Source: Tequatrovirus BCH953P4. Taken from it: a DNA stretch of 64,000 nt. The stretch lies in the sequence record OZ035789.1; one strand, 5' to 3'. A program made the position numbers and the translations under genes. Positions 1 to 64,000 of this stretch are shown here, one piece after another. Numbering within the stretch: position 1 is the stretch's first letter; each line of letters opens with the position of its first letter. The notes below the pieces were generated by a model. That model had not been told where the DNA came from and searched no databases. It saw only the letters and a list, made by a program, of their open reading frames with translations.

Positions 1-69
1 TTTCTTTCTTCTTCCCCCTCCGAAGAGGGGGATTCATCGATAATTTCTAGATCTAAATCTAAATCATCT

Positions 70-1251
70 TTACTCATTAAATTCTTCCATATCACTTAAC
101 TGCTCGAGGTCAGTTTCTAAATCAGCAGCTGATTTACTTTTACTTTCTGGAGATTTAAATTTTTCAACCTTTGAGTTAATCAATTCATCAACTTCCGCTT
201 CAACAATTTCATTACTATCAATAGCACCTAACTGATAAGCACGTTTAATAGCATCTCGGAATGGTTGATGCTTAAATAAAGGACCCCAGAATGTAGTGCA
301 GTTGGTATCTTTTGCACGCCAAGATTTTTCTTCGCGAATCATCTCACCGGTTTCTTCATCAAGAAATTCACGGGCATACCAGCCATTTTTAGGTTTTACT
401 ACAAATCCTAATTCTAGAGCCATATCTAACAATCCAGAATAAGGATCGATACCACCGTCAAATTTAACATCAATAAAGAATTTACTTTTTTCTTTAACGG
501 TACGAGATTTTTCTACATTTAGAACAAATTGATACCCCTGAAGATCAGAACCATCTTTAATTTGACGTTTACCGATAATGAATACAGTATCAGCCGAATA
601 CATTACGCCTGTACCGCCTGTCATCACGGTTTTACTAAACATTTCAATTGTTTCAATTGTATGGTTAACCGCAACGCACGGAATATTTTTAATGCTAAAA
701 TAAGGAGTAACAATACGGAATAATGACTTCAGTGATTTAGCACGAGTCATATCTGCCACAGATTTTTCATTCAAGGCATCTTCCGTTTCTTTCTTAGAAG
801 CCATATTACCGATTGAGTCGATGAATACAATAACCTTTTCACCACGCTCAATAGTTTCAAGCTGATTCACCATATCAATTTTCAGCTGTTCAACTGATTG
901 GATTGGCGTATGAATTACTCGTTCCGGGTCAACTCCCATGGATCGCAAATAAGCTGGAGTAATACCAAATTCGCTATCATAGAATAGACAAACCGCATCA
1001 GGATATTTGTTCAAATACGCCGCAACCATAGTCAAAGACATATTTGATTTAAAGTGTTTAGAAGGCCCTGCGAAAATAGTTAAACCAGACTGCATACCAC
1101 CATCAATCGCGCCAGAAATAGCAATATTAAGCATTGGGATTTTTGTACGGATTACATCCTTTTCATTAAAGAATTTAGATGTAGTCAGTTCAGCAGTCAT
1201 TTTAGAAGTGGAAGCTTTAATCAAACGGGATTTTAAATCTGCAATAGACAT
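70..1251 (-). CDS. uvsX: UvsX RecA-like recombinase
   Basis: 393 aa; RecA-fold ATPase core; near-identical in length and recalled sequence to T4 UvsX; position next to the beta-gt locus and gene 42. Confidence 0.93.
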   Translation of the reverse strand: MSIADLKSRLIKASTSKMTAELTTSKFFNEKDVIRTKIPMLNIAISGAIDGGMQSGLTIFAGPSKHFKSNMSLTMVAAYLNKYPDAVCLFYDSEFGITPAYLRSMGVDPERVIHTPIQSVEQLKIDMVNQLETIERGEKVIVFIDSIGNMASKKETEDALNEKSVADMTRAKSLKSLFRIVTPYFSIKNIPCVAVNHTIETIEMFSKTVMTGGTGVMYSADTVFIIGKRQIKDGSDLQGYQFVLNVEKSRTVKEKSKFFIDVKFDGGIDPYSGLLDMALELGFVVKPKNGWYAREFLDEETGEMIREEKSWRAKDTNCTTFWGPLFKHQPFRDAIKRAYQLGAIDSNEIVEAEVDELINSKVEKFKSPESKSKSAADLETDLEQLSDMEEFNE

Positions 1252-1328
1252 TCATTTTTTCCATAGGCATCATTATATTTTCCTCACTGGTTAAAGATAG
1301 AGTAATTATAACACAATAAATTTAGGCA

Positions 1329-2171
1329 TTAATCAACTGCTATTGGATGAATAGCATTAAACTTATGAAATGCTTCTGATTTTTCTTTACGCGAAACGCA
1401 CATGCGAAGAACCTTTAGTGGTTCATCTTCTTCACCCAACGATTTTCGTTTTTCAATATTAGAAGTTTTCCAACGAGCTTGCTCTGGAAACTCTCTATTG
1501 ATTTGCTCAAGCGCTCTATTATGTTTAGAATTACTACGAATTGAACTGCACCCGCCAGGAGCTTGTGCTTTTCCAGATACAACCAGATATTTGAACAAGG
1601 CCAAATGCGGATAACCTTGATTAATTAAATTGAGAAATGCATACATATCTTCGCATAAATCAATTTTTCCATATCCAATTTGTTCTGTCGTAAGTTTTCC
1701 AAGGTCATACCATGTATTCGTGAATCCATATGAATTTTCACGATAATTACCCCAAGATGAAGTAATTTTAAAAATTGGTAGACGAGCATGGCCATGATAA
1801 TACCCGCAATCCATGGCATCTTCAACATATTGAATCAATTCATAGAACTGTTCACGAGTTAATTGATTAATTTTATCTACACAACGACGATCATCTCTTT
1901 TTCGCATTGAACTCATACGAATAGTAGTATCATCGTCAATCATCCAGATTCGTTGACCTGCATACATATCAGTAATTGCTTTACGAGTACCGGCAATTCC
2001 GTTTACATCATCAGGAATAGTTATAATTTTAGCTCTAGACCCATAGGCATCATAATAAGCTTTTTCTTCATGTTCACGCACTACAATATGGGGTTCATAA
2101 TCAGTCGGAAACATATCAAGGGCAGAAACTGCCCCGACACGCTGATAGCTCGGAATTACGAATTGAATCAT
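1329..2171 (-). CDS. GT-A fold glycosyltransferase with DxD motif (WMIDDDTTI) at the T4 beta-gt locus; not T4 beta-gt; possibly the T2/T6-type beta-glucosyl-HMC-alpha-glucosyltransferase
   Basis: 280 aa ORF between uvsX and gene 42; DxD motif; T4 beta-gt is about 351 aa with a different N-terminus (recalled). Confidence 0.7.
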   Translation of the reverse strand: MIQFVIPSYQRVGAVSALDMFPTDYEPHIVVREHEEKAYYDAYGSRAKIITIPDDVNGIAGTRKAITDMYAGQRIWMIDDDTTIRMSSMRKRDDRRCVDKINQLTREQFYELIQYVEDAMDCGYYHGHARLPIFKITSSWGNYRENSYGFTNTWYDLGKLTTEQIGYGKIDLCEDMYAFLNLINQGYPHLALFKYLVVSGKAQAPGGCSSIRSNSKHNRALEQINREFPEQARWKTSNIEKRKSLGEEDEPLKVLRMCVSRKEKSEAFHKFNAIHPIAVD

Positions 2172-2809
2172 TTAAGTGCCTTACATTTATCAAAATGGTA
2201 TCTTGTCATATTTGGCCCACGTCCTTTTAGTCCGCAATGCGGACATATTTTTTCTATCAAATTATGAGGTTTTCCTTTACGATTTTTAGACATCGTTTCT
2301 TTAATTATTTTAGCTTTTTCTACGCCAAAAATTTCTTCATAAGTTTTACCAGAATTTTCCTTGGCTCGATTTATAATTCCATATGCCTGCTCATTTTTAC
2401 CATACATTGGATTACCTTCGCCTTTCATTCTTTTAGAATGATCAGGACGCTTGATTCCACGAAAGGCATTTCCGCACTTATATCTTTCTTCTGGAGATAG
2501 TTTTTTACCGTACATTCCATTTAATTTGCCTGGAAAACTTCCTCCCCATGCTTCATTCTTTAAATTATATGAATCCGGACAATTAGCAGCATCTAAACAA
2601 GTTAAAATAATTTCTTCAACCTGTCTAAACATTGGTCCTTCATATAATATTTCTTTATTAAAGGATTTTATTCCATATTTCTTTTTAACATGTTGCCAAA
2701 CTACACCCGAACCATCATAATTCGGGTTGTGACCATCATGACTTCCTATATACCACTTTTTAGTTTTAGGATGTTTATACTTATAAACATGCGGCACATT
2801 TACTTCCAT
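2168..2809 (-). mobile_element. free-standing GIY-YIG homing endonuclease (Seg-like) with C-terminal zinc-finger-like module
   Basis: 213 aa; N-terminal VYKY...KWYIGSHDG GIY-YIG-like motif; C-terminal CPHCG...GPNMTRYHFDKC module; inserted between gene 42 and the glycosyltransferase. Confidence 0.65.
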
Positions 2810-3540
2810 TTTCCAGTATAATCCTTTTTAGCAATATGAGTCTCACCGGTGTTCCACCAATGGTCAACTAAATAAAACTGATTTTCGTACACATGAAGAC
2901 TTCCAACGTTCCATATAATAGAACCTGCTTTATATTGCCGCGATGGGTCGCCTGCATTCAAATCAGATACTAATTTATCTAGTACGTATTTTTGCCAAGC
3001 ATAATCATTACGATAGCCTGCCCAGCAATCATTGCTTCTCATGCTAACAACCGCATTGACTTTCTTATCACGAATCAGGTACTGTACTGTATTAGTACAC
3101 ATGAAATCTGACATACCATCTTTATTGTAATCAAATTGCATGGATGGACGAGTATAAATCATGATACCACGTCGAGAATCAGGATTTTGACCAAGTTCAG
3201 CTAAACACATATCATACTGGGCATAGTTATCTTCTGACCAAATAGCCCAACCATAATTCGAGTTAATTTCGCCTTTAGAAGATGCTACTTGTTGCCAAAT
3301 CTTCGGTGTTTCACCCGGAATATCTTTAACAAACAAACTCTTAGATTTATACCATTCAAGTTCACGCTGAATGTATTCATCATTAAGAGCGCCAAAAATA
3401 AACGGTTCATCTGCTACAAATGATGCGCCAATAATTTCAATAGTTTTAACACCAGTTTTATCAACTACGAAATCTTTTTCCTTTAATGCAGTTCCCAAAT
3501 AAAAACGGATTTCTTCAACTGTCATAGAGTCATTAATCAT
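2800..3540 (-). CDS. 42: dCMP hydroxymethylase (thymidylate synthase fold)
   Basis: 246 aa, same length as T4 gp42; conserved position upstream of the glycosyltransferase and uvsX. Confidence 0.88.
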   Translation of the reverse strand: MINDSMTVEEIRFYLGTALKEKDFVVDKTGVKTIEIIGASFVADEPFIFGALNDEYIQRELEWYKSKSLFVKDIPGETPKIWQQVASSKGEINSNYGWAIWSEDNYAQYDMCLAELGQNPDSRRGIMIYTRPSMQFDYNKDGMSDFMCTNTVQYLIRDKKVNAVVSMRSNDCWAGYRNDYAWQKYVLDKLVSDLNAGDPSRQYKAGSIIWNVGSLHVYENQFYLVDHWWNTGETHIAKKDYTGKWK

Positions 3541-3693
3541 TTAAACCTCAATTGATGCATTCATATTTAAATTGTAACAGTAATAAACCCCACCCTATGA
3601 TAAGAGTTGGAATCATAGCAGGAACTGTTACGCTATAGTATATACTTATTATAACCATCAAGATTAAAAGCAACACTGCTATAATTTTGCTTT

Positions 3694-3945
3694 TCATTCT
3701 TTCTCTCTGATGATAATTACCTGATTTGGCTGTGCAGACTTTTTAGTTTCACCAGCAATTGACCAAATAAATGTAATAAACCAACCAATAATTGACCAGT
3801 TAAACAGTAAAGATGTGAAAAAGATTCCTACTGTCGATTTTGACCCACGCATCAAGGCGATAAACCATGGAAGCATGTATATAATAATAGCCAACACGCC
3901 TGAAACTAAAACCATAAAAATTGAACCTGCTACTAAAGTTTCCAT
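3694..3945 (-). CDS. imm: Imm superinfection immunity membrane protein
   Basis: 83 aa, two hydrophobic helices; T4 imm is 83 aa and lies between 43 and 42. Confidence 0.8.
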   Translation of the reverse strand: METLVAGSIFMVLVSGVLAIIIYMLPWFIALMRGSKSTVGIFFTSLLFNWSIIGWFITFIWSIAGETKKSAQPNQVIIIREKE

Positions 3946-3952
3946 GTTTTCC

Positions 3953-4345
3953 TCACTTAGTCAAATTTTTTACACATGAATTATAAGAATTCACTACATA
4001 CTCCATCGGAGCATTTTTACCAGTACGCCATTGGTAATTATTAGCCCAATTAGCCCAAATTTCGGCGCAGTAGTTTTCAATTTTTTCTTCGCGTGTAATT
4101 ACATCAGAATTACGATATGCTTGAGCAGATTCATCTGGACGAATAGCTTCGTCAAAATTCGCCTGCATTTGTTCTACTGTTTGCTTTGGAGCTTCTTTAT
4201 AACACTTGACATTAGGATTATAAAATTTGCTTGAACAGTTTACAATTTTTCCTGCATCAGACTGATTTACTACCGGTCCTTGAGCTACACAACCAGTAAG
4301 ACCTAATGCAATAACCAAAATAGCGATTTTCATTTCATTCTCCAA
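3953..4345 (-). CDS. predicted lipoprotein (signal peptide with LTGC lipobox), imm.1 position
   Basis: 130 aa; N-terminal MKIAILVIALGLTGC; directly downstream of an early promoter. Confidence 0.65.
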   Translation of the reverse strand: MENEMKIAILVIALGLTGCVAQGPVVNQSDAGKIVNCSSKFYNPNVKCYKEAPKQTVEQMQANFDEAIRPDESAQAYRNSDVITREEKIENYCAEIWANWANNYQWRTGKNAPMEYVVNSYNSCVKNLTK

Positions 4346-4364
4346 ATCCGTATTAGTTGATAGT

Positions 4365-4398
4365 TGTATAGTACCATGGAAGAACAGTCTTGTAAACA
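4365..4398 (-). promoter_or_regulatory. T4 early-type sigma70 promoter (-35 GTTTACA, -10 TACTATACA, AT-rich UP element) driving the lipoprotein and imm
   Basis: plus strand shows tgtatagta ... tgtaaaca, i.e. reverse complement of the consensus; same element repeated at several other sites. Confidence 0.6.
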
Positions 4399-4514
4399 GT
4401 TTTGTGAAAAATTTTTTAGGGAATTCTAAAGGTCCAGAATCATCTGTTTTTCATAAGTATAGATTTATATTACTTGTATGAAAAAGGGACCCGGAGGTCC
4501 CTAGATTTATTCTA

Positions 4515-7211
4515 TCAGCCAAACAGGAAGTCTAACGAAGCTTTTTCTTCATAGTCCATACCAGCCGATTCACACATACCCGCAAGCGGTTTAACAAACG
4601 ATTTTTGGAACAAAGTTGAGTAGTCAATCCAAGATAGTACATCAGAACGAATTTCTTTTGGAAGTTCTGTACCCGACGGCCAAGCAATGCACTTGTCGCC
4701 AAATGGATTTCCTTCACGTAATGGAAGAACCATTACCTTATTTCCATCCAAAATTGGAGCTACACCTAGACCGCTAACAGCTCGACGATAAGTTAGCACA
4801 CCACGAATATGGAACGGGCATTTAAATCCTGGCCAACCTTTATCATCATATTTCGCTATATCGTTCGCAGTTTTTACTTCAGCAATAACTTTATAGTCAA
4901 GTTGACGATATTCTTTCTCGAAGTTTTTGTAATATTCTTGGACAGACTCTTCACCTTCCTGAAGAATACGACGAATACTTTCTTCGAGAGCTTCTTGCAC
5001 TGCTTTTGGTGTTGAACTCTGCTGAGTTTCCATACCCATGATTTTTAGATGTGGTTCAGCAAATCGCTTATCTTCCATATCATAAACGTTCAGAGCATAA
5101 CGCTTTTTCGCTTTCCAAAATCCACCAACGCCCTTTGAACCAAGTGGAGGGCAAGAAATAGCTTCACGGTCCATATGCATCAGATGCTCGCGGTTATTCA
5201 TATAATCACATAACTCGCGATATGCAACATCAATCATAGGTTCCATCTTTTTCTTACCGAACTGATTCATGAATTCAACTAAATCGTTCTGCTCTTTGAA
5301 TCGGTCAAGACCTACTTTTTCAATAACTTTATCTACGCAAACATATACCGAATCAGTATCACCTGCTGCAATGAAATCTTCGCCATTAGTTCCGCATACT
5401 TTATTCAGATATTCATTAATTTTACGAGCAATCCACTGAATACCAACTTGGCCGAAAATTGTGATAGCAGTAGCATTTCGCAAATCATAGTAACGGAAAT
5501 GAATATTACCAAGAGCACCATAAAGACTGTTAATAAGAATTTTACGGTTCAGCTGATTTGTGTTAGCAAGTGTAGCTGCTTTTTCACATTCTTCGATCAG
5601 ACTATTAAGAACAGATTCAGTGTAATTCGATAATTCATTTAAGAAATCATCACTGAACTTAACATATCGTTCAACTTCTGGTTTAGTTGAACAAGACCCT
5701 GCGCCTTTCATAATAATCTTTTTAATAGCTTCGGCATTCATTTCTTCAGCGAACATTTTCTTTTTCCAGTCTTTACGCTGGAAAAATACTTTAGCGATTT
5801 CCTTTGGAATGATACCTTCTTGATGCTTATCATACATCCATCCATTCGGAGAACAAGAATATTCATCACTCGGTTTAGGAGCTGTTCCTGCAATATATTC
5901 ATGAATTGGATGAACTTTAAACTGCCCACGAATAGTCTCAGGACTAATGTTAACCTGACGAATAATGCTAGGATACAGAGACGTCAAGTCAAAACTCATA
6001 ATATATCGACGAGCAATTGGTTTAGGTTCAAACACAAATGCACCCGGAAAACTTTGTTTAACGTGCGAACCCTGTTGAGGAATAACCTTATGTTCACCTT
6101 TCAATGAGTTAAAAATAATAGCATCCCAAGTTTTAATAGGACTCATTACGCCAGAAAAAGGCATTTTAGCATAATAAGACATACTTAAAACTAGATCGAT
6201 AAACCCGCGAATTTTATCAATTGCTTGAACTGATTCTACGTCAATGATGTTATAACTAATGTATCGTTGATGATTAGTTTCACGAAGTTTATTAATAGGA
6301 CCGTCGTATGGTAATTTACCTTTTTTGGTTTCATGTTGAGCAACTGATTCCAAAGAGAATGACGGCAAATTAGTAAAAGCGAATTTCTTGTACAAATCTA
6401 AATAATCAAGAATAGATACACCATCAATAGAATAAATTTCTTTGCTACCGTACATATTTTGAATTAGTTTAGATTTTACTCGACCGATTGGAGAGAAGCG
6501 TTTCATACTACGTTCACCGAGAACCATTTTAACACGATTCATGATATACGGAACGTCAAATCCCTCAATATTCCAACCAGTAAAAATAGCAGGTCGTTTC
6601 TGTTCCCAAAGATTGATATATTCCATGAGCATATCACGCTCGTTATCGAATGGCATATAAATTACTCGGTCAAGAATTTCTTGAGGAACTTCATCACCAC
6701 CTTCACAGTCAAGCTTAGCAGCTAACTTTGCATCCCATTTTGATACTGAACCGTACATTGAATTCAAAAGGTCGAAAACATAAAAACGATCGTCAATTGA
6801 ATCGTAATGAGTGATAGCATCAATTTCATATTCAGCTTTCATTGGGTCAGGAAATTTATCACCAGTAACCTCAATGTCACAGTTAGCTACGCGAACAAAT
6901 TTTCGGTCATAAACAATTTCTGAACCATATGTATCACTAATGTAAGCGAGTTTAAAATCGTTCATACCGAGAGCTTCGAGACCGATGTCTTCCATTCGCT
7001 TCATCCAGTCTCGTGCATCTTTCATTGATGGAAATTTTTGAGGAGCGCAATTTTTACCATAGATGTCTTTGTACTTTGACTCTTCCTTACAATGCCTAAA
7101 CATAGTCGGAAGATATTCTACTTCACGGGTACGTTCCTTTCCGTTTTCATCAATATAACGTTCAACAATGTTATTTCCGACTGTTTCGATAGAGATATAA
7201 AATTCTTTCAT
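4515..7211 (-). CDS. 43: DNA polymerase (family B) with 3'-5' exonuclease
   Basis: 898 aa, same length as T4 gp43; polymerase motifs including YGDTDS. Confidence 0.95.
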   Translation of the reverse strand: MKEFYISIETVGNNIVERYIDENGKERTREVEYLPTMFRHCKEESKYKDIYGKNCAPQKFPSMKDARDWMKRMEDIGLEALGMNDFKLAYISDTYGSEIVYDRKFVRVANCDIEVTGDKFPDPMKAEYEIDAITHYDSIDDRFYVFDLLNSMYGSVSKWDAKLAAKLDCEGGDEVPQEILDRVIYMPFDNERDMLMEYINLWEQKRPAIFTGWNIEGFDVPYIMNRVKMVLGERSMKRFSPIGRVKSKLIQNMYGSKEIYSIDGVSILDYLDLYKKFAFTNLPSFSLESVAQHETKKGKLPYDGPINKLRETNHQRYISYNIIDVESVQAIDKIRGFIDLVLSMSYYAKMPFSGVMSPIKTWDAIIFNSLKGEHKVIPQQGSHVKQSFPGAFVFEPKPIARRYIMSFDLTSLYPSIIRQVNISPETIRGQFKVHPIHEYIAGTAPKPSDEYSCSPNGWMYDKHQEGIIPKEIAKVFFQRKDWKKKMFAEEMNAEAIKKIIMKGAGSCSTKPEVERYVKFSDDFLNELSNYTESVLNSLIEECEKAATLANTNQLNRKILINSLYGALGNIHFRYYDLRNATAITIFGQVGIQWIARKINEYLNKVCGTNGEDFIAAGDTDSVYVCVDKVIEKVGLDRFKEQNDLVEFMNQFGKKKMEPMIDVAYRELCDYMNNREHLMHMDREAISCPPLGSKGVGGFWKAKKRYALNVYDMEDKRFAEPHLKIMGMETQQSSTPKAVQEALEESIRRILQEGEESVQEYYKNFEKEYRQLDYKVIAEVKTANDIAKYDDKGWPGFKCPFHIRGVLTYRRAVSGLGVAPILDGNKVMVLPLREGNPFGDKCIAWPSGTELPKEIRSDVLSWIDYSTLFQKSFVKPLAGMCESAGMDYEEKASLDFLFG

Positions 7212-7248
7212 AGATATTCCTTAGTTTATAGCCCGAGTTATTAGGCTC
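7212..7248 (-). promoter_or_regulatory. gp43 translational operator: hairpin GAGCC-UAAUAACU-CGGGCU next to the gene 43 Shine-Dalgarno
   Basis: minus strand reads GAGCCUAAUAACUCGGGCUAUAAACUAAGGAAUAUCUAUG, matching the recalled T4 gp43 autogenous operator. Confidence 0.65.
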
Positions 7249-7270
7249 TTGATATATTATACTCCAAATA

Positions 7271-7286
7271 AGGGGCCGAAGCCCCT
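7271..7286 (-). terminator. GC-rich hairpin, UUCG tetraloop on transcribed strand (AGGGGC-UUCG-GCCCCU), downstream of regA
   Basis: perfect 6-bp stem with 4-nt loop between the regA stop and the gene 43 start. Confidence 0.6.
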
Positions 7287-7289
7287 TGC

Positions 7290-7658
7290 TTAATTACCAA
7301 TCGTATATTTAGGAACGAGTTTCCATTCATGTTTTTGTTTAAAAGAAATAACTCGGAAGTTATTAGTTAAATCTTTCATAAAAGTTCTTTGACCAGGGAC
7401 GATTTCAATCAGTCCCCAATCTTCTAATAGCCATGCAATCGAATCACGACGAACTTCATCTTCTTCTGTCATTTCAACTTGGCGACCATCCATACGAAGC
7501 ATTTCTTTAAAATGAACGATATAGTATAGTCCTTTTTTCTGAAGAATATGACAGGACTGATACAGAACTTTATCTTTATTATTAGCAATTCCCATACGAG
7601 TCAAAGTTTCTTTTACTTTCAGAAAATCTTCAGGTTTTTTAAGAGTAATTTCAATCAT
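7290..7658 (-). CDS. regA: RegA translational repressor
   Basis: 122 aa as in T4; position between 62 and 43. Confidence 0.88.
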   Translation of the reverse strand: MIEITLKKPEDFLKVKETLTRMGIANNKDKVLYQSCHILQKKGLYYIVHFKEMLRMDGRQVEMTEEDEVRRDSIAWLLEDWGLIEIVPGQRTFMKDLTNNFRVISFKQKHEWKLVPKYTIGN

Positions 7659-7659
7659 T

Positions 7660-8223
7660 TTACCATTCCAATGCTAGTTTTTTGAGTTGTTTCTGTTCTT
7701 TTACGTTCTTAGTCACTTCTTTCAAAAAATCATCCGTGACTAATCCTTTTAGTTCTTTTAATACTAAAGGTAGTTTTCCATTTTTAGTAAGAATTGATTT
7801 ATAGTTAATTGCATCATTTGTATTAACTTGATACCGCTTAGCAAGTAACTTAATAATCAATACTTCGGTGGAATCTTCAACCAGTTTTGCCCATTTACCA
7901 TATCTTTTACCACGAGGAACTGCAGCCATTAGATAATTAAAATGAGCTTCATCACTTAAACCTGATCCAATTAAATTCATAGCATATACAGCTGGCATGC
8001 ACTCCGGAAATTGTGATAATGCATTTTCAACCATGAATTTTGAATAATCTTTTTGAGCAATAGAGCATTTAGTTTTATTATTAATAGCTCCAATTATTTC
8101 AAAAAATTCATTTTCAGCTTTTTCTTTAAAAGAATCAGCAGCAGATTGGACAGCTGTCCAATCTTTTGAATACCAAGCAACTTGATGCTCGTTTAATTGA
8201 ATATCATCTTCAAATAAGCTCAT
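7660..8223 (-). CDS. 62: clamp loader small subunit
   Basis: 187 aa from the internal Met MSLFEDD (ORF track extends 7 codons upstream); start overlaps the gene 44 stop. Confidence 0.85.
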
Positions 8224-8224
8224 A

Positions 8225-9184
8225 TCACTTCCACTGCATTTCACATGCTAATTGAATGAAAAGATAAGCTAAATGTAATTCAGTGTTAGCTGCAATTCCA
8301 TGATACTGATTATTTTCACCAACAATTTCGTACATACGAATAATACTTTGCGGAGTTACACGTGAATAGATTTCTTCGGCAAGTTTACCCACAAACCACG
8401 AATAATCAGCCGCATATTTTGGTGCTAAAGCTCTGAGTTGTTTAACATCTTTATTTTTGAGAGACTCAAGAACATCATCAATAGCACCACGATCGTTAGT
8501 AACCAGTGATAAAATACCAGCATCCAAAACACCTTTAGATGAATAACTATCGAGCTCGCCAATAGTTTTACGAAAATCAGGAAAATTCTTTTTAACCAAA
8601 GCTGCTACAACTTTCATATCAGCTATAGCAATTCCTTCATGCTTGCAGATTTCAGTCAATCGACGAATCATCTGCTTCATCATTTCAATTTTATCTTCAT
8701 CGGTCGGTTGACCGAATGTAATAACTCGGCAGCGTGACTGAAGCGGTTTAATAATACCATCAATATTGTTAGCAGTAATAATAATACTACAGTTTGAACT
8801 ATAAGCTTCCATAAAGGAACGAAGATGTCGCTGAGATTCTGCTAAACCTGAACGGTCAAATTCATCAATAACAATTACCTTTTGACGACCATCAAATGAA
8901 GCTGCACTCGCAAAATTAGTTAAAGGACCACGAACGAAATCAATTTTACAATCTGATCCATTCACAAACATCATATCAGCATTTACATCATGACACAATG
9001 CTTTTGCTACAGTTGTTTTACCTGTTCCTGGAGAAGGAGAATGAAGAATAATATGTGGAATCTTACCTTTACTTGTAATAGATTTAAAGGTTTCTTTATC
9101 AAAGGCGGGAAGAATACATTCATCGATAGTAGATGGACGATATTTCTGTTCAAGAATGTGTTCTTTTTCATTTACGGTAATCAT
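8225..9184 (-). CDS. 44: clamp loader ATPase subunit (AAA+, RFC-like)
   Basis: 319 aa from MITVNEKEH; Walker [11 protein letters not shown]; arginine finger SRC. Confidence 0.9.
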
Positions 9185-9216
9185 AATTTCCTCATTCAAG
9201 TTTTAGTGTAAATTAT

Positions 9217-9234
9217 AAAGGGCCGAAGCCCTTT
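9217..9234 (-). terminator. hairpin AAAGGGC-UUCG-GCCCUUU between genes 45 and 44
   Basis: 7-bp stem, UUCG loop on the minus strand. Confidence 0.6.
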
Positions 9235-9235
9235 A

Positions 9236-9922
9236 TTAAAAATCGTGGGTAGAATCAGCTTCAAGAGCTACCACATAATTCGCGTGTTCACCTTCAAATT
9301 TAGCAGCACCTTGTTTACCTTTTGCCCAGAGCAGAAGTTTATAATTTCCTGGTTGCATTTTCATATTTGCCATATTGATAATGAAATTAAATGTATTTTC
9401 ACCATCATAATCACCAAGAGTCAAAGAATATTTAACACGGGTCAGAGCAGAATCTTCTACTTTATTAAAACCGTTAATTACGATTTTACCTTCTTTTACT
9501 GTGATAGCAATTGTATCAATCTGCAGACCGCGAGATACACGCAACAGCTGTTGAAGGTCTTCAGCTTTAATTTCGGTAACAACAGATGCTACCGGGAATG
9601 GAATTGGTTTATTAGGAGCAACTACTGTACTCGGATCGGCTGCTGGCCAAAAAATTGTTGAGCGAGCATCAGCAATTTTAATATTTCCATCTTCTGATTG
9701 CGAAATTTCTGCATCATCATTAACTAGAGACAGAATACCGAGAAAACCGTTCAAATCGTAAATTGCTACATCAAAATCAATAACGTCAGAAATATTTGCT
9801 TCCGCATAAGTTGTACCATTAACTGCGCGAGTCATAATAAATTGACCGGATTTAAGCATAATACCGGAGTTAATAGTAGCGAAATTTTTCAAAATATTCA
9901 GTGTGTCTTTAGATAATTTCAT
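9236..9922 (-). CDS. 45: sliding clamp
   Basis: 228 aa as in T4 gp45; position upstream of 44/62. Confidence 0.9.
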   Translation of the reverse strand: MKLSKDTLNILKNFATINSGIMLKSGQFIMTRAVNGTTYAEANISDVIDFDVAIYDLNGFLGILSLVNDDAEISQSEDGNIKIADARSTIFWPAADPSTVVAPNKPIPFPVASVVTEIKAEDLQQLLRVSRGLQIDTIAITVKEGKIVINGFNKVEDSALTRVKYSLTLGDYDGENTFNFIINMANMKMQPGNYKLLLWAKGKQGAAKFEGEHANYVVALEADSTHDF

Positions 9923-10806
9923 TTCAATTTCCTATTTACATAATAGTTAGACCAGGACCGTACAGCACCCTGATAAGATTCGTCGTTAAACCCATTAGCT
10001 ACTGCAATTTTACGAAATTTATTATAACTCGGTTTTCCGTAAGCATGCCATAAAGATTTTAATTCATCTTCATGTTCAATCCAAGTTCCTCTAGCTTTAG
10101 ATTTTCTAAATTTTGATTTGAATTCCGGTGAATTATTTCTAACAGTTGCTTGAATTGAAGCCCTCTGTCTTCTTTCAGCATTATTCCATAACTCTTTTTG
10201 AGATTTAGAAATTTTTGATTTTACACTTTCTGAATTCATTATATCACTAAACTTTTTAGCATAACTACAATCAAGATATTTCAATTTCATCTTATTTGAA
10301 AGTTTAAGCTTTTTCTCATCGGTCCAGTGATTCTTCATTGAATTAGATATTTTGTATTTTACGTCAGAACTATGTTTGTAACCTTTACGAATACCAACAT
10401 AATCGGGCGTAATTTCAGATTGCGAAAGCTTTACAATTTTTCCAGTTAAAACATTTTTATATGTTCCATATCCTTTAGCGCCAATTAAAGTATTTTCATC
10501 TGCGTATGCTTTATTAAAATATTTTATATTACTTTTTGCTTTAACTTTTAATTGAAAAAATCTTTCCAATTTTCTTGGATCTAATATAGTTTCAGCTAAA
10601 ATTTTGACGGTATATTTAGTGGTTTTAATAAGCTCAAAATATTCATCGCTATAACTCGATGACACGCTTCCAGTATAAATCTTTCCAGCTGAATCAATTA
10701 TATTTGTTCCATCGAAAATTGCGTCAATTTTCGAACCTATATAATAACATGGAAAAATATTTTTAGCTTCCCGCTCTGGAAAGCTAATAAGATATACTAA
10801 ATTCAT
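9919..10806 (-). mobile_element. free-standing GIY-YIG homing endonuclease (Seg-like), inserted between rpbA and 45
   Basis: 295 aa; N-terminal VYLISF...CYYIGSK GIY-YIG motif; lysine/serine-rich C-terminal DNA-binding-like repeats; 4-bp overlaps with both neighbours. Confidence 0.7.
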
Positions 10807-11192
10807 TTATTAAAATCAGCTGCGATTGTTTCGGCAACAATTTGAGCAGCAACAATCAGACGTTCATCTGCATTGCCGCAATATTCATCTTCAAGGCGTT
10901 CACCACATGAAGTCATAATAAATTTAGCACCGGCGTTTAGGGATTCTGTAGTATGTTTGCGCATTAGTTCAATCCATTTATTACTTACTTCACGATCGAT
11001 AGCTTCATAATACGCATGACGAGCAGGTGCAGATTTAATTTTGTTCTGAATAACTTCCATTGCGTTATCAGAAAGAGACAAAACCCATGCTCGACGAATT
11101 TTATTTTGGTTTTGTGGATTTGATTCAGAACGCACGTGTTTTGGCTGAATATCTTTTACATCAACAGTATAATTCACAGTAATTTTAGTCAT
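10803..11192 (-). CDS. rpbA: RNA polymerase binding protein RpbA
   Basis: 129 aa as in T4 rpbA; position between 46 and 45. Confidence 0.75.
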
Positions 11193-11201
11193 AATACACC
11201 T

Positions 11202-11393
11202 TTAGTCATAATAATCAGTGACAGTCCAAGCTTCATTTCTATTGGACATTATTTTTGTATATTCTGCTTTAAATGCATTCCTAAGCATAGATTCAGTAAC
11301 TATATGCTCTTCATTAGAAAAATTATTTCTCAGAATATATCGTTTTATTTCAGGAATAGTTAATAGATGCTGTCCGGTTGAATATTCTGCCAC
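11202..11393 (-). CDS. small hypothetical protein (45.2 position)
   Basis: 63 aa ORF, syntenic with T4 45.2. Confidence 0.5.
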   Translation of the reverse strand: MAEYSTGQHLLTIPEIKRYILRNNFSNEEHIVTESMLRNAFKAEYTKIMSNRNEAWTVTDYYD

Positions 11394-11403
11394 AATTCCT
11401 CCG

Positions 11404-11411
11404 TATAAATA
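11404..11411 (+). promoter_or_regulatory. late promoter TATAAATA upstream of the plus-strand HNH endonuclease
   Basis: exact TATAAATA octamer 34 bp upstream of the ATG at 11445. Confidence 0.5.
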
Positions 11412-11444
11412 TGTTTATCACTCGCTGTATCAAAAGGATATGTT

Positions 11445-12161
11445 ATGAATTATAAACTAATTTATGAAAAGTTAATCTCTAATGCTAAATCTCGAAAACT
11501 TGATTGCTATACTGAATCTCATCACATTATACCACGCTGTTTAAATGGCAGCGATGATGCTTCAAACTTAGTAGATTTAACACCAGAAGAGCACTATGTA
11601 GCTCATCAACTTTTAGTAAAAATTTATCCTTCTGAACCAAAATTAGTATATGCTGCTAACATGATGACAGTTTCCACGAAATACGCTAAACGCAACAATA
11701 AAACTTTCGGTTGGATTCGTCGTAAACTCTGGGAAATAGAAAAGAACAAAGAATTCTCCCAGGAGACACGAAAGAAAATGTCTGATGCAGTAGCTAATAA
11801 AGCAAGACTAACTTGTCCTCATTGCGGTAAGTCTGGATTAAGCGGGAATATGAATCGTTGGCATTTTGATAACTGCCCAAATCACCCTAATCCTAAAGTT
11901 AGACCACCAATGTCTAAAGAACACAGAAATAATATCTCAAACGGGCTTAAAGCAATCGTTCTTGAAGAAACATCTTGCGAATTCTGCGGAATGATAGGCA
12001 AGAAATGCGTTATCGCAGCGCATAGAAATTTCTGCAAGAAAAATCCAAATGGACGCAAGAAAACTGAAAAGACTGGTACTTGCGTCCATTGTGGTAAAGT
12101 TACCACTTTCGGAAATTTATCAAGATGGCATAATGATAACTGTAAATATAAACCTAGCTAA
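11445..12161 (+). mobile_element. free-standing HNH homing endonuclease (Mob-like) with three C-terminal CxxC...H...C zinc modules; opposite strand to all neighbours
   Basis: 238 aa; ESHHIIPRCLNGSDD...NLVDLTPEEHYVAH HNH motif; repeats TCPHCGKSGLSGNMNRWHFDNC and TCVHCGKVTTFGNLSRWHNDNC. Confidence 0.8.
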
Positions 12162-13842
12162 TCTTAGCTAAACTAAATCTACCAACTTTTTCCATCTGAA
12201 TATGCTGACCATATTCTTGTGGGTCATGGTCTTTATGCGAAATTATGAAGAAGTTGGTATCCTTCAAACCATCTAAAATTTTAGCTACATTTTTAATACC
12301 TTCAGCATCAAATGCACCGTCATACACTTCATCAAGAAATAAACAACTTATTTTAACACCTGAAACTTTTTCAGCAATATCACGCCAAGTAAATAAAAGA
12401 GCAATATCAATTCGTGCTTTTTCACCTTGACTGAATGAAGCATAACTAAAATCTTCACGACCACGGGATTTAATTGTCTCATTAAATTCTTCATCTAATG
12501 TAAACACATAATCCGCTTCCATTATTTTAAGATAATGGTTAATCTGCTTATTAAATAATGGAATGTACTTTTTAATAATAGCACCTTTAATACCAGAATC
12601 TTTGAGCATATCAGTCAAAATTCCTCGGTGGTATTTTTCCATTACTAAATTAGTTTTTGTCTTAACAATTTTATCAAGTTCTTCTTGAAGCAGTGCTATT
12701 TCATCAGCATGGTCAATAAACTCAGAAGATGCTTTTTCTATAGCCGCTTTAACCTTTTTAGCTTTATCTACTGCTGCGATCAAAGATTGCTTTTTATTGC
12801 GAATATCATTTGCCAACGACTGTTGGGTTTTAATATTATCTCGGTATTCATCAACAAGAACTTTTAAATTATCACGATGTGTTGAAAGCTGTTCAAACGA
12901 ATGCGTACATTCAGAAACTTTATCTTTAATTTTAGAAACAACTTTATCACCGGAACTCAATTGTGACAAACAGGTTGGACATAATCCACCTTCGTGATAC
13001 ATATTAATGACTTTATTATACGAGTCAATTTTTGATTTAATTAAAAATGCTTCTTGACCGATTTTATTAAATGCATCAGTTGGGTCTTCGTCTAAAACAA
13101 TATTAACTAATCTTTCATTAGCTTCTTCTATTTCCGATTTTAGCGTTCTAGCTTCTTTTGCCAAATCATCATACATATTTTGCAGACGAGTAAGGTTGTC
13201 ACCCGTTAATTTTTTCTGGCGTTCAACGTTATCATTATATATTTTAATTTGTTGGATAATACTATCTTTTTTAACATCAAGCACTTGGTTCTGCGAATTT
13301 AATTCGCGTATTAGTGCTTTATTAAGCTTATCCATTTCAGCTAATGTTCCTACCTCAAGCAGGTCTTCCACAAGCTTTCTTCGCGCAGGGGTCGACAAAC
13401 CCATGAAAGGGGTATACCCTGCTGTACCAAGGACAACAATCTGCTTGAAACTGGCATATGACATTCCGATAAGCTGTTCAAATTCTGCTTGGAAATCTTT
13501 ACTGCTGGCAGATTCATTAAGACGTGTACCGTTAACGGTGATTTCGAAAACGTTTGGTTTTTGTCCTCTTTTGATATAGTACTTTTTCTCATCATATTCC
13601 ATCCACAGTTCAACTAAAAGTTCTTTCTTATTTGTGCTGTTTATTAATTGACCTTTCTTTACATCACGAAATGGCTTGCCAAAAAGCCCAAACGTGATGG
13701 CTTCTAGCATAGTAGACTTACCACCGCCATTTCGTCCAGTAATAAGAGTTTTTTGAACCTTATCTAATTGAATGTCAATCCCATTTTGACCAACTGACAT
13801 TATATTTTTATATTTTACTCTATTAAGTTTAAAATTCTTCAC
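12154..13842 (-). CDS. 46: recombination nuclease subunit, SbcC/Rad50-like ATPase
   Basis: 562 aa; Walker A GRNGGGKST; long coiled coil; C-terminal signature and Walker B. Confidence 0.92.
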   Translation of the reverse strand: MKNFKLNRVKYKNIMSVGQNGIDIQLDKVQKTLITGRNGGGKSTMLEAITFGLFGKPFRDVKKGQLINSTNKKELLVELWMEYDEKKYYIKRGQKPNVFEITVNGTRLNESASSKDFQAEFEQLIGMSYASFKQIVVLGTAGYTPFMGLSTPARRKLVEDLLEVGTLAEMDKLNKALIRELNSQNQVLDVKKDSIIQQIKIYNDNVERQKKLTGDNLTRLQNMYDDLAKEARTLKSEIEEANERLVNIVLDEDPTDAFNKIGQEAFLIKSKIDSYNKVINMYHEGGLCPTCLSQLSSGDKVVSKIKDKVSECTHSFEQLSTHRDNLKVLVDEYRDNIKTQQSLANDIRNKKQSLIAAVDKAKKVKAAIEKASSEFIDHADEIALLQEELDKIVKTKTNLVMEKYHRGILTDMLKDSGIKGAIIKKYIPLFNKQINHYLKIMEADYVFTLDEEFNETIKSRGREDFSYASFSQGEKARIDIALLFTWRDIAEKVSGVKISCLFLDEVYDGAFDAEGIKNVAKILDGLKDTNFFIISHKDHDPQEYGQHIQMEKVGRFSLAKIS

Positions 13843-14102
13843 AAAAGATTCCTTTTAATGTATCTTTTAGACCATTCTATCATATCATCATAATCTAAAA
13901 AGTATTCATCAAATTCAGCCATGCAAACAACACCTTGCGCTGTTTTTGATGTGATATAAATTATTCCAACATATCTAGAATCTTCTTCGGTATAATTAAT
14001 GTTTGCTATGAATTCATCATTAATGTCAAATGTCGAAAACTTCACAGTATGCATCCTTAATACAAGATACAGCCATATCTCGTAATGATTTAGGTGTGTC
14101 AT
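13839..14102 (-). CDS. small hypothetical protein (46.1 position); true start uncertain
   Basis: 87 aa ORF overlapping the next ORF by 77 nt in another frame. Confidence 0.4.
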   Translation of the reverse strand: MTHLNHYEIWLYLVLRMHTVKFSTFDINDEFIANINYTEEDSRYVGIIYITSKTAQGVVCMAEFDEYFLDYDDMIEWSKRYIKRNLL

Positions 14103-14289
14103 TATCTAAAATGTTGAAGTTAAAAGATACAGCCCAGTCAGTGCAGACCGTGACCTTTTTAATACAATTATCTTCAGCCTCTAACGGTTCAAACCAATAT
14201 TCAATAATTTCTTTATGTCCAATATCATCTTTTACTTCGCATTCAAAATGCTGACTCATCATAACATTTTTAAATTCATCAAAAGTCAT
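14026..14289 (-). CDS. small hypothetical protein (46.2 position)
   Basis: 87 aa ORF, start overlaps the gene 47 stop. Confidence 0.45.
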   Translation of the reverse strand: MTFDEFKNVMMSQHFECEVKDDIGHKEIIEYWFEPLEAEDNCIKKVTVCTDWAVSFNFNILDNDTPKSLRDMAVSCIKDAYCEVFDI

Positions 14290-15305
14290 TGTGTTGCCTC
14301 TACATATAACTGATTTGCATATTGAATAAGTGCTTCACGGTCAGAATCAGTGATGTCTGGAATTGCATTAATGTATTCTTCCATCAACGTCTGAAGAGAT
14401 TGAACTTCAACTTCTTCACTGTCATCTGACTCGACAGAGTTATCAATTTTTGACACAACTCGTAATGAATGCACAACTTTTTCTAGTTCAGATTCGAACT
14501 TCGTTAGATTTTTGTCTACTTCAGTTACTATAACACGTACTGATAGATTTGTAAAATCTTTATAGTCAATTTTTCCTTTAAATGGATAATGAATTCTACG
14601 ATGCCAGGTAGTGTTGTTTGGAATAAATTCCATTTGTTCTGTTTCTGTATCAAACATCCAGAACCCACGAGGGTCATTCTCGTCACCTGCAGTTAGTGTC
14701 CATGGTGTCCCAATATATCTGACGTTAGCAGCCTCAGAGATAGTATGGAAGTGACCAGACCACACTTCTTTATAAGTCTTAAGGAAATCAGGTTCAAGAC
14801 CATGAGATTTCATTCCTTTATAAAAATAAAATCCGTTCAGTTCCCAGTGACCAACGCAAAAAGAAGCAGATGAAGTTTTGATGTGTTCAAGAATTTCACC
14901 AGTATTTTCTTCACACATCCAAGGAATTAAATCAATTAAACATCCGTCAAAATCTACTGTAGTAGGCTTATCATATACTTTAACATTAGGATATTTAGCC
15001 AAAAGCTCAGTAGAGGCATTTGGATGCATTACATTTTTGTAGTGGAGATCGTGATTTCCTACAATAGTATGTAATGTGATTCCAGCATCATCAAGCATTT
15101 GAACTATTTCACGGGCAAACTCCATAGTTTTATGTGTGATCGCTTTTCGTACATCAAAAATATCACCATATTGAATCCATACAGTAATTCCATTTTTCTT
15201 AGAATATTCTATCGCTTGTTTAATTCCATCAATTTGAATACCGCGAATCCACTCATCATCGGCTTTAACGCCTAAATGCCAATCACCTAAATTTAAAATT
15301 TTCAT
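14286..15305 (-). CDS. 47: recombination nuclease subunit, Mre11/SbcD-like phosphoesterase
   Basis: 339 aa as in T4 gp47; calcineurin-like motifs (LGDWHLG, GNHD). Confidence 0.92.
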   Translation of the reverse strand: MKILNLGDWHLGVKADDEWIRGIQIDGIKQAIEYSKKNGITVWIQYGDIFDVRKAITHKTMEFAREIVQMLDDAGITLHTIVGNHDLHYKNVMHPNASTELLAKYPNVKVYDKPTTVDFDGCLIDLIPWMCEENTGEILEHIKTSSASFCVGHWELNGFYFYKGMKSHGLEPDFLKTYKEVWSGHFHTISEAANVRYIGTPWTLTAGDENDPRGFWMFDTETEQMEFIPNNTTWHRRIHYPFKGKIDYKDFTNLSVRVIVTEVDKNLTKFESELEKVVHSLRVVSKIDNSVESDDSEEVEVQSLQTLMEEYINAIPDITDSDREALIQYANQLYVEATQ

Positions 15306-15465
15306 ATATCAAGAACCGTCATTGAAATGCAAAATAAAATTATTGAAATAAATCCATCTGGAGTGCTAAAGAACCCAATCCAACATGCTCTAGTGAATAG
15401 ATAAAATGCAAGAAAAAGTATCACATATCCAAGAAATATCATTATATCAAACTCCGTATAAAGCT

Positions 15466-15484
15466 AAAGGGCCGAAGCCCTTTA
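15466..15484 (-). terminator. hairpin AAAGGGC-UUCG-GCCCUUU at the alpha-gt stop
   Basis: 7-bp stem, 4-nt loop. Confidence 0.55.
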
Positions 15485-16684
15485 TTTTGTAATAATGTCA
15501 AACTGTTCTTTAAAGCAGAAGCTTGAATCTTGATGCTGATACAAAAATTCATATGCTTTTTCTCGCTCACGGTCATAAAGAGCTCGGTCAGATGACAGTT
15601 CTTTAATACGCTCGAATGTTGATTCCATGTCATTTTCATCAAACCAAACGATACCGCTATCATGCGAGGTCAAAGGAGTATTATCAACACGGAATTTTAA
15701 ATTTTCGCCAGTAGATTTCCAAAATACCGGAATTGTTCCACATGCACCAAGCTCGAGGTGAGTATATTCTAAAGAGCGCTGTAGATATTTTTTATCCAAC
15801 TTACTCAACTGATAACCAAATCCGGATTTACTCATACGTTCAAGCATTTCGCTATTTACATAACGATCGAGAATTTGCGTTGGTAAATTAGGAGCAATTT
15901 TAATTTGGTCTACTTGATGAAGACGATAATACTCGTATGGAATTCCTTTTTCTTTAATAGGAATGAACGCTGGAGAACGTTCCAGACCTTCCATAATAGT
16001 ACTTAGTCCTGCAGGTTTAAGATGTTTTTCGTGAAAATCAAACATCTGATAAAAACCTTTCCATGTAGTCGTACGACCAATCCAACGGTTGATATTCATG
16101 TTAATTTCAGAAACATCTTTCCAGTAGGTTGATCGAACCTTCGCAATATCCATAGGAGGCTGAAAGTTGTATACGGTCGGTGCTTCTTCAATATCATCAA
16201 ACAGAGAAACTGTTTCTGGATACCATTCTTTCATCAGAACTTTATTAAAATCACCATTATCAGAATGGCTAAAAATAACATCAGCTCGACGAACAGTTTC
16301 TTCTAATCCCAAATTTCGACGCAAAGAAAGAGAAGAATGGTCATGTTGATAAACTACAACACGAACCGAAGGTTTAATGTTATCAATAATTTTTTTATAG
16401 TTATTAATAGTGTCTTCTTCAACTGAAGTAGCAGGAACGGAATTGATAATTAGAATATCACAATCATTTACCAGCTTAAGTGTTTTATCGTATTCTTTTG
16501 CCAATAAAACCGGAATTGAAAATGATTTATAATCATGCGCGCAATTACGGGTAAATGATTTATCTTTAGCATAAACCAAAGTTACTTCATGACCATTTTT
16601 AATAAACCAATCACGCTGCTCAAGAGAAAATTTAGTTACACCGCAACCTTCAAGACCCCGAGCCATAAAAATGCAAATACGCAT
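15482..16684 (-). CDS. a-gt: alpha-glucosyltransferase (DNA hydroxymethylcytosine alpha-glucosylation)
   Basis: 400 aa from MRICIFMARGLEGCGVTKF, matching the recalled T4 AGT N-terminus and length; ORF track extends 7 codons upstream. Confidence 0.85.
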   Translation of the reverse strand: MRICIFMARGLEGCGVTKFSLEQRDWFIKNGHEVTLVYAKDKSFTRNCAHDYKSFSIPVLLAKEYDKTLKLVNDCDILIINSVPATSVEEDTINNYKKIIDNIKPSVRVVVYQHDHSSLSLRRNLGLEETVRRADVIFSHSDNGDFNKVLMKEWYPETVSLFDDIEEAPTVYNFQPPMDIAKVRSTYWKDVSEINMNINRWIGRTTTWKGFYQMFDFHEKHLKPAGLSTIMEGLERSPAFIPIKEKGIPYEYYRLHQVDQIKIAPNLPTQILDRYVNSEMLERMSKSGFGYQLSKLDKKYLQRSLEYTHLELGACGTIPVFWKSTGENLKFRVDNTPLTSHDSGIVWFDENDMESTFERIKELSSDRALYDREREKAYEFLYQHQDSSFCFKEQFDIITK

Positions 16685-16742
16685 AGTTTTCCTCTTTTCA
16701 TTCAATAAATCATGTAAATAATATTTTATTTTCTATAAAACG

Positions 16743-17537
16743 CTACGAATAGGCCCAAACATATCCATAAGCAATTTTGCTTTTTCCAGATATACACTTT
16801 TTAATATTAGACATGCATCCTTTAACGGATACAGCTGCGTCTTTAATTTTAGGAAATACTCGTAATAATTTTCCAGTAGTATCATATTGAAATACTGGCA
16901 CATTTCTTTTCTGAGTTATCCCACGTTTAGATTTAGACATTTTTTGTTTAGTTGCATTAGACATCCTAGAGGGCTTTCCTATGTTATCAGAATAATAATA
17001 TTTCCATTGAAATCCTCCAGCGGTTTTCCTTTTCCCATCTACACATTGTTTAATTGAACTTGAACAGCTATATGACATATCTTCTGCAGCATCTGTAATA
17101 CATCTATATTTGCGAATAAAATTTCCATTTAAATCATATTGATAAATTGGTTTTCCAGCATTTCGTCTAGCGTTAGACATGTATTTTTTATTATCATCAT
17201 CTTTCCAGAACTCTTTCATGCCTTCCGATATTGAGGAAGATACAGCTGTTTTAATCCATCCATACATTTTATTATTTAGTCTTGTTCCGTCAGAACTATA
17301 ACACATCATACGAATAGCTAAAGCCAATTTAGGAAGTCTATAAATTTTAAATAATAATAAATGCGCGGTAAAATGTTCTTCTGGTGTCAAAAGAACTAAA
17401 TTAGTTTTATCATCTGTACCACCCATACATCTAGGAATTATATGATGAGTTTCAGTATAGTATGTCAAAAGACTTTTATCATTGCCTCTGTTTAGTCCTT
17501 TTTCGATCAGTAAATTATATATGTTTAAATAATTCAT
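16743..17537 (-). mobile_element. free-standing HNH homing endonuclease (Mob-like) with two tandem C-terminal repeat modules
   Basis: 264 aa; TETHHIIPRCMGGTDDKTNLVLLTPEEHFTAH HNH motif; repeats IKQCVDGKRKTAGGFQWKY and IKKCISGKSKIAYGYVWAY; N-terminal paralogy to the ORF at 11445. Confidence 0.8.
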
Positions 17538-17570
17538 TTTAATTATTTTATCAAAAATTTATAAAGCAAT

Positions 17571-17590
17571 ATAGGAGCCGAAGCTCCTAT
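17571..17590 (-). terminator. hairpin AUAGGAGC-UUCG-GCUCCUAU upstream of the HNH gene
   Basis: 8-bp stem, UUCG loop on the minus strand. Confidence 0.55.
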
Positions 17591-17763
17591 CCACATAATA
17601 CGCCATACAAAGGCTCATTAGAGCTTCTAAATTTTATGCGCTTATATGTTATAGTTCCTTCTGCTTTAGCTTTATCATGAGACTCTTTAAAGCGTCTCAT
17701 GATTTCTACTTTAGAGGAACGAATTTTATTATAATCTATTTCAGAAGTCTGGGTGTTCATCTT

Positions 17764-17970
17764 TCATAACTGCCACCATTTTTTGACTTGATAAGAATCA
17801 ACCCACACTTTCATATTAGGGTCTGCTCTTACAATAGGAGGATTAACTTCTTTAATTGAACTATCATGGTATTCTTTTTCAGAAATTTTCACACAAAGAT
17901 GACCATTCAAAGATTCAGTAAATCCTGCATTAATTTTAAGACGCTTGAATTTTACGTGTGTAAGCATCAA
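17764..17970 (-). CDS. small hypothetical protein (a-gt.x region)
   Basis: 68 aa ORF in a tiled minus-strand array. Confidence 0.45.
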   Translation of the reverse strand: MMLTHVKFKRLKINAGFTESLNGHLCVKISEKEYHDSSIKEVNPPIVRADPNMKVWVDSYQVKKWWQL

Positions 17971-18253
17971 TCATATCCTCAATCTGCGATCTAGTAGTCT
18001 TCCAAAGAATACTGATGAGTTCATCGTTATATGGCTGTTTTAGAATATCCCGACTTTTCTTGATAGCATATTCGTATTGAGCAAAATTATTATTTTCAGC
18101 TGCGATCTGAGCGTGCTTATAAAGACGATTCAGTTCGCGTTTGTTTTTAGACAATAACTTATTTGCTTTTCTTTCTGCTTCAAGACGGTTCTTTTCTTCA
18201 ATAGAAGAAATAAGCTTTTCCACTTCATCATTAATTTCGGGTTTATCAGTCAT
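17936..18253 (-). CDS. hypothetical coiled-coil protein
   Basis: 105 aa ORF. Confidence 0.5.
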   Translation of the reverse strand: MTDKPEINDEVEKLISSIEEKNRLEAERKANKLLSKNKRELNRLYKHAQIAAENNNFAQYEYAIKKSRDILKQPYNDELISILWKTTRSQIEDMIDAYTRKIQAS

Positions 18254-18254
18254 A

Positions 18255-18473
18255 TTATTTCTCTAATATAAAATAAAAATCATCATCTGTTAAATGATAC
18301 CGATAGTTTAATTCTACACCATTAGATTTAAAAGCGGTATCATACGGATTTTCTGGATCAATATCAATGTCAAGAGCTAAAACTTCCCTGAGATACATTT
18401 TAAGTAAATAGGGAATAGCTTCAACTTCAGGTATTTCTTCCAAGAATCCGGAGAGGTTAATCGTTAGCCTCAT
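18255..18473 (-). CDS. small hypothetical protein
   Basis: 72 aa ORF immediately downstream of gene 55. Confidence 0.5.
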
Positions 18474-19014
18474 ATAAAAAATCCAAACTAGGAGAATCGT
18501 CTACAACACTTTTCTTTTCAGCCCCCGGTGTTCTATAGGTTGATTCTTCGTAATGCGTCATTTTATCGTAGATGTCTTGAATAAAAGTTTCATCTACTAA
18601 CGCAACCATATCGTCGTCACGGCTGTCATAGACATTGTGAACGAAGTAACTATATTTCTTTGCAACTTCCTTACGTTCTTTTTTAATACGTTGGACGAAT
18701 GCATTAAAACAAGCTTGAGTTATATACGCATGTGGGTTTTTATATTTCGTTTCATCAAAATTATGAAGCCCCTTAATAGAAGCTTCTATACCATCTGCAA
18801 TCATTTCTTGTTTCCAAGACTGGGTGTATCCTGAAAAGTTGAAACGTTTAGATAAGCCTTCTGCAATAAGCATAATGGCTAATCCGATAGTATCATTCTG
18901 ACGAACTACTTTATTTGGGTCTTTATTATTTGCTAATTCTGTTTTCCAATCGATAATAGCTTGTAAAAGCTCTTTATTGTTTACGTAATTATATTTAGGC
19001 TTAGTTTCTGACAT
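18457..19014 (-). CDS. 55: late sigma factor gp55
   Basis: 185 aa from MSETKPKY as in T4 gp55; position. Confidence 0.85.
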
Positions 19015-19096
19015 TTTCACCTCTTAGCTCAATTCATAGATCTATTATATCATAATATTTGAAGATCTATCTTAAAGCATAGAGGATGAATCAATT

Positions 19097-19312
19097 TCAA
19101 GAATTCATCAGCTTAGCCGCTCCAAGAGCTGCATCTAGTGAATCAAATTGGTCAACATATTCAATCAATTCGCCGTAATTAGCATATAACCACCATTGGC
19201 TAAATTCATACTCAAGGATGAATCCATTTCCTTCAATTTGAGTTAAACCATTGCCATTTGTATTTACTTCATATCCGGCAAGACGCAAATCGTTAATAAG
19301 AGCTTCGTTCAT
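19097..19312 (-). CDS. small hypothetical protein
   Basis: 71 aa ORF. Confidence 0.45.
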   Translation of the reverse strand: MNEALINDLRLAGYEVNTNGNGLTQIEGNGFILEYEFSQWWLYANYGELIEYVDQFDSLDAALGAAKLMNS

Positions 19313-19314
19313 AA

Positions 19315-19641
19315 TTATACCTTAGTAATTTTCAGGTCTGCAAATTTTTTCTTGCGTTGATTTTTCATGCGACGAATAGTTTTATCGGAAATTTCATGCT
19401 TTTGATAAGCTTTAGATTCTACACCAAAAGCTTTAACATCAAATTCTGACAAGATATATTGAACCAACAATTCACGGACAGTATTGCGTCCAATCTTCTG
19501 ATCATTCTGTTTCATCGTCTGATGAAGCTCTTTTTCCCATTTATCCAAAATTTGAGGAGTTACAATATCGCCTTTTTCTAGCAAAGAAACTACTTTATCA
19601 TATGCGTAAGAATTAATGACGTTTTTAATTTGAATAGTCAT
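19315..19641 (-). CDS. hypothetical protein
   Basis: 108 aa ORF. Confidence 0.5.
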   Translation of the reverse strand: MTIQIKNVINSYAYDKVVSLLEKGDIVTPQILDKWEKELHQTMKQNDQKIGRNTVRELLVQYILSEFDVKAFGVESKAYQKHEISDKTIRRMKNQRKKKFADLKITKV

Positions 19642-19679
19642 ACATTATCCTCAATTACGTTAAAATTTTATTATCCAAA

Positions 19680-19695
19680 AAGGGCCGAAGCCCTT
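19680..19695 (-). terminator. hairpin AAGGGC-UUCG-GCCCUU
   Basis: 6-bp stem, UUCG loop. Confidence 0.55.
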
Positions 19696-19894
19696 AGCTA
19701 AACTTTTTGGCACCCTTCCAGCCTTCATACATCATTGCGGCTGATATTAATATTGCTCCTGAGCAACTCGAATATTTGTGATTCCAAAACCAGTTTAGAA
19801 AAACTTCATCATCAATACCTTGGGCTATCATATTTTCAAAGAACTGACGACGAGATTCGGCAATTCGTTGTGATAATTTAGATTCAGGATTCAT
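19694..19894 (-). CDS. small hypothetical protein
   Basis: 66 aa ORF. Confidence 0.45.
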   Translation of the reverse strand: MNPESKLSQRIAESRRQFFENMIAQGIDDEVFLNWFWNHKYSSCSGAILISAAMMYEGWKGAKKFS

Positions 19895-20110
19895 TTAAAT
19901 TTTCCAGTTACCGTTTTCATCAATAAATTTAATCCAGTCATTTACTGACCACTTAGTTGTATCGCCTTTTGGAGTAGCATTTAAAGTATATAGCCCTTGC
20001 TTAAAAAGCATTCGTTTGATATTCATATTTTCCTCAGCTGTAACGATAACACTCGTTTGATTTACGTTTAGCAACTCGTTGAGAAGTATTATAATCAAAA
20101 TCATCGTCAA
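19895..20110 (-). CDS. small hypothetical protein, start uncertain
   Basis: 71 aa ORF overlapping the next ORF. Confidence 0.35.
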   Translation of the reverse strand: MTMILIIILLNELLNVNQTSVIVTAEENMNIKRMLFKQGLYTLNATPKGDTTKWSVNDWIKFIDENGNWKI

Positions 20111-20366
20111 TGTAAACTGATTTTTTCAACTTTCTTACTTCACCGCGTAATTGGCGATTTAGCTCATCTTTAACTTCTGAATCAATACCTTTCATTCTAC
20201 GCCATTTATCTGAGCGAAAAATGTTTTCAACCATATCTTTATGACTTACACCGTCTGGAGCTTTACGCTTTCCGAAATAGTCATAATCACGCACTTTTAA
20301 GTCTTTACGACGATACGTTTTACCCATGGAGTTTAATTTCCTTAGCAACTGAACTAAATACAGCAC
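20034..20366 (-). CDS. hypothetical basic protein
   Basis: 110 aa ORF, lysine/arginine rich. Confidence 0.45.
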   Translation of the reverse strand: MLYLVQLLRKLNSMGKTYRRKDLKVRDYDYFGKRKAPDGVSHKDMVENIFRSDKWRRMKGIDSEVKDELNRQLRGEVRKLKKSVYIDDDFDYNTSQRVAKRKSNECYRYS

Positions 20367-20523
20367 GATCGCAAATCATCTGTTTATTCCATTTAAGTAC
20401 AGTATAATGAACATCTAGATCATCTACTGCTGTAACAATAACAATATGTCCGTTAACACGATAATACTGATCTCTTTTAATCTCTTTATCAACCATATCA
20501 AATCCTCAAAGGCAATTCATATG

Positions 20524-20557
20524 TTAATAATACCACAGTTTGAACTTGTTGTAAACA
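20524..20557 (-). promoter_or_regulatory. early-type promoter (-35 GTTTACA)
   Basis: tgtaaaca element with AT-rich flank, same family as 4365..4398. Confidence 0.45.
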
Positions 20558-20637
20558 ACTTTGTGAAAAATATTTTAGGGAATGATAAGAAAGGAACGAT
20601 AGATTAGAATGGTAATATACAGAATGTGAGAAAGAAA

Positions 20638-20650
20638 GGCCCAGAGGGCC
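20638..20650 (-). terminator. hairpin GGCCC-UCU-GGGCC downstream of nrdH
   Basis: 5-bp GC stem. Confidence 0.45.
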
Positions 20651-20654
20651 CGTC

Positions 20655-20963
20655 TTAATCTTCTATGATATCTCTATCATATCCAAGTGAAATGAGAGTT
20701 TCTTTGAAGTGTTTAATGTTCTTTTGTCTAGAATCATTAATGAAAATGACTGGATAACGAATGTTAAGAGATGTGAATCCAGCGCGTTTAGCAAGAGATA
20801 CAATCAGTGGACGATCATACTCAATCTTACCATTATTTGTAAGAACTTTATAGAAAGTAAAAGGAGCATTGAGCTCCTTTAGAAGTTTTGTAACTGATTG
20901 ACACCCAGGACAACGACCTACTTCATCTGGAATTCCATAGACTTCAATCTTGTTTTGTTTCAC
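20655..20963 (-). CDS. nrdH: glutaredoxin-like NrdH redoxin
   Basis: 102 aa; CPGC active-site motif; adjacent to nrdG and nrdD. Confidence 0.8.
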   Translation of the reverse strand: MKQNKIEVYGIPDEVGRCPGCQSVTKLLKELNAPFTFYKVLTNNGKIEYDRPLIVSLAKRAGFTSLNIRYPVIFINDSRQKNIKHFKETLISLGYDRDIIED

Positions 20964-20965
20964 AA

Positions 20966-21178
20966 CTATTCCTTACTAAGAGCAGCATTCAGCTTATTAG
21001 TAATTTTATCCAGACGCTCATTGAACTCACTAGAAGACAGTCCTTTTTCTGGAGAAATCAAACTAATCACGAAAAATATAGCAATAAAAGGAATAAGGAA
21101 AATAGCTCCAACTGCCATAAACAGAAAGAATGTTACAGTTGTAAGAAAATCAGCTAAACCTTTACGAAATTTATACAT
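20966..21178 (-). CDS. small membrane protein
   Basis: 70 aa with a central hydrophobic helix. Confidence 0.5.
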   Translation of the reverse strand: MYKFRKGLADFLTTVTFFLFMAVGAIFLIPFIAIFFVISLISPEKGLSSSEFNERLDKITNKLNAALSKE

Positions 21179-21296
21179 TTACCTTTACCTTTAATTGATT
21201 AACCAAGCATTGATAAGCACTAAACTATATTGCGAATAAAATTCTGGACCAAAATGAAAAATCATATCATTTATAGTGTCCATAATATAATTCAAT

Positions 21297-21767
21297 TTAA
21301 TCATGTTTCCACACCCCATCGGTATTTGACCAAAGTCGCTGATTATCTGATCCTCGCCACAGCTTTTTGGTCGGAAGATTTTTCTCATACTTCCCATCAA
21401 TAATAACATCAACATATTTAAGCATTTCTAGTTGTTTAATATCTTCAAACTTATATCCTGTCCACAACCAAATGCTTTTATTGGGATAAAGATTTTTAAT
21501 AGTTTGAACCACAGAGTGAATCACGTCTCTGTTATCAGGATAAAGAGGGTCACCTCCGGTTATAGTCAATCCTTCTATATAATCATTATTCAAACATTCA
21601 ATTAATTGTTCTAGTGTTTCACCAGTGAATGGAACACCATTTCTAGCATTCCATGTTGATTTATTATAACACCCTTCGCATTTATGCAAACAACCTGTAA
21701 CGAAAAGAACGACCCTGCATCCAGGGCCATTCACAAAATCACAGGGATAAAATCTATCGTAATTCAT
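21297..21767 (-). CDS. nrdG: anaerobic ribonucleotide reductase activating protein (radical SAM)
   Basis: 156 aa; CxxxCxxC cluster (GCLHKCEGCYN); immediately downstream of nrdD. Confidence 0.88.
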   Translation of the reverse strand: MNYDRFYPCDFVNGPGCRVVLFVTGCLHKCEGCYNKSTWNARNGVPFTGETLEQLIECLNNDYIEGLTITGGDPLYPDNRDVIHSVVQTIKNLYPNKSIWLWTGYKFEDIKQLEMLKYVDVIIDGKYEKNLPTKKLWRGSDNQRLWSNTDGVWKHD

Positions 21768-23095
21768 TGGTGTTTAACCCTATGCATGATTTCTTTGTTT
21801 TTACCGAGATTAAATCCGCGTTCGTTCGGGTTTCCAAGATATCCGCATGTTCTTCTTATGGTATTCATCTTTTTAGGATCAGTTTCTCCACAAATAGAAC
21901 AAACAAATCCGTTTTCAGTAGGAGTCATTTCATGGGTACTTCCGCATGTAAAACATTTATCTACCGGCATGTTAACACCAAAATAATCTAAATGTTGTGC
22001 AGCATAATCCCATACGGCCTCAAGGCCTTTTAAGTTATTTTTCATATCAGGAAGTTCAACATAAGAAATGTGACCACCTGTCGCAATGAAATGATATGGC
22101 GCTTCACGAGAAATCTTTTCAAACGGAGTAATATTTTCTTCTACTGAAACATGGAAACTGTTAGTGTACCAGCCTTTATCGGTAACATCTTTTACACTTC
22201 CATATTTTTCTGTATCAAGTTTACAGAAGCGATAACAAAGGTTTTCAGCAGGAGTCGAATATAAACTAAAAGCAAATCCAGTTCTTTCAGTCCACTGTTT
22301 AAGATGAGCATTCATCTTAGTTAAAATTTCTTGTCCAATATCACGACCGACAAGAATATTCAATTCGTGAATACCAATGTATCCTAGGGACACTGAACTT
22401 CTACCGTTTTTAAATAACTCAATTATGTCGTCATCAGGTTTAAGACGAACCCCGAATGCACCTTCTTGGTAAAGAATAGGAGCAACAGTAGCTTTAACTC
22501 CTTTTAAGGAACTAATTCTACACATCAAAGCTTCAAAACATAAATCCATTCGTTCATTAAATAGCTCAACAAATTTCTGTTCATTGAACTGTGTTCCAAT
22601 ATAAGAATCTAACGCAATGCGAGGAAGATTCAGTGTTACAACACCAAGATTATTACGTCCATCAAGAATTTCATTACCAGTTGAATCTTTCCATACGCTC
22701 AAGAAACTACGGCAACCCATTGGAGAAACAGGAACAGATGAACCAGTGATAGCTTTATTGTTTTTAGCTGAAATAATATCAGGATACATCCTTTTGCTTG
22801 CACACTCTAGAGCAAGCTGCTTAATATCATAGTTCGGATCGTCTTTATAAAGATTAACACCTTCTTCGACGAACATAACAAGCTTAGGAAAAATAGGAGT
22901 TATCCCATCACGACCGAGACCTTTAATACGATTTTTCAGAATTGCTTTCTGAATCATTCGTTCAGTCCAGTCAGTTCCCGTACCAAATGTAATTGTTACA
23001 AAAGGTGTTTGTCCGTTAGAGCTGAAAAGTGTATTTACTTCATCATTATATTCAGCATGAGTCGCAAATTCATGCCCGTTTATATGAAACAACAA
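21764..23095 (-). CDS. nrdD: anaerobic ribonucleotide reductase NrdD, exon 2 (C-terminal part with glycyl-radical motif RTCGYLG); 3' splice site not resolved
   Basis: 443 aa ORF ending in the glycyl radical motif; upstream part continues in the ORF at 24081..24626 across about 1 kb containing an endonuclease ORF. Confidence 0.85.
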   Translation of the reverse strand: MLFHINGHEFATHAEYNDEVNTLFSSNGQTPFVTITFGTGTDWTERMIQKAILKNRIKGLGRDGITPIFPKLVMFVEEGVNLYKDDPNYDIKQLALECASKRMYPDIISAKNNKAITGSSVPVSPMGCRSFLSVWKDSTGNEILDGRNNLGVVTLNLPRIALDSYIGTQFNEQKFVELFNERMDLCFEALMCRISSLKGVKATVAPILYQEGAFGVRLKPDDDIIELFKNGRSSVSLGYIGIHELNILVGRDIGQEILTKMNAHLKQWTERTGFAFSLYSTPAENLCYRFCKLDTEKYGSVKDVTDKGWYTNSFHVSVEENITPFEKISREAPYHFIATGGHISYVELPDMKNNLKGLEAVWDYAAQHLDYFGVNMPVDKCFTCGSTHEMTPTENGFVCSICGETDPKKMNTIRRTCGYLGNPNERGFNLGKNKEIMHRVKHQ

Positions 23096-24085
23096 AATTT
23101 GGATAGTCCATAGATATGCAACGTTCTTTTATAGTGCTAGGATGAAAATTTAGCGCTTTAGCTGCTTCTATATAAGACGTATACTTAATACCGTCAACAA
23201 CCACATATTCAGGAACTTTATGAATAGTAGTCTTAATACTCAAAACAAGAGGATGAGTTTCGACTTCACTTTCAGTGCAATTTAAATATTCCGCTGCTTT
23301 TTTAAAACTTCTAAAAGTTTTATTTTTAAGCTTTATCGATACTTGTTTTTTACTTTTTCGACTATTGATATTATTTTGCACATGTTCCTTAGATCTTCCG
23401 TTTTTAGCATAATATTCAGCTACAGAAGATTTTATATTGTTTTTATGAGATTCGGATAACACTTTACCCTTATGAGCATCTCTTAATTTTTGAATATGTT
23501 CTTCAGTATCCGGATGCTTATAAAACTTTTTACCGCCTATGGATTTATTTAAACATTTTTTGCTATAAAAATATTTACGTATGACCTCTTCTTCATGTTT
23601 TAATGCATCTTTATAACTATCAAATGTTTTTAAAATTATCCATTTAGTAGGTGTATCAGTTTTTAAGCGTTCATTTATATACTTAGATGACGTTGTGTAA
23701 GTTTTCCAGTTTGTGGGCTTGTTTTTAATTGTTCTAAATTTTTTATAACCGATATAAATGTCGCCATTAGAAAACTTAACTAAGTATGTAAATGCGTCTT
23801 TATCTTTTATTTTAGTACAACGTCTTTTTATCCATTTCATTGTTTCACCTCGTATTCATAAGATAATCTTATTTATACAAGATGACTGCTGCATGTCGCC
23901 ATGCAGATTAGACTATATCTTCATCTTTCGATGCCGGCCGTTTCGAATAGCATTAGCTTCTATTCTACACCGCTACATTCATCACGGTTAGTCGTTAGGC
24001 ATTTAGTTCAAAAGAACATTTAGCACGGGATTGTCTACTAGAGAGGTTCCCCGTTTAGACCGGTTTTACATGAGCCTGAATTAAA
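23060..24085 (-). ncRNA. group I self-splicing intron interrupting nrdD (approximate boundaries)
   Basis: nrdD reading frame split in two; intervening 1 kb holds a homing endonuclease ORF plus about 240 nt of GC-rich structured non-coding sequence (23860..24080). Confidence 0.65.
23070..23840 (-). mobile_element. intron-encoded GIY-YIG homing endonuclease (I-TevII-like) inside the nrdD intron
   Basis: 256 aa; YLVKFSNGDIYIGYKK GIY-YIG motif; located between the two nrdD coding segments. Confidence 0.75.
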
Positions 24086-24626
24086 TTAACTCATACGCCT
24101 GAAACGCGTCGTATACATCTTTTTCTGTTTTAGATTGAGCATAATTCAACGCATCAGCGATTTGCCATTTTTCTGCATCCTCAATATGTTTTGCATAGGT
24201 GCGTTTAACATAAGGAGAAAGTACTTTATCTACATTAGCAAAAGTCGTTCCGCCATATTGGTGAGAAGCAACCTGTGCAGTAATTTGTGCCATAATTGCA
24301 GTAGCAACACCGATTGATTTAGGAGTTTCAATCTGTGCATTACCAAGCTTAAATCCGTTCTCAAGCATTCCTTTTAAATCTACTAAACAGCAATTAGTAA
24401 ATGGAAGAGCAGGGGAATAATCAATATCGTGGAAATGAATAATTCCGCTTTCATGCGCTTTCATAATAAAAGACGGGACCATATTTTTGGCAATGTGTTT
24501 AGACACAATACCAGCCATAAGGTCCCGTTGAGTTGGAAAAACACGAGAATCTTTGTTAGCATTCTCGTTTAAAAGGTCTTTATTAGTTTTATGAATCAAT
24601 CCTTCAATTTCTTTTTCAATTGTCAT
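24081..24626 (-). CDS. nrdD: anaerobic ribonucleotide reductase NrdD, exon 1 (5' splice site upstream of the in-frame stop, not resolved)
   Basis: 181 aa ORF starting MTIEKEIEGLIHK; start overlaps the gene 49 stop. Confidence 0.8.
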   Translation of the reverse strand: MTIEKEIEGLIHKTNKDLLNENANKDSRVFPTQRDLMAGIVSKHIAKNMVPSFIMKAHESGIIHFHDIDYSPALPFTNCCLVDLKGMLENGFKLGNAQIETPKSIGVATAIMAQITAQVASHQYGGTTFANVDKVLSPYVKRTYAKHIEDAEKWQIADALNYAQSKTEKDVYDAFQAYELI

Positions 24627-25096
24627 TTTAAACTCTTTCTAAGCTGCTTCTTAAATGAAGCTATTAATTGTGTTTTGGTGTCAGATTCATTATATTCAAA
24701 TCCTCTTTGAAGCATCTCGGCCATCATTTCCTCTTTTCCTAAACGAGAAAATTCCTTTGATTTATCTCCAACAAAGTTAGGGTGAATATTATTTTGGGTG
24801 TAATCGGATTTTAAATAAGTAAGTAAATTTTCTAACCATTCAAGATAATCAACACCTTGTCCCTTTAAGCCAGAACGATTAAATTTATGCTTCATTTGAC
24901 CTTCTGCGGCATTGCAGAGATTACAAAGCAATCCACGTACCTTTCCTGCTTTTGGTCCATTTAATTCATGGTCATGGTCGAGGTGATTAGCTTGAACATC
25001 AGGATTTAGTTCTCGTTGGCAAATTAAGCATTTACCGTTTTGTGCATCATAAAATTTCTGTTTTTCTTCTTTATATAATTTGCCAGTCAATAACAT
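24623..25096 (-). CDS. 49: endonuclease VII (Holliday junction resolvase)
   Basis: 157 aa; zinc-binding CLICQ...HLDHDH motif; matches recalled T4 gp49. Confidence 0.9.
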   Translation of the reverse strand: MLLTGKLYKEEKQKFYDAQNGKCLICQRELNPDVQANHLDHDHELNGPKAGKVRGLLCNLCNAAEGQMKHKFNRSGLKGQGVDYLEWLENLLTYLKSDYTQNNIHPNFVGDKSKEFSRLGKEEMMAEMLQRGFEYNESDTKTQLIASFKKQLRKSLK

Positions 25097-25137
25097 AATA
25101 AACCCTTACCTTAAATAGATAAGGGTATTTATTATTT

Positions 25138-25623
25138 TCAAGTATTGTAAAACATTTGATGCAATCGCTTATATTGCTGAATCATTCGGTCAGAAAAAGA
25201 AATTTGATTTTCAAGCCATTCAATGTATTCTGCGGCAGCTTGCATCAGGTTACCTTCATAGCCATCGTTATTTTCTTGCGCAGCTAATTTAGCTAATGCG
25301 TATGAAATACGTTCACCTTGAAAAGAGGCTTCAGGCTTCTGAACAACTTGATTAGTTCGCTCTACAACTTCTTCAATTTCGCCAATTTCGACTGATTCAG
25401 TATTCCACAAGCACCAATACGTAATTGGCTTATCGTAGATATTAATAATCTTTCCATCAGAAAGTTCAATTTCAATAATTCCAGTATCAGGCTCTATATC
25501 ATCTTCACATTCTTTTGCAAGTTCACGAACTTTAAAGACAGTACCTGCACTAAGTTCAGGCCAGTAATTACACAGCCCTGTATCAGCACGATTAATTCTA
25601 AACCACTTATCTACTGTAATCAT
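25138..25623 (-). CDS. hypothetical protein, pin position (possible Lon protease inhibitor)
   Basis: 161 aa from MITVDKWF; assignment by position and length only. Confidence 0.5.
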   Translation of the reverse strand: MITVDKWFRINRADTGLCNYWPELSAGTVFKVRELAKECEDDIEPDTGIIEIELSDGKIINIYDKPITYWCLWNTESVEIGEIEEVVERTNQVVQKPEASFQGERISYALAKLAAQENNDGYEGNLMQAAAEYIEWLENQISFSDRMIQQYKRLHQMFYNT

Positions 25624-25746
25624 GTCCCATCTCCATATCAATTAAGTCATTTATCGTTGGTTCATTATATACTGTTTCTTCATCAGTGTAAACCGGTTCT
25701 TCCGGCTCTGGCTCTACAGTTTCCCATCTAGCCGCCCACCAAGGTT

Positions 25747-26067
25747 TTATAGCGTAATCCATTCTCTTACTGTCTGAGTTACTACACGTTCTCGAAGCTC
25801 AACCAGTTCAACGGTAGGAACTGCATAATACCAGTCAGAATGGTAAGAACCTGAGCGAGATTCATTTACGGAAACATATACGTAGTGTTTTGGGCTAAAG
25901 TAAATTACTCGACGATATTGGCATTTGCCTTGTTGAGTCCATTCTTCGGATTCAATCGGAATAAGATAGTCGGAAAAATCGAAATCATAGTTTTCCGAAA
26001 ATGCATCATGGTCTTCAATGATTTCGCTCAGAACTGCATCAACATCTAATTTATTTTCAGTATTCAT
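25747..26067 (-). CDS. hypothetical acidic protein
   Basis: 106 aa ORF. Confidence 0.5.
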   Translation of the reverse strand: MNTENKLDVDAVLSEIIEDHDAFSENYDFDFSDYLIPIESEEWTQQGKCQYRRVIYFSPKHYVYVSVNESRSGSYHSDWYYAVPTVELVELRERVVTQTVREWITL

Positions 26068-26078
26068 TTTTTCACCAA

Positions 26079-26273
26079 TTAATTTCGCAATTTATTAAGT
26101 TCTTCATAATCAATCCAGGATTCTAATCCTGATGGCAAATCAGATTCAATTTCCCAAAGAAGTTCTTCAATTTTATGAAGACGATCTAATTCTTCAGCTG
26201 GAATAGTAACCATTGACGGAGTTCTTGATACACTAATATCGTAAATCATATTTACCCCAGTTTGACCATGCAA
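26079..26273 (-). CDS. small hypothetical protein
   Basis: 64 aa ORF. Confidence 0.45.
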   Translation of the reverse strand: MHGQTGVNMIYDISVSRTPSMVTIPAEELDRLHKIEELLWEIESDLPSGLESWIDYEELNKLRN

Positions 26274-26467
26274 TCACCGTATTTCCACTTAGAAATAGAC
26301 TTTTCACCATTAGAATAATAAACTTCGAGTTTAGCACGATTATTTTTAATTTGAATAACCTTGGCTGTCATCAAAGTTCCATACCCATAATAAACTGCAA
26401 CTTCATCACCTACATATACCGTGCTTCCGCGGTAATCATGAATATAGTCAGTTCCTTCGAGCATCAT
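26252..26467 (-). CDS. small hypothetical protein
   Basis: 71 aa ORF. Confidence 0.45.
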   Translation of the reverse strand: MMLEGTDYIHDYRGSTVYVGDEVAVYYGYGTLMTAKVIQIKNNRAKLEVYYSNGEKSISKWKYGDCMVKLG

Positions 26468-26727
26468 TTAAAGTATTCCCGCAATTGATCAAATCCACCA
26501 ATATGACTTCCATCAGGAGCAAATACCTGAGGCATTGTCAAGCCGATTTGAGTATCACGACCTAGTTTAGTCAGAAGCTCAGCGATTTTCTCATCATCAA
26601 AAACACCTTTTTCCGGCATAATGTTGATAAATTCAAACGGCTGTTTCTTCACGGTCAAAAGACGTTTTGCATTATCGCAATACACACATTTATGAATGTT
26701 GCTATCATAACCATATACTTTAAACAT
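26464..26727 (-). CDS. nrdC: glutaredoxin/thioredoxin NrdC
   Basis: 87 aa as in T4 NrdC; CVYC active site. Confidence 0.85.
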   Translation of the reverse strand: MFKVYGYDSNIHKCVYCDNAKRLLTVKKQPFEFINIMPEKGVFDDEKIAELLTKLGRDTQIGLTMPQVFAPDGSHIGGFDQLREYFK

Positions 26728-26728
26728 A

Positions 26729-26971
26729 TTATTCCTTAATTCCTAGTACTTGTTTAAAAGTCTCGTCGTAATCAAGACTTTGGCCCGTTTGTTCTTTATG
26801 TTTGTATATAATATCACTTACTTCTGATAGCATATTTTTATATGAACGAGTTAAAGCAGATTTAAGCACGCTGTATCTATCAGGAAATTTACCATGTTCA
26901 TTATAATAAGCTATTGCTAATTCACGGACTGCTTTTTCAGCAATCTCCATACATTCTTTACGCTTGGTCAT
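26729..26971 (-). CDS. small hypothetical protein (start taken at internal Met)
   Basis: 80 aa from [13 protein letters not shown]; the longer ORF would overlap the upstream gene. Confidence 0.45.
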
Positions 26972-27275
26972 TTTCTTCTCTCTCAAATCGATGTTTGCAA
27001 TGACGGCATTTATAACGAAGATTACTAGTCTGCCAATGGACCAATTGCACCTGTTCAGTTCCACATTCAGGGCAATTAGGAACGTTTTTAGAAGCGCGTT
27101 CGCGGCGTTCAACCATAACCATAATGGCATCCCAAGCAGGAGGTTTAAAGTCTAAATCATCACAACCATGAATCTTTCCACGCATTTCCAAATCGTCTTC
27201 TTCACCGGACATAATAATTTTAATTAAACTGGAATTACTTGAAGCTGCAATGTCTTCTAATAGACGCTTTTTCAT
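26958..27275 (-). CDS. hypothetical zinc-ribbon protein
   Basis: 105 aa; CPECG...CRHCKH four-cysteine motif. Confidence 0.55.
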
Positions 27276-28249
27276 TTCAATACCTCAATAGCATTACGTA
27301 AACCATTTGCTTTTGCATTAAGAGCTTTTAACAATTTGGTGTGTTCTGCAATTTGGGCTTCAACTTCAATCAAACGAGCATTGAGATATTCGCGTTCTTC
27401 ACTCAGATTATCAACCTTTTCTACTTTAGGTTCTTTTACAACTGGCTTATACGTATTAGGGTTCTTCAGTTTAATTAGAATGCGTGAACTGTATAACATT
27501 GAACCATTATCTTCGGTTTCATCATACATTTCTACTACGTCCATGATTTTTAACATCATGCGAAGTTTATAAGACAACGAACGAATAGTTTTGTTGTGCT
27601 TATTAATTTCTCTAGCTGTCATGGTGCCGAGATTACGTGAGTAATAATAAGGAACCTGGATATTAATTAATACTGATGAACCACCTGGCTTGTGTGTTAC
27701 TTCATCAGCAATAACCCAGTCCTTAACATGAACTGTATTTGTACGGTCATCGCCAGCGGTAAACAGTTTGCGAGCATGCTTAAAAAGCATATTCACTTGA
27801 GTATTGAATTGACAAGCAAATTTATCAGCAAATTTAGTTTCAGGAATGGTAGATAACCAATCAGCCAAATGGGTCTTTTTAACATCGTTAATAATAGTAA
27901 ATTCAACCAAATCAGTTATAGATGTCGCAGTTTTAATGAAGCTCGGCTTCATAAAGTTTTTAATGTTATCACGAGCTACAGTAGAAGATAACATACGAGA
28001 ACGTTTAAACCATTCAAGCAAATTGCCCAATGAATGAGAATAGGCGTTCTGAGTATCTTTACAGATATGATTTTCCTGGCCAACATATTGAAGGAAATCA
28101 CGAAGAATATTATTGATTACTGCTCTGTGTCCTATCTGATAATTACGGTGTTTAGTAATAAGACTATCAAAATAATCAATATAATGTTTACGAGTCATAT
28201 TAATCTCCTCAGTAGAAAGTAAGAACATTATACCACATCCTTGTGGCAA
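27272..28249 (-). CDS. hypothetical protein with C-terminal KPV-plus-coiled-coil module (paralog family member 1)
   Basis: 325 aa; C-terminal heptad-repeat segment preceded by NPNTYKPVVKEPK. Confidence 0.6.
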   Translation of the reverse strand: MPQGCGIMFLLSTEEINMTRKHYIDYFDSLITKHRNYQIGHRAVINNILRDFLQYVGQENHICKDTQNAYSHSLGNLLEWFKRSRMLSSTVARDNIKNFMKPSFIKTATSITDLVEFTIINDVKKTHLADWLSTIPETKFADKFACQFNTQVNMLFKHARKLFTAGDDRTNTVHVKDWVIADEVTHKPGGSSVLINIQVPYYYSRNLGTMTAREINKHNKTIRSLSYKLRMMLKIMDVVEMYDETEDNGSMLYSSRILIKLKNPNTYKPVVKEPKVEKVDNLSEEREYLNARLIEVEAQIAEHTKLLKALNAKANGLRNAIEVLK

Positions 28250-28255
28250 AGTAAA

Positions 28256-29278
28256 CTAGTTCAGTGCATTTAGTGCATTGTTCAGTTTAGAACGTTGCTT
28301 CGTGAGATTTTTGACTTTTTCTTGAGCTTTTTCTAACATCTTTTCAGCTTCTAACACTTCATTAGTTGCTTTAACGAGTTCATCATCTACTGCCTTGATA
28401 GACTTCTCAATCGCATCCGCGTGCCATTTTTCAACAGGTTTAAGACTCGGATTTTCAACAGGAAGAAAATTCACTTTATTGAATTTCCATGCATCCTTAT
28501 TACCTGAACTATACATCCAAAATTTAGGATCGTTTGATGAGTAATTAGATAAATTTAAGTTATCTTGCACTTCCTGCTTTTTCTCTTGCGGGACTTCGTC
28601 CTTTCTCAAAAAATCGTATTTAAATGAAACGATCATATCAAGTTCATACGTTGTTGTGTCTAATTTAAATCGCTCAAAACGAGGTAAAATCTTAGACTGA
28701 ACAGCGGCAACAACATCCATATACTTAAATGCTTCTGTCAACTGCGATTTAAGGCATTCGCAAATTGAAAGAGAATTTTTTGTATTAGGTTTAAAGCTAA
28801 TTCGTGCAGTTCTGTTATTTTCTTTTAATGGTCTTACTTCCATCTGAAGAGTATAACCATCAAATTTCAGGTTCTTTAAGTTAATGTCAGAACCTTTTAA
28901 TCGACTAGCCGTGGACAAAATTTGCTTTAATTGTTTACGGAATAGAGCAATAAATCTCCATTCAATACGATAATGATTTGGATTGAAAAATCCAGATGAT
29001 AAATTAACCTTACTTTGACCAACGCCTTGAACAAATAGAGGATTTTTATAATCAATAGTTTTACAGAAATCGGTGAGCTGCTCACGAGCAGTCATTTGCG
29101 TAATATACCCTGCTTTACTAAAATTACGCACCCATTCACTGCTATTCGTATACTTAAAGTGATGAATAACACGATTAACTTTATCAGGGTCTAAATTATT
29201 TTCACACAAAAATGTCATAACATCACGAGTATAGCTGGCATTACGAACCATATCTTCAATTTGAGAACGAGTTTTCAT
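28256..29278 (-). CDS. hypothetical protein with C-terminal coiled-coil module (paralog family member 2)
   Basis: 340 aa; C-terminal NPSLKPVEK followed by a coiled coil. Confidence 0.6.
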   Translation of the reverse strand: MKTRSQIEDMVRNASYTRDVMTFLCENNLDPDKVNRVIHHFKYTNSSEWVRNFSKAGYITQMTAREQLTDFCKTIDYKNPLFVQGVGQSKVNLSSGFFNPNHYRIEWRFIALFRKQLKQILSTASRLKGSDINLKNLKFDGYTLQMEVRPLKENNRTARISFKPNTKNSLSICECLKSQLTEAFKYMDVVAAVQSKILPRFERFKLDTTTYELDMIVSFKYDFLRKDEVPQEKKQEVQDNLNLSNYSSNDPKFWMYSSGNKDAWKFNKVNFLPVENPSLKPVEKWHADAIEKSIKAVDDELVKATNEVLEAEKMLEKAQEKVKNLTKQRSKLNNALNALN

Positions 29279-29286
29279 GGTGTTCC

Positions 29287-30198
29287 TTAAGATTTAAGTA
29301 AATCAACAATTTTAATTAACTTTTCACGCTCAGATTTAGCTTTACTACTCAGTCCAGATAGTCTGAAAATTTCATCATCATACTGTTGAATAGAAATATT
29401 CAGCTCTTCAATTTGCTTATTAAAATAATCAATTTGTTCAGAATGTTTTTCATTACTACGAACTGGTACAGGTTTTGTAGGCAATTTAGTTGAACTGGAT
29501 TCATCCGGGCGATAAATTAAAATACAATTTGAACCAATCGGACATTTAGCACCAGACACATATTCTAATGTTCCAGCTTCTTTTAAAACTTCAAAAGCTA
29601 AACAGAGATGATGCCCCATATTAACATAATCTGTAGAGCGAGCTCTGATATAATAATCATCTCCACGAGTGCTAAATTTAAAGCATTTAAGGTCTTCTGT
29701 ATTATTAGTTTTAAAAATCATTTGTTTATCTAGACCTTTAGCTAATCGAGCGCCTAATGCTAATAATCGTCGTTGATTTTCCCACAAATCCGCAATCATT
29801 TGATCGAATGATAATTTTGGCATTAGTCGACCATAAAGGTCATATCCTTTATTATAATTACGAAGGATTTCACTCGCATTAATACGAGATAATGCTCCAA
29901 TTTTATTAAGGGCTTTCATGATGCGATTAGATAAACTCATTCCAGACCCGTTTGTTCGCTGTAAATGTTTTTCTAATCCAAATCCAATATCAACTTTAAA
30001 CTTATCTAAAATTTCAGCATGAACATCTCTGTCAATAACATTCAAATCCAAAGTTGAGTTAAATCTATGAAAAAATTTATCTGGCTCTCCACGACGAAAT
30101 ACAGTCCATTCATTCATCATTTTTTTATTAACTAAAGATTTAATTACTGCATTGACATTATTAATTACTACTGACATATTTTCCTCACTCAATTTCAA
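29287..30198 (-). CDS. hypothetical protein with C-terminal coiled-coil module (paralog family member 3)
   Basis: 303 aa; C-terminal LPTKPVPV followed by a coiled coil. Confidence 0.6.
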   Translation of the reverse strand: MKLSEENMSVVINNVNAVIKSLVNKKMMNEWTVFRRGEPDKFFHRFNSTLDLNVIDRDVHAEILDKFKVDIGFGLEKHLQRTNGSGMSLSNRIMKALNKIGALSRINASEILRNYNKGYDLYGRLMPKLSFDQMIADLWENQRRLLALGARLAKGLDKQMIFKTNNTEDLKCFKFSTRGDDYYIRARSTDYVNMGHHLCLAFEVLKEAGTLEYVSGAKCPIGSNCILIYRPDESSSTKLPTKPVPVRSNEKHSEQIDYFNKQIEELNISIQQYDDEIFRLSGLSSKAKSEREKLIKIVDLLKS

Positions 30199-30592
30199 TT
30201 TTACTAAATATACAGAATATGATGGAAAAGACTATATAAGCACCACACACAGATTGAACTAATACCATTCCAAAGAACCAAATAATATTATCAAACCATG
30301 TCTGTTTTACGTCGAAAGGACGTAAACTTACAGTAATATTATCACCTTTTTCTATTGAAGAATACATCTCTGGCGAAATATATTCGCTAAATCTATAACC
30401 GTCTTTGAGTTCATATACGGCAATAAACGATAAACTAGACCCCTTTCCTTGAGTTCCTGTAAGGGTATTAACTACAGTAACATCATAATCTTTATAATGC
30501 ATATAATCATTAATTGCGTAATAACCATATGCAATTACTATACATAAACAACATATCAATAAATTCAATCTTTTAATTATCAACTGTTTCAT
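30185..30592 (-). CDS. membrane protein (N- and C-terminal TM helices)
   Basis: 135 aa with two hydrophobic segments. Confidence 0.55.
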   Translation of the reverse strand: MKQLIIKRLNLLICCLCIVIAYGYYAINDYMHYKDYDVTVVNTLTGTQGKGSSLSFIAVYELKDGYRFSEYISPEMYSSIEKGDNITVSLRPFDVKQTWFDNIIWFFGMVLVQSVCGAYIVFSIIFCIFSKIEIE

Positions 30593-30647
30593 AATAATCT
30601 CAGTTAAAAGGGCTTAGAACCATTATACCATCCTTGGTATAAAGCGG

Positions 30648-31175
30648 TTATGCGAGTACCGTCTTTAACCGTTCTTCAAATTTCCGAATAGTGTTCTGGC
30701 GTTCAGCTCTTTGCTTTTTGTAAGTTTCAATACGCTCTGAAATGAGAGTGTATCGTTCATTTACTGATTCTTTCATAAAATCAGGAATTTCACGAGAAGC
30801 TTTAATCTCGTCAAATTTATCAATAACAGCTTGCTCTTCAGCAATTAAGTTATCATACATCAAAATATCTTTCTTGATGAACTCAATATCTTCTTGAGTT
30901 ACACGAGATAATTTAGATGCTTTATCCTTTTTGTACTGTTCGTTAGTATCACGAGACCAGTGTAATGTACGATTTTTATTCGTATTCTTGTAAATTTCTA
31001 CAATACCAATCTCATCAATAATAACGATCCAATTCCAACGAGATTTGTAAATTTGCCCTCCGTCAACCGTGATTTCACCTCCGATTGAGATGTCATTAAA
31101 GAACTTGCTTTGTGCTTCAGATTTAAATTTACCATCGTTGTAATTTACCAGGTTGAAAATATCTTTAGCGTTCAT
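30648..31175 (-). CDS. hypothetical protein with C-terminal coiled coil
   Basis: 175 aa from the internal Met MNAKDIF preceded by a GGAGG Shine-Dalgarno; the ORF-track N-extension overlaps a promoter. Confidence 0.55.
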   Translation of the reverse strand: MNAKDIFNLVNYNDGKFKSEAQSKFFNDISIGGEITVDGGQIYKSRWNWIVIIDEIGIVEIYKNTNKNRTLHWSRDTNEQYKKDKASKLSRVTQEDIEFIKKDILMYDNLIAEEQAVIDKFDEIKASREIPDFMKESVNERYTLISERIETYKKQRAERQNTIRKFEERLKTVLA

Positions 31176-31200
31176 TTTGTGTTCCTCCGTAGTTGATAGT

Positions 31201-31234
31201 TGTATAGTACCACAGAGGAACAGTCTTGTAAACA
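31201..31234 (-). promoter_or_regulatory. early-type promoter (-10 TACTATACA, -35 GTTTACA)
   Basis: agttgatagttgtatagtac...tgtaaaca repeat element. Confidence 0.55.
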
Positions 31235-31235
31235 A

Positions 31236-31550
31236 CTAAAAGAAACTTCTTTCACAATTTTTTCCACTGAACCAAGCGCTCACTGCTTTCTTAGTCTCAG
31301 GAGCAGTGTTATCCATAAACCATTCAAAGGCAGCCTTTTTATGATTCTGGAGGGCTTCTCGGGCTTTAATCTGCTCACGGTCTATTAACACTAACATATG
31401 AGCCTTTCTTGTCACCAAGGGCTTCTTATGATTTTTTGAATATTCCCAATCATTTGTCCATCGCATCGTTGTTGCGAATTGAAGTACAGCTTCTTTAATT
31501 TTAGTTTCGTAAATTTCACGAGCCTTTGAGTATAACATCATTACCTCCAT
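31236..31550 (-). CDS. hypothetical protein
   Basis: 104 aa ORF. Confidence 0.5.
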   Translation of the reverse strand: MEVMMLYSKAREIYETKIKEAVLQFATTMRWTNDWEYSKNHKKPLVTRKAHMLVLIDREQIKAREALQNHKKAAFEWFMDNTAPETKKAVSAWFSGKNCERSFF

Positions 31551-31640
31551 TCACCAGTTTAATTCTAGTCATCTTTTTGATTGCAGTCCATATAATCTAT
31601 TTCTGAACTGCCTTTTTGTCTTAGAAGGCCTCTTATGAAT

Positions 31641-32609
31641 TTATTTCAGAAGAGTAACCTCAGCGATTTCTTGCCAACCGTTTTTGTCGGTCATAATAAA
31701 GTCAGCAAGATAAAGAGCAGTACGCAGTGAAACATTACGTAAACGGTTAACATTGACTTTCATCCATGATAATGCTTTATAAGTTTCTTCATCAGAAAGA
31801 CCGCGCTTTTGCATCATGTCGGTTGAAAGAATAACATCTTCAACCCTGACCATAATTTCTTCATTAGTGTGAACACCCAAATCTAAATAAACTGAGCGGG
31901 ACACTAATGCTTGTAAATGTGGAGCAAGTTTAGTACCACGGTCTAATTCGCGGTCAATGTCAACGTTTGTGATAAAAACAATCGTTCCTTTAAATTCAAA
32001 CTCACGCTCAATGCCTTTTTCTTCTAAGTAAGAAGATGCGGTGCTCCAGCAGACTTTACGGGTCTCTCCAGTGTCCAGAGCAGCTTTCAGAAGATTAAGA
32101 ATGTCCATATCAGAGAAAACATCCACATCATCAATCAAAAGGACAGAATTCTCTTCACGATTATTCCAAAGCTGTTCATAAAGACCGATACCAGAGATTT
32201 TACCATTAATGCTTTTATACTCAATGTATCCAATATCATTTGCTTTATTTAAAGCTTTATCTAAAGAATACGTTTTACCAATACCTGCTGCTCCCGAGAT
32301 AATTAATGAACGAATGTTTCCGTTAATAATACCATTCGTCATCATTCCCATAACATTAAATCTTTTATTAATGCGGGTTTTCATATCTTCATACGATTCT
32401 TTAACTTCTTCAACTTTTACACCATCATATGAAATGTCTGATTTGTAAACCCAAACACCGCGACGTTTACCGTCAATTTCAACAAAAACTTTACCATCTC
32501 CTTGTGCATCTACCGGAGCATTATCTGGGAACCATTCGCCTAAGAGCTCAAAAGTTCCAGAGATTTCTTTACCGAAGTAGATACCCTTATTGATAGTTAC
32601 AGTTTTCAT
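31641..32609 (-). CDS. AAA+ / P-loop ATPase
   Basis: 322 aa; Walker A SGAAGIGKTY and Walker B VLLIDDVD. Confidence 0.7.
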   Translation of the reverse strand: MKTVTINKGIYFGKEISGTFELLGEWFPDNAPVDAQGDGKVFVEIDGKRRGVWVYKSDISYDGVKVEEVKESYEDMKTRINKRFNVMGMMTNGIINGNIRSLIISGAAGIGKTYSLDKALNKANDIGYIEYKSINGKISGIGLYEQLWNNREENSVLLIDDVDVFSDMDILNLLKAALDTGETRKVCWSTASSYLEEKGIEREFEFKGTIVFITNVDIDRELDRGTKLAPHLQALVSRSVYLDLGVHTNEEIMVRVEDVILSTDMMQKRGLSDEETYKALSWMKVNVNRLRNVSLRTALYLADFIMTDKNGWQEIAEVTLLK

Positions 32610-32666
32610 TTTATTCTCCTTTGATTTGATAGGACTACTATAACATAGTCCTATCAGTTTGTATAC

Positions 32667-32867
32667 TTATTTTGACATTTCTTCGATGTCACGACGATAC
32701 CCGTCACGAACTTCACGAAGAGCTTCAAGGCCACACATAGGCTCGATACCTGTAATGTGAACTTGATTAATCTGATACTCTACATCTTCTAACTGAGCGA
32801 AAACATAACGACGTTCAGCTGCACAACCAGATTTAGCTTTACCGAAACGTTTATTCAAAGTAGTCAT
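32667..32867 (-). CDS. small hypothetical protein
   Basis: 66 aa ORF downstream of an early promoter. Confidence 0.45.
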   Translation of the reverse strand: MTTLNKRFGKAKSGCAAERRYVFAQLEDVEYQINQVHITGIEPMCGLEALREVRDGYRRDIEEMSK

Positions 32868-32902
32868 TTTGTATCTCCAATTTACTCATTTGTTTTGATA
32901 GG

Positions 32903-32936
32903 TCTATAGTATCAACAACTACAGACCATGTAAACC
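32903..32936 (-). promoter_or_regulatory. early-type promoter
   Basis: tctatagta ... tgtaaacc with AT-rich upstream element. Confidence 0.5.
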
Positions 32937-32966
32937 GTTTTGTGAAAAATTTTTGAAATAAAAAAA

Positions 32967-32984
32967 GGGAGCCCGAAGGCTCCC
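32967..32984 (-). terminator. hairpin GGGAGCC-UUCG-GGCUCCC immediately after the nucleotidyltransferase-like gene
   Basis: 7-bp GC stem with UUCG loop. Confidence 0.6.
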
Positions 32985-32986
32985 TA

Positions 32987-34000
32987 TCATTTATAATAAC
33001 TTCGATGGTTTTCAAGATAGACCTTCTCAAGGAAGTCATCCCAAAAACCCATGTCCACTTTTTGCTGCATACCGTTCTTAGAAGCTTCAGTAGATGCTGC
33101 TTCTACTTGATCGACCACATCTTCCAAAAACTCTTGAACGGTTTTAAATGGATGTTTACCCAACTTCACGTCGAGAATAAATGGAGCATCTTGGAGTGGA
33201 TAAACCAAGTCACCAGTTTTGTAAATTTCCAATAGTTGAAGTCCACCACGACAGGCATGGCTCAGAGCTTTCCAGTCAATGCCTTCGTTGGCTTCGGCCT
33301 TACGAGCGCGTTCACCGTATTCAGCATCTAATTTGTTCAGTGACTGCTTAAGCTCAATAAGAGAAAGCGTTGTCTGATATTTACGACCCAACACAGTGTA
33401 GAACGTTTGTGGGCCTGTTTTCTCATGATTATGGAACACCCATTCACAGAATTCGTTTTCTGGAAGACGATGCTTAATATCTTCAACTTTAGTACGACGC
33501 TGCTTAATGGAACCGTCTTCTTGGTAATCAACCCATTGCTCAGGGATTTGATTAACTACTTTCAATACATCACGTAATGCTGCCAAACGAGAACCCTTGA
33601 CACCGTATTTAGAAGCTTGCTTACGGACATATCCTAAATATGATTTCATGTTAGTCGTATAAAAACGAGAACGGTTGTCTTGAATAAACTTCCACACATC
33701 AGGCAAATCAGATTTAACCACTAGTTCAGGTGGAGTGTGAAGCATATCCAATGCTACGGTTTCACCATCTGCTGCTAATTTAAAGAAATATTTAAGACTG
33801 TATAGTTCATGGTCAATATCATCTTTAGTGTTTTTAGATGATGTATTGTTAGTGTTTTTACTCATATGTTCTTTAACATTTCCGATAAGAATATCGCGAG
33901 CAGGAGGAACAAAGATTTCTTTAAAATCTACATCAGATTCTGGGGTAGAAGTTCCATAAAGATGACTACCAAAATAGCTTTTCATTACTGTTTTCATCAT
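32987..34000 (-). CDS. nucleotidyltransferase-fold protein (Pol-beta superfamily GS...DxD motif at the N-terminus) with an uncharacterised C-terminal domain
   Basis: 337 aa; FGSHLYGTSTPESDVDF fits the hG[GS]x(9-13)Dh[DE]h pattern; last gene of a four-gene operon. Confidence 0.6.
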   Translation of the reverse strand: MMKTVMKSYFGSHLYGTSTPESDVDFKEIFVPPARDILIGNVKEHMSKNTNNTSSKNTKDDIDHELYSLKYFFKLAADGETVALDMLHTPPELVVKSDLPDVWKFIQDNRSRFYTTNMKSYLGYVRKQASKYGVKGSRLAALRDVLKVVNQIPEQWVDYQEDGSIKQRRTKVEDIKHRLPENEFCEWVFHNHEKTGPQTFYTVLGRKYQTTLSLIELKQSLNKLDAEYGERARKAEANEGIDWKALSHACRGGLQLLEIYKTGDLVYPLQDAPFILDVKLGKHPFKTVQEFLEDVVDQVEAASTEASKNGMQQKVDMGFWDDFLEKVYLENHRSYYK

Positions 34001-34458
34001 TCAGCCTTATATTCAATAACAGGACATACTTTAGCTTTACGAGCTTTTAAAAATTCGACGATAATAGATTTCTTGGGTTGAATAGGAGGTAAACCTTTAT
34101 ACGCCCTATCAATATTTTCTACGTGTAAAGCATAATCCTTTTTCCATTTATAATCTTTATATTTTTCACGCAAATGTGCAGGAATAACAAATGAACCGAT
34201 AATAAGTAAAACAACCAAAAGCGCAAGTATAAATGCTGATGGAAGCAAAGTCCATAAACTACCAAAAATAAGCCAACGTTGTAGGCTTTCTGCACAAATA
34301 ATTGTTAGCCCTACGAGTATAGCACATCCAAAAATAGAAACGAAAAATGTAGGAATGGCAATAGACCAAAAATATGCGCATAGTGTCTTAGGTCGTTGCC
34401 ATTCATCGTTAAACAATTTGAATAATTTATAGTGCCAAGAGTTTTCATTAATAATCAT
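33997..34458 (-). CDS. multi-pass membrane protein
   Basis: 153 aa with about four hydrophobic helices; 4-bp overlap with the downstream nucleotidyltransferase-like gene. Confidence 0.6.
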   Translation of the reverse strand: MIINENSWHYKLFKLFNDEWQRPKTLCAYFWSIAIPTFFVSIFGCAILVGLTIICAESLQRWLIFGSLWTLLPSAFILALLVVLLIIGSFVIPAHLREKYKDYKWKKDYALHVENIDRAYKGLPPIQPKKSIIVEFLKARKAKVCPVIEYKAE

Positions 34459-34460
34459 AA

Positions 34461-34982
34461 TTATCCTTTCATTGAAGGCGTAACAGTTGTTAAATACTTA
34501 ATCATAGCTTCAGCTTCTGATTTTGATAATGAAATTTCTCCATTGTTTTGACGAATAGAAATAAAATCCGGATGACGGTCACCACCAGCTTTTAAAACAC
34601 ACATATAAGTATCAACTTCATCTTCAATATTTGAAATGATTGAAGCAGTTCCACATGAATGCGGTTTTTGATAAATCAATGCAGCTTTTCTTCCGCCATT
34701 TGACTGTTCATAAACTTTTAATACATCAAACAAATCACTTCTTTTATCAATAGCTAAAATGTTATTTTCATCTTCAATGTTAAATCCTTCGGATACTTCA
34801 TAAAGTGTCACCCATAAATCGCCAATATCAATAACAGCGTTCACCTTTCCATGACTTTCAAGAGCATGACAAATTTTCTTGATTTCGTCATAACTCATTT
34901 TAATAATATCATCTCCTTGACTAAGAAAGATGTCATTTTTAAATTCAACACGAATTAAACCGCTTCCACTTGAAATAAACAT
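34461..34982 (-). CDS. hypothetical protein, tandem paralog A
   Basis: 173 aa; C-terminus EAEAMIKYLTTVTPSMKG resembles the C-terminus of the adjacent ORF. Confidence 0.55.
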   Translation of the reverse strand: MFISSGSGLIRVEFKNDIFLSQGDDIIKMSYDEIKKICHALESHGKVNAVIDIGDLWVTLYEVSEGFNIEDENNILAIDKRSDLFDVLKVYEQSNGGRKAALIYQKPHSCGTASIISNIEDEVDTYMCVLKAGGDRHPDFISIRQNNGEISLSKSEAEAMIKYLTTVTPSMKG

Positions 34983-34988
34983 ATTTCC

Positions 34989-35546
34989 TCACTTTGAAAT
35001 CATAGTTGGAATGACAGAATCAAGATAAGTCTTTAGCGCAATAGCTTCGTCTTTGGTAAATGTGACAATATGTGATCGAAAATCGTCAATTTGGCGAATA
35101 GTTAAGACATCTCCCTCTTCATAACATTTTGATACATTTAAAAGAGTTTCATCATTCTGATTGCAAGCGTTAGTAATAATAGCATTGCAATTTTTGAGCC
35201 ATTTTAAACTATGTTTTCTTTCATTAAAATAATAAAAATATTTAATCTTAGCTATAAAACTATCCCAATGGATAACTGATAAACACATTGACTCACTTTT
35301 AATATTAAATCCTGGGCATGAAGAATAAAAATGAATTTTGTGCTCATCATTGATGCTTACTATTTTATCAGTATAAGGATATTCAATTTGGGTTAAATGA
35401 ATGATTTCACTAGGCGTAAAATATAGCATATCGTCTTCTTGCGTCAAACGATACATGTTATTTACTTTTTCTATAGCCAATTCACCAAAAAGCGGACTAA
35501 CTTCTAATACTAATCGTTTCATATTGATTCTCTTCGACTCACTCAC
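34989..35546 (-). CDS. hypothetical protein, tandem paralog B
   Basis: 185 aa; C-terminus DEAIALKTYLDSVIPTMISK. Confidence 0.55.
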   Translation of the reverse strand: MSESKRINMKRLVLEVSPLFGELAIEKVNNMYRLTQEDDMLYFTPSEIIHLTQIEYPYTDKIVSINDEHKIHFYSSCPGFNIKSESMCLSVIHWDSFIAKIKYFYYFNERKHSLKWLKNCNAIITNACNQNDETLLNVSKCYEEGDVLTIRQIDDFRSHIVTFTKDEAIALKTYLDSVIPTMISK

Positions 35547-35876
35547 AATTACATACTCCTTTGAATAATATCAATAATGTTGTTCACCAGATTATAAGTA
35601 AACATTGGGTAATTATATTGAATCATCACATACACAACAAACAAAACTTTCATTCTCTTCTCCTTGGCAGTTGACAAGATTACTATACCATAACCTTGCC
35701 AACTTGTAAACCATTAAATGACGTTTTCAATAAAATTCTGAAGCTTTGTGTGAGCATCAACCATGATTTTCATTTCTTCTTTGGCGAAAGCTATACCTCT
35801 TTCCCGAGAAGAACACTCATAGTCAGAAACTGCATTAGCATATTCTTCAATTAGCTTCATTAAAAACATCTGCTTT

Positions 35877-36071
35877 TCAGTTTTCATTATTCCACCTAAT
35901 CATTTCAAGATATTGAACTAACTTAGCTTTAGATTTGTCCAAATCCTTTTTAGCTGCTTCTATACCGTCGTATGAATATCCTTCACAATGCTCAACTGCT
36001 AATTGATATGAATCTATTTCAATATCATGCGCTAATTTAATGATTTTTTCAAACTGTTCGCGTGTTAGCAT
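35877..36071 (-). CDS. small hypothetical protein
   Basis: 64 aa ORF. Confidence 0.45.
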   Translation of the reverse strand: MLTREQFEKIIKLAHDIEIDSYQLAVEHCEGYSYDGIEAAKKDLDKSKAKLVQYLEMIRWNNEN

Positions 36072-36073
36072 AC

Positions 36074-36313
36074 TTAAACTCTCGTATTATGATCGATAAT
36101 TTCATCAAGAAACATATCTAACGCTTCTAAAGCATTATCCACTTTAGTTTCAAAGTCTTTAATGCCTTTATTCGAAATACCCGATGAATACCAAGCAAAG
36201 TTAATGCGCTCCTCATCTGCTTTACGAATTAAAGCTACCAATTCCTTAATTTTATCAGCTTGTTCGATACTAATCATTATTCCACCACATATGAAAGAGA
36301 GAATATTGCACAC
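36074..36313 (-). CDS. small hypothetical protein
   Basis: 79 aa ORF. Confidence 0.45.
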
Positions 36314-36465
36314 GCCATGTGAGTTGCAACTTCATCACACATATTATAACGTTTCTTAAGAAGTTCTACAAGTTCTTCACTAGTAACTTCATCCATGTCG
36401 ACGAAAAAATCACCATTAATGATGACGTAGATATTTCCTTCTTGATTGAGTGCTTCAATTTTCAT
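36277..36465 (-). CDS. small hypothetical protein (start at internal Met)
   Basis: 62 aa from [10 protein letters not shown] preceded by a GAGGA Shine-Dalgarno; the longer ORF would run into a promoter. Confidence 0.45.
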
Positions 36466-36490
36466 GATGTTCTCCTCTTTATCCGATAGT

Positions 36491-36524
36491 TGTATAGTAT
36501 CACAGCTCAAACGGAAAGTAAACC
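36491..36524 (-). promoter_or_regulatory. early-type promoter
   Basis: gatagttgtatagtatcac ... agtaaacc. Confidence 0.5.
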
Positions 36525-36539
36525 GGTAAAATGAAAAAA

Positions 36540-36555
36540 GTCTCCCGAAGGAGAC
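36540..36555 (-). terminator. hairpin GUCUCC-UUCG-GGAGAC
   Basis: 6-bp stem with UUCG loop. Confidence 0.55.
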
Positions 36556-36560
36556 TAATG

Positions 36561-36947
36561 TTATTCGAGGGAAAGAAGATACTTACTCTGGTAAAACATT
36601 CCAGTAATATCATCTATCGTGCTTTGGATGGCTGGAGGCATTTCTTTATAAATGCTGTTAGATTGGTCTAGTATGCGATCAATCATTTTAATTGTGTCGG
36701 TAGGAAGTTTACTGGCATCTGGAATTGAAGGCGTGTATTTTCTACCAGAATACCCCAAATATTGCTCACCAAATTTATCAATCAAATCTGGCAACTCGGA
36801 GAAAATAAAATCGTATGCTTTGTGTCTAGCATAATTTTTAGTTTCAAAATGTGCAGAATGAAAATAAGCTTGTGCAGCCATTAATAAACCTAAGTATTCA
36901 TCTGCCTTTGAAGGTTTTCCACTTTGTGAAAAGTCGCTGAATTTCAT
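36561..36947 (-). CDS. hypothetical protein (rI.1 position)
   Basis: 128 aa ORF. Confidence 0.5.
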
Positions 36948-37237
36948 TCAGTCTCCAATTTAATGTTCATAATTCTAGCGTATGATTGTGCCATCTCCGC
37001 GCCTCGTTCTATACATTCAAAATCAGAAGAGCACGGGTCATTTTTATAGGTCGTTCTCATAAAACTATAGAATTGTTCAGACGATTCTACGCTTTTATTT
37101 TCAAAAAGCATATAAACGTGTCTAATACCAGATTCCATAAATTTATCAAAATGAGGATCGACATTCGCTTCAATTGGTGGAGATAAAGCAAACGCTAATC
37201 CTAGCATGGCAAATAGTGCCGTTGCTTTTAAGGCCAT
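36944..37237 (-). CDS. rI: lysis inhibition regulator RI (secreted/periplasmic)
   Basis: 97 aa as in T4 RI; N-terminal signal-anchor MALKATALFAMLGLAFA; position next to tk. Confidence 0.75.
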   Translation of the reverse strand: MALKATALFAMLGLAFALSPPIEANVDPHFDKFMESGIRHVYMLFENKSVESSEQFYSFMRTTYKNDPCSSDFECIERGAEMAQSYARIMNIKLETE

Positions 37238-37249
37238 AAAGGCCTCCTA

Positions 37250-37462
37250 TCATTTTTGTCCTGTATTTACTTTATGCCGATGCACGGCCTTAACTTTATC
37301 AAGGTATTTTTCAAAATTTCGCAATCTAGTATAGTCTGCCGGAGATTGGTTGAGTGATACTTCTCGACGCAAAGCTGAAATGATATTTCCAACTTCCCTA
37401 CGAATTTCATCTAATTGAAGAACAGTAAGATTGCGAAGTTGCTTTTCAGTTAATTGTAGCAT
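37250..37462 (-). CDS. small hypothetical protein
   Basis: 70 aa ORF. Confidence 0.45.
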
Positions 37463-37504
37463 ATATACCCCTTTAGTTAGATAAACCTATTTATAACTTT
37501 TGCA

Positions 37505-38086
37505 CTAACCGAGCTTTTTAGTTAATTCATTCCAATGTTTTCTACACAAAGAAACATAAATTTCATCACCAATACAGATTTGATTACCTTCTTTAACGGG
37601 TGTTCCATCTTCCATTAATCGAGCTGTCATAATCGCTTTTTTGCCGCAATGACAAACTGCCTTCAGTTCAATAAGTTTATCTGCAATTGCCAAAAGTTCT
37701 TTAGAACCTTCAAATAATTTTCCGGCGAAATCAGTCCTTAATCCATAAGCCATAACAGGAACATTATATGTATCAACAATTCGGCTCAATTGATGCACCT
37801 GTTCAGTTTTTAAAAACTGGGCTTCATCTACAAATACGCAATGAATATCTTTTTGTGCTTCAGCCCATTTATAGAACTCGAAAATATCCATATCATCTGT
37901 AATAATATTCGCTTCCTGTTTAATTCCAATGCGAGAAACGACTTCACAGACAGAATCACGAGTATCAATAGCAGGCTTAAGAACTAATACACTCATTCCA
38001 CGTTCTTTATAATTATGTGCAGCAGTCAAAAGAGAAGCAGATTTTCCAGCATTCATTGCTGCATAAGTAAAAATTAAACTCGCCAT
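37505..38086 (-). CDS. tk: thymidine kinase
   Basis: 193 aa as in T4 tk; P-loop AAMNAGKS; C-terminal zinc-ribbon cysteines. Confidence 0.9.
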   Translation of the reverse strand: MASLIFTYAAMNAGKSASLLTAAHNYKERGMSVLVLKPAIDTRDSVCEVVSRIGIKQEANIITDDMDIFEFYKWAEAQKDIHCVFVDEAQFLKTEQVHQLSRIVDTYNVPVMAYGLRTDFAGKLFEGSKELLAIADKLIELKAVCHCGKKAIMTARLMEDGTPVKEGNQICIGDEIYVSLCRKHWNELTKKLG

Positions 38087-38095
38087 ATCACCTTC

Positions 38096-38281
38096 TTAAA
38101 GCGTATTCACATAAGCTATTAATTCGTTTTCTTTCTTATCAAACCGATCAGCAAATTCTTCCTGTTGTTCAGGAGATAGCGGGCCGTATTCATCATAAAA
38201 GGTGTTTGCTTCTGTATGCTCATCTAGAAGTTCATGGATAAGCTCAAACAATTTATCTTTTTGTTCTTTACTCAGACTCAT
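38096..38281 (-). CDS. small acidic hypothetical protein
   Basis: 61 aa ORF. Confidence 0.45.
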   Translation of the reverse strand: MSLSKEQKDKLFELIHELLDEHTEANTFYDEYGPLSPEQQEEFADRFDKKENELIAYVNTL

Positions 38282-38447
38282 ATATTAATTTCCAGGAGTT
38301 TTAAAATAATTCGCTTTTGCTTAAATATTTCCACAGTTAAATGATCAGTATCTTTTTGACCAATTCCAATGGCAAAACCTTTATTAACAGCGAGTTCAAT
38401 TAAATTATCAAGTTCACGTAACACTTCATATTGTAACTCAGAACTAT

Positions 38448-38675
38448 TCATTTCGGTTTACCTTCTTTAACGAAATCTGGATAAGGATAAAATCCCGAAT
38501 AAAATCCTTCACCTTTATGATTGATGCATCCTTTATTAGAACAATAGCACCAATAATCGAAATCACAAACCATTTCATCGTTGCATAAAGCAAAAACAAC
38601 CGGCCATTTACACTTTTCACAGTGGGCATTTTTAAGAATACTTGTTTGGCTCATAACCATGTAACCTTTAAGCAA
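38448..38675 (-). CDS. small cysteine-rich protein
   Basis: 75 aa with 8 cysteines (CEKCK...CNDEMVCDFDYWCYCSNKGC). Confidence 0.5.
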   Translation of the reverse strand: MLKGYMVMSQTSILKNAHCEKCKWPVVFALCNDEMVCDFDYWCYCSNKGCINHKGEGFYSGFYPYPDFVKEGKPK

Positions 38676-38863
38676 TATTCTTCTACGTGCTGTTTACGAC
38701 CTTTCTTATCAATAAAGGTATATTCAACGAATGTTCCAATATAGTCTTTATCTACATCATGCGGACTATTAATTGGACATTTAGTACGGCAAATGCGTTC
38801 CCATTGACGAATAATTTCCACTTTGTTTTTAGGATCAAACGGATGCGGGTAATGTACTTTCAT
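38651..38863 (-). CDS. small hypothetical protein
   Basis: 70 aa ORF. Confidence 0.45.
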   Translation of the reverse strand: MKVHYPHPFDPKNKVEIIRQWERICRTKCPINSPHDVDKDYIGTFVEYTFIDKKGRKQHVEEYCLKVTWL

Positions 38864-39314
38864 AATCCACCACTATTAAATCAATATCAGGAGTAAACAT
38901 GTCGATTAATTTAGAAACCTTATCCCAATCGCCGCCAGCAATACCGCAACCTATGCGTGGAATGTAAATTACTGGTTTAAACAAAAGGGTTTCTGCCTGT
39001 AGATTTAATTCTATCATGCAGTTTACTAAAGCACCATAATCAAGATTAGGACCCGGTTCATATTGCGTATACAGGTTATAGCATATACCAAATCCTGTAG
39101 GATTATGTTTAAAAACAATAGACATATCGCCTAATTTATCACGAGAACCGTACTCGGTAGTGGTTTTATCTATTTCCAAAATTTTAGGATAGGCTCTTGC
39201 TAATTGACCTGCTACGCCAGAGCCCATTGTGTGGAAGCAATTGCACCCATGCGCAATAATATTACCTTGAAGAAATAGGGCGACAAGATCGCCCTTGATA
39301 TATTTTACAATCAT
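38835..39314 (-). CDS. macro-domain-like protein (putative ADP-ribose binding or hydrolase)
   Basis: 159 aa; GDL...AHGCNC...GSGVAGQL and PRIGCGIAGGDWD resemble macrodomain signature segments. Confidence 0.55.
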   Translation of the reverse strand: MIVKYIKGDLVALFLQGNIIAHGCNCFHTMGSGVAGQLARAYPKILEIDKTTTEYGSRDKLGDMSIVFKHNPTGFGICYNLYTQYEPGPNLDYGALVNCMIELNLQAETLLFKPVIYIPRIGCGIAGGDWDKVSKLIDMFTPDIDLIVVDYESTLPASV

Positions 39315-39652
39315 CTAGTACTCAATCCTCGATTATAAGAATCTACTAAACGGTCAACCATTGAATGACAAGCGGCTTTATCTTTCTCCTCCGCAACTGA
39401 ACATTCTAAGGTATTCCACTTTTTAGCATATCGTTTTAACAATGTATCATTTTTGTATCTGCTTGATTTATCTCTTTCTCCGTCTTTATATGCATATATT
39501 AATTTCTGCGCAAATTCAGCTTGGCATGCTTTATTTTTCCCACAATAATCCGCGGCAGTACGGTTTACATACTCTCTAATTTCAGTATATGATGTATCTG
39601 CTAACGCAGAAAATGAAATTAATCCTATACATAAAACCAAAATTTTAGTCAT
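39311..39652 (-). CDS. secreted/periplasmic hypothetical protein
   Basis: 113 aa; N-terminal signal peptide MTKILVLCIGLISFSALA; four cysteines. Confidence 0.55.
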   Translation of the reverse strand: MTKILVLCIGLISFSALADTSYTEIREYVNRTAADYCGKNKACQAEFAQKLIYAYKDGERDKSSRYKNDTLLKRYAKKWNTLECSVAEEKDKAACHSMVDRLVDSYNRGLSTR

Positions 39653-40190
39653 TTACTATTTCCAAAAGTTTATTATTTTTAAGGTAATTAGCCTTTTCTA
39701 GGACTTCAGAAGCATATTTAGAACCAGCTTTAACATTCCATCCCGAATTATAAGAGGATATTGCTTTTCTTATATCGCCCTTATGTATATTTAACCAATA
39801 AGAAAGTTCAATGTACGCCCAGGAAGCTGAATTGGATCGTTTATTCAACATTCTTTTTATTTCAGCATCGGTCATATTATAACCAAGTTCCTTAACTCTT
39901 GCTCGCATAGTAGGCAAATAATTTTGGAACATTCCGTAGGCGTGATGCTTTGGTTTAGATTTTAAATTAACTCCGCCAGAGCTTTCTTGCCATAAAATGG
40001 CTGCCATTATATGGCCCAATCCGCTCTTGTGGATGTTTTTGTGTGTTTTATATTTTCCATCCTTAGAAAATTGTTCCCCGAATTGATATGCGTAGCGCAT
40101 GTTATCGAGTTGGACATTACTGAAAGTATGCTCGGAGCTATGTGCCATCATTGAAATGGCCAATAGACCAGCGAGTAGTGCTTTTCTCAT
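39645..40190 (-). CDS. secreted lytic transglycosylase-like protein (SLT domain)
   Basis: 181 aa; signal peptide MRKALLAGLLAISMMAHS; QESSG and YGMFQ motifs typical of SLT domains. Confidence 0.6.
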   Translation of the reverse strand: MRKALLAGLLAISMMAHSSEHTFSNVQLDNMRYAYQFGEQFSKDGKYKTHKNIHKSGLGHIMAAILWQESSGGVNLKSKPKHHAYGMFQNYLPTMRARVKELGYNMTDAEIKRMLNKRSNSASWAYIELSYWLNIHKGDIRKAISSYNSGWNVKAGSKYASEVLEKANYLKNNKLLEIVND

Positions 40191-40197
40191 GCTTACC

Positions 40198-40659
40198 TCA
40201 TTGAGTTTTAATTACTGCTTTAGAAGCCTTTCCTGGTAAACGACGACTGTTGATAATTGCCATCCTACATTGAAGCGACGGGTCTTTGAACTTCGCATTA
40301 GGTTTACAAACTGTAAATCCAAGCCAAAGATTTCCATCTGTGATTTCTAAACGTCCAGGGCGATATTCAACCCCATCAATAAAATCCTCGTCAATGTCAG
40401 GACGCGGAGGCATACTCAGGAATTCATTAACTTCTAAAACATGGTCTTTTATTTTGTGGAATAATTCAAAAACATATGTCTCATCAATCTCCCGTTGAAT
40501 TGCACGATCAAGAAGATGCTGAGAATATTTTAGATGAAACGATGAGACCCCTGCTGCTTTTGATGCCTCACGAATCTCATTGTTAATTTGACGAAACTCC
40601 GACTCAAAGTGACGACGAAGCTTATTTCGACGGATAAAAACTTCTGTGTTGATAGTCAT
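40198..40659 (-). CDS. regB: RegB sequence-specific endoribonuclease
   Basis: 153 aa as in T4 RegB; position. Confidence 0.8.
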   Translation of the reverse strand: MTINTEVFIRRNKLRRHFESEFRQINNEIREASKAAGVSSFHLKYSQHLLDRAIQREIDETYVFELFHKIKDHVLEVNEFLSMPPRPDIDEDFIDGVEYRPGRLEITDGNLWLGFTVCKPNAKFKDPSLQCRMAIINSRRLPGKASKAVIKTQ

Positions 40660-40718
40660 GTTATTCTCCTCTTAACTGATAGAAAAATTATACCACAGTC
40701 AAGAGGAAAAGTAAACAG

Positions 40719-41039
40719 TTATTCTTTAAATCTAATCAATTTATTCATAGACTTTGTAACTTCTGCACGAACCTCATGTAGATTTTTGAGCTGTTCAAGA
40801 CGCTGCTCATAGTAAGCAATTTCATCTTCTTCGAGACAGTCCTGTGAATCTTCTTTAAGATAGCGTGCATAGTCCTGGAAAGCGTTACGGACTACTTCCT
40901 GGAAATCATCAAGACTTTGAATTTTCTTAGGAGCAACAGATACACGACGAGGGGCAGTATAATACTCATAACCAAACCCTGCGCTTAATTGAGCCATTAA
41001 TATTTTTCCTCTGGTTGGAACACAGCACGACAAGCCCAC
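40719..41039 (-). CDS. hypothetical protein (vs region)
   Basis: 106 aa ORF. Confidence 0.5.
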
Positions 41040-41299
41040 ATACTGGCTTCTTTGAGTTTCGTTTTAGCAATAGTTAACTGATCGAGGCTTTCGGCATAAT
41101 TCTTCGCGAATTCACAGTCTTCACAATTATCTAGTGCTTCCCAGAATTCATCGTATAAAGCATCAAAGATAAGTCCTAAACGAACTTCAGCGTCTTTGAT
41201 GGCATTCACTTTACCGATTTTCTTTTCAGTATGCGGCTTATAACCCTTAATATCTTCAATCATATTTGACTTCCTCACCAGTACATAAATCATATTCAA
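40997..41299 (-). CDS. small hypothetical protein (vs region)
   Basis: 100 aa ORF (88 aa from the internal Met). Confidence 0.5.
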
Positions 41300-41477
41300 C
41301 TAAACGAATAGGTTCATGAATGCCATATCCCTGAACAGAAATTTCTGTAGTAGGATAAATTCCATCAATATCACCCATGTTCCATGCTTCGTTAAATTGC
41401 TGTTCGCCTGAATTACTAAACCATTCGGCAAAAGCATTTAGCACATCTTCAGAACCTTCAATAATTATCTTTGCCAT
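41256..41477 (-). CDS. small acidic hypothetical protein
   Basis: 73 aa ORF. Confidence 0.45.
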   Translation of the reverse strand: MAKIIIEGSEDVLNAFAEWFSNSGEQQFNEAWNMGDIDGIYPTTEISVQGYGIHEPIRLVEYDLCTGEEVKYD

Positions 41478-41839
41478 TACAAACTCTCGGTAAAGGTACG
41501 AGCGATAACATCGCGCTGCTGTTCCGGAGTCAGAGAGTTAAAGCGAACTGCATAACCGGATACACGGATGGTCAGCTGCGGATATTTTTCCGGATGCTTA
41601 ACTGCATCTTCCAGAGTTTCACGACGCAGAACGTTAACGTTCAGGTGTTGACCACCTTCAATTTTAACTGTAGGTTGTGTTTCAATTTCAATTTCACGGG
41701 CGTGCAAACCATAGAAAATTTCTGGGTCTACAAAAGAGTCCTCTTTAAAGGTTTTAGAGACAATAATTCGCGCTTGAATACCATCTTCAAAATAAATAGT
41801 ACCTTTATGCGTGCCTTCAAGAATTTGATATGCTTTCAT
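41477..41839 (-). CDS. autonomous glycyl radical cofactor (GrcA/YfiD-like; T4 Y06I type)
   Basis: 120 aa; C-terminal RVSGYAVRF glycyl-radical motif; C-terminal 60 aa recalled as essentially identical to E. coli GrcA. Confidence 0.85.
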
Positions 41840-41846
41840 ATAAACC

Positions 41847-42173
41847 TCAATTAGAAAATAAATTTATCCAAGATTGTTCTTTAATTAAAAATGGCTCAGA
41901 ATCATATGCCATTAAACTCTGTGTGATTAGTCCTTTAAAAGGCCCATCAATAAATTCCATGGTAAAATATGGAATTTTATTCATTAGCCGTGCATTAGGA
42001 GCAGTACATAAAACTCTGCATCCTTTGAATACACCCTTTTGTAATTTGTATTGCTTGGGATAAAATTCGCTCAAAATGTTATTATTCGCTAAAATTTCAA
42101 AATGATTCACCAATTTATTTTTAATAGTTTTTGGTGAAAAATAGAGATATTCGAAAAGCTGTGCGTCTGTCAT
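41847..42173 (-). CDS. hypothetical protein (start at internal Met)
   Basis: about 108 aa; the ORF-track N-extension overlaps the upstream gene. Confidence 0.45.
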
Positions 42174-42712
42174 CATTGCATTCCGATTACGAAAAACTGT
42201 GGACGAGTAATACCACCAATGCAACATTTACTATTGCAACAGTACTGTACAGTGTCAATATGAGCATCATAAATCTTATCCATATCAGGAGATTTGACAG
42301 GCTCATCAATTATATACAAAATTCGCGAAAGCGATAAACCTCTGAACTTGCTTCCTTTATTACCAATAAAACTGCGCACAGAATCAGTAAATAAACGAAA
42401 ACGTATATCATCATTAGAATAACGCGAAAATTCCTTTTTAATGTCATCTGCGGAATTTTTAGCATAAACTGAAGTATTAGAAAGAACAATAACTGTTCCG
42501 CCATCATACAACCAGTTAGCAGCGAAGTTAGTCACAGCAATTGATTTACCGGATTGACGTCCACCATCTATACGAAGTGTGCAGTACTGTTTAAGTAAGT
42601 CTTCAAATGATAGGATATAATCGTTTTTACAAATTTCTTCTACTCTAGCATCAGAATGGTGTGTAAAAGCATTCATCAGGGATAGATAAGGACCAGTTAA
42701 AAATGTTCTCAT
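42173..42712 (-). CDS. small P-loop NTPase-like protein
   Basis: 179 aa; Walker A-like GGRQSGKS and Walker B-like ILYIIDE. Confidence 0.55.
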   Translation of the reverse strand: MRTFLTGPYLSLMNAFTHHSDARVEEICKNDYILSFEDLLKQYCTLRIDGGRQSGKSIAVTNFAANWLYDGGTVIVLSNTSVYAKNSADDIKKEFSRYSNDDIRFRLFTDSVRSFIGNKGSKFRGLSLSRILYIIDEPVKSPDMDKIYDAHIDTVQYCCNSKCCIGGITRPQFFVIGMQ

Positions 42713-42864
42713 TTCTTCTCTCTAAATTTGGGCCATTCCATGGCGCATGAATTGTCCATTTCTGTATTTACCCATTACCGCACTTGGGCTCGACCTTATT
42801 ACAGGTTGGCGGGAATCCCTCACAGAATCATGAGGTCCAGCTTGTTCCCATATTTCTTATTTGC

Positions 42865-43338
42865 TTATTTGAATGATTTAACGTACTGAATAGAACCTTT
42901 ACTATTCACAAAGGCAATTTTACCATTTTTGTTATACATGGTAGCAGTACGCTGATAGCCATAAGTTTGTTTACCAGATTGATAACCAACTAATGCAAAA
43001 TTATCTTCACCCATTTTATTCTGTTTAGCGCGAATGCGTTCATGACCATGTGCCATAAGAACCTTAGCATCACCAGTTGCAATGGATCTACGAGTTTTTT
43101 CATCTTCAACTGTATTAACAAAGTCGTCAAATGAATCAAATTTAGCATGAGATTTATTATACAGTTTTCCATCTACTGCATAATTATATCCCTGTACATC
43201 CATCTCAACTTCTGTACCATCATCCAATACAGCAGTGATTTTTTGACCTTTTTTAAATTTCAAAAGATCAGTAAAAGATTCAGCAATAATTTGAGAATTA
43301 ATAGCTGCTTCAGTGATAAATTCTTGATATGTTTTCAT
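42865..43338 (-). CDS. capsid internal protein with N-terminal capsid-targeting sequence (IPII/IPIII-like)
   Basis: 157 aa; N-terminus MKTYQEFITEA matches the T4 internal-protein targeting consensus. Confidence 0.7.
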   Translation of the reverse strand: MKTYQEFITEAAINSQIIAESFTDLLKFKKGQKITAVLDDGTEVEMDVQGYNYAVDGKLYNKSHAKFDSFDDFVNTVEDEKTRRSIATGDAKVLMAHGHERIRAKQNKMGEDNFALVGYQSGKQTYGYQRTATMYNKNGKIAFVNSKGSIQYVKSFK

Positions 43339-43347
43339 ATGTTTCCT

Positions 43348-43764
43348 TTAAATGTAAATATTTTTACCGTAATACTTATACCAATGTGGTTTCATTAAAA
43401 TTTTTTCATCAAGTCGTTGTTGACTCAATTTAATAGCTGATTTGCATGGATTATAATCATTTTTCCATTCTACTGGAATATCGCTGATGTCAGGAACTTC
43501 AGTATCTTTTATACTGAACCCTCGTTTTAAGCATTCCGTTATAATGTCCGATTGACGCTTTCGCAAAAATTCTAACTTATCGTAAAAGAAAGTAACATGA
43601 CCAGAACCTAAAATAAATTTAGAAGATATTTTAAAATCTTTAACGCGCTTACCATTTGCCACATGCTTACGAACTATACCAAAAACACGTGGCAATTCAC
43701 GATATTCTGCGATTAAATGTTGATCAGCAAGTTCAGATACTAAAGTCAAATTAATACGAGTCAT
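43348..43764 (-). CDS. denV: endonuclease V (pyrimidine dimer DNA glycosylase)
   Basis: 138 aa; closely matches recalled T4 endo V ([17 protein letters not shown]...). Confidence 0.9.
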
Positions 43765-43783
43765 TTTATCCCTCCAAGTAACT

Positions 43784-43820
43784 GTGAATATACTATCACA
43801 ATTCTAGGAGAAAGTAAACA
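43784..43820 (-). promoter_or_regulatory. early-type promoter upstream of denV
   Basis: tatactatc ... agtaaaca element. Confidence 0.5.
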
Positions 43821-43823
43821 ACT

Positions 43824-44792
<969 letters not shown>

Positions 44793-44811
<19 letters not shown>

Positions 44812-45092
44812 TCACTCACAAACTCTTTCATTGATTCATTTTCAATATAAGACATGTAGCTATTATATTCTTTTAATTGTATTTTGTAATCCTTTTTTCT
44901 TTGCCAATTTATTTTAAAATTATCATAATGAAAATATAACATGGTACCAAAGAATGAAAATAATGAAATAATTTTAGTATAGTGAAGTTCACTCCAAACT
45001 TCTGTTATATTTACTGTGCCGTCGATGTTTAAAATAAGACAGTCAATTAACAATCCAAAAAGACTACCCGCAAGAGCTGCAGCCAACGCCAC
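44793..45092 (-). CDS. small membrane protein
   Basis: 99 aa, hydrophobic N-terminal half. Confidence 0.45.
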
Positions 45093-45137
45093 AGCAAAAA
45101 TTAAAAAATGACTCAGGAAGAGAATATTTGACTTTAT

Positions 45138-45551
45138 TTAGTTTTGGCTTTTGCATCGTGATTCCTTAACAAATTTCATAATTTCATCAAATTCGTATGC
45201 AGCAAGTTTAAGCTGGTGTTCCTTTTTAATCTTTTTACACTGTGCTTTCCAATCACGTACGCGTTTACGATAATGTCTTCCTTGATACCAGTATCCTACC
45301 CAATTTACCGGTACTAATAAAAGTGGAACTACCAATGGAAGAATTAGCATTAACACAAGTATTTCGCCAGAATCAATATCAGTCATAACATCTAAAACAC
45401 CTCCAATAATCAATAGAATTACAAATGATATAAGTATAACAGGACCTATTAATACATCGGTAGAAATTATCTGGTGCTTTGATTCATACTTCAAAGGTTT
45501 ACTTGGAAGGTATAGTGATGGTTTTGACATATTCTCTACATTCCTTAACAA
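45138..45551 (-). CDS. membrane protein
   Basis: 137 aa with two long hydrophobic helices; start uncertain. Confidence 0.5.
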   Translation of the reverse strand: MLRNVENMSKPSLYLPSKPLKYESKHQIISTDVLIGPVILISFVILLIIGGVLDVMTDIDSGEILVLMLILPLVVPLLLVPVNWVGYWYQGRHYRKRVRDWKAQCKKIKKEHQLKLAAYEFDEIMKFVKESRCKSQN

Positions 45552-46110
45552 ATTTTTCTAATAATAAATCGCTTTCAAAATTGGGGTTTTCTACGAATTT
45601 ATCAAAAAGATCATCAACAATAGTTAAGATATTCTTTTTACTAAGAATACGTTTATTTTCATGCTTCGTTTCAGAATCAACTATAAGAGTAAAGAAATAT
45701 TTCTTTCCCTGAAATTTTACTGTAGTATCAATATAGAATAAATTTGACTTTTGTAAGTTACGTTTAAACCATGCGTCACTTAAACTATAAACACCGAGAT
45801 AATCAAAATCGTCGTTTAAATAACATACTGTCCATTCAGGAGAAATGAAATCAGTAAATTCAACATCAAAATCACACGTCAATGAATGAATTGATTCAAT
45901 ACTGTTAATAAGTATTCCAGGACGTATTAAAGACTTTTTACCTCTAGAAAATCTTCCAGAAAGACTTTCATCAGTTTCATATGAAGAACCCCAATAATAA
46001 TTACGTCCTTCTGCCATACGTTTAAGAGCATTTAATAATTGGTCTGGAACATCAACTTGTCTTTGGAATTCTTCAAACATTGAATTGAAATCAATTTGCA
46101 TTCTTCTCAT
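45499..46110 (-). CDS. hypothetical protein
   Basis: 203 aa ORF. Confidence 0.55.
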   Translation of the reverse strand: MRRMQIDFNSMFEEFQRQVDVPDQLLNALKRMAEGRNYYWGSSYETDESLSGRFSRGKKSLIRPGILINSIESIHSLTCDFDVEFTDFISPEWTVCYLNDDFDYLGVYSLSDAWFKRNLQKSNLFYIDTTVKFQGKKYFFTLIVDSETKHENKRILSKKNILTIVDDLFDKFVENPNFESDLLLEKFVKECREYVKTITIPSK

Positions 46111-46130
46111 TCCTATTTACTCCAAGTAAT

Positions 46131-46146
46131 AGGGGCCGAAGCCCCT
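46131..46146 (-). terminator. hairpin AGGGGC-UUCG-GCCCCU
   Basis: 6-bp stem with UUCG loop, identical core to the hairpin at 7271. Confidence 0.55.
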
Positions 46147-46151
46147 TATCA

Positions 46152-46745
46152 TTATTTCAGAGAATTAATATATTCCTGAACATCGGCAGAGGTAGTTTCA
46201 ACCCCAGAAATATTACCGTTAAAGGTTTCAACTCGAGCAAGAGTATCTTCAATATCAACCTTAGTCAGCGCTGCAATTTCAACTACATCATCGGCAGTAC
46301 TAATTCCAAGGGCATTTGCTGCACGAGTTTCACGGATATATTCCAATTTAACTGCAAGTTCTTGGCGAGCATCATCCAATTCAACTACTTTCTTGGCGAT
46401 TTCAATTCGCATTTCAGCATAACCATCAGCTTTAGTAGTCAACTGTTCAGCTGTTCGACGATATAGCAAACCGAGTTTAGCATGCATTGTTACATCTTGA
46501 CCTTCAGAAAGAAGCTTGCGAATTTCACGCTCTTTTGATTCGGCCTGCTTATTCTTTTCAATAACAAGTTCACGAATACGTTTTTCTTCATTAATAGATT
46601 TAACAGAAGCAGTTTTTAGGTCTTTAATTTTATCAAGCAGTTTTGCTGCTGCGGCAGTATACTGTTCTTCAACAGATAGATTTTTAGCCATAGCAGAACC
46701 AAGTTTAGTGCGAATAAACTCAACAATTTTCTTCAGTGTGTTCAT
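46152..46745 (-). CDS. coiled-coil protein with weak PspA/IM30-like architecture
   Basis: 197 aa, predominantly helical heptad repeats; resemblance is architectural only. Confidence 0.5.
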
Positions 46746-47035
46746 AGTATTTCCTTTAGTTAATTAAGGGTTTTATAATCCGTGGGAGTATTATACTCCG
46801 GATAGTTTGTAAACTATTTCAACATCGCCTTTTGCTGCTTTATAACCTTCAGCCCAAGATACAACCGAGTTTTTATCCGAAGATTCAAATTCTGGCATTG
46901 GGCTTTCGCCAATGTTCACGCAGTATGTTTCTTCATTTTCGTCGAACCAAATAATTAAAGTAGTCATTTATTTCTCCGTTTCTGTATTTGTTTTGATAAG
47001 TCTATAATAACACCGTCCTTGGTGTTTGTACACAA

Positions 47036-47299
47036 TTATTTCATATTATTGAAATATTCTTCTGCGATTTCGTCGTTATCATGGTAAACTTTAGAAGACA
47101 GTTTAACATAACTTTCAGCAGTGAACATGTTAATCACAACCTTTACAGTATACCACTGACCATCTTCATTACCCATTACTGCGTAAGTTTCAAACATCGG
47201 ATGATCAGGACCGATAACTTTAATATCATTCACTGTACGACCAAAATCTTCTGAAACACATTTCATAAAGAAGTTGAACAGTTCGCCGTAATTATCCAT
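47036..47299 (-). CDS. hypothetical protein (start at internal Met)
   Basis: about 87 aa from MDNYGELF; the longer ORF runs into the promoter. Confidence 0.45.
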   Translation of the reverse strand: MDNYGELFNFFMKCVSEDFGRTVNDIKVIGPDHPMFETYAVMGNEDGQWYTVKVVINMFTAESYVKLSSKVYHDNDEIAEEYFNNMK

Positions 47300-47340
47300 T
47301 TCATTCTCCAAGTTGTTTTTCTGTATCAGTAGTTGATAGT

Positions 47341-47376
47341 TGTATAGTACCATGGAAGAATAGGGATGTAAACAGT
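47341..47376 (-). promoter_or_regulatory. early-type promoter
   Basis: agttgatagttgtatagtaccatgg ... tgtaaaca, near-identical to the element at 4365. Confidence 0.55.
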
Positions 47377-47500
47377 TTTGTGAAAAATTTTTTAAAAAGT
47401 TTTGGGGGAATTCTAGGGCAGGGAGGGCAATTAAAGGATAGGATAATATATTATAAAGGATAGAAACTAAATGATGCCTAGAGAGGCCCGGAAAGGCCTA

Positions 47501-47524
47501 GATACCAAAAAGCCCCGACCAAAA
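47501..47524 (-). terminator. 10-bp GC-rich hairpin, copy 1 of a pair of direct repeats flanking the internal-protein gene
   Basis: agccccgacc-aaaa-ggttggggct with shared flanks ataccaaaaa and aag. Confidence 0.5.
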
Positions 47525-47541
47525 GGTTGGGGCTAAGAATG

Positions 47542-48015
47542 TTATTTGATTTGTTTAGCAGACCAAATGCGGTCTTTAATAATTTTTTGGATGTCTTCAA
47601 CATACTCAAGAGAGTGAACATGTGGGTTATCTTTGAAACTATAAGCACGAGCTAGCTTTTGGCCTTCAGTTTTGATTACTAAAAGCTCTTTAAGGATAGC
47701 TTCATATTTGGAGATAATTCCTTTAACAATATTTTTCTCTTGTGTAGCTTTAGGATCTGCTTTAGGAGCAGGTTTACCTGAAGCCTTTGCAAAAGCAGCT
47801 CCAGTAGCAACTAAACTTTTCCAGGCCATACTAACTGCATTTCCCGTAAATCCTTCCGCTTTCATGTCGCGTGCGAACTGGAATCGCGATTCATCAGAAG
47901 CATCTTTATAAGAATATTTACCCGCTGCAATGGCTGCTTTTGCGACAGCTTGAATTTCGGTGCTAGATGCTTCATTTAACACCGCTTCATTTAAAAATTG
48001 AGTATATGATTTCAT
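47542..48015 (-). CDS. capsid internal protein with N-terminal targeting sequence
   Basis: 157 aa; N-terminus MKSYTQFLNEA; alanine/lysine-rich. Confidence 0.65.
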   Translation of the reverse strand: MKSYTQFLNEAVLNEASSTEIQAVAKAAIAAGKYSYKDASDESRFQFARDMKAEGFTGNAVSMAWKSLVATGAAFAKASGKPAPKADPKATQEKNIVKGIISKYEAILKELLVIKTEGQKLARAYSFKDNPHVHSLEYVEDIQKIIKDRIWSAKQIK

Positions 48016-48069
48016 CTTATTTCCTGTTTTAATTCGTGGATTTAATATACTACTATATTTATACCAAAA

Positions 48070-48093
48070 AGCCCCAACCTTTCGGTCGGGGCT
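48070..48093 (-). terminator. 10-bp GC-rich hairpin, copy 2 (GAAA loop on the transcribed strand)
   Basis: agccccaacc-tttc-ggtcggggct; same flanks as copy 1. Confidence 0.5.
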
Positions 48094-48099
48094 AAGCCT

Positions 48100-48400
48100 T
48101 GCGGCAACCTTGTCGAGGTTCCACCTGCTAAGGCAAGTGTTTGTACGAAACGCCGGGACTTGAACCCGGTTATTAAGTAGTTGACGCTACTCAATATTTT
48201 TAAAAGGCCATATCTCGACCATATCCGAACGTTCCGTCAAAAACGCTACTCGGCTTACGGCAAAGATATTTCCTCGAATCGATAATTCGGTGCGCCGTTT
48301 CTGCTGTGATGTAAGAGGGCATTAGCAGATCGTAAAGATTTGTTAATGCCAGTCCTTAAACAGGGAACATCAGTCCGACGACTTACCGGTAGCGACCCGG
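48100..48400 (-). ncRNA. candidate small stable RNAs (T4 species 1/2 type) between tRNA-Arg and the internal-protein gene
   Basis: 300 nt with no ORF; GC-rich; T-arm-like ccgggttcaagtccc on the minus strand; T4 carries two stable RNAs at this location (recalled). Confidence 0.35.
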
Positions 48401-48409
48401 TTTCTTGTC

Positions 48410-48486
<77 letters not shown>

Positions 48487-48489
48487 TAG

Positions 48490-49155
48490 TTAAAATTTCA
48501 TTTTTCGACCTTTAAACCATCCTTCTGGAATTGGGTCAGTTTTCTTAATACGTTTAGAAACTTTTTCATCTAATGAATGAATCCACATCATACCAAATTG
48601 GGAATTCTTTTCACCTTGTTGGTGTTTATTTCTGGCGTGAGATTCTTTCATTTTATTAATAGTTTCAGGAGTATGGGTCTTACCCAAGAAAGATTTAGTA
48701 TTTAAAAATTTCTCTCTATACTTAGGATTATCCCAAAACTGTTTAAACCTTTCTGAACCCATTTTACGATATTTTTCTTTAAGGTCTGGGTCGTTCTCAA
48801 ATCTGGTTTTAAAAGCGGCAGCTCCTTTTAAGGAAGCTTCTTTCTTTTTATCCAAATATTCTTTAGTGTTTAAATGGTCCCAACCACCTTCACCACCTAA
48901 TTTCAAATTATAAACATCAGAGCGCTTTAAAAACTCTTCAGTCACAATATTCTTTTCTGACTCAAACATAGAGGTTTTATCGTCAAAGAACTCTAATATT
49001 TCTTTAGAAAAATTTTCTATACCATACTTATCTTGGGCTCTTTTTAATAATTTACCAGAACCCATATATCCATCATCTAAATTTTCGGTAGAATGAGCGC
49101 CTATATAGATTTTATTATTAATTTTATTTGTTATTTTATAAGTGTAATGGAACAT
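48490..49155 (-). mobile_element. segB: SegB-like GIY-YIG homing endonuclease within the tRNA cluster
   Basis: 221 aa; N-terminal YTYKITNKINNKIYIGAHST GIY-YIG motif; same location and length as T4 segB. Confidence 0.8.
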
Positions 49156-49196
49156 AAATATCTCCTATTTCTAAGAGTATTTATGTTCCCAAAATA

Positions 49197-49268
49197 TGGC
49201 CCTGGGTGGAATTGAACCACCATCTGGCGATTATGAGTCGCTTGCTTGAACCTTCCAGCTACAGGGCC
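49197..49268 (-). tRNA. tRNA with anticodon CAU (Ile2-type or Met)
   Basis: acceptor GGCCCUG/CAGGGCC, anticodon loop CUCAUAA, T-loop UUCAAUU; last tRNA of the T4-order cluster. Confidence 0.75.
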
Positions 49269-49274
49269 TTGATA

Positions 49275-49347
49275 TGCTGATTGACGGAATCGAACCGCCG
49301 ACATCCTCATTACAAGTGAGGTGCTCTACCTACTGAGCTAAATCAGC
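49275..49347 (-). tRNA. tRNA-Thr (UGU)
   Basis: acceptor GCUGAUU/AAUCAGC, anticodon stem-loop CCUCA-CUUGUAA-UGAGG, T-arm GGUUCGAUUCC. Confidence 0.85.
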
Positions 49348-49354
49348 GAAATTA

Positions 49355-49441
49355 CGGAGGCGATAGGATTTGAACCTATGAGTCGCCGGAGCGACTGCCG
49401 GTTTTCAAGACCGGTGCATTAAACCACTCTGCCACGCCTCC
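49355..49441 (-). tRNA. tRNA-Ser (UGA), long variable arm
   Basis: acceptor GGAGGCG/CGCCUCC, anticodon stem-loop CCGGU-CUUGAAA-ACCGG, long extra arm, T-arm GGUUCAAAUCC. Confidence 0.85.
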
Positions 49442-49443
49442 AG

Positions 49444-49517
49444 TCTCCGCGGCAGGATTTGAACCTGCGACATTCTGCTCCCAAAGCAGACGCTCTACCA
49501 AACTGAGCTACACGGAG
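49444..49517 (-). tRNA. tRNA-Pro (UGG)
   Basis: anticodon stem-loop UCUGC-UUUGGGA-GCAGA, T-arm GGUUCAAAUCC. Confidence 0.85.
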
Positions 49518-49529
49518 TAAATTAAATTT

Positions 49530-49601
<72 letters not shown>

Positions 49602-49607
49602 AAACTT

Positions 49608-49694
49608 TGGTACGAGAAGTGGGACTCGAACCCACAAGGAAATCATTCCGCAGCATTTTAAGTGCTGTGCCTTTACCAATTTGACCATTCTCGC
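49608..49694 (-). tRNA. tRNA-Leu (UAA), long variable arm, CCA encoded
   Basis: anticodon stem-loop CAGCA-CUUAAAA-UGCUG, long extra arm, T-arm GGUUCGAGUCC, 3' ACCA. Confidence 0.85.
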
Positions 49695-49695
49695 G

Positions 49696-49768
49696 CTGGG
49701 AATAAAGGACTCGAACCTTTGCATCTAGCAGTCAAAGTGCTATGCCTTACCAACTTGGCTAATTCCCA
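49696..49768 (-). tRNA. tRNA-Gln (UUG)
   Basis: acceptor UGGGAAU/AUUCCCA, anticodon stem-loop UAGCA-CUUUGAC-UGCUA, T-arm GGUUCGAGUCC. Confidence 0.85.
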
Positions 49769-49854
49769 ATTATTAACAAAGGCTCTCTAACAAGAACCCT
49801 TGATGATAGAGGGTATTAATCAGTGCGATATGAATTAATAATAACAAATAATTC

Positions 49855-50379
49855 TTAAAGCAAATTAAACATTTTAACGGTCGGCAAAACAATTTCTTCT
49901 TCTATATAAGAGTATTTAACACTCTCAACTACACGCAAAAAATCATAATCATAATACTCAGAAGCATTACCTAAAATATTAATAAGTCCTTCAAGCACTT
50001 TATTACCATTCACAAAGAATAAGTCAAATACACGTTCTTCATCTTCTTCAGATTTATTACCAAGATCAACTTCTATGCGAAAGACCTTTTTAATGAATTC
50101 TGGATAAAGCTGGTCTGAGAACAGTCCTTCAACCAAGTATTCATAAATAAAAAGAGATTGCTCGCTGAACAAACCATTACCACAATAGCGCTCAATTTTA
50201 GTACTAGAATATCTGCTTTTAAACTTCTTTAAAAGATACTGAAATTGTAAGATTTCATGCTCTTCTACGCCAAACAGTGTTTTAGTTTTATAGTTGTCAC
50301 CATCATTTTCCCAGGTAGTGACATCAATTACGTAGCCCTGCGGAATTGTAGTACCTAAACAAATATTCATTTTCACCAC
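49855..50379 (-). CDS. hypothetical protein
   Basis: 174 aa ORF upstream of the tRNA cluster. Confidence 0.55.
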   Translation of the reverse strand: MVKMNICLGTTIPQGYVIDVTTWENDGDNYKTKTLFGVEEHEILQFQYLLKKFKSRYSSTKIERYCGNGLFSEQSLFIYEYLVEGLFSDQLYPEFIKKVFRIEVDLGNKSEEDEERVFDLFFVNGNKVLEGLINILGNASEYYDYDFLRVVESVKYSYIEEEIVLPTVKMFNLL

Positions 50380-50663
50380 GCTGCATTAATGTAAGTATAT
50401 TTAATACATCCAAGACCCAAAGGATTCTTGAAAATATCATATTCAAGAGGACCTTTTTCTGTTTCAATAAAGAAATCAAAATTTACTGTATTAAATGCAC
50501 GGTCTTCCTTTACTAATTTAACTTGAGAAGATGAACGGTCAATGTAAACCTTTTCAACTTCAAAACATGTTAAAACGCCATAATCATCAATCAAGGCTTT
50601 AGCTGCGTCTTGATCATATTTATATCCATTTTCAATGGATGATACTTTAGCATAAAGAATCAT
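50373..50663 (-). CDS. hypothetical protein
   Basis: 96 aa ORF. Confidence 0.5.
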   Translation of the reverse strand: MILYAKVSSIENGYKYDQDAAKALIDDYGVLTCFEVEKVYIDRSSSQVKLVKEDRAFNTVNFDFFIETEKGPLEYDIFKNPLGLGCIKYTYINAAW

Positions 50664-50665
50664 TA

Positions 50666-51085
50666 TCAGCCTTCATCAACAATAGTATGAGTGTGGGCAT
50701 TTACAATTTGCCACCAATCAAAGCGATTAGAACCATACATCGGTTTGTTTTCATTTTCTTTGATAATATCACGGAGTTCATCTTCGGTAGCGGCTTTCGC
50801 GATTAAATCAGCATATCCACCACGAGGATAATAATTATCACCTGCAAAAAGTAAAAAGTTTGGTTTAATATTATTAAACTCTTCAAGAGTAATAACTGTT
50901 CCACCAGGTTGAACAATCTCTACATAACTATATCCTAATTTTTGAGCAGCATCTACTGCTTCAAGCAGGGTATCATGAGCCCATCCAATTTGGCAATCTG
51001 GCTTTTCAGATGGATTAGCCTGATAATCCGCGTACACTTTATACATTCTATTCACCTTTAGAAATTTTATCCATAACGATAGCAA
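50666..51085 (-). CDS. hypothetical protein
   Basis: 139 aa ORF. Confidence 0.55.
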   Translation of the reverse strand: MLSLWIKFLKVNRMYKVYADYQANPSEKPDCQIGWAHDTLLEAVDAAQKLGYSYVEIVQPGGTVITLEEFNNIKPNFLLFAGDNYYPRGGYADLIAKAATEDELRDIIKENENKPMYGSNRFDWWQIVNAHTHTIVDEG

Positions 51086-51233
51086 TTAAACCAATTAAAA
51101 ATGCTACTACAAGTGAAAAAACATTTTCTGCTGTAGTCAATAATCCGCATATAAATCCAACAAACATTGAAAAACTAAAAGCGGAAGCAGAAATTGCAAT
51201 AGCAACATTTCGAATTAATTCACAACGTTTCAT
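51048..51233 (-). CDS. small membrane protein
   Basis: 61 aa, almost entirely hydrophobic. Confidence 0.45.
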   Translation of the reverse strand: MKRCELIRNVAIAISASAFSFSMFVGFICGLLTTAENVFSLVVAFLIGLIAIVMDKISKGE

Positions 51234-51291
51234 TTTATTCTCCTCAGTAGTTGATAGGGTAATAGTATCACTACCCTATCTAAAAGTAAAC

Positions 51292-51525
51292 TTATTTTTT
51301 ACGAAAAATTGATTTATTTTCTGCTGCCCATTTTTCAATAACTGCAGCCGGACCAGTAACAACAATTTTATCACCGTAATCTTCTGCGGCGAGTTGACCG
51401 AAATTATCTAATGCATCACGAAGAACTCCATGAGGCATTTCACCCATTTTATCTTTCTTGCCAGTGTAAATAAACTCAACTTTTACATCAGAAGATTCAG
51501 CGATAAATTCTTTAAACGTTTTCAT
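51292..51525 (-). CDS. small capsid internal protein with N-terminal targeting sequence at the ipI locus (not T4 IPI)
   Basis: 77 aa; N-terminus MKTFKEFIAES; location between the tRNA region and 57B. Confidence 0.65.
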   Translation of the reverse strand: MKTFKEFIAESSDVKVEFIYTGKKDKMGEMPHGVLRDALDNFGQLAAEDYGDKIVVTGPAAVIEKWAAENKSIFRKK

Positions 51526-51597
51526 TTTATTTTCCTAATTAATTTTGATGAGATAATAGTATCACTACCTCATCAGCATGTAAACAACTTTATGAAA

Positions 51598-52294
<697 letters not shown>

Positions 52295-52295
<1 letters not shown>

Positions 52296-53020
52296 TATAG
52301 TACCTTTAGTGTATTTTTAATTTTAGAAAAAAGTTCTTCAAGAGAACCATCGTTTGTAATTACTAAATCGCCATCACGAATTGGCAATCCAGCTTCTGTA
52401 ATATGTGTATCATTGGATTTTTGACCAGGACGAACTACATGAATTACTGTAGCACCCATCGCCCTAGCCGCATCCATTTCATGATCTTGACGAGTATCAG
52501 GAACGATATAATAATCATAACCTGAGTTAAATTTATCAAGATAATCTAAAGCAAATAATTTTACCCAGTACATGCGATCGAAGTTATTAACAATCAAATC
52601 CGTACCTAGGGCTTGCATCAGACGACGGACTGACCATTGATCTTCAATATTATTTATAACGTCAATAATCTTGTTAAATGCTACGGAATTAACTGATTCT
52701 TGTCCTTCGTCATCAAAAACAAACACACCCTTAATTGGGCTTTTACCATTAAGATAGCAAAATGCTTGTTCCATAATCGTGATTACTTCTGATTTAGTCA
52801 GATTTAAATTAGTCTCACGATCATAGTCAATTCCTTCAAACTCTTTACGAGTTAAGCAAGGATAGTCAGTGTTTGCTGCAAATACTCCCCATGCATAAGC
52901 CAATGCATCCTTAATAGGACCAGCAAGTTGGTATTTAACTGCAGAATAATTGCTCATGATAAAATCAGCAGTAGTATCTTTTCCACTACGCTTTACACCG
53001 CTTAAAAAGATTAGTTTCAT
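52295..53020 (-). CDS. 1: deoxynucleoside monophosphate kinase
   Basis: 241 aa from MKLIFLSGVKRSGKDT (P-loop); ORF track extends 13 codons upstream. Confidence 0.88.
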
Positions 53021-53069
53021 GTGTTTCTCCTCAAATTTAATTAAGATTATAACACACAAAACTGAAGCA

Positions 53070-53600
53070 TTAAACTTCTGCTATAATTTTTCCATCTTTT
53101 TCTACTTGAAAATAGGTGTAAGGAATCGTTGCTGTACATACTAAAGCCGGGTCTGAATCTTCCGTATAGCTAAATTCTACTTCAGACAGGTCAGAAACCC
53201 AAGGCTTATAAAAATTTATTGACATCACGATTTCAGTTTTGCTATTATCTAAGATGTAAAGCGTAATGTACTCAGGACCTGTTTTTTGGGCAGTATTTTC
53301 ACCTGTAAGATAGTTGCTAGTTCCTAGCATCCATTCATACATTCCTATCCACGACTTAAGTTCTTCATCGACTATAAATCTCACAATGAGTGGGTCATAC
53401 TCGAATGTAACACCTGGACGTTGTGCTCGGCCCAGTCCAAACGGCCCAGTCACGGTATCAGTAACAGGTATTCTAATTCCTGGAATAGGAACTGACTGAG
53501 CATTTAAAGTAAAAGCAGATGTAGTATTACTATGCGGTATTGATACTACAAAGTTAGTTGTATTTGCTTGGTTAAAAATTTGTTGCAGAGCTTGCGACAT
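53070..53600 (-). CDS. 3: tail tube/sheath terminator protein gp3
   Basis: 176 aa from the internal Met MSQALQQ, matching T4 gp3 length; order 3, 2, 4. Confidence 0.75.
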   Translation of the reverse strand: MSQALQQIFNQANTTNFVVSIPHSNTTSAFTLNAQSVPIPGIRIPVTDTVTGPFGLGRAQRPGVTFEYDPLIVRFIVDEELKSWIGMYEWMLGTSNYLTGENTAQKTGPEYITLYILDNSKTEIVMSINFYKPWVSDLSEVEFSYTEDSDPALVCTATIPYTYFQVEKDGKIIAEV

Positions 53601-53706
53601 ATATTCCTCATAATGCTTTATAACTGTTGGTGGTATAATGGGTCTAAGTCCCTTCCATTCAATTCCATTTAGAACAAACAACAGAAAAGAATGGAAGATA
53701 ATAGAA

Positions 53707-54531
53707 TTAGATATTTGACCAGACTTTGTTTGCAGAGAAACGTTTTCCTTTTGAAACGAACTGCTGAAGTGGCATCAACACAACGTTCGCCCAGTCTTTC
53801 GGGGCGATTTCAACAAGGCTACCCATAATATTACCGGGTATATATGCCTTAATCATTTGATCTGCACCCCTAAATCCTTTCACTTGACTCCAATCAATTT
53901 TTAATTTCGTTTTATTAGTAATAGTAGGTGTATTTGAGTATTGCTTTAAAAGCTCTTCTAGGAATTGCTGACGAGCTTTAGGTGGAATATAGTGCAAGTT
54001 TAATCCGTACATTAAATTATGCTTACCTAAACCAAGGTAAATTATCAAAGGAAATTTATCCCAGTAAGGAAGAGTTTCCTTGTGTTTAGCATCATAAGCA
54101 AAAGCATATATTCGTCCCGGCTGTGGGCGAACAACTTTATGTCCTTTTACTTGCTTAATAGTTTCAGCAAACCACTTTCTGGTTTTATTATTAATTGCTG
54201 CGCCTTCATTACGAATTTTATCACGCAATGTTTGCCTGAATGAATTTATCATAAGCAGTTGTCTTTCTTGCTTATTGAGTTTATTCATTGGTTTTGATTC
54301 AAGCTTTTGAATCTTTTCAGCCGTTTTAATTCCTGAAGCATATTTTGACATTGCCGAAGTAAACGTGGAGTATTTGATTCCTCTTTCTTCAGCAAATTGC
54401 TTTCCTGTCATTCCTTTTGCTTTGGCCTTTTTATACTCAAGACCTATCTGAATCCATTTCTTTTCGTTTAATGATTGCTTAACCTTTGGAACTTGGGGAG
54501 TGCTTTCATTAATTATTTGAAAAATAGCCAT
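53707..54531 (-). CDS. 2: DNA end protector gp2
   Basis: 274 aa as in T4 gp2. Confidence 0.8.
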
Positions 54532-54983
54532 TATGCCCCCTTAAAGCCAAGAGCTCGTAATCCATCTTCTGTTAGAATTCTAAATTTTATTCCACGCTTT
54601 TCAGCTAAAGATTGTGCTGCTTTCCATTTGTCAGTATTAACAGAATATGTATAAATTTCATTCATAAATCTTTTCTTCGCTGCGGTTGTTAGATGTGCTG
54701 GTTTAACTGGTGGTTGTGTTTCTTTTTTAGGTTTTATTTCAATAAAAAATTCTTGCCCAGAAGAATCTTTCATCCAAATATCCATGAAGTATCTACGTTT
54801 TTTCCCTTCTGCATTACAAAAATAAGGAATTACTGCTGTTTCACTACCCCATGCAATAATTTCTGGATTTTTATCTAACCATTCAAAAAAGAATTTTTCC
54901 CAATTTGATCTATACGTAATTTTTTTAGGGTCACCTCTATATTTTGATATATTTTTAGGAACCCATTTTCCAGAATATGCCAT
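54531..54983 (-). CDS. 4: head completion protein gp4
   Basis: 150 aa as in T4 gp4; start overlaps the gene 2 stop. Confidence 0.8.
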
Positions 54984-54995
54984 TGGATTCTCCTT

Positions 54996-55003
54996 ATAAA
55001 TAG
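54996..55003 (+). promoter_or_regulatory. late promoter TATAAATA for gene 53
   Basis: exact octamer 28 bp upstream of the gene 53 ATG. Confidence 0.6.
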
Positions 55004-55009
55004 ATAATA

Positions 55010-55017
55010 TATTTATA
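55010..55017 (-). promoter_or_regulatory. late promoter TATAAATA (minus strand) for genes 4, 2 and 3
   Basis: plus strand tatttata 27 bp upstream of the gene 4 start; divergent to the gene 53 promoter. Confidence 0.5.
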
Positions 55018-55030
55018 AACAGGAGGGCCC

Positions 55031-55621
55031 ATGCTCTTTACATTTTTTGATCCGATTGAATATGCGGCCAAAACGGTGAATAAAAACGCGCCGACTATTC
55101 CTATGACAGATATTTTTAGAAACTATAAAGACTATTTTAAACGCGCTCTTGCGGGATACCGCTTACGTACTTATTATATTAAAGGTTCACCACGCCCGGA
55201 AGAATTAGCAAATACTATATATGGAAATCCACAGTTGTATTGGGTTTTATTGATGTGTAATGATAATTATGATCCGTATTATGGATGGATTACTTCGCAA
55301 GAAGCTGCTTATCAAGCATCTATACAAAAATACAAAAATGTAGGTGGAGACCAAATAGTATATCATGTGAATGAGAACGGTGAAAAATTTTATAATTTAA
55401 TATCATACGATGATAATCCATATGTTTGGTATGATAAAGGTGATAAAGCTAGAAAATATCCTCAATATGAAGGAGCACTTGCTGCTGTTAATACGTATGA
55501 AGATGCTGTTCTTGAAAATGAAAAACTTCGTCAAATAAAAATAATAGCAAAATCAGACATTAATTCATTTATGAACGACCTTATACGTATAATGGAGAAA
55601 TCTTATGGAAATGATAAGTAA
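55031..55621 (+). CDS. 53: baseplate wedge protein gp53
   Basis: 196 aa as in T4 gp53; precedes gene 5. Confidence 0.85.
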   Translation: MLFTFFDPIEYAAKTVNKNAPTIPMTDIFRNYKDYFKRALAGYRLRTYYIKGSPRPEELANTIYGNPQLYWVLLMCNDNYDPYYGWITSQEAAYQASIQKYKNVGGDQIVYHVNENGEKFYNLISYDDNPYVWYDKGDKARKYPQYEGALAAVNTYEDAVLENEKLRQIKIIAKSDINSFMNDLIRIMEKSYGNDK

Positions 55622-57332
55622 TAACCTTAATTGGTTTGTTGGTGTTGTTGAAGATAGAATGGACCCATTAAAATTAGGTCGTGTTCGTGTTCGTGTGGTT
55701 GGTCTGCATCCACCTCAAAGAGCACAAGGTGATGTAATGGGTATTCCAACTGAAAAATTACCATGGATGTCAGTTATTCAACCTATAACTTCTGCAGCAA
55801 TGTCTGGAATTGGAGGTTCTGTTACTGGACCGGTAGAAGGAACTAAAGTTTATGGTCATTTTTTAGACAAATGGAAAACTAACGGAATTGTCCTTGGCAC
55901 GTATGGTGGAATAGTTCGCGAAAAACCGAATAGACTTGAAGGATTTTCTGACCCAACTGGGCAGTATCCTAGACGTTTAGGAAATGATACTAACGTACTA
56001 AACCAAGGCGGAGAAGTAGGATATGATTCGTCTTCTAATATTATCCAAGATAGTAACTTAGACACCGCAATAAATCCCGATGATAGACCACTATCAGAGA
56101 TTCCAACCGATGATAATCCAAATATGTCAATGGCTGACATGCTTCGCCGTGATGAAGGATTAAGATTAAAAGTTTATTGGGATACCGAAGGATATCCGAC
56201 AATTGGTATTGGTCATCTTATCATGAAGCAGCCAGTTCGTGATATGGCTCAAATTAATAAAGTTTTATCGAAACAAGTTGGTCGTGAAATTACAGGAAAT
56301 CCAGGTTCTATTACAATGGAAGAGGCGACGACTTTATTTGAGCGTGATTTGGCTGATATGCAACGTGACATTAAATCACATTCTAAAGTAGGACCAGTCT
56401 GGCAAGCTGTCAACCGTTCTCGTCAAATGGCGTTAGAAAATATGGCATTTCAAATGGGTGTTGGCGGTGTAGCTAAATTTAACACAATGTTAACTGCTAT
56501 GTTAGCAGGAGATTGGGAAAAAGCATATAAAGCCGGTCGTGATTCATTGTGGTATCAACAAACAAAAGGCCGTGCATCCCGTGTTACTATGATTATTCTT
56601 ACGGGAAATTTGGAATCATATGGTGTTGAAGTGAAAACCCCAGCTAGGTCTCTATCAGCAATGGCTGCTACTATAGCTAAATCTTCTGACCCTGCTGATC
56701 CTCCTATTCCAAATGACTCGAGAATTTTATTCAAAGAACCAGTTTCTTCATATAAAGGTGAATATCCTTATGTGCATACAATGGAAACTGAAAGCGGACA
56801 TATTCAGGAATTTGATGATACCCCTGGGCAAGAACGATATAGATTAGTTCATCCAACTGGAACTTATGAAGAAGTATCACCGTCAGGAAGAAGAACAAGA
56901 AAAACTGTTGATAATTTGTATGATATAACCAACGCTGATGGTAATTTTTTGGTAGCCGGTGATAAAAAGACTAACGTCGGTGGTTCAGAAATTTATTATA
57001 ACATGGATAATCGTCTTCACCAGATAGATGGAAGCAATACAATATTTGTGCGCGGCGATGAAACTAAGACGGTTGAAGGTAATGGAACTATCCTAGTTAA
57101 AGGTAATGTTACCATTGTAGTTGAAGGTAATGCTGACATTACAGTTAAAGGAGATGCTACCACTTTAGTTGAAGGAAATCAAACTAATACAGTAAATGGA
57201 AATCTTTCTTGGAAAGTTGCTGGGACAGTTGATTGGGACGTTGGTGGTGATTGGACAGAAAAAATGGCATCTATGAGTTCTATTTCATCTGGTCAATACA
57301 CAATTGATGGATCGAGGATTGACATTGGCTAA
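55605..57332 (+). CDS. 5: baseplate central spike / cell-puncturing protein with lysozyme domain
   Basis: 575 aa as in T4 gp5; internal lysozyme domain (DMLRRDEGLRLKVYWDTEGYPTIGIGHL); C-terminal beta-helix VEGN repeats. Confidence 0.93.
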   Translation: MEMISNNLNWFVGVVEDRMDPLKLGRVRVRVVGLHPPQRAQGDVMGIPTEKLPWMSVIQPITSAAMSGIGGSVTGPVEGTKVYGHFLDKWKTNGIVLGTYGGIVREKPNRLEGFSDPTGQYPRRLGNDTNVLNQGGEVGYDSSSNIIQDSNLDTAINPDDRPLSEIPTDDNPNMSMADMLRRDEGLRLKVYWDTEGYPTIGIGHLIMKQPVRDMAQINKVLSKQVGREITGNPGSITMEEATTLFERDLADMQRDIKSHSKVGPVWQAVNRSRQMALENMAFQMGVGGVAKFNTMLTAMLAGDWEKAYKAGRDSLWYQQTKGRASRVTMIILTGNLESYGVEVKTPARSLSAMAATIAKSSDPADPPIPNDSRILFKEPVSSYKGEYPYVHTMETESGHIQEFDDTPGQERYRLVHPTGTYEEVSPSGRRTRKTVDNLYDITNADGNFLVAGDKKTNVGGSEIYYNMDNRLHQIDGSNTIFVRGDETKTVEGNGTILVKGNVTIVVEGNADITVKGDATTLVEGNQTNTVNGNLSWKVAGTVDWDVGGDWTEKMASMSSISSGQYTIDGSRIDIG

Positions 57333-57861
57333 TATACTTCCAATGAGCGCTGATTTAGGAGAATCCATGGAAGGTTCTTCTATCGACGTCACCTTTACCG
57401 CTCAATTAGAAACAGGTGAAACGTTAGTATCTATAAATATAACTAGTTACGAAGAAACTCCTGGGGTTTTAGTAGAAGAAAATCGCTTATATGGAACATA
57501 TGAATCTGTATTTGGTTTCGGAAATGACGCGTTAAAATATCGTTTAGGTGATGAATTTAAAACTGCTGCTTCATGGGAAGAACTTCCTACTGATTCTGAT
57601 ACTCAGTTGTATTTGTGGAAAGCTCCTCAGAATCTCCAGAAGACATTCACTTACGAAGTAACATTAATATATGACTACCAAGAACAGAGTGAATCTGGAG
57701 GTTCTGGCAGTAATTCTAGGTCATCTTCTGATATTACTGAACCGACGAATCCTCCTGCTCCAGTAAGAAAAACTCTCGTTAAAAATTATACTAAAACTAT
57801 AGTTGGAAATTGGAGTCGTTGGGCTAATAAATTGAGAAGCTATGTGTATGAGAGGTCATAA
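57304..57861 (+). CDS. hypothetical protein (5.1 position); start uncertain
   Basis: 185 aa ORF overlapping the gene 5 end by 29 nt; internal Met codons nearby. Confidence 0.6.
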   Translation: MMDRGLTLANILPMSADLGESMEGSSIDVTFTAQLETGETLVSINITSYEETPGVLVEENRLYGTYESVFGFGNDALKYRLGDEFKTAASWEELPTDSDTQLYLWKAPQNLQKTFTYEVTLIYDYQEQSESGGSGSNSRSSSDITEPTNPPAPVRKTLVKNYTKTIVGNWSRWANKLRSYVYERS

Positions 57862-58155
57862 ATGCCAGGATTAAGTTATGATAAGTGTGTTACTGCTGGA
57901 CATGAAGCATGGCCTCCAACAGTTGTGAATGCTACACAAAGTAAAGTATTCACTGGAGGAATTGCTGTTCTCGTAGCAGGCGATCCAATTACAGAACATA
58001 CAGAAATTAAAAAGCCATATGAAACACATGGCGGAGTGACACAACCTAGAACTTCTAAGGTATATGTCACTGGAAAGAAAGCTGTTCAAATGGCTGATCC
58101 AATATCATGCGGTGATACTGTGGCTCAGGCATCATCTAAAGTATTCATTAAATAG
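57862..58155 (+). CDS. 5.4: spike tip protein (PAAR-like, 5.4 position)
   Basis: 97 aa as in T4 gp5.4; position between 5.1 and 6. Confidence 0.75.
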
Positions 58156-58163
58156 GATTTAAA

Positions 58164-60146
58164 ATGGCAAATACCCCTGTAAATTATCAATTAACAAGAA
58201 CAGCAAATGCTATTCCCGAGATATTCGTCGGGGGTACGTTTGCTGAAATAAAACAAAACCTCATTGAATGGCTTAATGGCCAAAATGAATTTTTGGATTA
58301 TGATTTTGAAGGCTCAAGATTAAACGTTCTGTGTGACCTTTTGGCTTATAATACATTGTACATTCAACAATTTGGTAATGCTGCTGTGTATGAAAGCTTT
58401 ATGCGTACTGCTAACTTACGAAGTTCAGTTGTTCAAGCTGCGCAAGATAACGGATATTTACCTACTTCAAAATCAGCTGCGCAGACTGAAATTATGTTAA
58501 CTTGTACAGACGCATTGAATAGGAATTACATTACTATTCCTCGCGGAACTCGCTTTTTAGCATATGCAAAAGATACTTCTGTTAATCCATATAACTTCGT
58601 TTCTACCGAAGACGTTATTGCTATTCGTGATAAAAATAACCAATATTTTCCGCGTTTAAAATTGGCCCAGGGACGTATAGTAAGAACTGAAATCATTTAT
58701 GATAAATTAACACCTATTATCATTTATGATAAAAATATTGATAGAAACCAAGTTAAATTATATGTTGATGGAGCGGAATGGATTAACTGGACGAGAAAGT
58801 CAATGGTTCATGCTGGTTCAACATCAACGATTTATTATATGCGTGAAACTATTGATGGAAACACTGAATTCTATTTTGGCGAAGGTGAAATTTCTGTTAA
58901 TGCTTCTGAAGGAGCTTTGACCGCTAATTATATCGGAGGTCTTAAACCTACTCAGAACTCTACAATTGTTATTGAGTACATCAGTACTAATGGTGCTGAC
59001 GCGAACGGAGCAGTCGGATTTTCATACGCAGATACATTAACAAATATAACTGTCATCAATATTAATGAAAATCCAAACGATGACCCAGATTTTGTTGGGG
59101 CAGATGGCGGCGGTGATCCAGAAGATATTGAGCGTATTCGCGAATTGGGTACTATTAAACGCGAAACCCAGCAACGCTGCGTAACTGCAACTGACTATGA
59201 TACATTCGTTTCAGAAAGATTTGGTTCTATTATTCAAGCAGTTCAGACTTTCACTGATTCTACTAAACCTGGTTATGCATTTATTGCTGCTAAACCTAAA
59301 TCAGGATTGTATTTAACTACTGTGCAACGTGAAGATATTAAAAATTATCTCAAAGACTATAATTTAGCTCCTATTACGCCATCAATTATTTCTCCTAATT
59401 ATCTTTTTATTAAGACTAATTTAAAAGTCACATACGCTTTAAATAAGCTGCAAGAATCCGAACAGTGGCTCGAAGGTCAAATAATTGATAAAATTGATCG
59501 TTATTATACCGAAGATGTAGAAATTTTTAACTCGTCTTTTGCCAAGTCTAAGATGTTGACATATGTAGATGATGCAGATCATTCTATCATTGGTTCATCA
59601 GCGACAATTCAAATTGTTCGTGAAGTACAAAACTTCTATAAAACGCCTGAAGCAGGTATTAAATACAATAATCAAATAAAAGATCGTTCTATGGAATCTA
59701 ATACGTTTTCATTTAATTCTGGACGAAAGGTTGTAAATCCTGATACTGGTTTAGAAGAAGATGTATTATATGACGTTCGCATAGTATCAACAGACCGAGA
59801 TTCTAAAGGAATTGGTAAAGTTATTATTGGTCCATTTGCTTCTGGCGATGTTACAGAAAATGAAAACATTCAGCCGTATACAGGCAATGATTTTAATAAA
59901 TTAGCAAATTCTGATGGACGTGACAAATATTATATTATCGGTGAAATAAATTATCCAGCTGACATGATTTATTGGAATATCGCTAAAATTAATTTAACAT
60001 CTGAAAAATTTGAAGTTCAGACCATTGAATTATATTCTGACCCAACCGATGATGTTATCTTTACTCGCGATGGTTCACTGATTGTATTTGAAAATGACTT
60101 ACGTCCACAATACTTAACTATCGATTTGGAGCCTATATCACAATGA
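58164..60146 (+). CDS. 6: baseplate wedge protein gp6
   Basis: 660 aa as in T4 gp6. Confidence 0.9.
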   Translation: MANTPVNYQLTRTANAIPEIFVGGTFAEIKQNLIEWLNGQNEFLDYDFEGSRLNVLCDLLAYNTLYIQQFGNAAVYESFMRTANLRSSVVQAAQDNGYLPTSKSAAQTEIMLTCTDALNRNYITIPRGTRFLAYAKDTSVNPYNFVSTEDVIAIRDKNNQYFPRLKLAQGRIVRTEIIYDKLTPIIIYDKNIDRNQVKLYVDGAEWINWTRKSMVHAGSTSTIYYMRETIDGNTEFYFGEGEISVNASEGALTANYIGGLKPTQNSTIVIEYISTNGADANGAVGFSYADTLTNITVININENPNDDPDFVGADGGGDPEDIERIRELGTIKRETQQRCVTATDYDTFVSERFGSIIQAVQTFTDSTKPGYAFIAAKPKSGLYLTTVQREDIKNYLKDYNLAPITPSIISPNYLFIKTNLKVTYALNKLQESEQWLEGQIIDKIDRYYTEDVEIFNSSFAKSKMLTYVDDADHSIIGSSATIQIVREVQNFYKTPEAGIKYNNQIKDRSMESNTFSFNSGRKVVNPDTGLEEDVLYDVRIVSTDRDSKGIGKVIIGPFASGDVTENENIQPYTGNDFNKLANSDGRDKYYIIGEINYPADMIYWNIAKINLTSEKFEVQTIELYSDPTDDVIFTRDGSLIVFENDLRPQYLTIDLEPISQ

Positions 60147-63100
60147 CAGTAAAAGCACCTTCAGTCACTAGTCTCAGAATTTCCAAGTTATCCGCAAATC
60201 AGGTGCAAGTACGCTGGGATGACGTTGGTGCTAATTTCTACTATTTTGTAGAAATCGCTGAGACAAAAACAAACTCGGGGGAAAAACTCCCGAGTGATCA
60301 ATATCGTTGGATTAATTTAGGATATACAGCAAATAATAGTTTCTTTTTTGATGATGCTGATCCATTAACAACATACATTATTAGAGTAGCTACAGCTGCG
60401 CAAGATTTTGAGCAGTCTGATTGGATTTATACCGAAGAGTTTGAAACTTTTGCTACAAATGCTTATACATTTCAAAACATGATTGAAATGCAATTAGCTA
60501 ATAAATTCATTCAGGAAAAATTTACTCTTAATAATTCTGATTATGTTAATTTTAATAATGACACTATAATGGCTGCATTGATGAATGAATCATTTCAATT
60601 CAGCCCATCATATGTTGATGTTTCATCAATCAGTAATTTTATTATTGGTGAAAATGAGTATCATGAAATACAAGGTTCCATTCAGCAAGTATGTAAGGAT
60701 ATTAACCGTGTTTATTTGATGGAATCAGAAGGGATTCTATATCTTTTTGAGCGTTATCAGCCTGTAGTTAAAGTATCTAATGATAAAGGACAAACCTGGA
60801 AAGCTGTAAAGCTCTTCAATGACCGTGTAGGATATCCTTTATCTAAGACAGTATATTACCAATCTGCGAACACAACATACGTTCTAGGATACGACAAGAT
60901 TTTCTATGGCCGCAAATCTACTGATGTTAGATGGTCAGCCGATGATGTCAGATTTAGTTCCCAGGATATAACATTTGCTAAACTTGGCGACCAGTTACAT
61001 TTAGGATTTGATGTAGAAATCTTCGCTACTTATGCTACTTTACCAGCGAATGTATACCGTATAGCTGAGGCTATTACTTGCACGGATGATTATATCTATG
61101 TTGTTGCCAGAGATAAAGTTAGATACATAAAAACGAGTAATGCACCCATAGATTCTGATCCATTATCCCCAACATATTCGGAAAGACTTTTTGAACCTGA
61201 CACAATGACTATAACCGGAAATCCTAAAGCAGTATGCTATAAAATGGATTCTGTTGGTGATAAAGTTTTTGCTCTTATTATTGGTGAAGTTGAAACATTA
61301 AATGCCAATCCGAGAACTTCAAAAATAATTGATTCCTCTGATAAAGGAATATATGTTTTAAATCATGACGAAAAGACATGGAAAAGAGTTTTCGGTAATA
61401 CCGAAGAAGAAAGAAGACGTATTCAACCCGGATATGCGAATATGTCAACTGATGGTAAATTAGTTTCTCTGTCTTCGAGTAATTTTAAATTTTTAAGCGA
61501 TAATGTTGTTAATGACCCTGAAACTGTGGTGAAATATCAGTTAATCGGTGCTGTTAAATATGAATTTCCTCGTGAATGGTTAACTGATAAGCATTATCAT
61601 ATGATGGCATTTATAGCGGATGAAACATCTGATTGGGAGACTTTTACTCCTCAACCAATGAAATACTACGCAGAACCATTCTTTAACTGGTCTAAAAAAT
61701 CTAACACGCGTTGTTGGATAAACAACTCTGATAGAGTTGTAGTAGTTTATGCTGATTTAAAATACACCAAAGTTATAGAAAATATTCCGGAAACATCACC
61801 AGATAGATTAGTTCATGAATACTGGGATGATGGTGATTGCACTATAGTAATGCCAAATGTTAAATTCACTGGATTTAAAAAATACGCATCAGGAATGCTT
61901 TTCTACAAAGCCTCCGGTGAAATAATTTCTTACTATGATTTTAACTATCGTGTGAGAGATACAGTAGAAATTATTTGGAAACCTACTGAAGTATTTTTGA
62001 AAGCATTTTTACAAAACCAAGAGCATGAGACTCCTTGGTCACCAGAAGAAGAGCGTGGACTAGCTGACCCCGATTTAAGACCATTAATTGGCACAATGAT
62101 GCCTGATTCTTATTTGCTACAGGATTCGAATTTTGAAGCATTTTGCGAAGCATATATTCAGTATCTTTCTGATGGATATGGAACTCAATACAATAATTTA
62201 CGAAATTTAATTCGTAACAAATATCCACGAGAAGAGCATGCATGGGAATATTTGTGGTCAGAGATATATAAAAGAAACATTTATTTAAATGCTGATAAAC
62301 GCGATGCTGTTGCGAGATTCTTTGAATCACGTAGCTACGATTTTTATTCTACTAAAGGAATTGAAGCATCATACAAGTTTCTTTTTAAAGTTCTTTATAA
62401 TGAAGAAGTTGAAATTGAAATTGAATCTGGGGCTGGTACTGAATATGATATAATCGTTCAATCTGATTCTTTGACTGAAGATTTAGTAGGACAAACGATT
62501 TATACAGCTACAGGAAGATGTAATGTTACTTATATAGAAAGAAGCTATTCTAATGGTAAATTGCAATGGACCGTAACTATTCATAATCTTTTGGGACGAT
62601 TAATTGCTGGTCAAGAAGTTAAAGCAGAAAGACTCCCTAGTTTTGAAGGCGAAATTATTCGTGGCGTTAAAGGAAAGGATTTGCTTCAAAACAATATAGA
62701 CTATATTAATAGAAGTAGATCATACTATGTAATGAAAATTAAATCCAATTTACCTTCTTCCCGCTGGAAATCTGACGTTATTCGTTTTGTTCATCCAGTA
62801 GGATTTGGATTTATAGCAATTACCCTTTTAACAATGTTTATTAATGTTGGTTTAACTCTTAAACATACAGAGACTATAATTAATAAATACAAAAACTATA
62901 AATGGGATTCTGGATTGCCTACTGAATACGCTGATAGAGTAGCTAAATTAACTCCAGCTGGTGAAATTGAACATGATCCAGTAACAGGCGAAGCAATTTA
63001 TGAACCTGGTCCAAAGGCTGGTGTAAAATATCCTCTTCCTGATGACTATAATGCTGAAAATAATAATTCAATATTTCAAGGTCAATTGCCGTCTGAACGA

Positions 63101-63241
63101 CGTAAATTAATGAGTCCTTTATTTGATGCATCTGGAACAACATTTGCGCAATTTAGAGATTTAGTTAATAAACGTCTAAAAGATAATATAGGAAATCCAA
63201 GAGACCCTGAAAATCCAACACAGGTTAAAATAGATGAATGA
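60143..63241 (+). CDS. 7: baseplate wedge protein gp7
   Basis: 1032 aa as in T4 gp7; 4-bp overlap with gene 6. Confidence 0.9.
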   Translation: MTVKAPSVTSLRISKLSANQVQVRWDDVGANFYYFVEIAETKTNSGEKLPSDQYRWINLGYTANNSFFFDDADPLTTYIIRVATAAQDFEQSDWIYTEEFETFATNAYTFQNMIEMQLANKFIQEKFTLNNSDYVNFNNDTIMAALMNESFQFSPSYVDVSSISNFIIGENEYHEIQGSIQQVCKDINRVYLMESEGILYLFERYQPVVKVSNDKGQTWKAVKLFNDRVGYPLSKTVYYQSANTTYVLGYDKIFYGRKSTDVRWSADDVRFSSQDITFAKLGDQLHLGFDVEIFATYATLPANVYRIAEAITCTDDYIYVVARDKVRYIKTSNAPIDSDPLSPTYSERLFEPDTMTITGNPKAVCYKMDSVGDKVFALIIGEVETLNANPRTSKIIDSSDKGIYVLNHDEKTWKRVFGNTEEERRRIQPGYANMSTDGKLVSLSSSNFKFLSDNVVNDPETVVKYQLIGAVKYEFPREWLTDKHYHMMAFIADETSDWETFTPQPMKYYAEPFFNWSKKSNTRCWINNSDRVVVVYADLKYTKVIENIPETSPDRLVHEYWDDGDCTIVMPNVKFTGFKKYASGMLFYKASGEIISYYDFNYRVRDTVEIIWKPTEVFLKAFLQNQEHETPWSPEEERGLADPDLRPLIGTMMPDSYLLQDSNFEAFCEAYIQYLSDGYGTQYNNLRNLIRNKYPREEHAWEYLWSEIYKRNIYLNADKRDAVARFFESRSYDFYSTKGIEASYKFLFKVLYNEEVEIEIESGAGTEYDIIVQSDSLTEDLVGQTIYTATGRCNVTYIERSYSNGKLQWTVTIHNLLGRLIAGQEVKAERLPSFEGEIIRGVKGKDLLQNNIDYINRSRSYYVMKIKSNLPSSRWKSDVIRFVHPVGFGFIAITLLTMFINVGLTLKHTETIINKYKNYKWDSGLPTEYADRVAKLTPAGEIEHDPVTGEAIYEPGPKAGVKYPLPDDYNAENNNSIFQGQLPSERRKLMSPLFDASGTTFAQFRDLVNKRLKDNIGNPRDPENPTQVKIDE

Positions 63242-64000
63242 TTCAAGTGTTATCTATCGTGCGATAGTTACTTCAAAATTTAGAACAGAAAAAATGTTGA
63301 ATTTTTATAATTCAATTGGAAGTGGTCCGGATAAAAACACTATCTTTATCACATTTGGAAGATCAGAACCGTGGTCATCAAATGAAAATGAGGTGGGCTT
63401 TGCCCCACCTTATCCAACCGATTCTGTATTAGGCGTAACTGACATGTGGACGCATATGATGGGAACAGTAAAAGTTCTTCCATCAATGCTTGATGCAGTT
63501 ATTCCTCGTAGAGATTGGGGAGATACTCGATATCCTGATCCATACACATTTAGAATTAATGACATTGTAGTGTGTAACTCAGCTCCTTACAACGCTACTG
63601 AATCCGGCGCAGGCTGGTTAGTATATCGTTGTTTAGACGTTCCTGATACTGGAATGTGCTCAATAGCATCTTTAACTGATAAGGATGAATGCCTTAAATT
63701 AGGCGGAAAATGGACACCTTCTGTTAGATCAATGACTCCTCCTGAAGGTCGAGGAGATGCTGAAGGAACAATTGAACCCGGAGACGGGTATGTGTGGGAA
63801 TATCTATTTGAGATTCCGCCTGATGTATCTATAAATAGATGCACGAATGAATATATCGTGGTTCCTTGGCCTGAGGAATTAAAAGAAGACCCGACTAGAT
63901 GGGGGTATGAAGATAATCTCACTTGGCAACAAGATGATTTTGGATTAATTTACCGTGTTAAGGCAAATACTATCCGTTTTAAAGCATATTTAGATTCAGT
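63238..64000 (+). CDS. 8: baseplate wedge protein gp8 (5' partial, runs off the window)
   Basis: ATG at 63238 overlapping the gene 7 stop; translation begins MNDSSVIYRAIVTSKFR; frame open to the window end. Confidence 0.8.

Follow-up and report, generated by a model that had tools for sequence, protein, structure and literature searches.

A 280-aa gene between 42 and uvsX of Tequatrovirus BCH953P4 very probably encodes a T2/T6-type beta-glucosyl-HMC-alpha-glucosyltransferase

The DNA modification pathway of the T-even phages, which runs through gp42, alpha-gt and ba-gt, has been restated in PMC6024577, PMC13216743 and bioRxiv 10.64898/2026.02.25.707755. The alpha-glucosyl and gentiobiosyl forms were reported at about 70% and 5% in T2 and at about 3% and 72% in T6, bare hmC making up about 25% in either phage; deletion of g-gt from T6 gave about 75% alpha-glucosyl-hmC (bioRxiv 10.64898/2026.02.25.707755). 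Ten wild Tequatroviruses encode alpha-GT together with TAGT, the latter syntenic with the T4 beta-GT, and HPLC-MS of these ten showed hmdC, alpha-glucosyl-mdC and alpha-gentiobiosyl-mdC, while the beta-glucosyl form was not found (PMC13390438). Among 753 glycosyltransferase-encoding phage genomes, the vast majority carried either alpha-GT or beta-GT together with TAGT, and the alpha-GT and beta-GT pair of T4 was present in 6 only (PMC13216743). Departure from T4 is therefore usual, with T4 itself as the exceptional case.

We examined the corresponding locus in a 64-kb window, which is the whole stretch of phage DNA that was analysed (64,000 nucleotides). The following genes were identified:

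70..1251, minus strand: uvsX, the landmark on the downstream flank of ba-gt (Pfam T4_UVSX_C, E=5e-39, and RecA)
1329..2171, minus strand: ba-gt (also g-gt or TAGT), beta-glucosyl-HMC-alpha-glucosyltransferase, 280 aa, assigned very probably from its ORF, PHROG 842, Pfam PF20691 and near-identity to T2, T6, RB14 and RB3
2168..2809, minus strand: Seg-like GIY-YIG homing endonuclease gene, 213 aa, outside the modification pathway (PHROG 314, E=8e-30; a weak NUMOD3 match; 32% identity to T4 SegA, E=2e-8)
2800..3540, minus strand: gene 42, dCMP hydroxymethylase, source of the hmC that is later glucosylated (Pfam Thymidylat_synt, E=1e-14; synteny with gene 42 of T4, T2, T6 and RB14)
15482..16684, minus strand: alpha-gt, 400 aa, T2-type allele, predicted to make the alpha-glucosyl-hmC acceptor for ba-gt (395/400, or 99%, identical to T2, 92% to T4 and 91% to T6)

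The ba-gt ORF starts with ATG and lies in the slot between uvsX and gene 42, where it replaces the T4 beta-gt; in T4 the same slot holds beta-gt and segA. The order 43, imm.1, imm, 42.1, 42, ba-gt, uvsX, 40, 41 was shared by the window, RB14, T2 and T6. A preliminary description had called ba-gt the gene between 42 and uvsX. Its location was correct, but it is not the sole gene there, since the 213-aa endonuclease ORF is also present.

The product matched PHROG 842 (beta-glucosyl-HMC-alpha-glucosyltransferase) over residues 1-275 with E=7e-89. It also matched Pfam PF20691 (TET-associated glycosyltransferase, TAGT) with 38.3 bits and E=1.8e-9, above the gathering threshold of 27.5 bits, with residues 3-207 aligned to positions 2-205 of the 205-position profile. 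Megablast of the 843 bases returned 473 phage records, all of them full-length and with at least 90% nucleotide identity, so that the ORF is a real conserved gene and not a chance reading frame. Named annotations among the 473 were beta-glucosyl-HMC-alpha-glucosyltransferase or beta-alpha-glucosyltransferase, for example in RB14, wV7 and the BASEL phages. The tblastn search extended the count to 687 phage records with a protein homolog, which included Klebsiella and Enterobacter phage homologs at about 64-66% identity.

Alignment to the T2 and T6 beta-alpha-gt proteins, which the preliminary description had proposed as a check, showed full-length orthology. The ba-gt protein was identical to T2 (LC348380) at 277/280 residues, and the second T2 record (AP018813) holds the same T2 protein. 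Identity to the two T6 records was 257/261 and 275/280 (98%), to RB14 279/280, to the phage CP enzyme 278/280, and to RB3 complete (280/280). The T2 and RB3 enzymes share the length of 280 aa and the position between 42 and uvsX, and T2 also has a partner alpha-gt that is 99% identical to that of the window. T2 differs from the window in having H11, V101 and S251 in place of R11, I101 and P251, and in having no endonuclease gene between 42 and ba-gt. The RB69 paper gives the T2 enzyme as UniProt Q06717. The T6 enzyme (ggt or g-gt) belongs to the same family, occupies the same locus and is 98% identical, but it carries the four substitutions Y40N, D55G, I101V and R106H.

The second gene of the pathway was also of the T2 type. 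The conserved alpha-gt that had been noted earlier at 15482..16684 was found there as a 400-aa gene with 92% identity to the T4 protein. It matched T2 at 395/400 positions but differed from the T4 and T6 proteins at 33-36 positions, and the phage therefore holds a T2-type gene pair; the T6 alpha-gt is a T4-type allele with 36/400 differences from that of the window. Across these phages we observed two alpha-gt allele types about 33-36 of 400 residues apart, one in the window, T2 and CP and the other in T4, T6 and EL. Within the 64-kb window, ba-gt co-occurred with alpha-gt and without beta-gt. The RB69 paper tabulates the same pair in the majority of RB phages, with alpha-gt at 91% to T4 and ba-gt at 98-99% to T2 (PMC6024577).

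The shared genomic position is the one point in favour of a highly diverged T4-type beta-glucosyltransferase, with a GT-B fold, that still makes beta-monoglucosyl-hmC. BLASTP of the gene product against the 351-aa T4 protein (NC_000866) gave a best E of 3.4, and there was no match to Pfam PF09198. The tblastn search with T4 beta-gt over the whole 64-kb window gave no match at E<=10, and the same setup with T4 alpha-gt recovered 15485..16684 at 92%. The sequence comparison and the fold (GT-A as opposed to GT-B) refute this reading, to which we assign no probability, and the earlier statement that the gene is distinct from T4 beta-gt was borne out. T4 beta-gt (PF09198, GT-B) and ba-gt share the slot between 42 and uvsX, the use of UDP-glucose and the formation of a beta linkage on the hmC-containing DNA of the phage; their sequences and folds are unrelated, and the acceptor of the T4 enzyme is bare hmC instead of alpha-glucosyl-hmC.

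The GT-A assignment and the motifs were characterized by alignment and structure modelling. Two motifs were located in the product:

1929..1937, minus strand: DDD (D79-D81), the DxD metal- and UDP-sugar-binding motif, read directly
2139..2156, minus strand: IPSYQR, residues 6-11, N-terminal, from conservation in the alignment and the model

The DDD lies inside WMIDDDTTI, which had been reported earlier for the 280-aa product and was read at residues 76-84 (1920..1946). In the alignment of nine homologs, reaching down to 32% identity, D79, D80 and D81 were all invariant, as were I6, P7, S8, Y9 and R11. IPSYQR appears to resemble the nucleotide-binding 'IPxYN' motif with which the GT-A fold of GT2 enzymes begins. 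A single-sequence AlphaFold2 model (pLDDT 39.9) was unusable and was discarded, and the model used here was built from the 9-sequence alignment. In this model, which is of moderate confidence overall and has pLDDT below 50 at residues 130-140, 192-212 and 241-252, the DDD is predicted to follow the strand at E74-77 and IPSYQR to lie on the first strand. Both the GT-A (nucleotide-diphospho-sugar transferase) fold and a conserved DxD were recognized in the product. No PDB entry reached E<0.1 for ba-gt, and the family has no solved structure. Other PF20691 TAGTs share with ba-gt the full-length profile match, the conserved DDD, the N-terminal IPSY and the GT-A fold. The window differs from them in having no TET/JBP dioxygenase context, and the acceptor of its ba-gt would be a glucose that is already carried by hmC of gene 42 origin, as opposed to 5hmC from 5mC oxidation for the TET-associated TAGTs.

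In the proposed pathway, gp42 would make hm-dCMP, with hmC replacing cytosine in the phage DNA, and alpha-gt would move glucose from UDP-glucose onto hmC in an alpha linkage. The DxD-dependent GT-A enzyme ba-gt would then attach a second glucose to the one already in place, in beta-1,6 linkage, so that gentiobiosyl-hmC is formed. Published LC-MS and genetics, taken together with the close match to the enzymes of T2, T6 and CP, point to this transfer from UDP-glucose to alpha-glucosyl-hmC. Since UDP-alpha-glucose would yield a beta product and the fold is of the kind seen in inverting GT2 enzymes, an inverting, metal-dependent DxD mechanism would be expected. The DNA would be expected to contain unglucosylated hmC, alpha-glucosyl-hmC and gentiobiosyl-hmC, without beta-monoglucosyl-hmC, and the chemistry of the LC-MS-characterised Tequatroviruses with alpha-GT and TAGT probably holds for the window phage too.

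A glycosyltransferase of the same family could also have another specificity, in its sugar donor, its linkage or direct action on hmC, and so give a modification unlike that of T2 or T6. The sequence does not reveal the sugar donor, and PF20691 is a diverse family in which solitary TAGT homologs, encoded without alpha-GT or beta-GT, may have other activities (PMC13216743). However, only 3/280 residues separate the window protein from the biochemically defined T2 enzyme, and that of RB3 is identical. The window protein also matches the enzyme of CP at 278/280, and CP DNA is gentiobiosyl-rich by LC-MS (PMC13390438). The preliminary description had also put forward RB69 arabinosyltransferase sequences for alignment. 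There was no similarity to ORF003c of RB69, which the RB69 paper treats as a candidate arabinosyltransferase: BLASTP against ba-gt gave E=1.1, and tblastn of ORF003c over the window found nothing better than E=0.14, in unrelated places. We regard another specificity as extremely improbable.

The gentiobiosyl-hmC of T2 and T6 had been offered earlier as one example of a pattern unlike T4, and the match of ba-gt at 277/280 to T2 and 98% to T6, with a T2-type alpha-gt, argues for it. We hold it close to certain that 1329..2171 encodes a beta-glucosyl-HMC-alpha-glucosyltransferase of the T2/T6 type and that alpha-gt followed by ba-gt would give gentiobiosyl-hmC and no beta-monoglucosyl-hmC. The identification is based on orthology and synteny, on the partner alpha-gt and the lack of a beta-gt in the 64-kb window, and on the fold class and the conserved motifs; the chemistry would be that published for T2, T6 and the LC-MS-characterised relatives.

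The endonuclease ORF at 2168..2809 overlaps both of its neighbours, gene 42 and ba-gt. It was absent from the 42/ba-gt site in T2, T6 and RB14, but 76 phage records had it there, with 95-100% identity. An intact ba-gt might be poorly expressed or silent if this insertion disturbed the operon, which would leave essentially alpha-monoglucosylated DNA. The 642-bp insertion does part ba-gt from gene 42, the two being translationally coupled in T2 and RB14, and laboratory T6 stocks show that loss of ba-gt is non-lethal. However, the TGA of the endonuclease gene overlaps the ATG of ba-gt as ATGA, which restores a start/stop overlap upstream of ba-gt. The same arrangement occurs with an intact ba-gt in the 76 phage records, and the protein sequence is unchanged from that of RB3. 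On the coding (minus) strand of 1200..3700 no convincing terminator was found between the genes; the sole terminator-like match on that strand was weak and lay inside ba-gt (2135..2119). Over the same region, counting all matches, there were 4 terminator-like sites against a shuffle mean of 1.1, and promoter-like sites were no commoner than in shuffles (12 vs 12.0). Silencing of ba-gt is accordingly judged very unlikely, and we retain a functional T2/T6-type enzyme as the reading of this locus.

The gentiobiosyl share of hmC varies among T-even phages, with reported values of about 5% in T2, about 40% in EL, BGP and Geo, and about 70% in T6 and CP. The alpha-gt allele was rejected as a predictor of this fraction, for T2 and CP have one type and opposite patterns, and T6 and EL have the other type and also differ. 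CP was used as the LC-MS-characterised comparator in place of NR1, whose record is circularly permuted and whose retrieved stretch lacked the locus. CP combined a T2-type alpha-gt (3 differences) with an R11/P251 ba-gt. R11 (window 2139..2141) and P251 were present in the ba-gt of the window, T6, RB14, EL and CP, and R11, one of the residues invariant in the nine homologs, adjoins the N-terminal IPSY. Both T2 records (LC348380, locus 7295..8137; AP018813, locus 2283..3125) had H11 and S251. As a lead only, and a tentative one, minor differences between ba-gt alleles, and not the type of alpha-gt, may determine the gentiobiosyl fraction. The T2 ba-gt with R11H might be a hypomorph, which could account for the roughly 5% of T2 against the roughly 70% of T6 and CP.

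The T6 records showed changes of another kind. In MH550421 (locus 7138..7980) codon 10 of ba-gt is TAG (amber), and the gene is annotated from Met20. In AP018814 (locus 2135..2974) one Asp of the invariant DDD is lost in frame, at a GAT-GAT-GAT run; the window has GAC-GAT-GAT at this place. As read from these records, the two public T6 genomes probably carry different loss-of-function lesions in ba-gt, both without a counterpart in the window. These lesions suggest that T6 laboratory stocks lose ba-gt function, or else that the level of 72% gentiobiosyl-hmC is no longer reached in the stocks that were sequenced.

The gene has been published previously, as have its location, its family, its fold and the DNA chemistry to which it leads, and nothing here is new. 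The value of the result is that of a routine annotation: the DNA of this phage should carry alpha-glucosyl- and gentiobiosyl-hmC, not the alpha/beta mixture of T4. If R11H makes the T2 enzyme hypomorphic, the window allele (R11 and P251, identical to RB3) would give a gentiobiosyl-rich genome like those of T6 and CP despite the T2-type alpha-gt. Brig1 has been reported to be specific for alpha-glucosylated cytosine, and GmrSD is directed against the gentiobiosyl form as well as the two glucosyl stereoisomers (PMC13216743). Such DNA chemistry affects the sensitivity of a phage to linkage-specific defences of this kind.

Follow-up and report, generated by a model that had tools for sequence, protein, structure and literature searches.

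ORF213 is a selfish, ordinary and uncharacterised homing gene of a T2/T6-like phage, and it likely encodes a free-standing homing endonuclease directed at the 3' part of gene 42. It lies in the window that we analysed, a stretch of 64,000 nucleotides from Tequatrovirus BCH953P4 (OZ035789.1), between gene 42 and a glucosyltransferase gene. The features discussed below are the following:

2168..2809, minus strand: ORF213, predicted free-standing Seg-like GIY-YIG homing endonuclease gene, 213 aa, ATG start
2800..3540, minus strand: gene 42, dCMP hydroxymethylase (Pfam PF00303, T2/T4 annotation), upstream neighbour of ORF213
2800..3084, minus strand: 3' part of gene 42 (gene nt 457-741), co-inherited with ORF213 (divergence between genomes with and without the ORF)
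1329..2171, minus strand: βα-glucosyltransferase gene (βα-gt), T2/T6-type (Pfam TAGT, T2 annotation), downstream neighbour of ORF213
2172..2803, strand not applicable: insertion relative to the T2 empty site, 632 bp (junctions aligned by hand)
2534..2794, minus strand: predicted GIY-YIG catalytic domain, residues ~6-92, VY9...Y20IG...E65...YN82
2390..2527, minus strand: linker with two NUMOD3-like motifs, NGMYGKK... and GNPMYGKN (sub-threshold Pfam NUMOD3 and conservation)
2183..2245, minus strand: I-TevIII-type zinc finger CX2CX12HX3C, residues 189-209 (regular expression, shuffles, conservation)
11445..12161, plus strand: Mob-like HNH homing endonuclease with three zinc modules (PHROG 655, 8.6e-69; motif scan)

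A Clean Insertion Between Gene 42 and βα-gt

The upstream neighbour matches Thymidylat_synt (Pfam, 1.3e-14) and has ~90% nucleotide identity to T4 gene 42; the product of 1329..2171 matches TAGT (Pfam, 1.8e-9), and the same gene is annotated as βα-glucosyltransferase in T2. T2 has the empty site, in which the stop of gene 42 and the start of βα-gt overlap in ATGA and the junction reads TGGAA/ATGATTC. Relative to T2, ORF213 is a clean 632-bp insert at this junction that keeps both translational overlaps, 10 nt over the gene 42 stop and 4 nt (ATGA) over the βα-gt start. The edges of the insertion are ambiguous by a 6-nt repeat, TAAATG. In GenBank, such ORFs are labelled "hypothetical protein"; the name "SegD" in one record is a similarity label only. 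Our literature search turned up no description of an endonuclease gene lying between gene 42 and βα-gt.

A Seg-Type GIY-YIG Nuclease

Sequence and structural model together point to a Seg-type GIY-YIG nuclease with a NUMOD3-like linker, a helical segment and a single I-TevIII-type zinc finger. In a blastp comparison with the T4 Seg proteins, SegA-E matched ORF213 at about 3e-12 to 9e-7 and SegF at 5e-7, and SegG gave no match. ORF213 also matches PHROG 314, "homing endonuclease" (8e-30), and has 69 homologous proteins, the window's own cluster aside. No match to Pfam PF01541 or PF19835 was obtained at E ≤ 0.1, and TIGR01453 stayed at 21 bits, where the cut-off is 56; PF19835 or PF01541 is nevertheless on record for some of the homologues. 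PADLOC returned only "homing endonuclease" models, and a reading as a defence-system nuclease was rejected.

The putative catalytic residues Y9, Y20, E65 and N82 show little or no variation in an alignment of 30 homologues. The GIY and YIG motifs, which in the superfamily are N-terminal and about 10-11 residues apart, correspond to HVY9 and Y20-I-G22, with Y20 and G22 invariant and Y9 nearly invariant, while I-TevI E75 and N90 align with E65 and N82, both nearly invariant. No arginine was found to align with I-TevI R27; a YxGSG...KKYG segment occupies this position, as it does in T4 SegA-F. The AF2 model of ORF213 (pLDDT 86.6, N-terminal blocks 85-97) has as its best PDB match the I-TevI catalytic domain 1mk0 (Foldseek probability 1.0, TM 0.66), and the top matches, 1mk0 and 1ln0, have probabilities of 0.99-1.0, TM 0.62-0.66 and an rmsd of ~3 Å. 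The profile alignment of 1ln0 to the ORF213 sequence is weak (E = 0.14). The first-pass annotation had described a Seg-like GIY-YIG ORF as an insert that separates gene 42 from the glycosyltransferase and overlaps both: the T2 empty site, the SegA-E matches, the I-TevI fold and the 10-nt and 4-nt overlaps all bear this out, and the GIY-YIG residues, whose lack of conservation it had named as evidence against, are conserved on alignment.

An Old Module Shared with HNH Nucleases

NUMOD3 (PF07460) scores 18 bits in the linker, below its cut-off of 20.4, and is annotated in many homologues; G98, G101, N133, P134, M135 and G137 are nearly invariant among the 30 aligned. Equally well-conserved are the ligands of the C-terminal finger, C189-X2-C192-X12-H205-X3-C209, within the module CPHCGLKGRGPNMTRYHFDKC (2183-2245). 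The HNH ORF at 11445..12161, which RB32 and RB68 have as well and which lies between genes 45.2 and 46 in a total of 57 phage records, contains two modules of this type, CPHCGKSGLSGNMNRWHFDNC (11814-11876) and CVHCGKVTTFGNLSRWHNDNC (12081-12143), and a CX2CX11HX3C variant, CEFCGMIGKKCVIAAHRNFC (11976-12035). The six-frame translation contains three matches to the pattern CX2CX12-13HX3C; the expectation from shuffles is 0.08. In I-TevIII, CX2CX12-13HX3C was shown experimentally to bind zinc and to be required for DNA binding (PMC1865063). The ORF213 finger is of this already characterised type, and by analogy is predicted to bind zinc and DNA.

It had been proposed that ORF213 shares this module with the HNH ORF, where it would occur three times, and that the two families have shuffled domains. 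The sharing holds, by motif scan and by the identity of 13 of 21 finger residues. Shuffling holds at the level of the families: the N-terminus is GIY-YIG in 62 and Mob-type HNH in 26 of the 146 best zinc-finger-bearing representatives, and in some proteins of the ORF213 family an HTH-like tail stands in place of the finger (30-homologue alignment). It does not hold between these two genes. Their modules are only 54-62% identical in nucleotide sequence and 43-52% at third positions, which rules out a recent exchange of zinc-finger DNA between them and makes the sharing ancient. Module shuffling between GIY-YIG and HNH nucleases is real, old, widespread and general; this principle was already stated for I-TevIII-type fingers (PMC1865063), and nothing in it is altered here.

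Linkage to the 3' End of Gene 42

We compared genomes with and without ORF213 position by position, one gene at a time (six carriers and nine ORF-less genomes for gene 42, six of each for βα-gt). ORF213 is linked to a distinct version of the last ~230-285 nt of gene 42: divergence between carriers and ORF-less genomes reaches 12-24% in the 3' part and, further upstream, is close to that within each group. The fixed ORF-linked differences number 17 and all fall at gene 42 nt 594-738; none was found in the 5' 456 nt. In the encoded protein, the tract reads DCWAGY / PS / YENQ in carriers and DVVFGF / ST / YSRH in the ORF-less allele. The βα-gt gene shows no fixed ORF-linked differences, and the alleles closest to that of the window come from the ORF-less phages fPS-65 (98.5%) and FriedrichZschokke (97.9%).

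Three ORF-less phages, ev151, PD112 and pSe_SNUABM_01, are mosaics, with an ORF-type gene 42 from ~nt 500 to 700 followed by the ORF-less junction; such a pattern is expected if conversion began at a cut some distance away from the insertion. The ORF-linked tract is ~10 points closer to the alleles of Klebsiella phage Mexia (gene 42 identity taken from a MAFFT alignment) and Yersinia phage MHG19, and the 5' part is equidistant. Both of these phages carry the ORF and neither is a Tequatrovirus. The 3' part of gene 42 likely holds target or immunity polymorphisms.

These observations can be ordered in a homing scheme, for which we infer cleavage activity and target site from the sequences. In a mixed infection, the ORF213 protein would bind DNA through its C-terminal modules and make its cut in the final ~40-240 nt of gene 42 on the ORF-less allele. 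As the break is repaired by recombination with the carrier, ORF213 would be copied, and with it the part of gene 42 that separates cut from insertion; the polymorphisms of this part (DCWAGY / PS / YENQ) would spare the carrier's own allele. SegF and SegG cut their targets 200-330 bp away from the sites of insertion and co-convert flanking markers. In general terms, free-standing endonucleases have been described as able to cleave far away from the gene that encodes them (PMC13096335). A single import, followed by ordinary recombination without ongoing homing, could also have produced the linkage to the 3' end of gene 42.

A Conserved Position and a Variable Downstream Gene

We examined 12 homologues (43-69% identity) in addition to the copy in the window. 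In all 12, the endonuclease gene lies directly downstream of a gene-42-like (PF00303) gene, and every such neighbour has the Asp-type "ND" motif. The distance from the SLHVY codons to the endonuclease start ranges from 64 to 174 nt, and a fixed spacing was rejected. The next gene varies: it is a T4-type β-gt, an IMPDH-like gene, a helicase gene or a gene of no assigned function. Under the homing scheme, the lineage would specialise on the 3' ends of dCMP-hydroxymethylase genes and would have crossed genus boundaries carrying that segment.

Does ORF213 also act on the sugar-transferase genes? The first-pass annotation had suggested that it could drive co-inheritance of the modification cassette. 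Such a drive would mean joint inheritance of hydroxymethylase and glucosyltransferase; in crosses it could, for example, replace a T4-type β-gt by βα-gt. All 76 Tequatrovirus carriers have βα-gt, and ORF213 occurs in none of ~28 records having gene 42 but no βα-gt match, a count of little power on non-independent records. Moreover, a β-gt phage cut in gene 42 would find no homology downstream until uvsX, so repair would have to bring βα-gt along. Against this, no βα-gt alleles are linked to the ORF, the nearest alleles are those of ORF-less phages, linkage is likewise absent from the first 456 nt of gene 42, and in other lineages the downstream gene is no glycosyltransferase but one of the other types listed above. 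We consider such a drive improbable, and the suggestion is not upheld. A wider proposal is that the lineage is a distinct, widespread specialist of the gene 42 3' end in hmC phages, which crosses genera with this end and, since homology resumes only past the variable downstream gene, may swap adjacent sugar-transferase cassettes (β-gt/βα-gt) between co-infecting phages; we hold it only tentatively, as rather unlikely in its entirety.

Patchy Carriage and Occasional Decay

ORF213 is carried by 76 of 473 βα-gt-carrying Tequatrovirus records (counts of non-independent database records), a minority among genomes that are collinear apart from it, and is missing from 84% of close relatives, the site being empty in T2, T6, RB32, fPS-65 and others. 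Carriage is mixed even within one assigned species, with ORF213 present in PYps5T and absent from PYPS2T. Identity is at least 99% in 64 of the 76 copies. Among carriers, it rises from 95.4% in βα-gt through 96.4% in the 5' part and 98.2% in the 3' part of gene 42 to 98.9% in ORF213 itself. Between genera, dN/dS of ORF213 is 0.13-0.15.

Some copies are frameshifted (Shinka, as read from its translation; REP2/REP3; PYps5T), which raises the question of whether ORF213 is a decaying or inactive relic, spread by ordinary homologous recombination and hitch-hiking in the Tequatrovirus pool. Losses could then explain the ORF-less genomes in which gene 42 has an ORF-type tract, and the copy in the window does lack signals of its own: a promoter or terminator belonging to it was looked for and rejected, a sigma-70 scan gave no excess of promoter sites, no TATAAATA (late promoter) lies upstream, as it does in four metagenomic homologues, and there is no strong ribosome-binding site. 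As the window's copy is without its own late promoter, we only assume that it is expressed. However, at least 72 of the 76 copies are undisrupted in the records examined, where only some copies were translated, and the near-identity of most copies, the nearly invariant catalytic residues and zinc ligands, the low dN/dS, the better conservation of ORF213 than of its flanks and its variable carriage inside one species all make a relic very unlikely. Occasional frameshifted copies fit the life cycle of a homing gene. Disruption in related isolates had been named in advance as evidence against the identification; disrupted copies do occur (Shinka, REP2, PYps5T), but they are expected of a selfish homing gene and do not refute it.

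A co-opted nuclease, useful to the phage chiefly in ways other than its own spread, would be a different matter: ORF213 might exclude competitors' alleles, make breaks that favour local amplification or recombination, or regulate through DNA binding. Precedents exist: for SegB, promotion of segmental amplification at anti-defence loci has recently been reported (PMC13096335), and I-TevI also acts as an autorepressor (PMC2988022). The lineage is stably tied to hmC-pathway genes across many phage lineages. An important benefit is nonetheless hard to reconcile with its absence from 84% of close relatives, and we give co-option a very low probability. Such a role would be compatible with homing.

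ORF213 adds an uncharacterised Seg-type endonuclease, with gene 42 as its probable target, to the T-even repertoire. It provides a natural example that combines a one-sided linked flank, ORF-less "converted" mosaics and decaying copies, and one in which a single endonuclease lineage follows the dCMP-hydroxymethylase gene through very different phages. It also accounts for a mosaic boundary in Tequatrovirus genomes and corrects the labels "hypothetical protein" and "SegD".

Comparison with Known Systems

The closest parallels are T4 SegA-SegG, above all SegF and SegG. ORF213 has the Seg-type N-terminal set YxY...YIGxH...YxGSG...KKYG...E...YN...GG and, like the T4 genes, is free-standing between conserved genes, overlaps the end of the upstream gene and is patchy in distribution. 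SegF (gene 56) and SegG (gene 32) both cut at a distance, and the linked tract of the upstream gene suggests the same for ORF213. It is however no orthologue of any T4 seg gene, as identity is at most 34%, is confined to the N-terminal ~110-180 residues and comes from genes at other loci (segA, for instance, lies on the other side of β-gt in T4). None of SegA-G has a CX2CX12HX3C finger by motif scan.

That finger is shared with I-TevIII of the RB3 nrdB intron (CX2CX12-13HX3C), and both finger copies of the T4 I-TevIII remnant fit the pattern. I-TevIII is an intron-encoded HNH enzyme with two fingers that acts as a dimer, whereas ORF213 is free-standing, GIY-YIG and has one finger. The HNH ORF at 11445-12161 has the NUMOD3-like and finger region in common with ORF213 (blastp 6e-9 over ~105 residues; PHROG 655 matches both). 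It differs in its HNH catalytic domain, its three fingers, its locus and its strand, which is opposite to that of its neighbours.

I-TevI of the td intron has the same modular plan of nuclease, linker and DNA-binding modules, and the HTH tail found in some ORF213-family members in place of the finger is I-TevI-like. Sequence similarity between the two is marginal, and I-TevI is intron-encoded, carries a zinc finger of another kind (Cys4), which serves as a ruler, and cuts 23-25 nt from an insertion site inside td. Its target is a gene of the thymidylate-synthase family, as we propose for ORF213.

Locus and insertion

The source phage is a T2/T6-like Tequatrovirus, and the minus strand holds every gene around ORF213, a Seg-like GIY-YIG open reading frame:

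70-1251, minus strand: uvsX
1329-2171, minus strand: βα-gt, the T2/T6-type β-glucosyl-HMC-α-glucosyltransferase gene
2168-2809, minus strand: ORF213, 213 codons
2800-3540, minus strand: gene 42, dCMP hydroxymethylase
between gene 42 and gene 43, minus strand: 42.1, imm and imm.1
4515-7211, minus strand: gene 43, DNA polymerase

The first-pass annotation had placed ORF213 between gene 42 and the glycosyltransferase gene, overlapping both, and the ORF list bears this out. Its ATG sits 10 nt before gene 42 ends (ATGGAAGTAA), and its stop overlaps the βα-gt start as ATGA. In phage T2 the gene 42 stop and the βα-gt start overlap in the identical ATGA; measured against T2, the window thus contains 632 extra bp (2172-2803), cleanly inserted, with a 6-nt repeat, TAAATG, at the bounds. 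Many deposited Tequatrovirus genomes match the whole of 1300-3600 at 97.5-98.4% identity; in them ORF213 is labeled "hypothetical protein," "putative homing endonuclease," "site-specific intron-like DNA endonuclease" or, once, "SegD."

Two small features also lie in this stretch. The 49-aa, membrane-like 42.1 (3548-3697, minus strand) also occurs in RB32, SsoM113, and FL33, and is unannotated in T2, T4, T6, and SHFML-11, where a gap of ~150 nt without annotation separates gene 42 from imm. A GC-rich hairpin, GGGGCAGTTTCTGCCC (2119-2135, minus strand), lies within the first 20 βα-gt codons, just past the ORF213 stop; it is kept in phages with and without the ORF, and the fPS-65 and DalCa annotations call it a terminator.

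Linkage to the 3' end of gene 42

Carriage of ORF213 is patchy. We found it at ≥95% identity in 76 phage records (64 of them at ≥99%), compared with 473 for βα-gt and 501 for gene 42, and PYps5T, which has it, belongs to the same assigned species as PYPS2T, which lacks it. Among six carriers, identity climbs toward the ORF:

Mean pairwise identity among six carriers
βα-gt: 95.4%
Gene 42, nt 1-456: 96.4%
Gene 42, nt 514-741: 98.2%
ORF213: 98.9%

Set against nine non-carriers, the six carriers showed no differentiation over nt 1-456 of gene 42, whereas nt 457-741 diverged by 12-24% between the groups and by 1-7% among carriers. All 17 fixed ORF-linked differences in gene 42 fall at nt 594-738, where carriers encode DCWAGY/PS/YENQ/IAKKDYTGKWK and non-carriers DVVFGF/ST/YSRH/IVKKDYNGEWK. 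In βα-gt, compared in six carriers and six non-carriers, no fixed ORF-linked differences were detected, and the closest βα-gt alleles are in ORF-less phages. ORF213 thus shows linkage on one side alone, with the 3' part of gene 42. Among βα-gt phages, the earlier idea that it could drive co-inheritance of the modification cassette is not supported. The one setting in which that idea is conceivable is a cross with a β-gt phage, in which homology on the downstream side resumes at uvsX; the ORF is found in 0 of ~28 records without a βα-gt match, a number too weak to count.

A synthetic "empty site" query retrieved eight ORF-less records of intermediate type. In T4_ev151 and PD112, gene 42 has ORF-type sequence roughly between nt 500 and nt 700 and ORF-less sequence in its last ~40 nt, as does the junction; in pSe_SNUABM_01 only the CWAGY block is of the ORF type. 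Such mosaics would be the expected product of gene conversion from a break in gene 42, resolved short of ORF213, and recombinational loss of the ORF would look no different. Some copies appear to be decaying: in that of Shinka the finger is lost through a +1 frameshift within an A-run, and those of REP2 and PYps5T are split into two CDSs, as is REP3 by annotation only. Homopolymer sequencing errors are a possible source of these disruptions.

A conserved partnership with hydroxymethylase genes

A protein homology search with ORF213 returned 70 proteins, including ~58 near-full-length relatives (43-70% identity). In every context examined (Klebsiella phage Mexia, Yersinia phage MHG19, and ten metagenomic contigs, covering variants with a helix-turn-helix tail or a divergent N-terminus), a PF00303 gene in the same orientation lies directly upstream, with a spacing of -29 to +60 nt. 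These genes encode 220-252 aa (338 aa in one case), and where one contig, L026, has two of them, the endonuclease gene follows the short, gene-42-like one. All contain an "...ND" motif, whose position we take to be that of T4 gp42 Asp179, a marker of cytosine specificity. What lies on the downstream side differs from locus to locus, with βα-gt, T4-type β-gt, an IMPDH-like gene, a helicase, and unknowns all represented.

Compared with Mexia and MHG19, the ORF-linked 3' tract of gene 42 in Tequatrovirus shows 74-80% identity and ORF-less alleles show 65-68%; the 5' 456 nt of both types are equidistant from these phages (about 71%). This suggests that the tract entered the Tequatrovirus pool along with the endonuclease gene. 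Between genera, dN/dS of the ORF213 lineage is 0.13-0.15, with dS saturated.

Four homologues with an intergenic gap have the T4 late-promoter consensus TATAAATA upstream of the endonuclease; at these loci (L021, L024, L026, L028) it lies 20-50 nt before the start, within the short gap after the hydroxymethylase-like gene. It is absent upstream of the endonuclease in the window, Mexia, and MHG19, where the genes overlap, and in the window translation of ORF213 is probably coupled to that of gene 42.

Catalytic domain and zinc module

The Seg-type GIY-YIG motif set lies in residues ~6-92, which align by blastp with T4 SegA-E (3e-12 to 9e-7) and SegF (5e-7). Conservation of the motif residues, a check named in the first-pass annotation, is seen in an alignment of 30 homologues (41-69% identity): Y20 and G22 are invariant, and Y9, E65, Y81, and N82 nearly so, the I-TevI counterparts of Y9, Y20, E65, and N82 being Y6, Y17, E75, and N90. 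No equivalent of I-TevI Arg27 was found in ORF213 or in the aligned T4 Seg proteins, and curated Pfam GIY-YIG models score below threshold on ORF213. An AlphaFold2 model built on the same alignment (mean pLDDT 86.6) has the I-TevI catalytic domain as its best PDB matches (1mk0, 1ln0; probability 0.99-1.0, TM 0.62-0.66). The linker (residues ~95-140) contains two NUMOD3-like motifs, sub-threshold in Pfam; NUMOD3 is on record for many homologues.

Residues 189-209 form CX2CX12HX3C, exactly the motif that binds zinc in I-TevIII and is required there for DNA binding (Robbins et al., PMC1865063). Unlike ORF213, T4 SegA-G have zero such modules in a motif scan; T4's defective I-TevIII carries two. 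Six-frame translation of the window yields three occurrences of the pattern, against an expectation of 0.08 from shuffles. As first proposed, the module is common to ORF213 and the Mob-like HNH ORF (11445-12161, plus strand): blastp aligns ~105 residues of NUMOD3-like and finger region (6e-9), with 13/21 finger residues identical. The three copies claimed for the HNH ORF proved to be two canonical ones and a CX2CX11HX3C variant. Because DNA identity between the modules is only 54-62% (43-52% at third codon positions), their resemblance reads as old common ancestry, and recent exchange within this genome is ruled out.

Searching 1.84 billion representatives by phmmer with residues 166-213 (E ≤ 1e-3) gave 993 proteins, in which tandem fingers usually number 2-4 (maximum 8). 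Among the best 146, classed by N-terminus with profiles built for this analysis, 62 are Seg/I-TevI-type GIY-YIG and 26 Mob-type HNH; fragments and other GIY-YIG and HNH_3 variants are among the remainder. Within the ORF213 family, three members have an I-TevI-like helix-turn-helix tail in place of the finger, one has two fingers, and one a canonical PF01541 N-terminus. Domain shuffling between nuclease families, as the first-pass annotation suggested, is thus well supported by these comparisons, as a general process not peculiar to this pair and a principle already stated for such enzymes (PMC1865063).

The CPHCG codons (2230-2244) form a perfect 15-nt palindrome, GTCCGCATTGCGGAC, which on the plus (antisense) strand is scored as a hairpin resembling a terminator, with a T-run after it, probably a coincidence of coding sequence.

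Other endonuclease genes nearby

9919-10806, minus strand: SegG-like ORF, 295 aa (PHROG 655, 3e-32; PHROG 7504, 3e-17)
11445-12161, plus strand: HNH ORF
12154-13842, minus strand: gene 46

The SegG-like ORF, between gene 45 and rpbA and overlapping the rpbA stop, is in only 23 phage records and is the third patchy endonuclease gene within 12 kb. The HNH ORF, between genes 45.2 and 46, runs opposite to all its neighbors and overlaps the end of gene 46 by 8 nt; its site is empty in T4, and 57 phage records contain it, RB32 and RB68 among them. In Salmonella phage pSe_SNUABM_01 (1-2071 of the examined locus), uvsX appears as two CDSs ("recombinase" and "DNA repair protein"), apparently split by a homing endonuclease gene at 376-1098. 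Some Tequatroviruses have a different endonuclease gene between the glucosyltransferase gene and uvsX (PD112, locus 1-153; segA in T4, locus 3571-4236), a place at which the window shows a gap of just 77 bp. Homing genes can thus occur on either flank of the transferase gene.

Proposed mechanism and comparison with known systems

We propose that the enzyme would cut ORF-less alleles in the final ~40-240 nt of gene 42, that repair would copy ORF213 together with the tract between cut and insertion, and that the linked polymorphisms may make the carrier allele immune. SegF, SegG, and SegB provide the analogues for such cutting and co-copying. More generally, free-standing endonucleases are able to cut far from their own locus (PMC13096335). 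ORF213 is an uncharacterized member of a well-known kind of endonuclease, already labeled a putative homing endonuclease in several GenBank records; what is mildly new against these systems is its lineage-wide fidelity to a dCMP-hydroxymethylase gene and the tidiness of its co-conversion signature.

Follow-up and report, generated by a model that had tools for sequence, protein, structure and literature searches.

A reading frame of 295 codons lying between rpbA and gene 45, the sliding clamp gene, of a T4-like phage is very probably a homing endonuclease gene of the T4 Seg family, free-standing and not carried by an intron, with SegG as its closest relative. It was found in a window of 64,000 nucleotides (the whole stretch of DNA that was analysed), part of the genome of a T4-like phage (Tequatrovirus). 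Over positions 9000-12500 of the window the best matches were to Salmonella phage F13076 (97.8% identity) and Escherichia phage N2 (97.7% identity). Several GenBank and RefSeq records automatically annotate the reading frame as 'homing endonuclease', and a literature search found no paper naming or characterising an endonuclease at the rpbA/45 junction. As judged by sequence comparison, the element is a member of the Seg family (SegG subgroup) with an apparently new locus and a putative new specificity.

Insertion between rpbA and gene 45

On the minus strand of the window the gene order is 43, regA, 62, 44, 45, the 295-codon ORF, rpbA and 45.2, followed by an HNH ORF on the plus strand and then by 46 and 47. 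The SegG-like gene occupies 9919..10806 (minus strand, stop codon included) and starts with ATG. It is flanked upstream by rpbA (10803..11192, minus strand; RpbA Pfam family PF10789, E 6.5e-42) and downstream by gene 45 (9236..9922, minus strand; gp45 families PF09116, E 1.6e-51, and PF02916, E 7.2e-33). These three genes are surrounded by those for gp45.2, gp46, gp44, gp62, RegA and gp43. The preliminary description of this DNA had reported 4-bp overlaps on both sides of the ORF, and both were read in the sequence as ATGA: the tetranucleotide at 10803..10806 holds the rpbA stop and the endonuclease start, and that at 9919..9922 the endonuclease stop and the gene 45 start.

The same description took T4 to carry no endonuclease at this position, which is correct. 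In T4, rpbA (32659-33048) and gene 45 (31917-32603) are separated by no more than 55 bp of spacer, with no ORF in it, and the possibility that T4 carries the same ORF as a non-nuclease gene thereby falls away. Alignment with ORF-less relatives showed that the cassette replaces 52 bp of T4-type spacer together with the last rpbA codon and the rpbA stop codon. Homology to these relatives resumes at the gene 45 Shine-Dalgarno sequence, GGAAATT.

A second free-standing ORF of this region, HNH/mob-like and 238 codons long, lies on the plus strand between 45.2 and 46 (11445-12161). Its product matches phrog_655 with an E value of 8.6e-69 and the Pfam HNH family with one of only 0.007. This ORF is antisense to the operon, overlaps the gene 46 stop by 8 nt and is situated 640 bp from the 295-codon ORF, such that the HNH and SegG-like cassettes together bracket rpbA-45.2. 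Both endonuclease genes are present, as in the window, in only 2 of 580 records. The 45.2/46 junction of T4 is a 55-bp spacer containing ATGCTTTA..TATAAT, which resembles a MotA-box promoter; in the window other sequence takes its place (11394-11444, beside the HNH ORF). The start codon of 45.2 in the window is GTG. Over the final ~250 bp of gene 46 (12100-12400), genomes with the HNH ORF and genomes without it are separated by about 48 differences.

Protein family and domain layout

The 295-residue protein matches PHROG 655, a family designated 'homing endonuclease', with an E value of 3e-32. Residues 1-102 align with the N terminus of T4 SegG (39% identity over 103 amino acids, pairwise E 6e-16), and a tblastn search against all phages returned T4 SegG at 1e-8. 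The two proteins have in common the motifs MN(L/I)VY...YYIGSK...E...YFN. SegG is an active GIY-YIG free-standing homing endonuclease (Table 1 of PMC2988022), in agreement with the T4 annotation. The protein belongs to a large family: an exhaustive HMM search retrieved 3096 cluster representatives at E<=0.001, with 147 of them at E<=1e-30. At E<=1 Pfam returned no GIY-YIG family (PF01541 or related) for the 295-residue protein, and an NCBIfam scan of the protein returned nothing. The SegE_GIY-YIG family (PF19835) was touched by 4 of 48 relatives with a best E value of 0.002. The SegG-like subfamily is too divergent for curated GIY-YIG profile models. Sequence searches of the PDB gave nothing relevant, whether the query was the protein alone or a profile of 48 sequences, and Foldseek matches were not significant.

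The N-terminal GIY-YIG catalytic domain (residues 1-102) is encoded by 10501..10806 on the minus strand. Six residues of this domain (Tyr-22, Gly-24, Tyr-44, Ser-47, Glu-81, and Asn-98) are invariant in 48 diverse relatives, and a further seven (Tyr-5, Pro-19, Ile-23, Ser-25, Lys-26, Gly-46, and Phe-97) are nearly so. These conserved residues match the Tyr/Tyr-x-Gly/Glu/Asn core of GIY-YIG enzymes. The tyrosine of the GIY motif is provided by Val-4-Tyr-5 and the YIG motif by Tyr-22-Ile-23-Gly-24, with strands predicted at residues 2-8 and 21-26; the spacing between the two motif tyrosines is 16 residues, longer than in I-TevI. The invariant Glu-81 is on a helix spanning residues 78-87 and the invariant Asn-98 is downstream of it. 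By their position in the modelled fold, rather than by inspection of a residue-level superposition, these two residues would correspond to Glu-75 and Asn-90 of I-TevI. An AlphaFold2 model built from 15 homologues was confident for residues 1-100 (pLDDT about 90-95, with 78-79 at residues 41-60), and the N-terminal domain has the GIY-YIG alpha/beta fold. No obvious conserved counterpart of the catalytic arginine of I-TevI (Arg-27) was found in the subfamily among the 48 relatives; the active enzyme SegG is itself a member of this subfamily. The helix at residues 53-62 has no invariant arginine in these relatives, and the nearly invariant Lys-26 and the invariant Tyr-44 and Ser-47 are candidates.

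The C-terminal half of the protein is long, basic, and helical. A helical linker (residues ~140-236, encoded by 10099..10389 on the minus strand) has degenerate NUMOD3-like repeats and is presumed to bind DNA. NUMOD3 is below threshold in the 295-residue protein itself (E 0.65) and significant in 24 of the 48 relatives. With hhalign, residues 169-200 aligned to the NUMOD3 stretch of I-TevI (Prob 29%). In this alignment of the family profile with I-TevI the catalytic domain remained unaligned and only the NUMOD3-like stretch was matched. The C-terminal domain (residues 237-295, encoded by 9922..10098 on the minus strand) is presumed to confer target specificity. The sequence FRKSKARGTW...FNDESYQGAxRSWxNYYxNRKxK is conserved in the homologues that occupy the rpbA/45 slot (P0001-P0004) and is absent from paralogues inserted elsewhere. 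AlphaFold2 model confidence for this domain is low. The layout is modular, comprising an N-terminal nuclease domain, a helical NUMOD3-like linker, and a presumed locus-specific C-terminal DNA-binding domain.

Paralogues with a different C-terminal half are inserted at another site, inside uvsX. The nearest paralogues (P0005 and P0006), from uncultured T4-like phages, have 36-38% identity over the N-terminal half. Where a paralogue lies inside uvsX (L023 3001-3855; L025 and L026, both 3001-3969), uvsX is split into a RecA_N ORF of ~305 amino acids and a UvsX_C ORF of ~185 amino acids, and one of the split ORFs gave a weak intein-splicing match.

A different reading is that the protein is a non-nuclease DNA- or RNA-binding regulator of the replication operon in which a GIY-YIG-like fold has merely been retained. 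The location of the ORF between the genes for an RNA-polymerase-binding protein and the clamp, the character of its C-terminal half, and the missing match to any curated nuclease family are consistent with such a role. Nevertheless, we regard it as very improbable in view of the SegG homology, the invariant catalytic-type residues, the patchy distribution and pseudogenes (below), and the occurrence of paralogues at unrelated sites such as the interior of uvsX. The assignment as a GIY-YIG homing endonuclease made in the preliminary description is backed by the homology to SegG together with the Tyr/Tyr-x-Gly/Glu/Asn residues, and we hold it with good confidence.

SegG, encoded between genes 59 and 32 of T4, is the closest characterised relative. 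Like the ORF described here, its gene is free-standing, has no promoter of its own, and is followed in the same orientation by an essential replication gene. The window ORF differs from SegG in having a different and longer C-terminal half (295 versus 210 amino acids), in its site (rpbA/45 rather than 59/32), and in the ATGA overlaps on both sides. The T4 genes segA, segE, mobB, mobC, and mobE are likewise sporadically distributed insertions between conserved genes, although the genes and the sites differ from those here. I-TevI, unlike the product of the window ORF, is intron-encoded (T4 td intron); no similarity between the two was detected in catalytic-domain sequence profiles, and the window protein has neither a conserved equivalent of Arg-27/His-31 nor a zinc finger.

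Distribution, persistence, and expression signals

In Tequatrovirus, 23 of ~580 records (about 4%) contain the ORF, with >=97% identity, the same length in each and always the rpbA/45 site. Diverged homologues (55-62% amino acid identity) occupy the same slot in Mosigvirus, in Gaprivervirus (3 of 34 records, including VR26 and TH15), and in a fourth, metagenomic T4-like lineage (P0004/L020). An IMG/VR scan for close relatives of the 295-residue protein found none. Among the Mosigvirus copies that of AV114 is intact, and those of JM17 and G2285 are split by frameshifts; the copy in ESh24, a record flagged UNVERIFIED, is also split. In G2285 the DNA polymerase gene is annotated as interrupted (L007 6629-6887) with the remark 'unable to determine intron/exon boundaries', which suggests an intron or other inserted element in gene 43. 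As is typical of Seg-family genes, the ORF is free-standing in an intergenic slot and is present or absent among close relatives.

The dN/dS ratio among five intact Tequatrovirus copies is 0.07-0.14, indicating purifying selection on the protein. The ORF is no chance reading frame because of this ratio, the PHROG match, and the 23 same-length homologues. Between genera, the pS of the ORF is 0.67-0.69, compared with 0.51-0.79 for genes 45, 44, and rpbA. The tie of the ORF to the rpbA/45 slot is thus old, with no recent jump, since its pS is as high as that of the flanking genes. Patchy presence, purifying selection on the intact copies, and pseudogenes together make up the classic pattern of a homing cycle.

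Two further readings bear on why the element persists. The ORF might be what is left of a homing endonuclease gene that has lost, or is losing, its function and is kept only for the Shine-Dalgarno sequence and promoter of gene 45. The persistence of frameshifted copies at the same site in JM17, G2285, and ESh24 shows that the DNA is retained after loss of the protein, and a remnant would also fit the lack of an evident conserved counterpart of the catalytic arginine and of a Pfam GIY-YIG match. However, the copy in the window is intact, the dN/dS values signify selection on the protein, and the Tyr/Tyr/Glu/Asn core is invariant across a family that includes the experimentally active SegG; we consider decay of the window copy improbable. 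Somewhat less probable still is that the nuclease has been domesticated, being kept for a benefit to the phage (exclusion of co-infecting relatives, or local recombination or amplification) and not for its own spread. A residence about as old as the genera, as suggested by the pS values, is compatible with this, as is the implication of Seg enzymes in the exclusion of T2 by T4 (PMC2993671); SegB, too, is reported to help in immune evasion (PMC13096335). However, presence in such small fractions of Tequatrovirus and Gaprivervirus, accompanied by pseudogenised copies, is the pattern of a selfish element rather than that of a beneficial gene. The selfish and domesticated readings are not mutually exclusive.

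In T4 the spacer before gene 45 contains AATTGCTTTA-(10 nt)-TATAAAAT, by sequence a MotA-box middle promoter, and this is removed by the insertion. The T4 promoters Pm45, Pm45.2, and Pm46 are experimentally known, and gene 45 expression is strongly MotA-dependent (PMC6024815). Within the ORF, ~100 nt upstream of gene 45, there is a middle-promoter-like motif, TGCTTAC-12 nt-TATAAT (10021..10045, minus strand). In the other three lineages the corresponding place holds a perfect MotA box, in the arrangement (A/T)ATGCTTTA-12 nt-TATATT; the MotA box of the Tequatrovirus version (TGCTTAC) is imperfect. We put the chances that a promoter is embedded in the 3' coding region of the ORF at about even, and conservation of the motif could be a by-product of the conserved peptide Ala-Leu-Gly-Lys-Pro-x-Tyr encoded by common codons. 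The coding region of segG embeds promoters for the downstream essential gene 32, and T4 seg and mob cassettes more generally displace host promoters and embed replacement promoters (PMC2988022). An embedded promoter for the downstream gene is thus present in segG and only proposed for the window ORF. The Shine-Dalgarno sequence of gene 45, AGGAAA (9928..9933, minus strand), lies in the last codons of the endonuclease gene (encoding Asn-Arg-Lys) and is kept in all four lineages.

The endonuclease gene itself has no Shine-Dalgarno sequence upstream of its start and no promoter of its own. The ATGA overlap with rpbA, lacking a Shine-Dalgarno sequence, suggests translational coupling at a low level. 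In or next to the ORF there was no exact match to the late promoter sequence TATAAATA, only matches with one mismatch, and a sigma-70 scan performed no better than shuffled sequences (14 sites found, 14.7 expected). A 10-bp hairpin with an A/U-rich tail spans codons 7-15 of the endonuclease gene (10763..10787, minus strand). Stable hairpins are found within the first ~25 endonuclease codons in three of the four lineages (also L005 ~3029-3064 and L020 ~3024-3048), with different sequence arms in each; that of VR26 has a 12-bp stem and a z-score of -3.1. No such hairpin is present in the 5' codons of the endonuclease gene of Mosigvirus AV114. The hairpins may attenuate translation or transcription, or may have arisen by chance. 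We assign no function to the codon 7-15 hairpin because its position is not conserved between lineages and it is absent in Mosigvirus.

Candidate target and proposed homing mechanism

Because a homing endonuclease is expected to spare the genome that encodes it, the target should overlap sequence differences between carriers and empty sites. Five carriers were compared with four T4-type ORF-less genomes over about 6 kb of alignment. The only fixed differences, apart from the replaced spacer, fell within 9890-9930, at the junction and in a block at the 5' end of gene 45. This block, a candidate immunity or target block, covers codons 3-11 (9890..9916, minus strand) and contains 13 fixed differences, reading TLNIL where T4 has TTALL. 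In phage LF73P1, rpbA is identical to that of the window and the codon 3-11 block differs. In the near-isogenic Gaprivervirus pair VR20 and VR26, 8 of the 16 gene 45 mismatches lie within the first 27 nt. The sequence ATGAAA(C/T)T(G/C)TCTAAAGA(T/C)ACTA is common to the ORF-less phages T4, RB69, and VR20, across genera. Carriers have many altered bases here with few altered amino acids, including codon-family switches for serine and leucine: CTG becomes TTA in the Tequatrovirus carriers, and TCT AAA becomes AG(C/T) CGT in the carriers from Mosigvirus, Gaprivervirus, and the L020 lineage. We lean, with modest confidence, toward a cleavage target no more than about 50 bp from where gene 45 starts.

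Strict linkage of the codon 3-11 block to the ORF was considered and rejected, since the same block or a chimeric one is found in ORF-less phages; the block is accordingly described as a candidate immunity determinant. RPN226, LH2, and ERS-1, all ORF-less, have the TLNIL block together with a T4-type spacer. Among ORF-less Tequatrovirus alleles of codons 3-11 (gene 45 starting at position 2501 in the allele loci L015, L016, L017, and L018), the T4-type accounts for about 426 records and a chimeric G8-type for about 53. In the ERS-1 record, which is flagged UNVERIFIED_ORG, a deletion of 1 nt would put gene 45 out of frame; this deletion is probably a sequencing error. The association between block and ORF may come in part from mere adjacency.

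The site at which SegG cuts gene 32 is roughly 300 bp away from segG. The target of the window ORF, as estimated from these comparisons, would lie within about 40-100 bp of the insertion, unlike that of SegG. For free-standing endonucleases, the distance between the gene and the cleavage site is hundreds to thousands of bp (PMC2988022).

In the mechanism that we propose, the endonuclease gene would be transcribed by read-through from promoters upstream of rpbA and translated at a low level by ribosomes that terminate on rpbA and reinitiate at the overlapping ATGA. When a carrier and an ORF-less relative infect the same cell, the enzyme would cut the relative's genome within or beside the rpbA/gene 45 junction, most likely in the translation-initiation region and first ~10 codons of gene 45. 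Recombinational repair from the carrier genome would then copy in the ORF and, with it, the neighbouring variant 5' end of gene 45. The T4-type intergenic middle-promoter-like sequence was lost through the insertion, and for this loss the cassette appears to compensate with its Shine-Dalgarno sequence and MotA-box motif. Because the cassette would supply these two elements to gene 45, its DNA would be hard to delete even after decay of the nuclease. We advance more tentatively the broader proposition, possible though on balance doubtful, that a single endonuclease lineage has been tied to the rpbA/45 slot for about as long as the four T4-like lineages have been diverging, that it cuts beside its insertion site unlike other characterised Seg enzymes, and that it persists because the Shine-Dalgarno sequence and middle promoter of gene 45 have become part of the cassette, which is effectively undeletable even where the nuclease is dead.

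The rpbA/45 ORF leaves the understanding of how homing elements work unchanged. It adds a Seg-type endonuclease whose putative target is at a new locus: the beginning of the sliding-clamp gene, which belongs to the most conserved replication operon that T4-like phages have. The carrier, empty, putatively resistant, and decayed alleles found in three genera constitute a natural panel for the study of homing, target-site immunity, and promoter capture. The element is also likely to give rise to marker exclusion and local mosaicism around genes 45/46 when therapeutic Tequatrovirus phages are crossed or combined in cocktails.

Follow-up and report, generated by a model that had tools for sequence, protein, structure and literature searches.

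Why does one gene in the early region of a T4-like phage point against all the genes around it, what does it encode and when would it be read? We addressed these questions in a 64,000-nucleotide stretch of Tequatrovirus BCH953P4 (sequence record OZ035789.1; hereafter the window), in which an HNH gene is located between genes 45.2 and 46. The surrounding region was 96–98% identical to Tequatrovirus (T4-like) phages and its features are collected in Table 1. The original prediction, made from the letters of the window, described the gene as the only one on the plus strand in about 55 kb of minus-strand genes. Greedy tiling of the ORFs bore this out, with no other credible plus-strand ORF before 55031. 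The single ambiguous case, at 41471–41854 (+), was rejected as the shadow of a minus-strand Gly_radical gene. The segment singled out in that prediction begins at 11394, the base directly following the start codon of gene 45.2, and an AAGGA Shine-Dalgarno sequence (11434–11438) lies 6 nt before the ATG of the HNH gene.

Table 1 Features of the HNH locus and its neighbours (positions in the window).
Feature	Position	Strand	Comment
Gene 44	8225–9199	−	
Gene 45	9236–9922	−	
Extra 295-aa ORF	9919–10806	−	Between gene 45 and rpbA, 4-bp overlap with each
rpbA	10803–11192	−	RpbA confirmed by Pfam
Gene 45.2	11202–11393	−	Gp45_2 confirmed by Pfam
Rewritten start of gene 45.2, GTG-GCA instead of ATG	11391–11402	−	GGAGG is the complement of 11398–11402, beside the late promoter
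T4 late-promoter motif TATAAATA	11404–11411	+	33 nt upstream of the HNH ATG
Leader, TTTATCA-N7-GTATCAAA plus AAGGA Shine-Dalgarno	11412–11444	+	From the alignment
HNH homing endonuclease gene	11445–12161	+	238 aa, ATG start; counterpart of RB32ORF054w
Mob-type N-terminal HNH nuclease domain, residues 1–115	11445–11789	+	H26, H27, N41, H50, H54
NUMOD3-like helix 1 (FSQETRKKMSDAVAN)	11754–11798	+	Aligns with NUMOD3 repeats of PF07460-bearing homologues; model helix 106–117
Zinc finger 1, CX2CX12HX3C	11805–11876	+	C124, C127, H140, C144; 50% identical to second I-TevIII finger
NUMOD3-like helix 2 (PMSKEHRNNISNGLKA)	11907–11954	+	From alignment and model
Candidate middle promoter TGCTTTA-N13-TATTAT	11929–11954	−	Antisense inside the HNH gene; ~0.1 expected by chance in 717 nt
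Zinc finger 2, CX2CX11HX3C	11967–12035	+	C178, C181, H193, C197; aligns with first T4 I-TevIII finger
Zinc finger 3, CX2CX12HX3C	12072–12143	+	C213, C216, H229, C233; aligns with second I-TevIII finger
Gene 46	12154–13842	−	
Gene 46 3' end travelling with the cassette	12154–12345	−	~190 bp divergent; new gp46 tail
Predicted RNA structure after the HNH stop	12155–12259	+	Hairpin and long-range stem

The HNH protein matched PHROG 655 ('homing endonuclease') at 8.6e−69. Its residues 1–115 were 43% identical to T4 MobE (E 2e−29), with no similarity beyond, and its residues 1–110 were 44% identical (E 1e−26) to the product of a MobB-like ORF at 16743–17537 of the window. A shared N-terminal nuclease domain combined with a protein-specific C-terminal domain is the arrangement of the Mob family. 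The score against Pfam HNH (16.9 bits) lay under the curated cut-off of 21.4, and a PDB sequence search and NCBIfam returned marginal HNH-region matches only (group II intron maturase, IscB). The canonical HNH motif that had been predicted was readily located in the translation as H26, H27, N41, H50 and H54. All five residues, together with the last zinc module, were invariant across 37 homologues, and the HNH residues aligned with the catalytic residues of I-TevIII. In the AlphaFold model (mean pLDDT 89, pTM 0.55), which comprised a beta-beta-alpha nuclease core and three beta-beta-alpha fingers, the His...Asn...His series of an HNH motif was carried on a beta-hairpin (strands 24–27 and 42–45) and a helix (47–60). 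Whole-model fold searches were weak, with tandem C2H2 finger arrays and HNH domains as the best matches. On the combined evidence of sequence comparison and predicted structure, the gene is a free-standing homing endonuclease of the T-even Mob/I-TevIII kind.

The C-terminal DNA-binding tail consists, in order, of a NUMOD3-like helix, a finger, a second NUMOD3-like helix and two further fingers. All three of the CxxC...H...C modules foreseen in the original prediction were present in the translation (C124/C127/H140/C144, C178/C181/H193/C197 and C213/C216/H229/C233). By motif (CX2CX12-13HX3C) and similarity these three copies are of the I-TevIII type, with spacings of 12, 11 and 12. Fingers 2 and 3 were 38% identical (E 1e−8) to the finger pair of the T4 I-TevIII remnant. 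Finger 3 is the family-wide terminal module: its four ligands were invariant in the 37 homologues, and distant homologues, which have NUMOD3 repeats in place of the inner fingers, always retain it. None of the curated Pfam families covers the three fingers. In I-TevIII, the CX2CX12-13HX3C fingers bind one zinc each and are needed for DNA binding (PMC1865063). Zinc binding by the fingers of the HNH protein is predicted from this shared type of motif.

Three other endonuclease-like genes were seen in the window. The product of an endonuclease-type gene at 2168–2809 (−) carries a C-terminal CPHCG...RYHFDKC zinc module that corresponds to that of the HNH protein (tblastn E 1e−6). DNA-binding modules are shuffled among homing endonucleases of this kind, and a terminal finger common to these two proteins fits such shuffling. 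The MobB-like HNH gene (16743–17537, −) has NUMOD1 repeats and clears the Pfam HNH cut-off. The extra ORF at 9919–10806 (−), in which NUMOD3-like repeats were recognised, matched PHROG 655 and 7504 ('homing endonuclease'); a Pfam nuclease domain was not detected in it. This insert is missing from T4 and RB32, and among database phages it occurred together with the HNH gene, with ~640 bp between the two, only in N2 and F13076.

We then examined the distribution of the HNH gene. At an identity of at least 95% it occurred in 57 phage records, in all of them between 45.2 and 46, which equates to 57 of ~500 close Tequatrovirus records (~11%; records matching the surrounding genes at 90% or more). 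Carriers included RB32, RB33, RB51, RB68 and the BASEL phage Paracelsus; T4 lacks the gene. Presence was patchy in Mosigvirus too, with 14 carriers among ~170 records. Patchy presence at a fixed site between conserved neighbours is the pattern of homing genes. In RB32 the gene is annotated as ORF054w, a 'putative site-specific intron-like DNA endonuclease, similar to mobB'. The HNH gene is therefore of a known kind, annotated since RB32 (2006) and labelled homing endonuclease in most records, and is nothing categorically new. A literature search found no paper on it or on the transcripts of a carrier phage.

Homologues at the same site and in the same inverted orientation were present in Dhakavirus KIT01, a Mosigvirus phage, Klebsiella phage Roth19 and a metagenomic contig (L017), at ~60–64% protein and 68–73% DNA identity. 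A clade of 44% protein identity (L018–L020) again had the gene at this site and inverted, so that the inverted arrangement at the 46/45.2 site is found in at least five diverged lineages. In the wider family (77 loci) most members were co-oriented with their neighbours and only 10 were fully inverted; the orientation is therefore a property of the lineage at the 46/45.2 site and not of the family as a whole. Decay to a pseudogene in close relatives, which would have spoken against the original prediction, was not seen in the relatives examined, where the frame was intact in 8/8 versions. The dN/dS of the gene was 0.07–0.2, also in comparisons where synonymous sites are near saturation, and these ratios indicate that the protein is under purifying selection. 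One record stood apart: phage Ac3 (L012, GenBank OK040907) was 100% identical to RB68 as far as the HNH start codon, and past it (L012 position 2550 onwards) identity was ~75% for over 3 kb, while the proteins hardly changed and GC rose from ~0.32 to 0.47. Judged by its sequence, this stretch looks recoded or artefactual.

T4 late promoters need gp55, gp33 and the gp45 clamp, and transcription starts ~6 nt downstream of them. The perfect late motif reported upstream of the HNH gene is indeed there: TATAAATA lies on the strand of the gene and within the ~20–40 nt upstream that is usual for a T4 late promoter. The window holds 12 copies of TATAAATA against 10.35 expected, a count that by itself is not above chance. 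All 12 copies were on the strand of the local genes, two others of them 26 and 29 nt from gene starts, and the copy before the HNH gene was the only one on the plus strand inside the 55-kb minus-strand block. Calculated from the motif count, the chance of a copy on the right strand in the 51-nt spacer was ~0.004. TATAAATA was unchanged in the Tequatrovirus version and in four of the five diverged lineages (Dhakavirus, Mosigvirus, Roth19 and contig L017); in the L018 clade it is replaced by CCTAAATA. A search for a plus-strand sigma-70 promoter upstream of the HNH gene found no promoter-like site with more than 9/12 matches nearby. Since TATAAATA is invariant in four of the five diverged lineages and the dN/dS of the gene is low, the predicted late expression of the HNH gene is well supported by comparison.

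Conservation extended past the promoter motif. The 31 nt from TATAAATA into the leader were 87–94% identical (a count made on the alignment) to the KIT01 and Roth19 versions, against 68–73% for the gene region. The leader motif TTTATCA-N7-GTATCAAA was conserved above the coding sequence across genera (L004, L005, L006, L017, L018), and TATC...TATCAAA was kept even in the clade of 44% protein identity. A leader RNA hairpin hiding the ribosome-binding site was considered and rejected, as small hairpins formed in some lineages with no consensus and with z of only −0.3 to −0.9. We also compared the leader with T4 DNA from 45.2 to gene 46, following the I-TevI model of an operator that mimics the homing site; the best ungapped matches did not exceed those of shuffled controls.

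These observations bear on whether the HNH gene is expressed at all. T4 segD, likewise inverted, is considered to be hardly transcribed (PMC2988022). Together with the chance-level count of TATAAATA in the window and the sub-threshold Pfam HNH score, this would fit a silent or decaying passenger, comparable to segD or to the truncated I-TevIII of T4, whose TATAAATA is an AT-rich coincidence or a relic. Such a passenger would not be expected to have an intact frame in all eight versions at this dN/dS, invariant catalytic residues and zinc ligands, and a promoter motif and leader conserved above the coding sequence, and we consider this explanation highly improbable.

The junctions of the gene were resolved in an alignment of eight carriers and six non-carriers, in which the whole 55-bp 46/45.2 spacer was cleanly replaced by a cassette. 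This is the part of the locus that the original prediction overlooked; it had correctly seen a plus-strand HNH endonuclease with three zinc modules and a late-type promoter, and had not recognised a mobile homing cassette. Side effects of the insertion are documented in the comparison of carriers with non-carriers: loss of the middle promoter of 45.2, a GTG start and an extra alanine in 45.2, and a new tail of gp46. The start of 45.2 reads ATG-GAA in non-carriers and GTG-GCA-GAA in carriers, so that gp45.2 begins M-E-Y and M-A-E-Y, respectively, in both Tequatrovirus and Mosigvirus. The T4 spacer (L007 5248–5302) contains a textbook middle promoter for 45.2, ATGCTTTAA-N12-TATAAT, which is lost in carriers, and the record of SA35RD, a Mosigvirus non-carrier, independently has both a middle promoter and a terminator annotated at this position. 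On its opposite strand, the T4 spacer also carries TATAAATT, a 7/8 match to the late motif, beside the gene 46 stop.

Two candidates for a replacement promoter of 45.2 were assessed. The middle promoter-like sequence inside the HNH gene (Table 1) was present in the Tequatrovirus version only, not in other genera, and is a weak candidate that possibly replaces the promoter displaced by the cassette. A conserved minus-strand element, TTGATA-N16-TATTTA, was rejected as a replacement sigma-70 promoter: its −10 is poor, and in KIT01 the start codon of 45.2 abuts it, leaving no room for a leader.

On the other side of the cassette, gp46 ends in VGRFSLAKIS in carriers and in VGRFTVMV in non-carriers. 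Fixed differences between Tequatrovirus carriers and non-carriers numbered 18 at 12168–12345, and there were none left of the start of 45.2; identity between the two groups was ~80% at 12168–12345 compared with 97–98% beyond 12400. The cassette therefore travels with its own last ~60 codons of gene 46, which span the Walker B and H-loop region. The carrier gp46 protein allele most resembled that of Klebsiella phage Roth19. A flank linked to the insertion in this way is a mark of homing genes, through co-conversion or target immunity. In Mosigvirus, the carrier-linked differences in gene 46 were limited to the last codons, and one non-carrier otherwise shares the allele of the carriers, so that the target is placed only approximately. 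The long Tequatrovirus tract may reflect only the donor lineage.

Divergence in this part of gene 46 was also seen away from the cassette. Another Mosigvirus non-carrier had 61% identity in a 100-bp patch, 100–200 bp from the gene 46 stop. The patch (L006 3350–3450 and its equivalents in L098 and L099) distinguishes two Mosigvirus phages, neither of which has the HNH gene, and coincides with the patch in which carriers and non-carriers of Tequatrovirus diverge. Perhaps it is a hot spot, either of recombination or as a target. The presence of several gene 46 alleles in one patch of 100–200 bp, in non-carriers too, would fit an arms race in which the enzyme serves mainly for marker exclusion, damaging gene 46 and its surroundings in relatives that infect the same cell. 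The carrier genome as a whole would profit, with spread of the cassette as a by-product. The molecular activity would equal that of homing, and roles beyond homing are considered possible for such enzymes in the MobE study (PMC2790892). By sequence alone this competitive role is indistinguishable from homing; clean junctions and a patchy distribution are what homing predicts, and as the main function of the enzyme we regard competition as improbable.

The convergent arrangement with gene 46 raises a further question, that of antisense transcription. The 8-bp overlap of the HNH gene with the stop codon region of gene 46, as claimed from the letters, was found at 12154–12161. It is not a conserved feature: the genes are separated by a 5-nt gap in KIT01 and overlap by 4 bp in RB68 and the Mosigvirus phage and by 23 bp in Roth19. 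By geometry, a late transcript of the HNH gene must enter gene 46 in antisense. No canonical plus-strand terminator was found after the HNH stop before 12776 (~600 nt), and an Rfam search of 10500–14000 gave nothing near any threshold. Folding predicted a structure directly after the stop, made up of a 6-bp hairpin (12155–12170) and a 13-bp stem (12180–12192 with 12247–12259), with an MFE of −31.8 kcal/mol and z of −4.75 against shuffles. The T4 allele lacks this structure (z −0.24), and substitutions in gene 46 that are specific to carriers partly build the stem. Because its rank among all windows of the genome is only the 1.8th percentile, the predicted structure is suggestive and not established. 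In the versions from Dhakavirus and Mosigvirus, a GC-rich hairpin spans the HNH stop codon, and the hairpins and structures predicted after the stop in several versions may limit read-through. In the genome-wide folding scan, the most structured 121-nt windows lay elsewhere, at 58186–58321 (+), 21625–21775 (−) and 48025–48175 (−), with GC-adjusted z of about −4 to −4.8.

It is conceivable that the inverted promoter and gene were selected mainly for a late antisense RNA covering the 3' end of gene 46, which would lower or process gene 46 mRNA at late times of infection. Convergent genes with no canonical plus-strand terminator for ~600 nt, an inverted orientation conserved in at least five diverged lineages and carrier-specific gene 46 substitutions that form a stable plus-strand structure would all agree with such a role. 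However, the overlap varies from a 5-nt gap to 23 bp, the GC-rich hairpin over the stop in Dhakavirus and Mosigvirus resembles a transcript end, the structure reaches only the 1.8th percentile genome-wide and ~89% of close relatives manage without the cassette. The protein and its catalytic residues are under purifying selection, which a purely antisense role would not require. Regulation of gene 46 as the main function is therefore unlikely.

The most probable reading, in which we place good but not full confidence, is that the HNH gene encodes a free-standing endonuclease of the Mob/I-TevIII kind in a mobile cassette, which is expressed late and nicks or cuts the cassette-less allele. Early and middle transcription of the 55-kb block would be confined to the minus strand. 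Because other transcription is on the opposite strand and there is no convincing sigma-70 site, the HNH gene would be readable only from its own TATAAATA. Transcription from this motif through gp55, gp33 and the gp45 clamp would restrict synthesis of the enzyme to late times, when replicating genomes of co-infecting phages are present. By analogy with MobE and I-TevIII, the enzyme would then nick or cut the cassette-less allele, either around the 3' end of gene 46 or within the spacer between 46 and 45.2. Enzymes of the MobE type may make nicks instead of cuts. Recombinational repair would finally copy the cassette in, together with the adjacent gene 46 sequence. The breaks that homing relies on are resected by gp46 itself, the Rad50-like nuclease subunit. 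For MobE, repair copies the cassette into the cut allele (PMC2790892).

A bolder version would make the inverted orientation a regulatory device, add tuning of the gene 46 message by the late antisense RNA, with its carrier-specific structure in the 3' end of that gene, and treat the TATC-N7-TATCAAA element of the leader as an autoregulatory operator; this combination is a long shot. If it were true, a strand left unread at early and middle times, coupled to a late promoter, would suffice for strictly late expression, and hairpins that hide the ribosome-binding site, as used by other T4 endonuclease genes, would be unneeded.

Homing by a late-expressed enzyme remains our preferred account, and the modest interest of the locus lies in its particulars: the conserved inversion with a late promoter, the disappearance of the middle promoter of 45.2, the stretch of gene 46 that goes with the cassette, a tail with three fingers and a conserved leader motif without explanation. 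It offers a clear natural example of how an invading endonuclease gene can displace a promoter, rewrite the ends of both neighbours and establish late transcription that converges on one of them. Work on the mobile DNA of T4 has discussed such effects mostly in principle; a 2010 review noted that insertion can displace promoters and create antisense transcripts (PMC2988022). Persistence at one site in at least five diverged lineages makes this a convenient system for studying the timing of endonuclease expression, the cost of antisense transcription into a recombination gene and target recognition by three fingers and NUMOD3 helices.

Among known systems, the HNH gene resembles MobE and MobB in its N-terminal HNH domain (43–44% identity), in being free-standing in a spacer between conserved genes with its target expected in a neighbouring gene, and in the differences near the insertion that are linked to the gene. 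It differs from mobE, which has no promoter of its own, is co-oriented and is served by upstream transcription (PMC2790892), whereas the HNH gene is inverted with its own late-type promoter. The MobB-like protein differs in its tail of NUMOD1 repeats, that of the HNH protein being built of NUMOD3-like helices and zinc fingers. I-TevIII, from phage RB3, is an HNH endonuclease encoded in an intron, and the T4 copy is truncated. Experiments have defined H26, H27, N39 and H48 as its catalytic residues (PMC1865063). The HNH residues of the two proteins occupy the same positions (H26, H27, N39/41, H48/50), and the C-terminal CX2CX12-13HX3C fingers are of the same type. I-TevIII, however, is encoded within the group I intron of nrdB, carries two fingers and cleaves as a dimer; the HNH gene is free-standing and encodes three fingers interleaved with NUMOD3-like helices.

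With regard to expression, the endonuclease genes of T4 tend to have middle or late promoters, segD being the only inverted free-standing case in that phage (PMC2988022). Like segD, the HNH gene is opposite to both neighbouring genes (PMC2988022). segD, in contrast, encodes a GIY-YIG enzyme in the late region, with no promoter found and terminators on both sides, while the gene described here is of HNH type, lies in the early region and is preceded by a late promoter motif that is conserved. It shares with I-TevI, which is under late-promoter control and autorepression, a late promoter just upstream and conservation around and after that promoter which exceeds the promoter's own need. The operator of I-TevI resembles its homing site (PMC2988022), whereas the leader of the HNH gene shows no above-chance resemblance to the T4 locus.

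Follow-up and report, generated by a model that had tools for sequence, protein, structure and literature searches.

Three adjacent genes, nrdC.6, nrdC.5 and nrdC.3, all encoded on the minus strand of the window (the whole stretch of 64,000 nucleotides from Tequatrovirus BCH953P4, record OZ035789.1, that was analysed), are three of the four full-length paralogs of a tandem array, nrdC.4 being missing. On balance we consider it probable that this four-member array follows one plan throughout, that NrdC.5 is its anti-Dsr1 member, and that its products would be early counter-defence proteins with differing targets, oligomerised or docked by means of a coiled coil. The action of T4 NrdC.5 against Dsr1 is already known, and what sequence comparison adds here is the full-length paralogy of nrdC.3, nrdC.4 and nrdC.6. 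Phage therapy and defence-system research both rely heavily on T4-like phages, yet most genes of their hyperplastic regions lack an assigned role. In this array, a phenotype (anti-Dsr1) is on record for one gene only, and full-length paralogy with it makes nrdC.3, nrdC.4 and nrdC.6 three candidate counter-defence genes.

Gene calls, the nrdC.4 deletion and the promoter before nrdC.3

The array is situated in the hyperplastic, non-essential early-gene block found between nrdC and tk in T4-like phages, where nrdC.5 is flanked by nrdC.6 on one side and by nrdC.4/nrdC.3 on the other, the gene order being that of T4. The original prediction had placed three consecutive minus-strand open reading frames at 27272..28249, 28256..29278 and 29287..30198, and they were indeed found there; however, two of the starts (nrdC.3 and nrdC.6) correspond to upstream TTG codons and are not the true ones. 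The corrected genes are the following:

27272..28198, minus strand: nrdC.3, 308 aa; full-length match to PHROG 1435 (E=2.7e-117)
28256..29278, minus strand: nrdC.5, 340 aa; Pfam DUF7235 (431 bits) and PHROG 2351
29287..30177, minus strand: nrdC.6, 296 aa; PHROG 2257 (E=1.4e-151)

The true start of nrdC.3 is the ATG at 28198, with a GAGGAG Shine-Dalgarno sequence in front of it and an early promoter upstream, whose -10 box is overlapped by an earlier in-frame ATG; that of nrdC.6 is the ATG at 30177. With these starts, the intergenic gaps become 7 nt (nrdC.7-nrdC.6), 8 nt (nrdC.6-nrdC.5) and 57 nt (nrdC.5-nrdC.3), so that the tight tiling described earlier holds for nrdC.7, nrdC.6 and nrdC.5, but not for nrdC.5 and nrdC.3, which are separated by a spacer with its own promoter. 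These 57 nt upstream of nrdC.3 are identical to the T4 region upstream of nrdC.4. Two features define this part of the locus:

28188..28198, minus strand: nrdC.4 deletion junction; first codons and upstream sequence from nrdC.4, remainder from nrdC.3, with the shared microhomology ACTCGTAA
28227..28255, minus strand: T4 early-type promoter, TTTACT-17-TATAAT, with an extended -10 (TGgTATAAT); 10/12 scan matches plus the TG

The same contiguous nrdC.4-deletion junction is present in 25 of 582 phage records; KFS-EC3 and EC121 are other phages without nrdC.4. The promoter spacer additionally contains a hairpin, CCACA-AGGA-TGTGG, with a 5-bp stem and an AGGA loop. PeSLs (promoter-early stem-loops) are recombination-prone cassettes of T4-type phages, and the promoter and hairpin found before nrdC.3 would represent a PeSL-like element. 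The promoter, read from 28255 to 28227, fits the PST/T4 PeSL consensus, TTTACW-N17-TAYWAT (PMC4122927). Like the PeSL cassettes already described (Arbiol 2010; Comeau 2014), the 57-nt spacer combines TTTACT-17-TATAAT with a hairpin and lies in the hyperplastic region, next to genes that are gained and lost; contrary to them, its stem-loop is placed inside the promoter spacer, and the nrdC.4 deletion junction falls in the first codons, outside the cassette.

Many GenBank records label these proteins as "thioredoxin". This label, carried over from the locus name nrdC.x, was rejected, as neither Pfam nor NCBIfam gave a thioredoxin or glutaredoxin domain match in nrdC.3, nrdC.5 or nrdC.6. No NCBIfam family matching the three proteins was found, nor any solved structure matching them among the PDB chains. 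The orthologs of nrdC.3 and nrdC.6 bear PF26897 and PF26899, respectively, and nrdC.5 matches DUF7235 (PF23882) well above the cut-off of 30 bits, covering profile positions 1-307 of 307. At E <=0.1, nrdC.3 and nrdC.6 have no DUF7235 match, their kinship to this family being visible at the profile-profile level only.

Full-length homology and the common C-terminal tail

Pairwise BLASTP among nrdC.3, nrdC.5 and nrdC.6 gave no significant match, nrdC.3 against nrdC.4 being the sole pair to reach significance (2e-5), and word-indexed protein searches with nrdC.3 and nrdC.5 returned close orthologs only. Because pairwise BLASTP was blank among the window proteins, family profiles and bridging sequences were required. 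The bridging family is formed by PM2_092, Merlin91, P0198, P0199 and P0201, syntenic genes that other T4-like genera have in single copy. Once the coil was removed, hhalign connected nrdC.3 with nrdC.4 (E=5.7e-13), nrdC.4 with nrdC.5 (E=3.2e-6), and the bridging family with nrdC.5 (2.4e-11), nrdC.6 (6.1e-9) and nrdC.4 (2e-6), the controls with unrelated neighbouring families reaching P 0.08 or worse. The N-terminal part of nrdC.3 is joined to the superfamily solely via nrdC.4. A mixed-family profile search returned chiefly the nrdC.6 and nrdC.5 clusters.

Even though the N-terminal 250 aa had been described as looking unrelated, these coil-less profiles link the families colinearly and from end to end, and, together with the shared motifs, they bear out the paralogous family that had been proposed. 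The array is thus one gene family expanded by tandem duplication, and not a shared module placed on unrelated domains. Duplication involved the entire gene, whose N-terminal portion, the alpha/beta subdomain most of all, then diverged fast.

Joint alignment revealed motifs common to all four families. All members are built alike: a helical subdomain at the N-terminus carries the motif LSRxxAxxxLxNFxK and is followed by a long helix marked by F..N...LL..A.R, by an alpha/beta subdomain that evolves fast, by a disordered linker rich in indels that ends in a Pro-[VI] helix cap, and by the six-heptad C-terminal helix. The AlphaFold2 models of nrdC.5 and nrdC.6, built from family-only alignments, display the secondary-structure elements in the same order, the weakness of both models (mean pLDDT 51 and 63, respectively) keeping the N-terminal fold provisional. 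A mixed three-family MAFFT alignment (A4) was left out of structure prediction because the nrdC.3 motif was misaligned in it. Foldseek searches with the nrdC.6 model retrieved a syntenic protein of 309 aa from PM2 (1.6e-4) and one of 334 aa from Merlin (7.9e-4). Two syntenic neighbours of 261-262 aa, Merlin92 and PM2_095, turned out to be unrelated to the family. For the nrdC.5 model, Foldseek found no more than two full-length matches in BFVD, both of low TM and from the T4-like phages CBH8 and Melville, to which no weight was given.

At their C-terminal ends, nrdC.3, nrdC.5 and nrdC.6 all finish with a Pro-containing linker followed by six unbroken heptads:

27275..27412, minus strand: nrdC.3 C-terminal heptad helix, residues 263-308; a/d hydrophobic occupancy 0.83, p=0.016 versus shuffles
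27425..27457, minus strand: nrdC.3 Pro/Lys-rich linker NTYKPVVKEPK, residues 248-258
28259..28438, minus strand: nrdC.5 long C-terminal helix, residues 281-340, with the conserved QRSKLNNALNALN end; a/d occupancy 0.92, p=0.001
28439..28612, minus strand: nrdC.5 linker, residues 223-280; pLDDT <50, indel-rich, with a conserved KP[VI]E helix cap at its end
29290..29454, minus strand: nrdC.6 C-terminal helices, residues 242-296, with DDEIFRLSGL...EREKLIKIVDLLKS; a/d occupancy 0.83, p=0.001
29455..29514, minus strand: nrdC.6 linker, residues 222-241, with LPTKPVPV; pLDDT <50

The linker peptides quoted in the original prediction are all present, with SLKPVEKWH at residues 278-286 of nrdC.5, LPTKPVPV at 232-239 of nrdC.6, and the nrdC.3 peptide as listed. 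So is a terminal coiled coil of at least 42 residues in each protein, whose a/d hydrophobic occupancy (0.83-0.92) exceeds that of composition shuffles (p = 0.001-0.016). In all 11 family tails tested, the best heptad register, counted from the terminal L-K, is the same, and ten of them have an a/d occupancy of 0.83-1.0 that beats shuffles (p = 0.016 or better), the remaining one being the moha nrdC.6 tail (0.67, p=0.13). The tails share the motif (Q/E)RxKL, whose Arg occupies an 'a' position, and finish with A[IL]xxL[KN]; in the proposed NrdC.3-6 superfamily, the six-heptad helix has the terminal pattern ...L-x-x-A-[ILV]-x-x-L-[KN]. When the tails were aligned by themselves, every hhalign alignment reached the C-terminus flush, and the bridging family matched both nrdC.5 (E=7.2e-9) and nrdC.6 (E=6.7e-10). 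The tails of nrdC.3 and nrdC.4 alone gave weak links, with P of about 5e-4 to 1e-3, around 10 times better than coil-versus-coil controls, and the control coil of nrdC.8 gave 0.006-0.33. The fixed register, the flush tail-only alignments and the bridging of nrdC.5 and nrdC.6 show that the shared C-terminal module is real and more than compositional. The neighbouring nrdC.8, considered as a fifth member of the family, also ends in a heptad coil, yet it was rejected because its hhalign scores are at background level.

Between genera, the tail is the best-conserved part of these proteins, with 35-39% identity versus 13-32% elsewhere in nrdC.5, and 58-71% versus 19-48% in the rest of the protein in nrdC.6. 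The nrdC.5 linker is a variable, gapped stretch in ortholog alignments, and that of nrdC.6 keeps the motif [KE]P[VA]PVRSNEK across genera. AlphaFold2 predicts the nrdC.5 tail as a single 59-residue helix (281-339, with a block-mean pLDDT that climbs to 93), and that of nrdC.6 as a hairpin, not a single helix, formed by helices 242-272 and 278-295 (pLDDT 81-89), which could represent an intramolecular antiparallel coil. Both models are of single chains; the tail may act as an oligomerisation or docking module.

NrdC.5, Dsr1 and the proposed counter-defence function

In Dsr1, a SIR2 NADase is joined to a TPR sensor. It has been shown that T4 NrdC.5 neutralises Dsr1 defence: a T4 deletion clone was again able to plate on MG1655 with dsr1 from ECOR17 when nrdC.5 alone was expressed from a plasmid, and nrdC.5 was termed an early gene in the same work (Srikant, Guegler and Laub, eLife 2022; PMC9391042). 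The nrdC.5 gene of the window is the ortholog of this T4 gene, with 96% identity and the same gene order, and it probably has the same activity. Whereas nrdC.3 and nrdC.6 resemble it in architecture and show profile-level homology to it, they fall into separate families, PF26897/phrog_1435 and PF26899/phrog_2257, respectively. For nrdC.3, nrdC.4 and nrdC.6, a literature search gave nothing past genome annotation.

A functional parallel is DSAD1, with which SPbeta-like Bacillus phages counter DSR2. DSAD1 disarms a sensor-fused SIR2-NADase by binding its sensor, a mechanism that we infer for NrdC.5, so that, by analogy with DSAD1 and DSR2, NrdC.5 may bind Dsr1 directly. However, no sequence similarity was seen between them, the target is Dsr1 instead of DSR2, and the hosts belong to different clades. 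Cryo-EM structures of DSR2 with DSAD1 are reported in the literature; among all PDB chains, phmmer and hmmsearch found neither DSAD1 nor a DSR at E <=1, the queries being nrdC.5, nrdC.3 and the nrdC.6 profile.

According to the mechanism that we propose, the array proteins would be made early, from sigma-70-type early promoters, before the appearance of those late proteins to which such sensors respond. The variable N-terminal part would bind a host defence protein, and the conserved coiled coil would either make the inhibitor oligomeric, with a higher avidity for oligomeric targets, or dock it to a common partner. The nrdC.3, nrdC.4 and nrdC.6 products would then be counter-defence proteins of other specificities, and the duplication, allele replacement, deletion and in-frame fusion observed in the array could be read as traces of an arms race. 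This yields a structural hypothesis in which specificity resides in the variable alpha/beta subdomain and assembly in the conserved coiled coil.

A rival reading that builds on the original prediction has unrelated recognition domains shuffled onto one mobile C-terminal oligomerisation or docking module. The blank pairwise BLASTP in the N-terminal parts of the three window proteins would agree with such shuffling, as would the natural occurrence of in-frame tail-swapping fusions: Manna_094, which joins nrdC.6(1-269) to nrdC.4(252-333), and P0193, in which the 53 C-terminal residues of nrdC.5 follow 120 aa of unrelated N-terminal sequence. However, Manna_094 is joined at non-equivalent positions and resembles the outcome of a deletion more than an exchange of modules, and P0193 may be an assembly artefact, since its N-terminal part is not in the phage collection. 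With all four families joined end-to-end by coil-less profiles, N-terminal motifs in common and the same order of secondary-structure elements in both models, we regard domain shuffling as very improbable. Even less credit is given to the view that the tails are generic Lys/Glu-rich amphipathic helices, alike by convergence and with no bearing on ancestry or function. Direct tail-only comparisons between paralogs are weak (P 0.001-0.09), and the nrdC.8 coil reaches P=0.006 against nrdC.6, but a generic helix would hardly account for a register that is the same in all families relative to the C-terminus, for the flush ends and the bridging sequences that connect the tail of nrdC.5 (7e-9) with that of nrdC.6 (7e-10), or for the two shared tail motifs, and the proteins are homologous over their whole length regardless.

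That the array has no anti-defence role, its products being structural or fibrous virion parts or early DNA-binding regulators and the nrdC.5 effect on Dsr1 being indirect, also seems improbable to us. Coiled coils are frequent in phage fibres and scaffolds, and residues 29-99 of nrdC.3 bear a weak likeness (Pfam E=0.087, NCBIfam E=0.001) to the SAM-like DNA-binding domain found at the N-terminus of tyrosine recombinases. Nevertheless, this match and a PHL match are far under the curated cut-offs (18 bits versus 279 for the recombinase-like one) and were retained as a lead only, no structural PHROG or Pfam family was matched, the genes lie with early-type promoters in an early non-essential block from which they are often deleted, and nrdC.5 expressed by itself from a plasmid rescues plating on the Dsr1 host. 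Within the counter-defence reading, a more specific version is put forward with a low probability: the array might be an expandable set of inhibitors on one scaffold, where the coil with its buried Arg, in (Q/E)RxKL, lets paralogs self- or cross-assemble or dock onto a common partner, and each hypervariable alpha/beta subdomain neutralises a different allele or family of sensor-fused defence proteins (for example Dsr1 and other carriers of the Avs7-type TPR sensor). If this were true, the paralogs and alleles carried by a phage would be a readable determinant of its host range among wild E. coli strains.

Other systems to compare are the counter-defence gene clusters of T4, such as the 'anti-TA island' dmd-tifA-adfA, which likewise consist of early, non-essential, fast-evolving accessory genes in a hyperplastic region and change in copy number by recombination. 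Contrary to those clusters, which encode unrelated small inhibitors, the array described here contains paralogs of a single family of about 300 aa with a common coiled-coil tail.

Distribution and allelic variation of the array

The genes of the array are dispensable, and deletions are frequent in nature and in the laboratory. The four paralogs are found in unequal numbers of phage records (652, 554, 580 and 740), the first of these figures corresponding to nrdC.3 and the last one to nrdC.6 (both by tblastn), and the whole superfamily comprises just 22 clusters in 1.84 billion representative proteins. Presence or absence of the genes and their allele classes, over hundreds of sequenced phages, provide a natural experiment relating genotype to host range. 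The nrdC.3 records fall into two allele classes, 60% identical overall and 49% in the alpha/beta subdomain, and the allele of the window is just 60% identical to T4 NrdC.3. The heptad helix is the best-conserved region between these alleles (78-84% identity), and the sequence of the linker differs between them, T4 having KFKPTPKPN.

Layout of the array and the loss of nrdC.4

The window is a segment of a T4-like (Tequatrovirus) genome, and its minus strand carries an early block consisting of nrdD, 49, pin and nrdC, followed by nrdC.1 to nrdC.11. The elements relevant here are:

27272..28198, minus strand: nrdC.3, 308 aa
28255..28227, minus strand: T4 early-type promoter upstream of the nrdC.3 ATG, GTTTACT-17-TGgTATAAT
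28256..29278, minus strand: nrdC.5, 340 aa
29287..30177, minus strand: nrdC.6, 296 aa

The three ORFs originally predicted at 27272-30198 are present, even though two of their starts had been placed at upstream TTG codons and are corrected here. The true start of nrdC.3 is the ATG at 28198, behind a GAGGAG Shine-Dalgarno sequence, and the earlier in-frame ATG falls within the -10 box of the promoter. The spacers measure 7 nt (nrdC.7 to nrdC.6), 8 nt (nrdC.6 to nrdC.5) and 57 nt (nrdC.5 to nrdC.3); the tight tiling from which co-expression had been deduced therefore holds for nrdC.7, nrdC.6 and nrdC.5, but not for nrdC.3, which is preceded by a further promoter.

In T4, WL-3 and most relatives, nrdC.4 (333-335 aa) sits between nrdC.5 and nrdC.3, and this gene is absent from the window. 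The 57 nt upstream of window nrdC.3 are those of T4 nrdC.4 (compare 6861-6914 and 7917-7973 in L003, the locus from the T4 reference NC_000866), and nrdC.3 sequence takes over in codons 2-4, where the two share the microhomology ACTCGTAA. By deletion at this site, window nrdC.3 took over the promoter, the Shine-Dalgarno sequence and the first codons of nrdC.4 (28188-28255, minus strand). Of the 582 matching phage records, 25 (KFS-EC3, EC121 and HY03 among them) share the identical contiguous junction, which is therefore a natural polymorphism and not an assembly artefact.

Short hairpins with an AGGA loop are found in the spacers before nrdC.3/nrdC.4, before nrdC.7 and before T4 nrdC.3, respectively:

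28227-28255, minus strand: CCACA-AGGA-TGTGG
about 30600-30640, minus strand: TATACCA-AGGA-TGGTATA
L003, upstream of nrdC.3: AGCCA-AGGA-TGGCT

Each overlaps a TATAAT-like -10 box or lies directly next to one, an arrangement resembling the PeSL promoter/stem-loop cassettes of T4-type phages, which are said to mediate gene shuffling.

As for the neighbouring genes, the start codon of nrdC.2 (26958..27275; several zinc-ribbon matches) overlaps the nrdC.3 stop codon (ATGA, 27272-27275), which suggests translational coupling, and nrdC.10 (31641-32609, minus strand) has sub-threshold matches to AAA and STAND-type NTPase domains (AAA_14, nSTAND3). Many deposited GenBank genomes (e.g. loci L002, L012 and L014) label nrdC.3 through nrdC.11 as 'thioredoxin', a label that appears to have spread from the locus name nrdC.x; no thioredoxin or glutaredoxin domain was found in nrdC.3, nrdC.5 or nrdC.6.

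Homology of the N-terminal regions

The three proteins had been proposed to be paralogues sharing a C-terminal module and bearing unrelated N-terminal domains. The paralogy and the module stand; the unrelatedness is contradicted by profile comparisons made with the coil removed. The genes are already annotated in T4, one of them with a published phenotype; the new finding is that the four genes, nrdC.4 included, are members of a single family whose coiled-coil tail is conserved.

BLASTP gives no signal among the three window proteins, and matches nrdC.3 to nrdC.4 at 2e-5 over 273 residues. In other T4-like genera, a single syntenic member adjoins nrdC.2 (PM2_092, 309 aa; Merlin91, 334 aa). These two were grouped as a bridging family with P0198, P0199 and P0201, added by an exhaustive search of 1.84 billion representative proteins.

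Table. hhalign comparisons, full length; coil removed
Bridging family to nrdC.5: 2.7e-16; 2.4e-11
Bridging family to nrdC.6: 6.2e-16; 6.1e-9
Bridging family to nrdC.4: 2.1e-7; 2e-6
nrdC.4 to nrdC.5: 1.6e-6; 3.2e-6
nrdC.3 to nrdC.4: 7.4e-12; 5.7e-13
Controls, any family to nrdC.8, nrdC.10 or nrdC.11: P 0.08 or worse (full length)

The family alignments are all colinear and end-to-end, the tie of nrdC.3 to the other families running mainly through nrdC.4, and a joint alignment of the four families has the motifs LSRxxAxxxLxNFxK, F..N...LL..A.R and L..AL..M..VE in common. Searched against BFVD with Foldseek, the nrdC.6 model gave full-length matches to proteins of PM2 (309 aa, 1.6e-4), Acinetobacter phage Acj9 (325 aa, 2.2e-4), Merlin (334 aa, 7.9e-4) and Yersinia phage fHe-Yen9-01 (313 aa, 5e-3). 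Both AlphaFold2 models (nrdC.5 and nrdC.6) have the same order of elements: helical bundle, long helix, beta-hairpin, helix, two strands, linker and tail helix. This predicted structural evidence is weaker than that of the profiles but consistent with it. The array is therefore the product of whole-gene duplication.

Residues 29-99 of nrdC.3 (27902-28114, minus strand) weakly match the N-terminal SAM-like (core-binding) domain of tyrosine recombinases (Pfam Phage_int_SAM_1, E=0.087; NCBIfam PRK00283, E=0.001), both far below curated cut-offs.

The C-terminal coiled-coil tail

The linker peptides originally quoted for the three proteins are present. Their last 42 residues keep a single heptad register without a break, with hydrophobic residues at 83-92% of the a/d positions (p = 0.001-0.016 against shuffles). 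Counted from the terminal L-K, the best register is identical in all 11 family tails tested, which include nrdC.4, orthologues from other genera and the single-copy relatives of PM2 and Merlin; only the nrdC.6 tail of Mosigvirus (moha) did not clearly exceed its shuffles (occupancy 0.67, p=0.13). Every tail ends in L-x-x-A-[ILV]-x-x-L-[KN], and in most of them (Q/E)RxKL precedes this by one heptad, its Arg occupying an 'a' position. Tail-only hhalign gave P 0.001-0.09 directly between paralogue families, always flush with the C-terminus, against P 0.006-0.33 for any family with the unrelated nrdC.8 coil, and linked the bridging family to nrdC.5 (E=7.2e-9) and nrdC.6 (E=6.7e-10). The resemblance of the tails is therefore not a purely compositional one lacking a conserved register, and they form a genuine module common to the family.

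AlphaFold2 predicts a single helix for the nrdC.5 tail (281-339, with block-mean pLDDT climbing to 93) and two for that of nrdC.6 (242-272 and 278-295, pLDDT 81-89), each tail being preceded by a low-confidence linker. The 175-aa nrdC.8 (30648-31175, minus strand) also has a heptad coil near its C-terminus, but scores no better than background in profile comparisons with the nrdC.3-6 family. In the T4 reference, nrdC.6 (L003 9067-9894) has 275 aa and a frameshifted tail ending ...ELIFLFNNMMMKFSDYLD, whereas T4 GT7 (L001 6341-7231) and all other phages have 296 aa with the full coiled coil; the short form reflects either an error in sequencing or a truncation peculiar to that strain.

Variation and putative counter-defence role

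In the phage collection, tblastn found nrdC.6 in 740 records, nrdC.3 in 652, nrdC.5 in 580 and nrdC.4 in 554. The sampled Gaprivervirus and Dhakavirus phages have nrdC.4, nrdC.5 and nrdC.6, Mosigvirus phage moha has nrdC.3, a diverged nrdC.5 and nrdC.6, and PM2 and Merlin have one member each. This is a very small superfamily: at E of 1e-3 or better, it amounts to 22 clusters among 1.84 billion representative proteins. Between genera, the tail is the best-conserved region in every family, and the alpha/beta subdomain or the linker the least. Within Tequatrovirus, nrdC.3 falls into two allele classes that share only 60% identity and are carried by phages about 95% identical elsewhere: the window type (27272-28198, minus strand), 95-99% identical in 312 records, and the T4 type (L003 5934-6860), about 60% identical to it. 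Their divergence is concentrated in the alpha/beta subdomain (49% identity) and linker (33%), with 78% in the tail.

Rearranged members also occur. Manna_094 of Salmonella phage Manna (L014 4215-5252) is a natural in-frame chimera, nrdC.6(1-269)-nrdC.4(252-333), joined through 21 nt of homology around 'DEI', with nrdC.5 and most of nrdC.4 deleted; P0033 is an nrdC.5-nrdC.3 fusion; and in phage Pinarejo all that is left of nrdC.6 is its last 47 codons. The last 53 residues of P0193 (173 aa), which came from the search of representative proteins, are identical to the nrdC.5 tail, and its first ~120 match nothing among the collected phages; it may reflect a genuine transfer of the tail or a chimera made in metagenome assembly.

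We found no functional literature on nrdC.3, nrdC.4 or nrdC.6, and no solved structure or NCBIfam family for any member; the one functional result found in the literature concerns nrdC.5 of T4. Dsr1 is a SIR2 NADase. A T4 clone with compensatory gene loss no longer plated on ECOR17, nor on MG1655 carrying ECOR17 dsr1, and nrdC.5 expression restored plating on the latter (PMC9391042). Window NrdC.5 is 96% identical to that of T4. According to a 2026 preprint (PMC12803255), major capsid proteins of phages are recognised by the TPR sensor that Dsr1 has in common with Avs7.

The nrdC.3-6 genes are early and non-essential, their products have one architecture, with a conserved tail and a variable globular part, and the T4 orthologue of one of them disarms Dsr1. 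In the mechanism we propose, the N-terminal part, and chiefly its alpha/beta subdomain, would bind a host defence protein. The target of NrdC.5 would probably be the Dsr1 sensor, occupied before the late capsid protein appears, by analogy with DSAD1 binding DSR2, even though the family has no detected sequence similarity to DSAD1. The coiled coil would make the inhibitor multivalent or dock it to a shared partner, and nrdC.3, nrdC.4 and nrdC.6 may target other defences. Since the four genes belong to the same family and have a conserved coiled-coil tail in common, these three are nominated as further counter-defence candidates.
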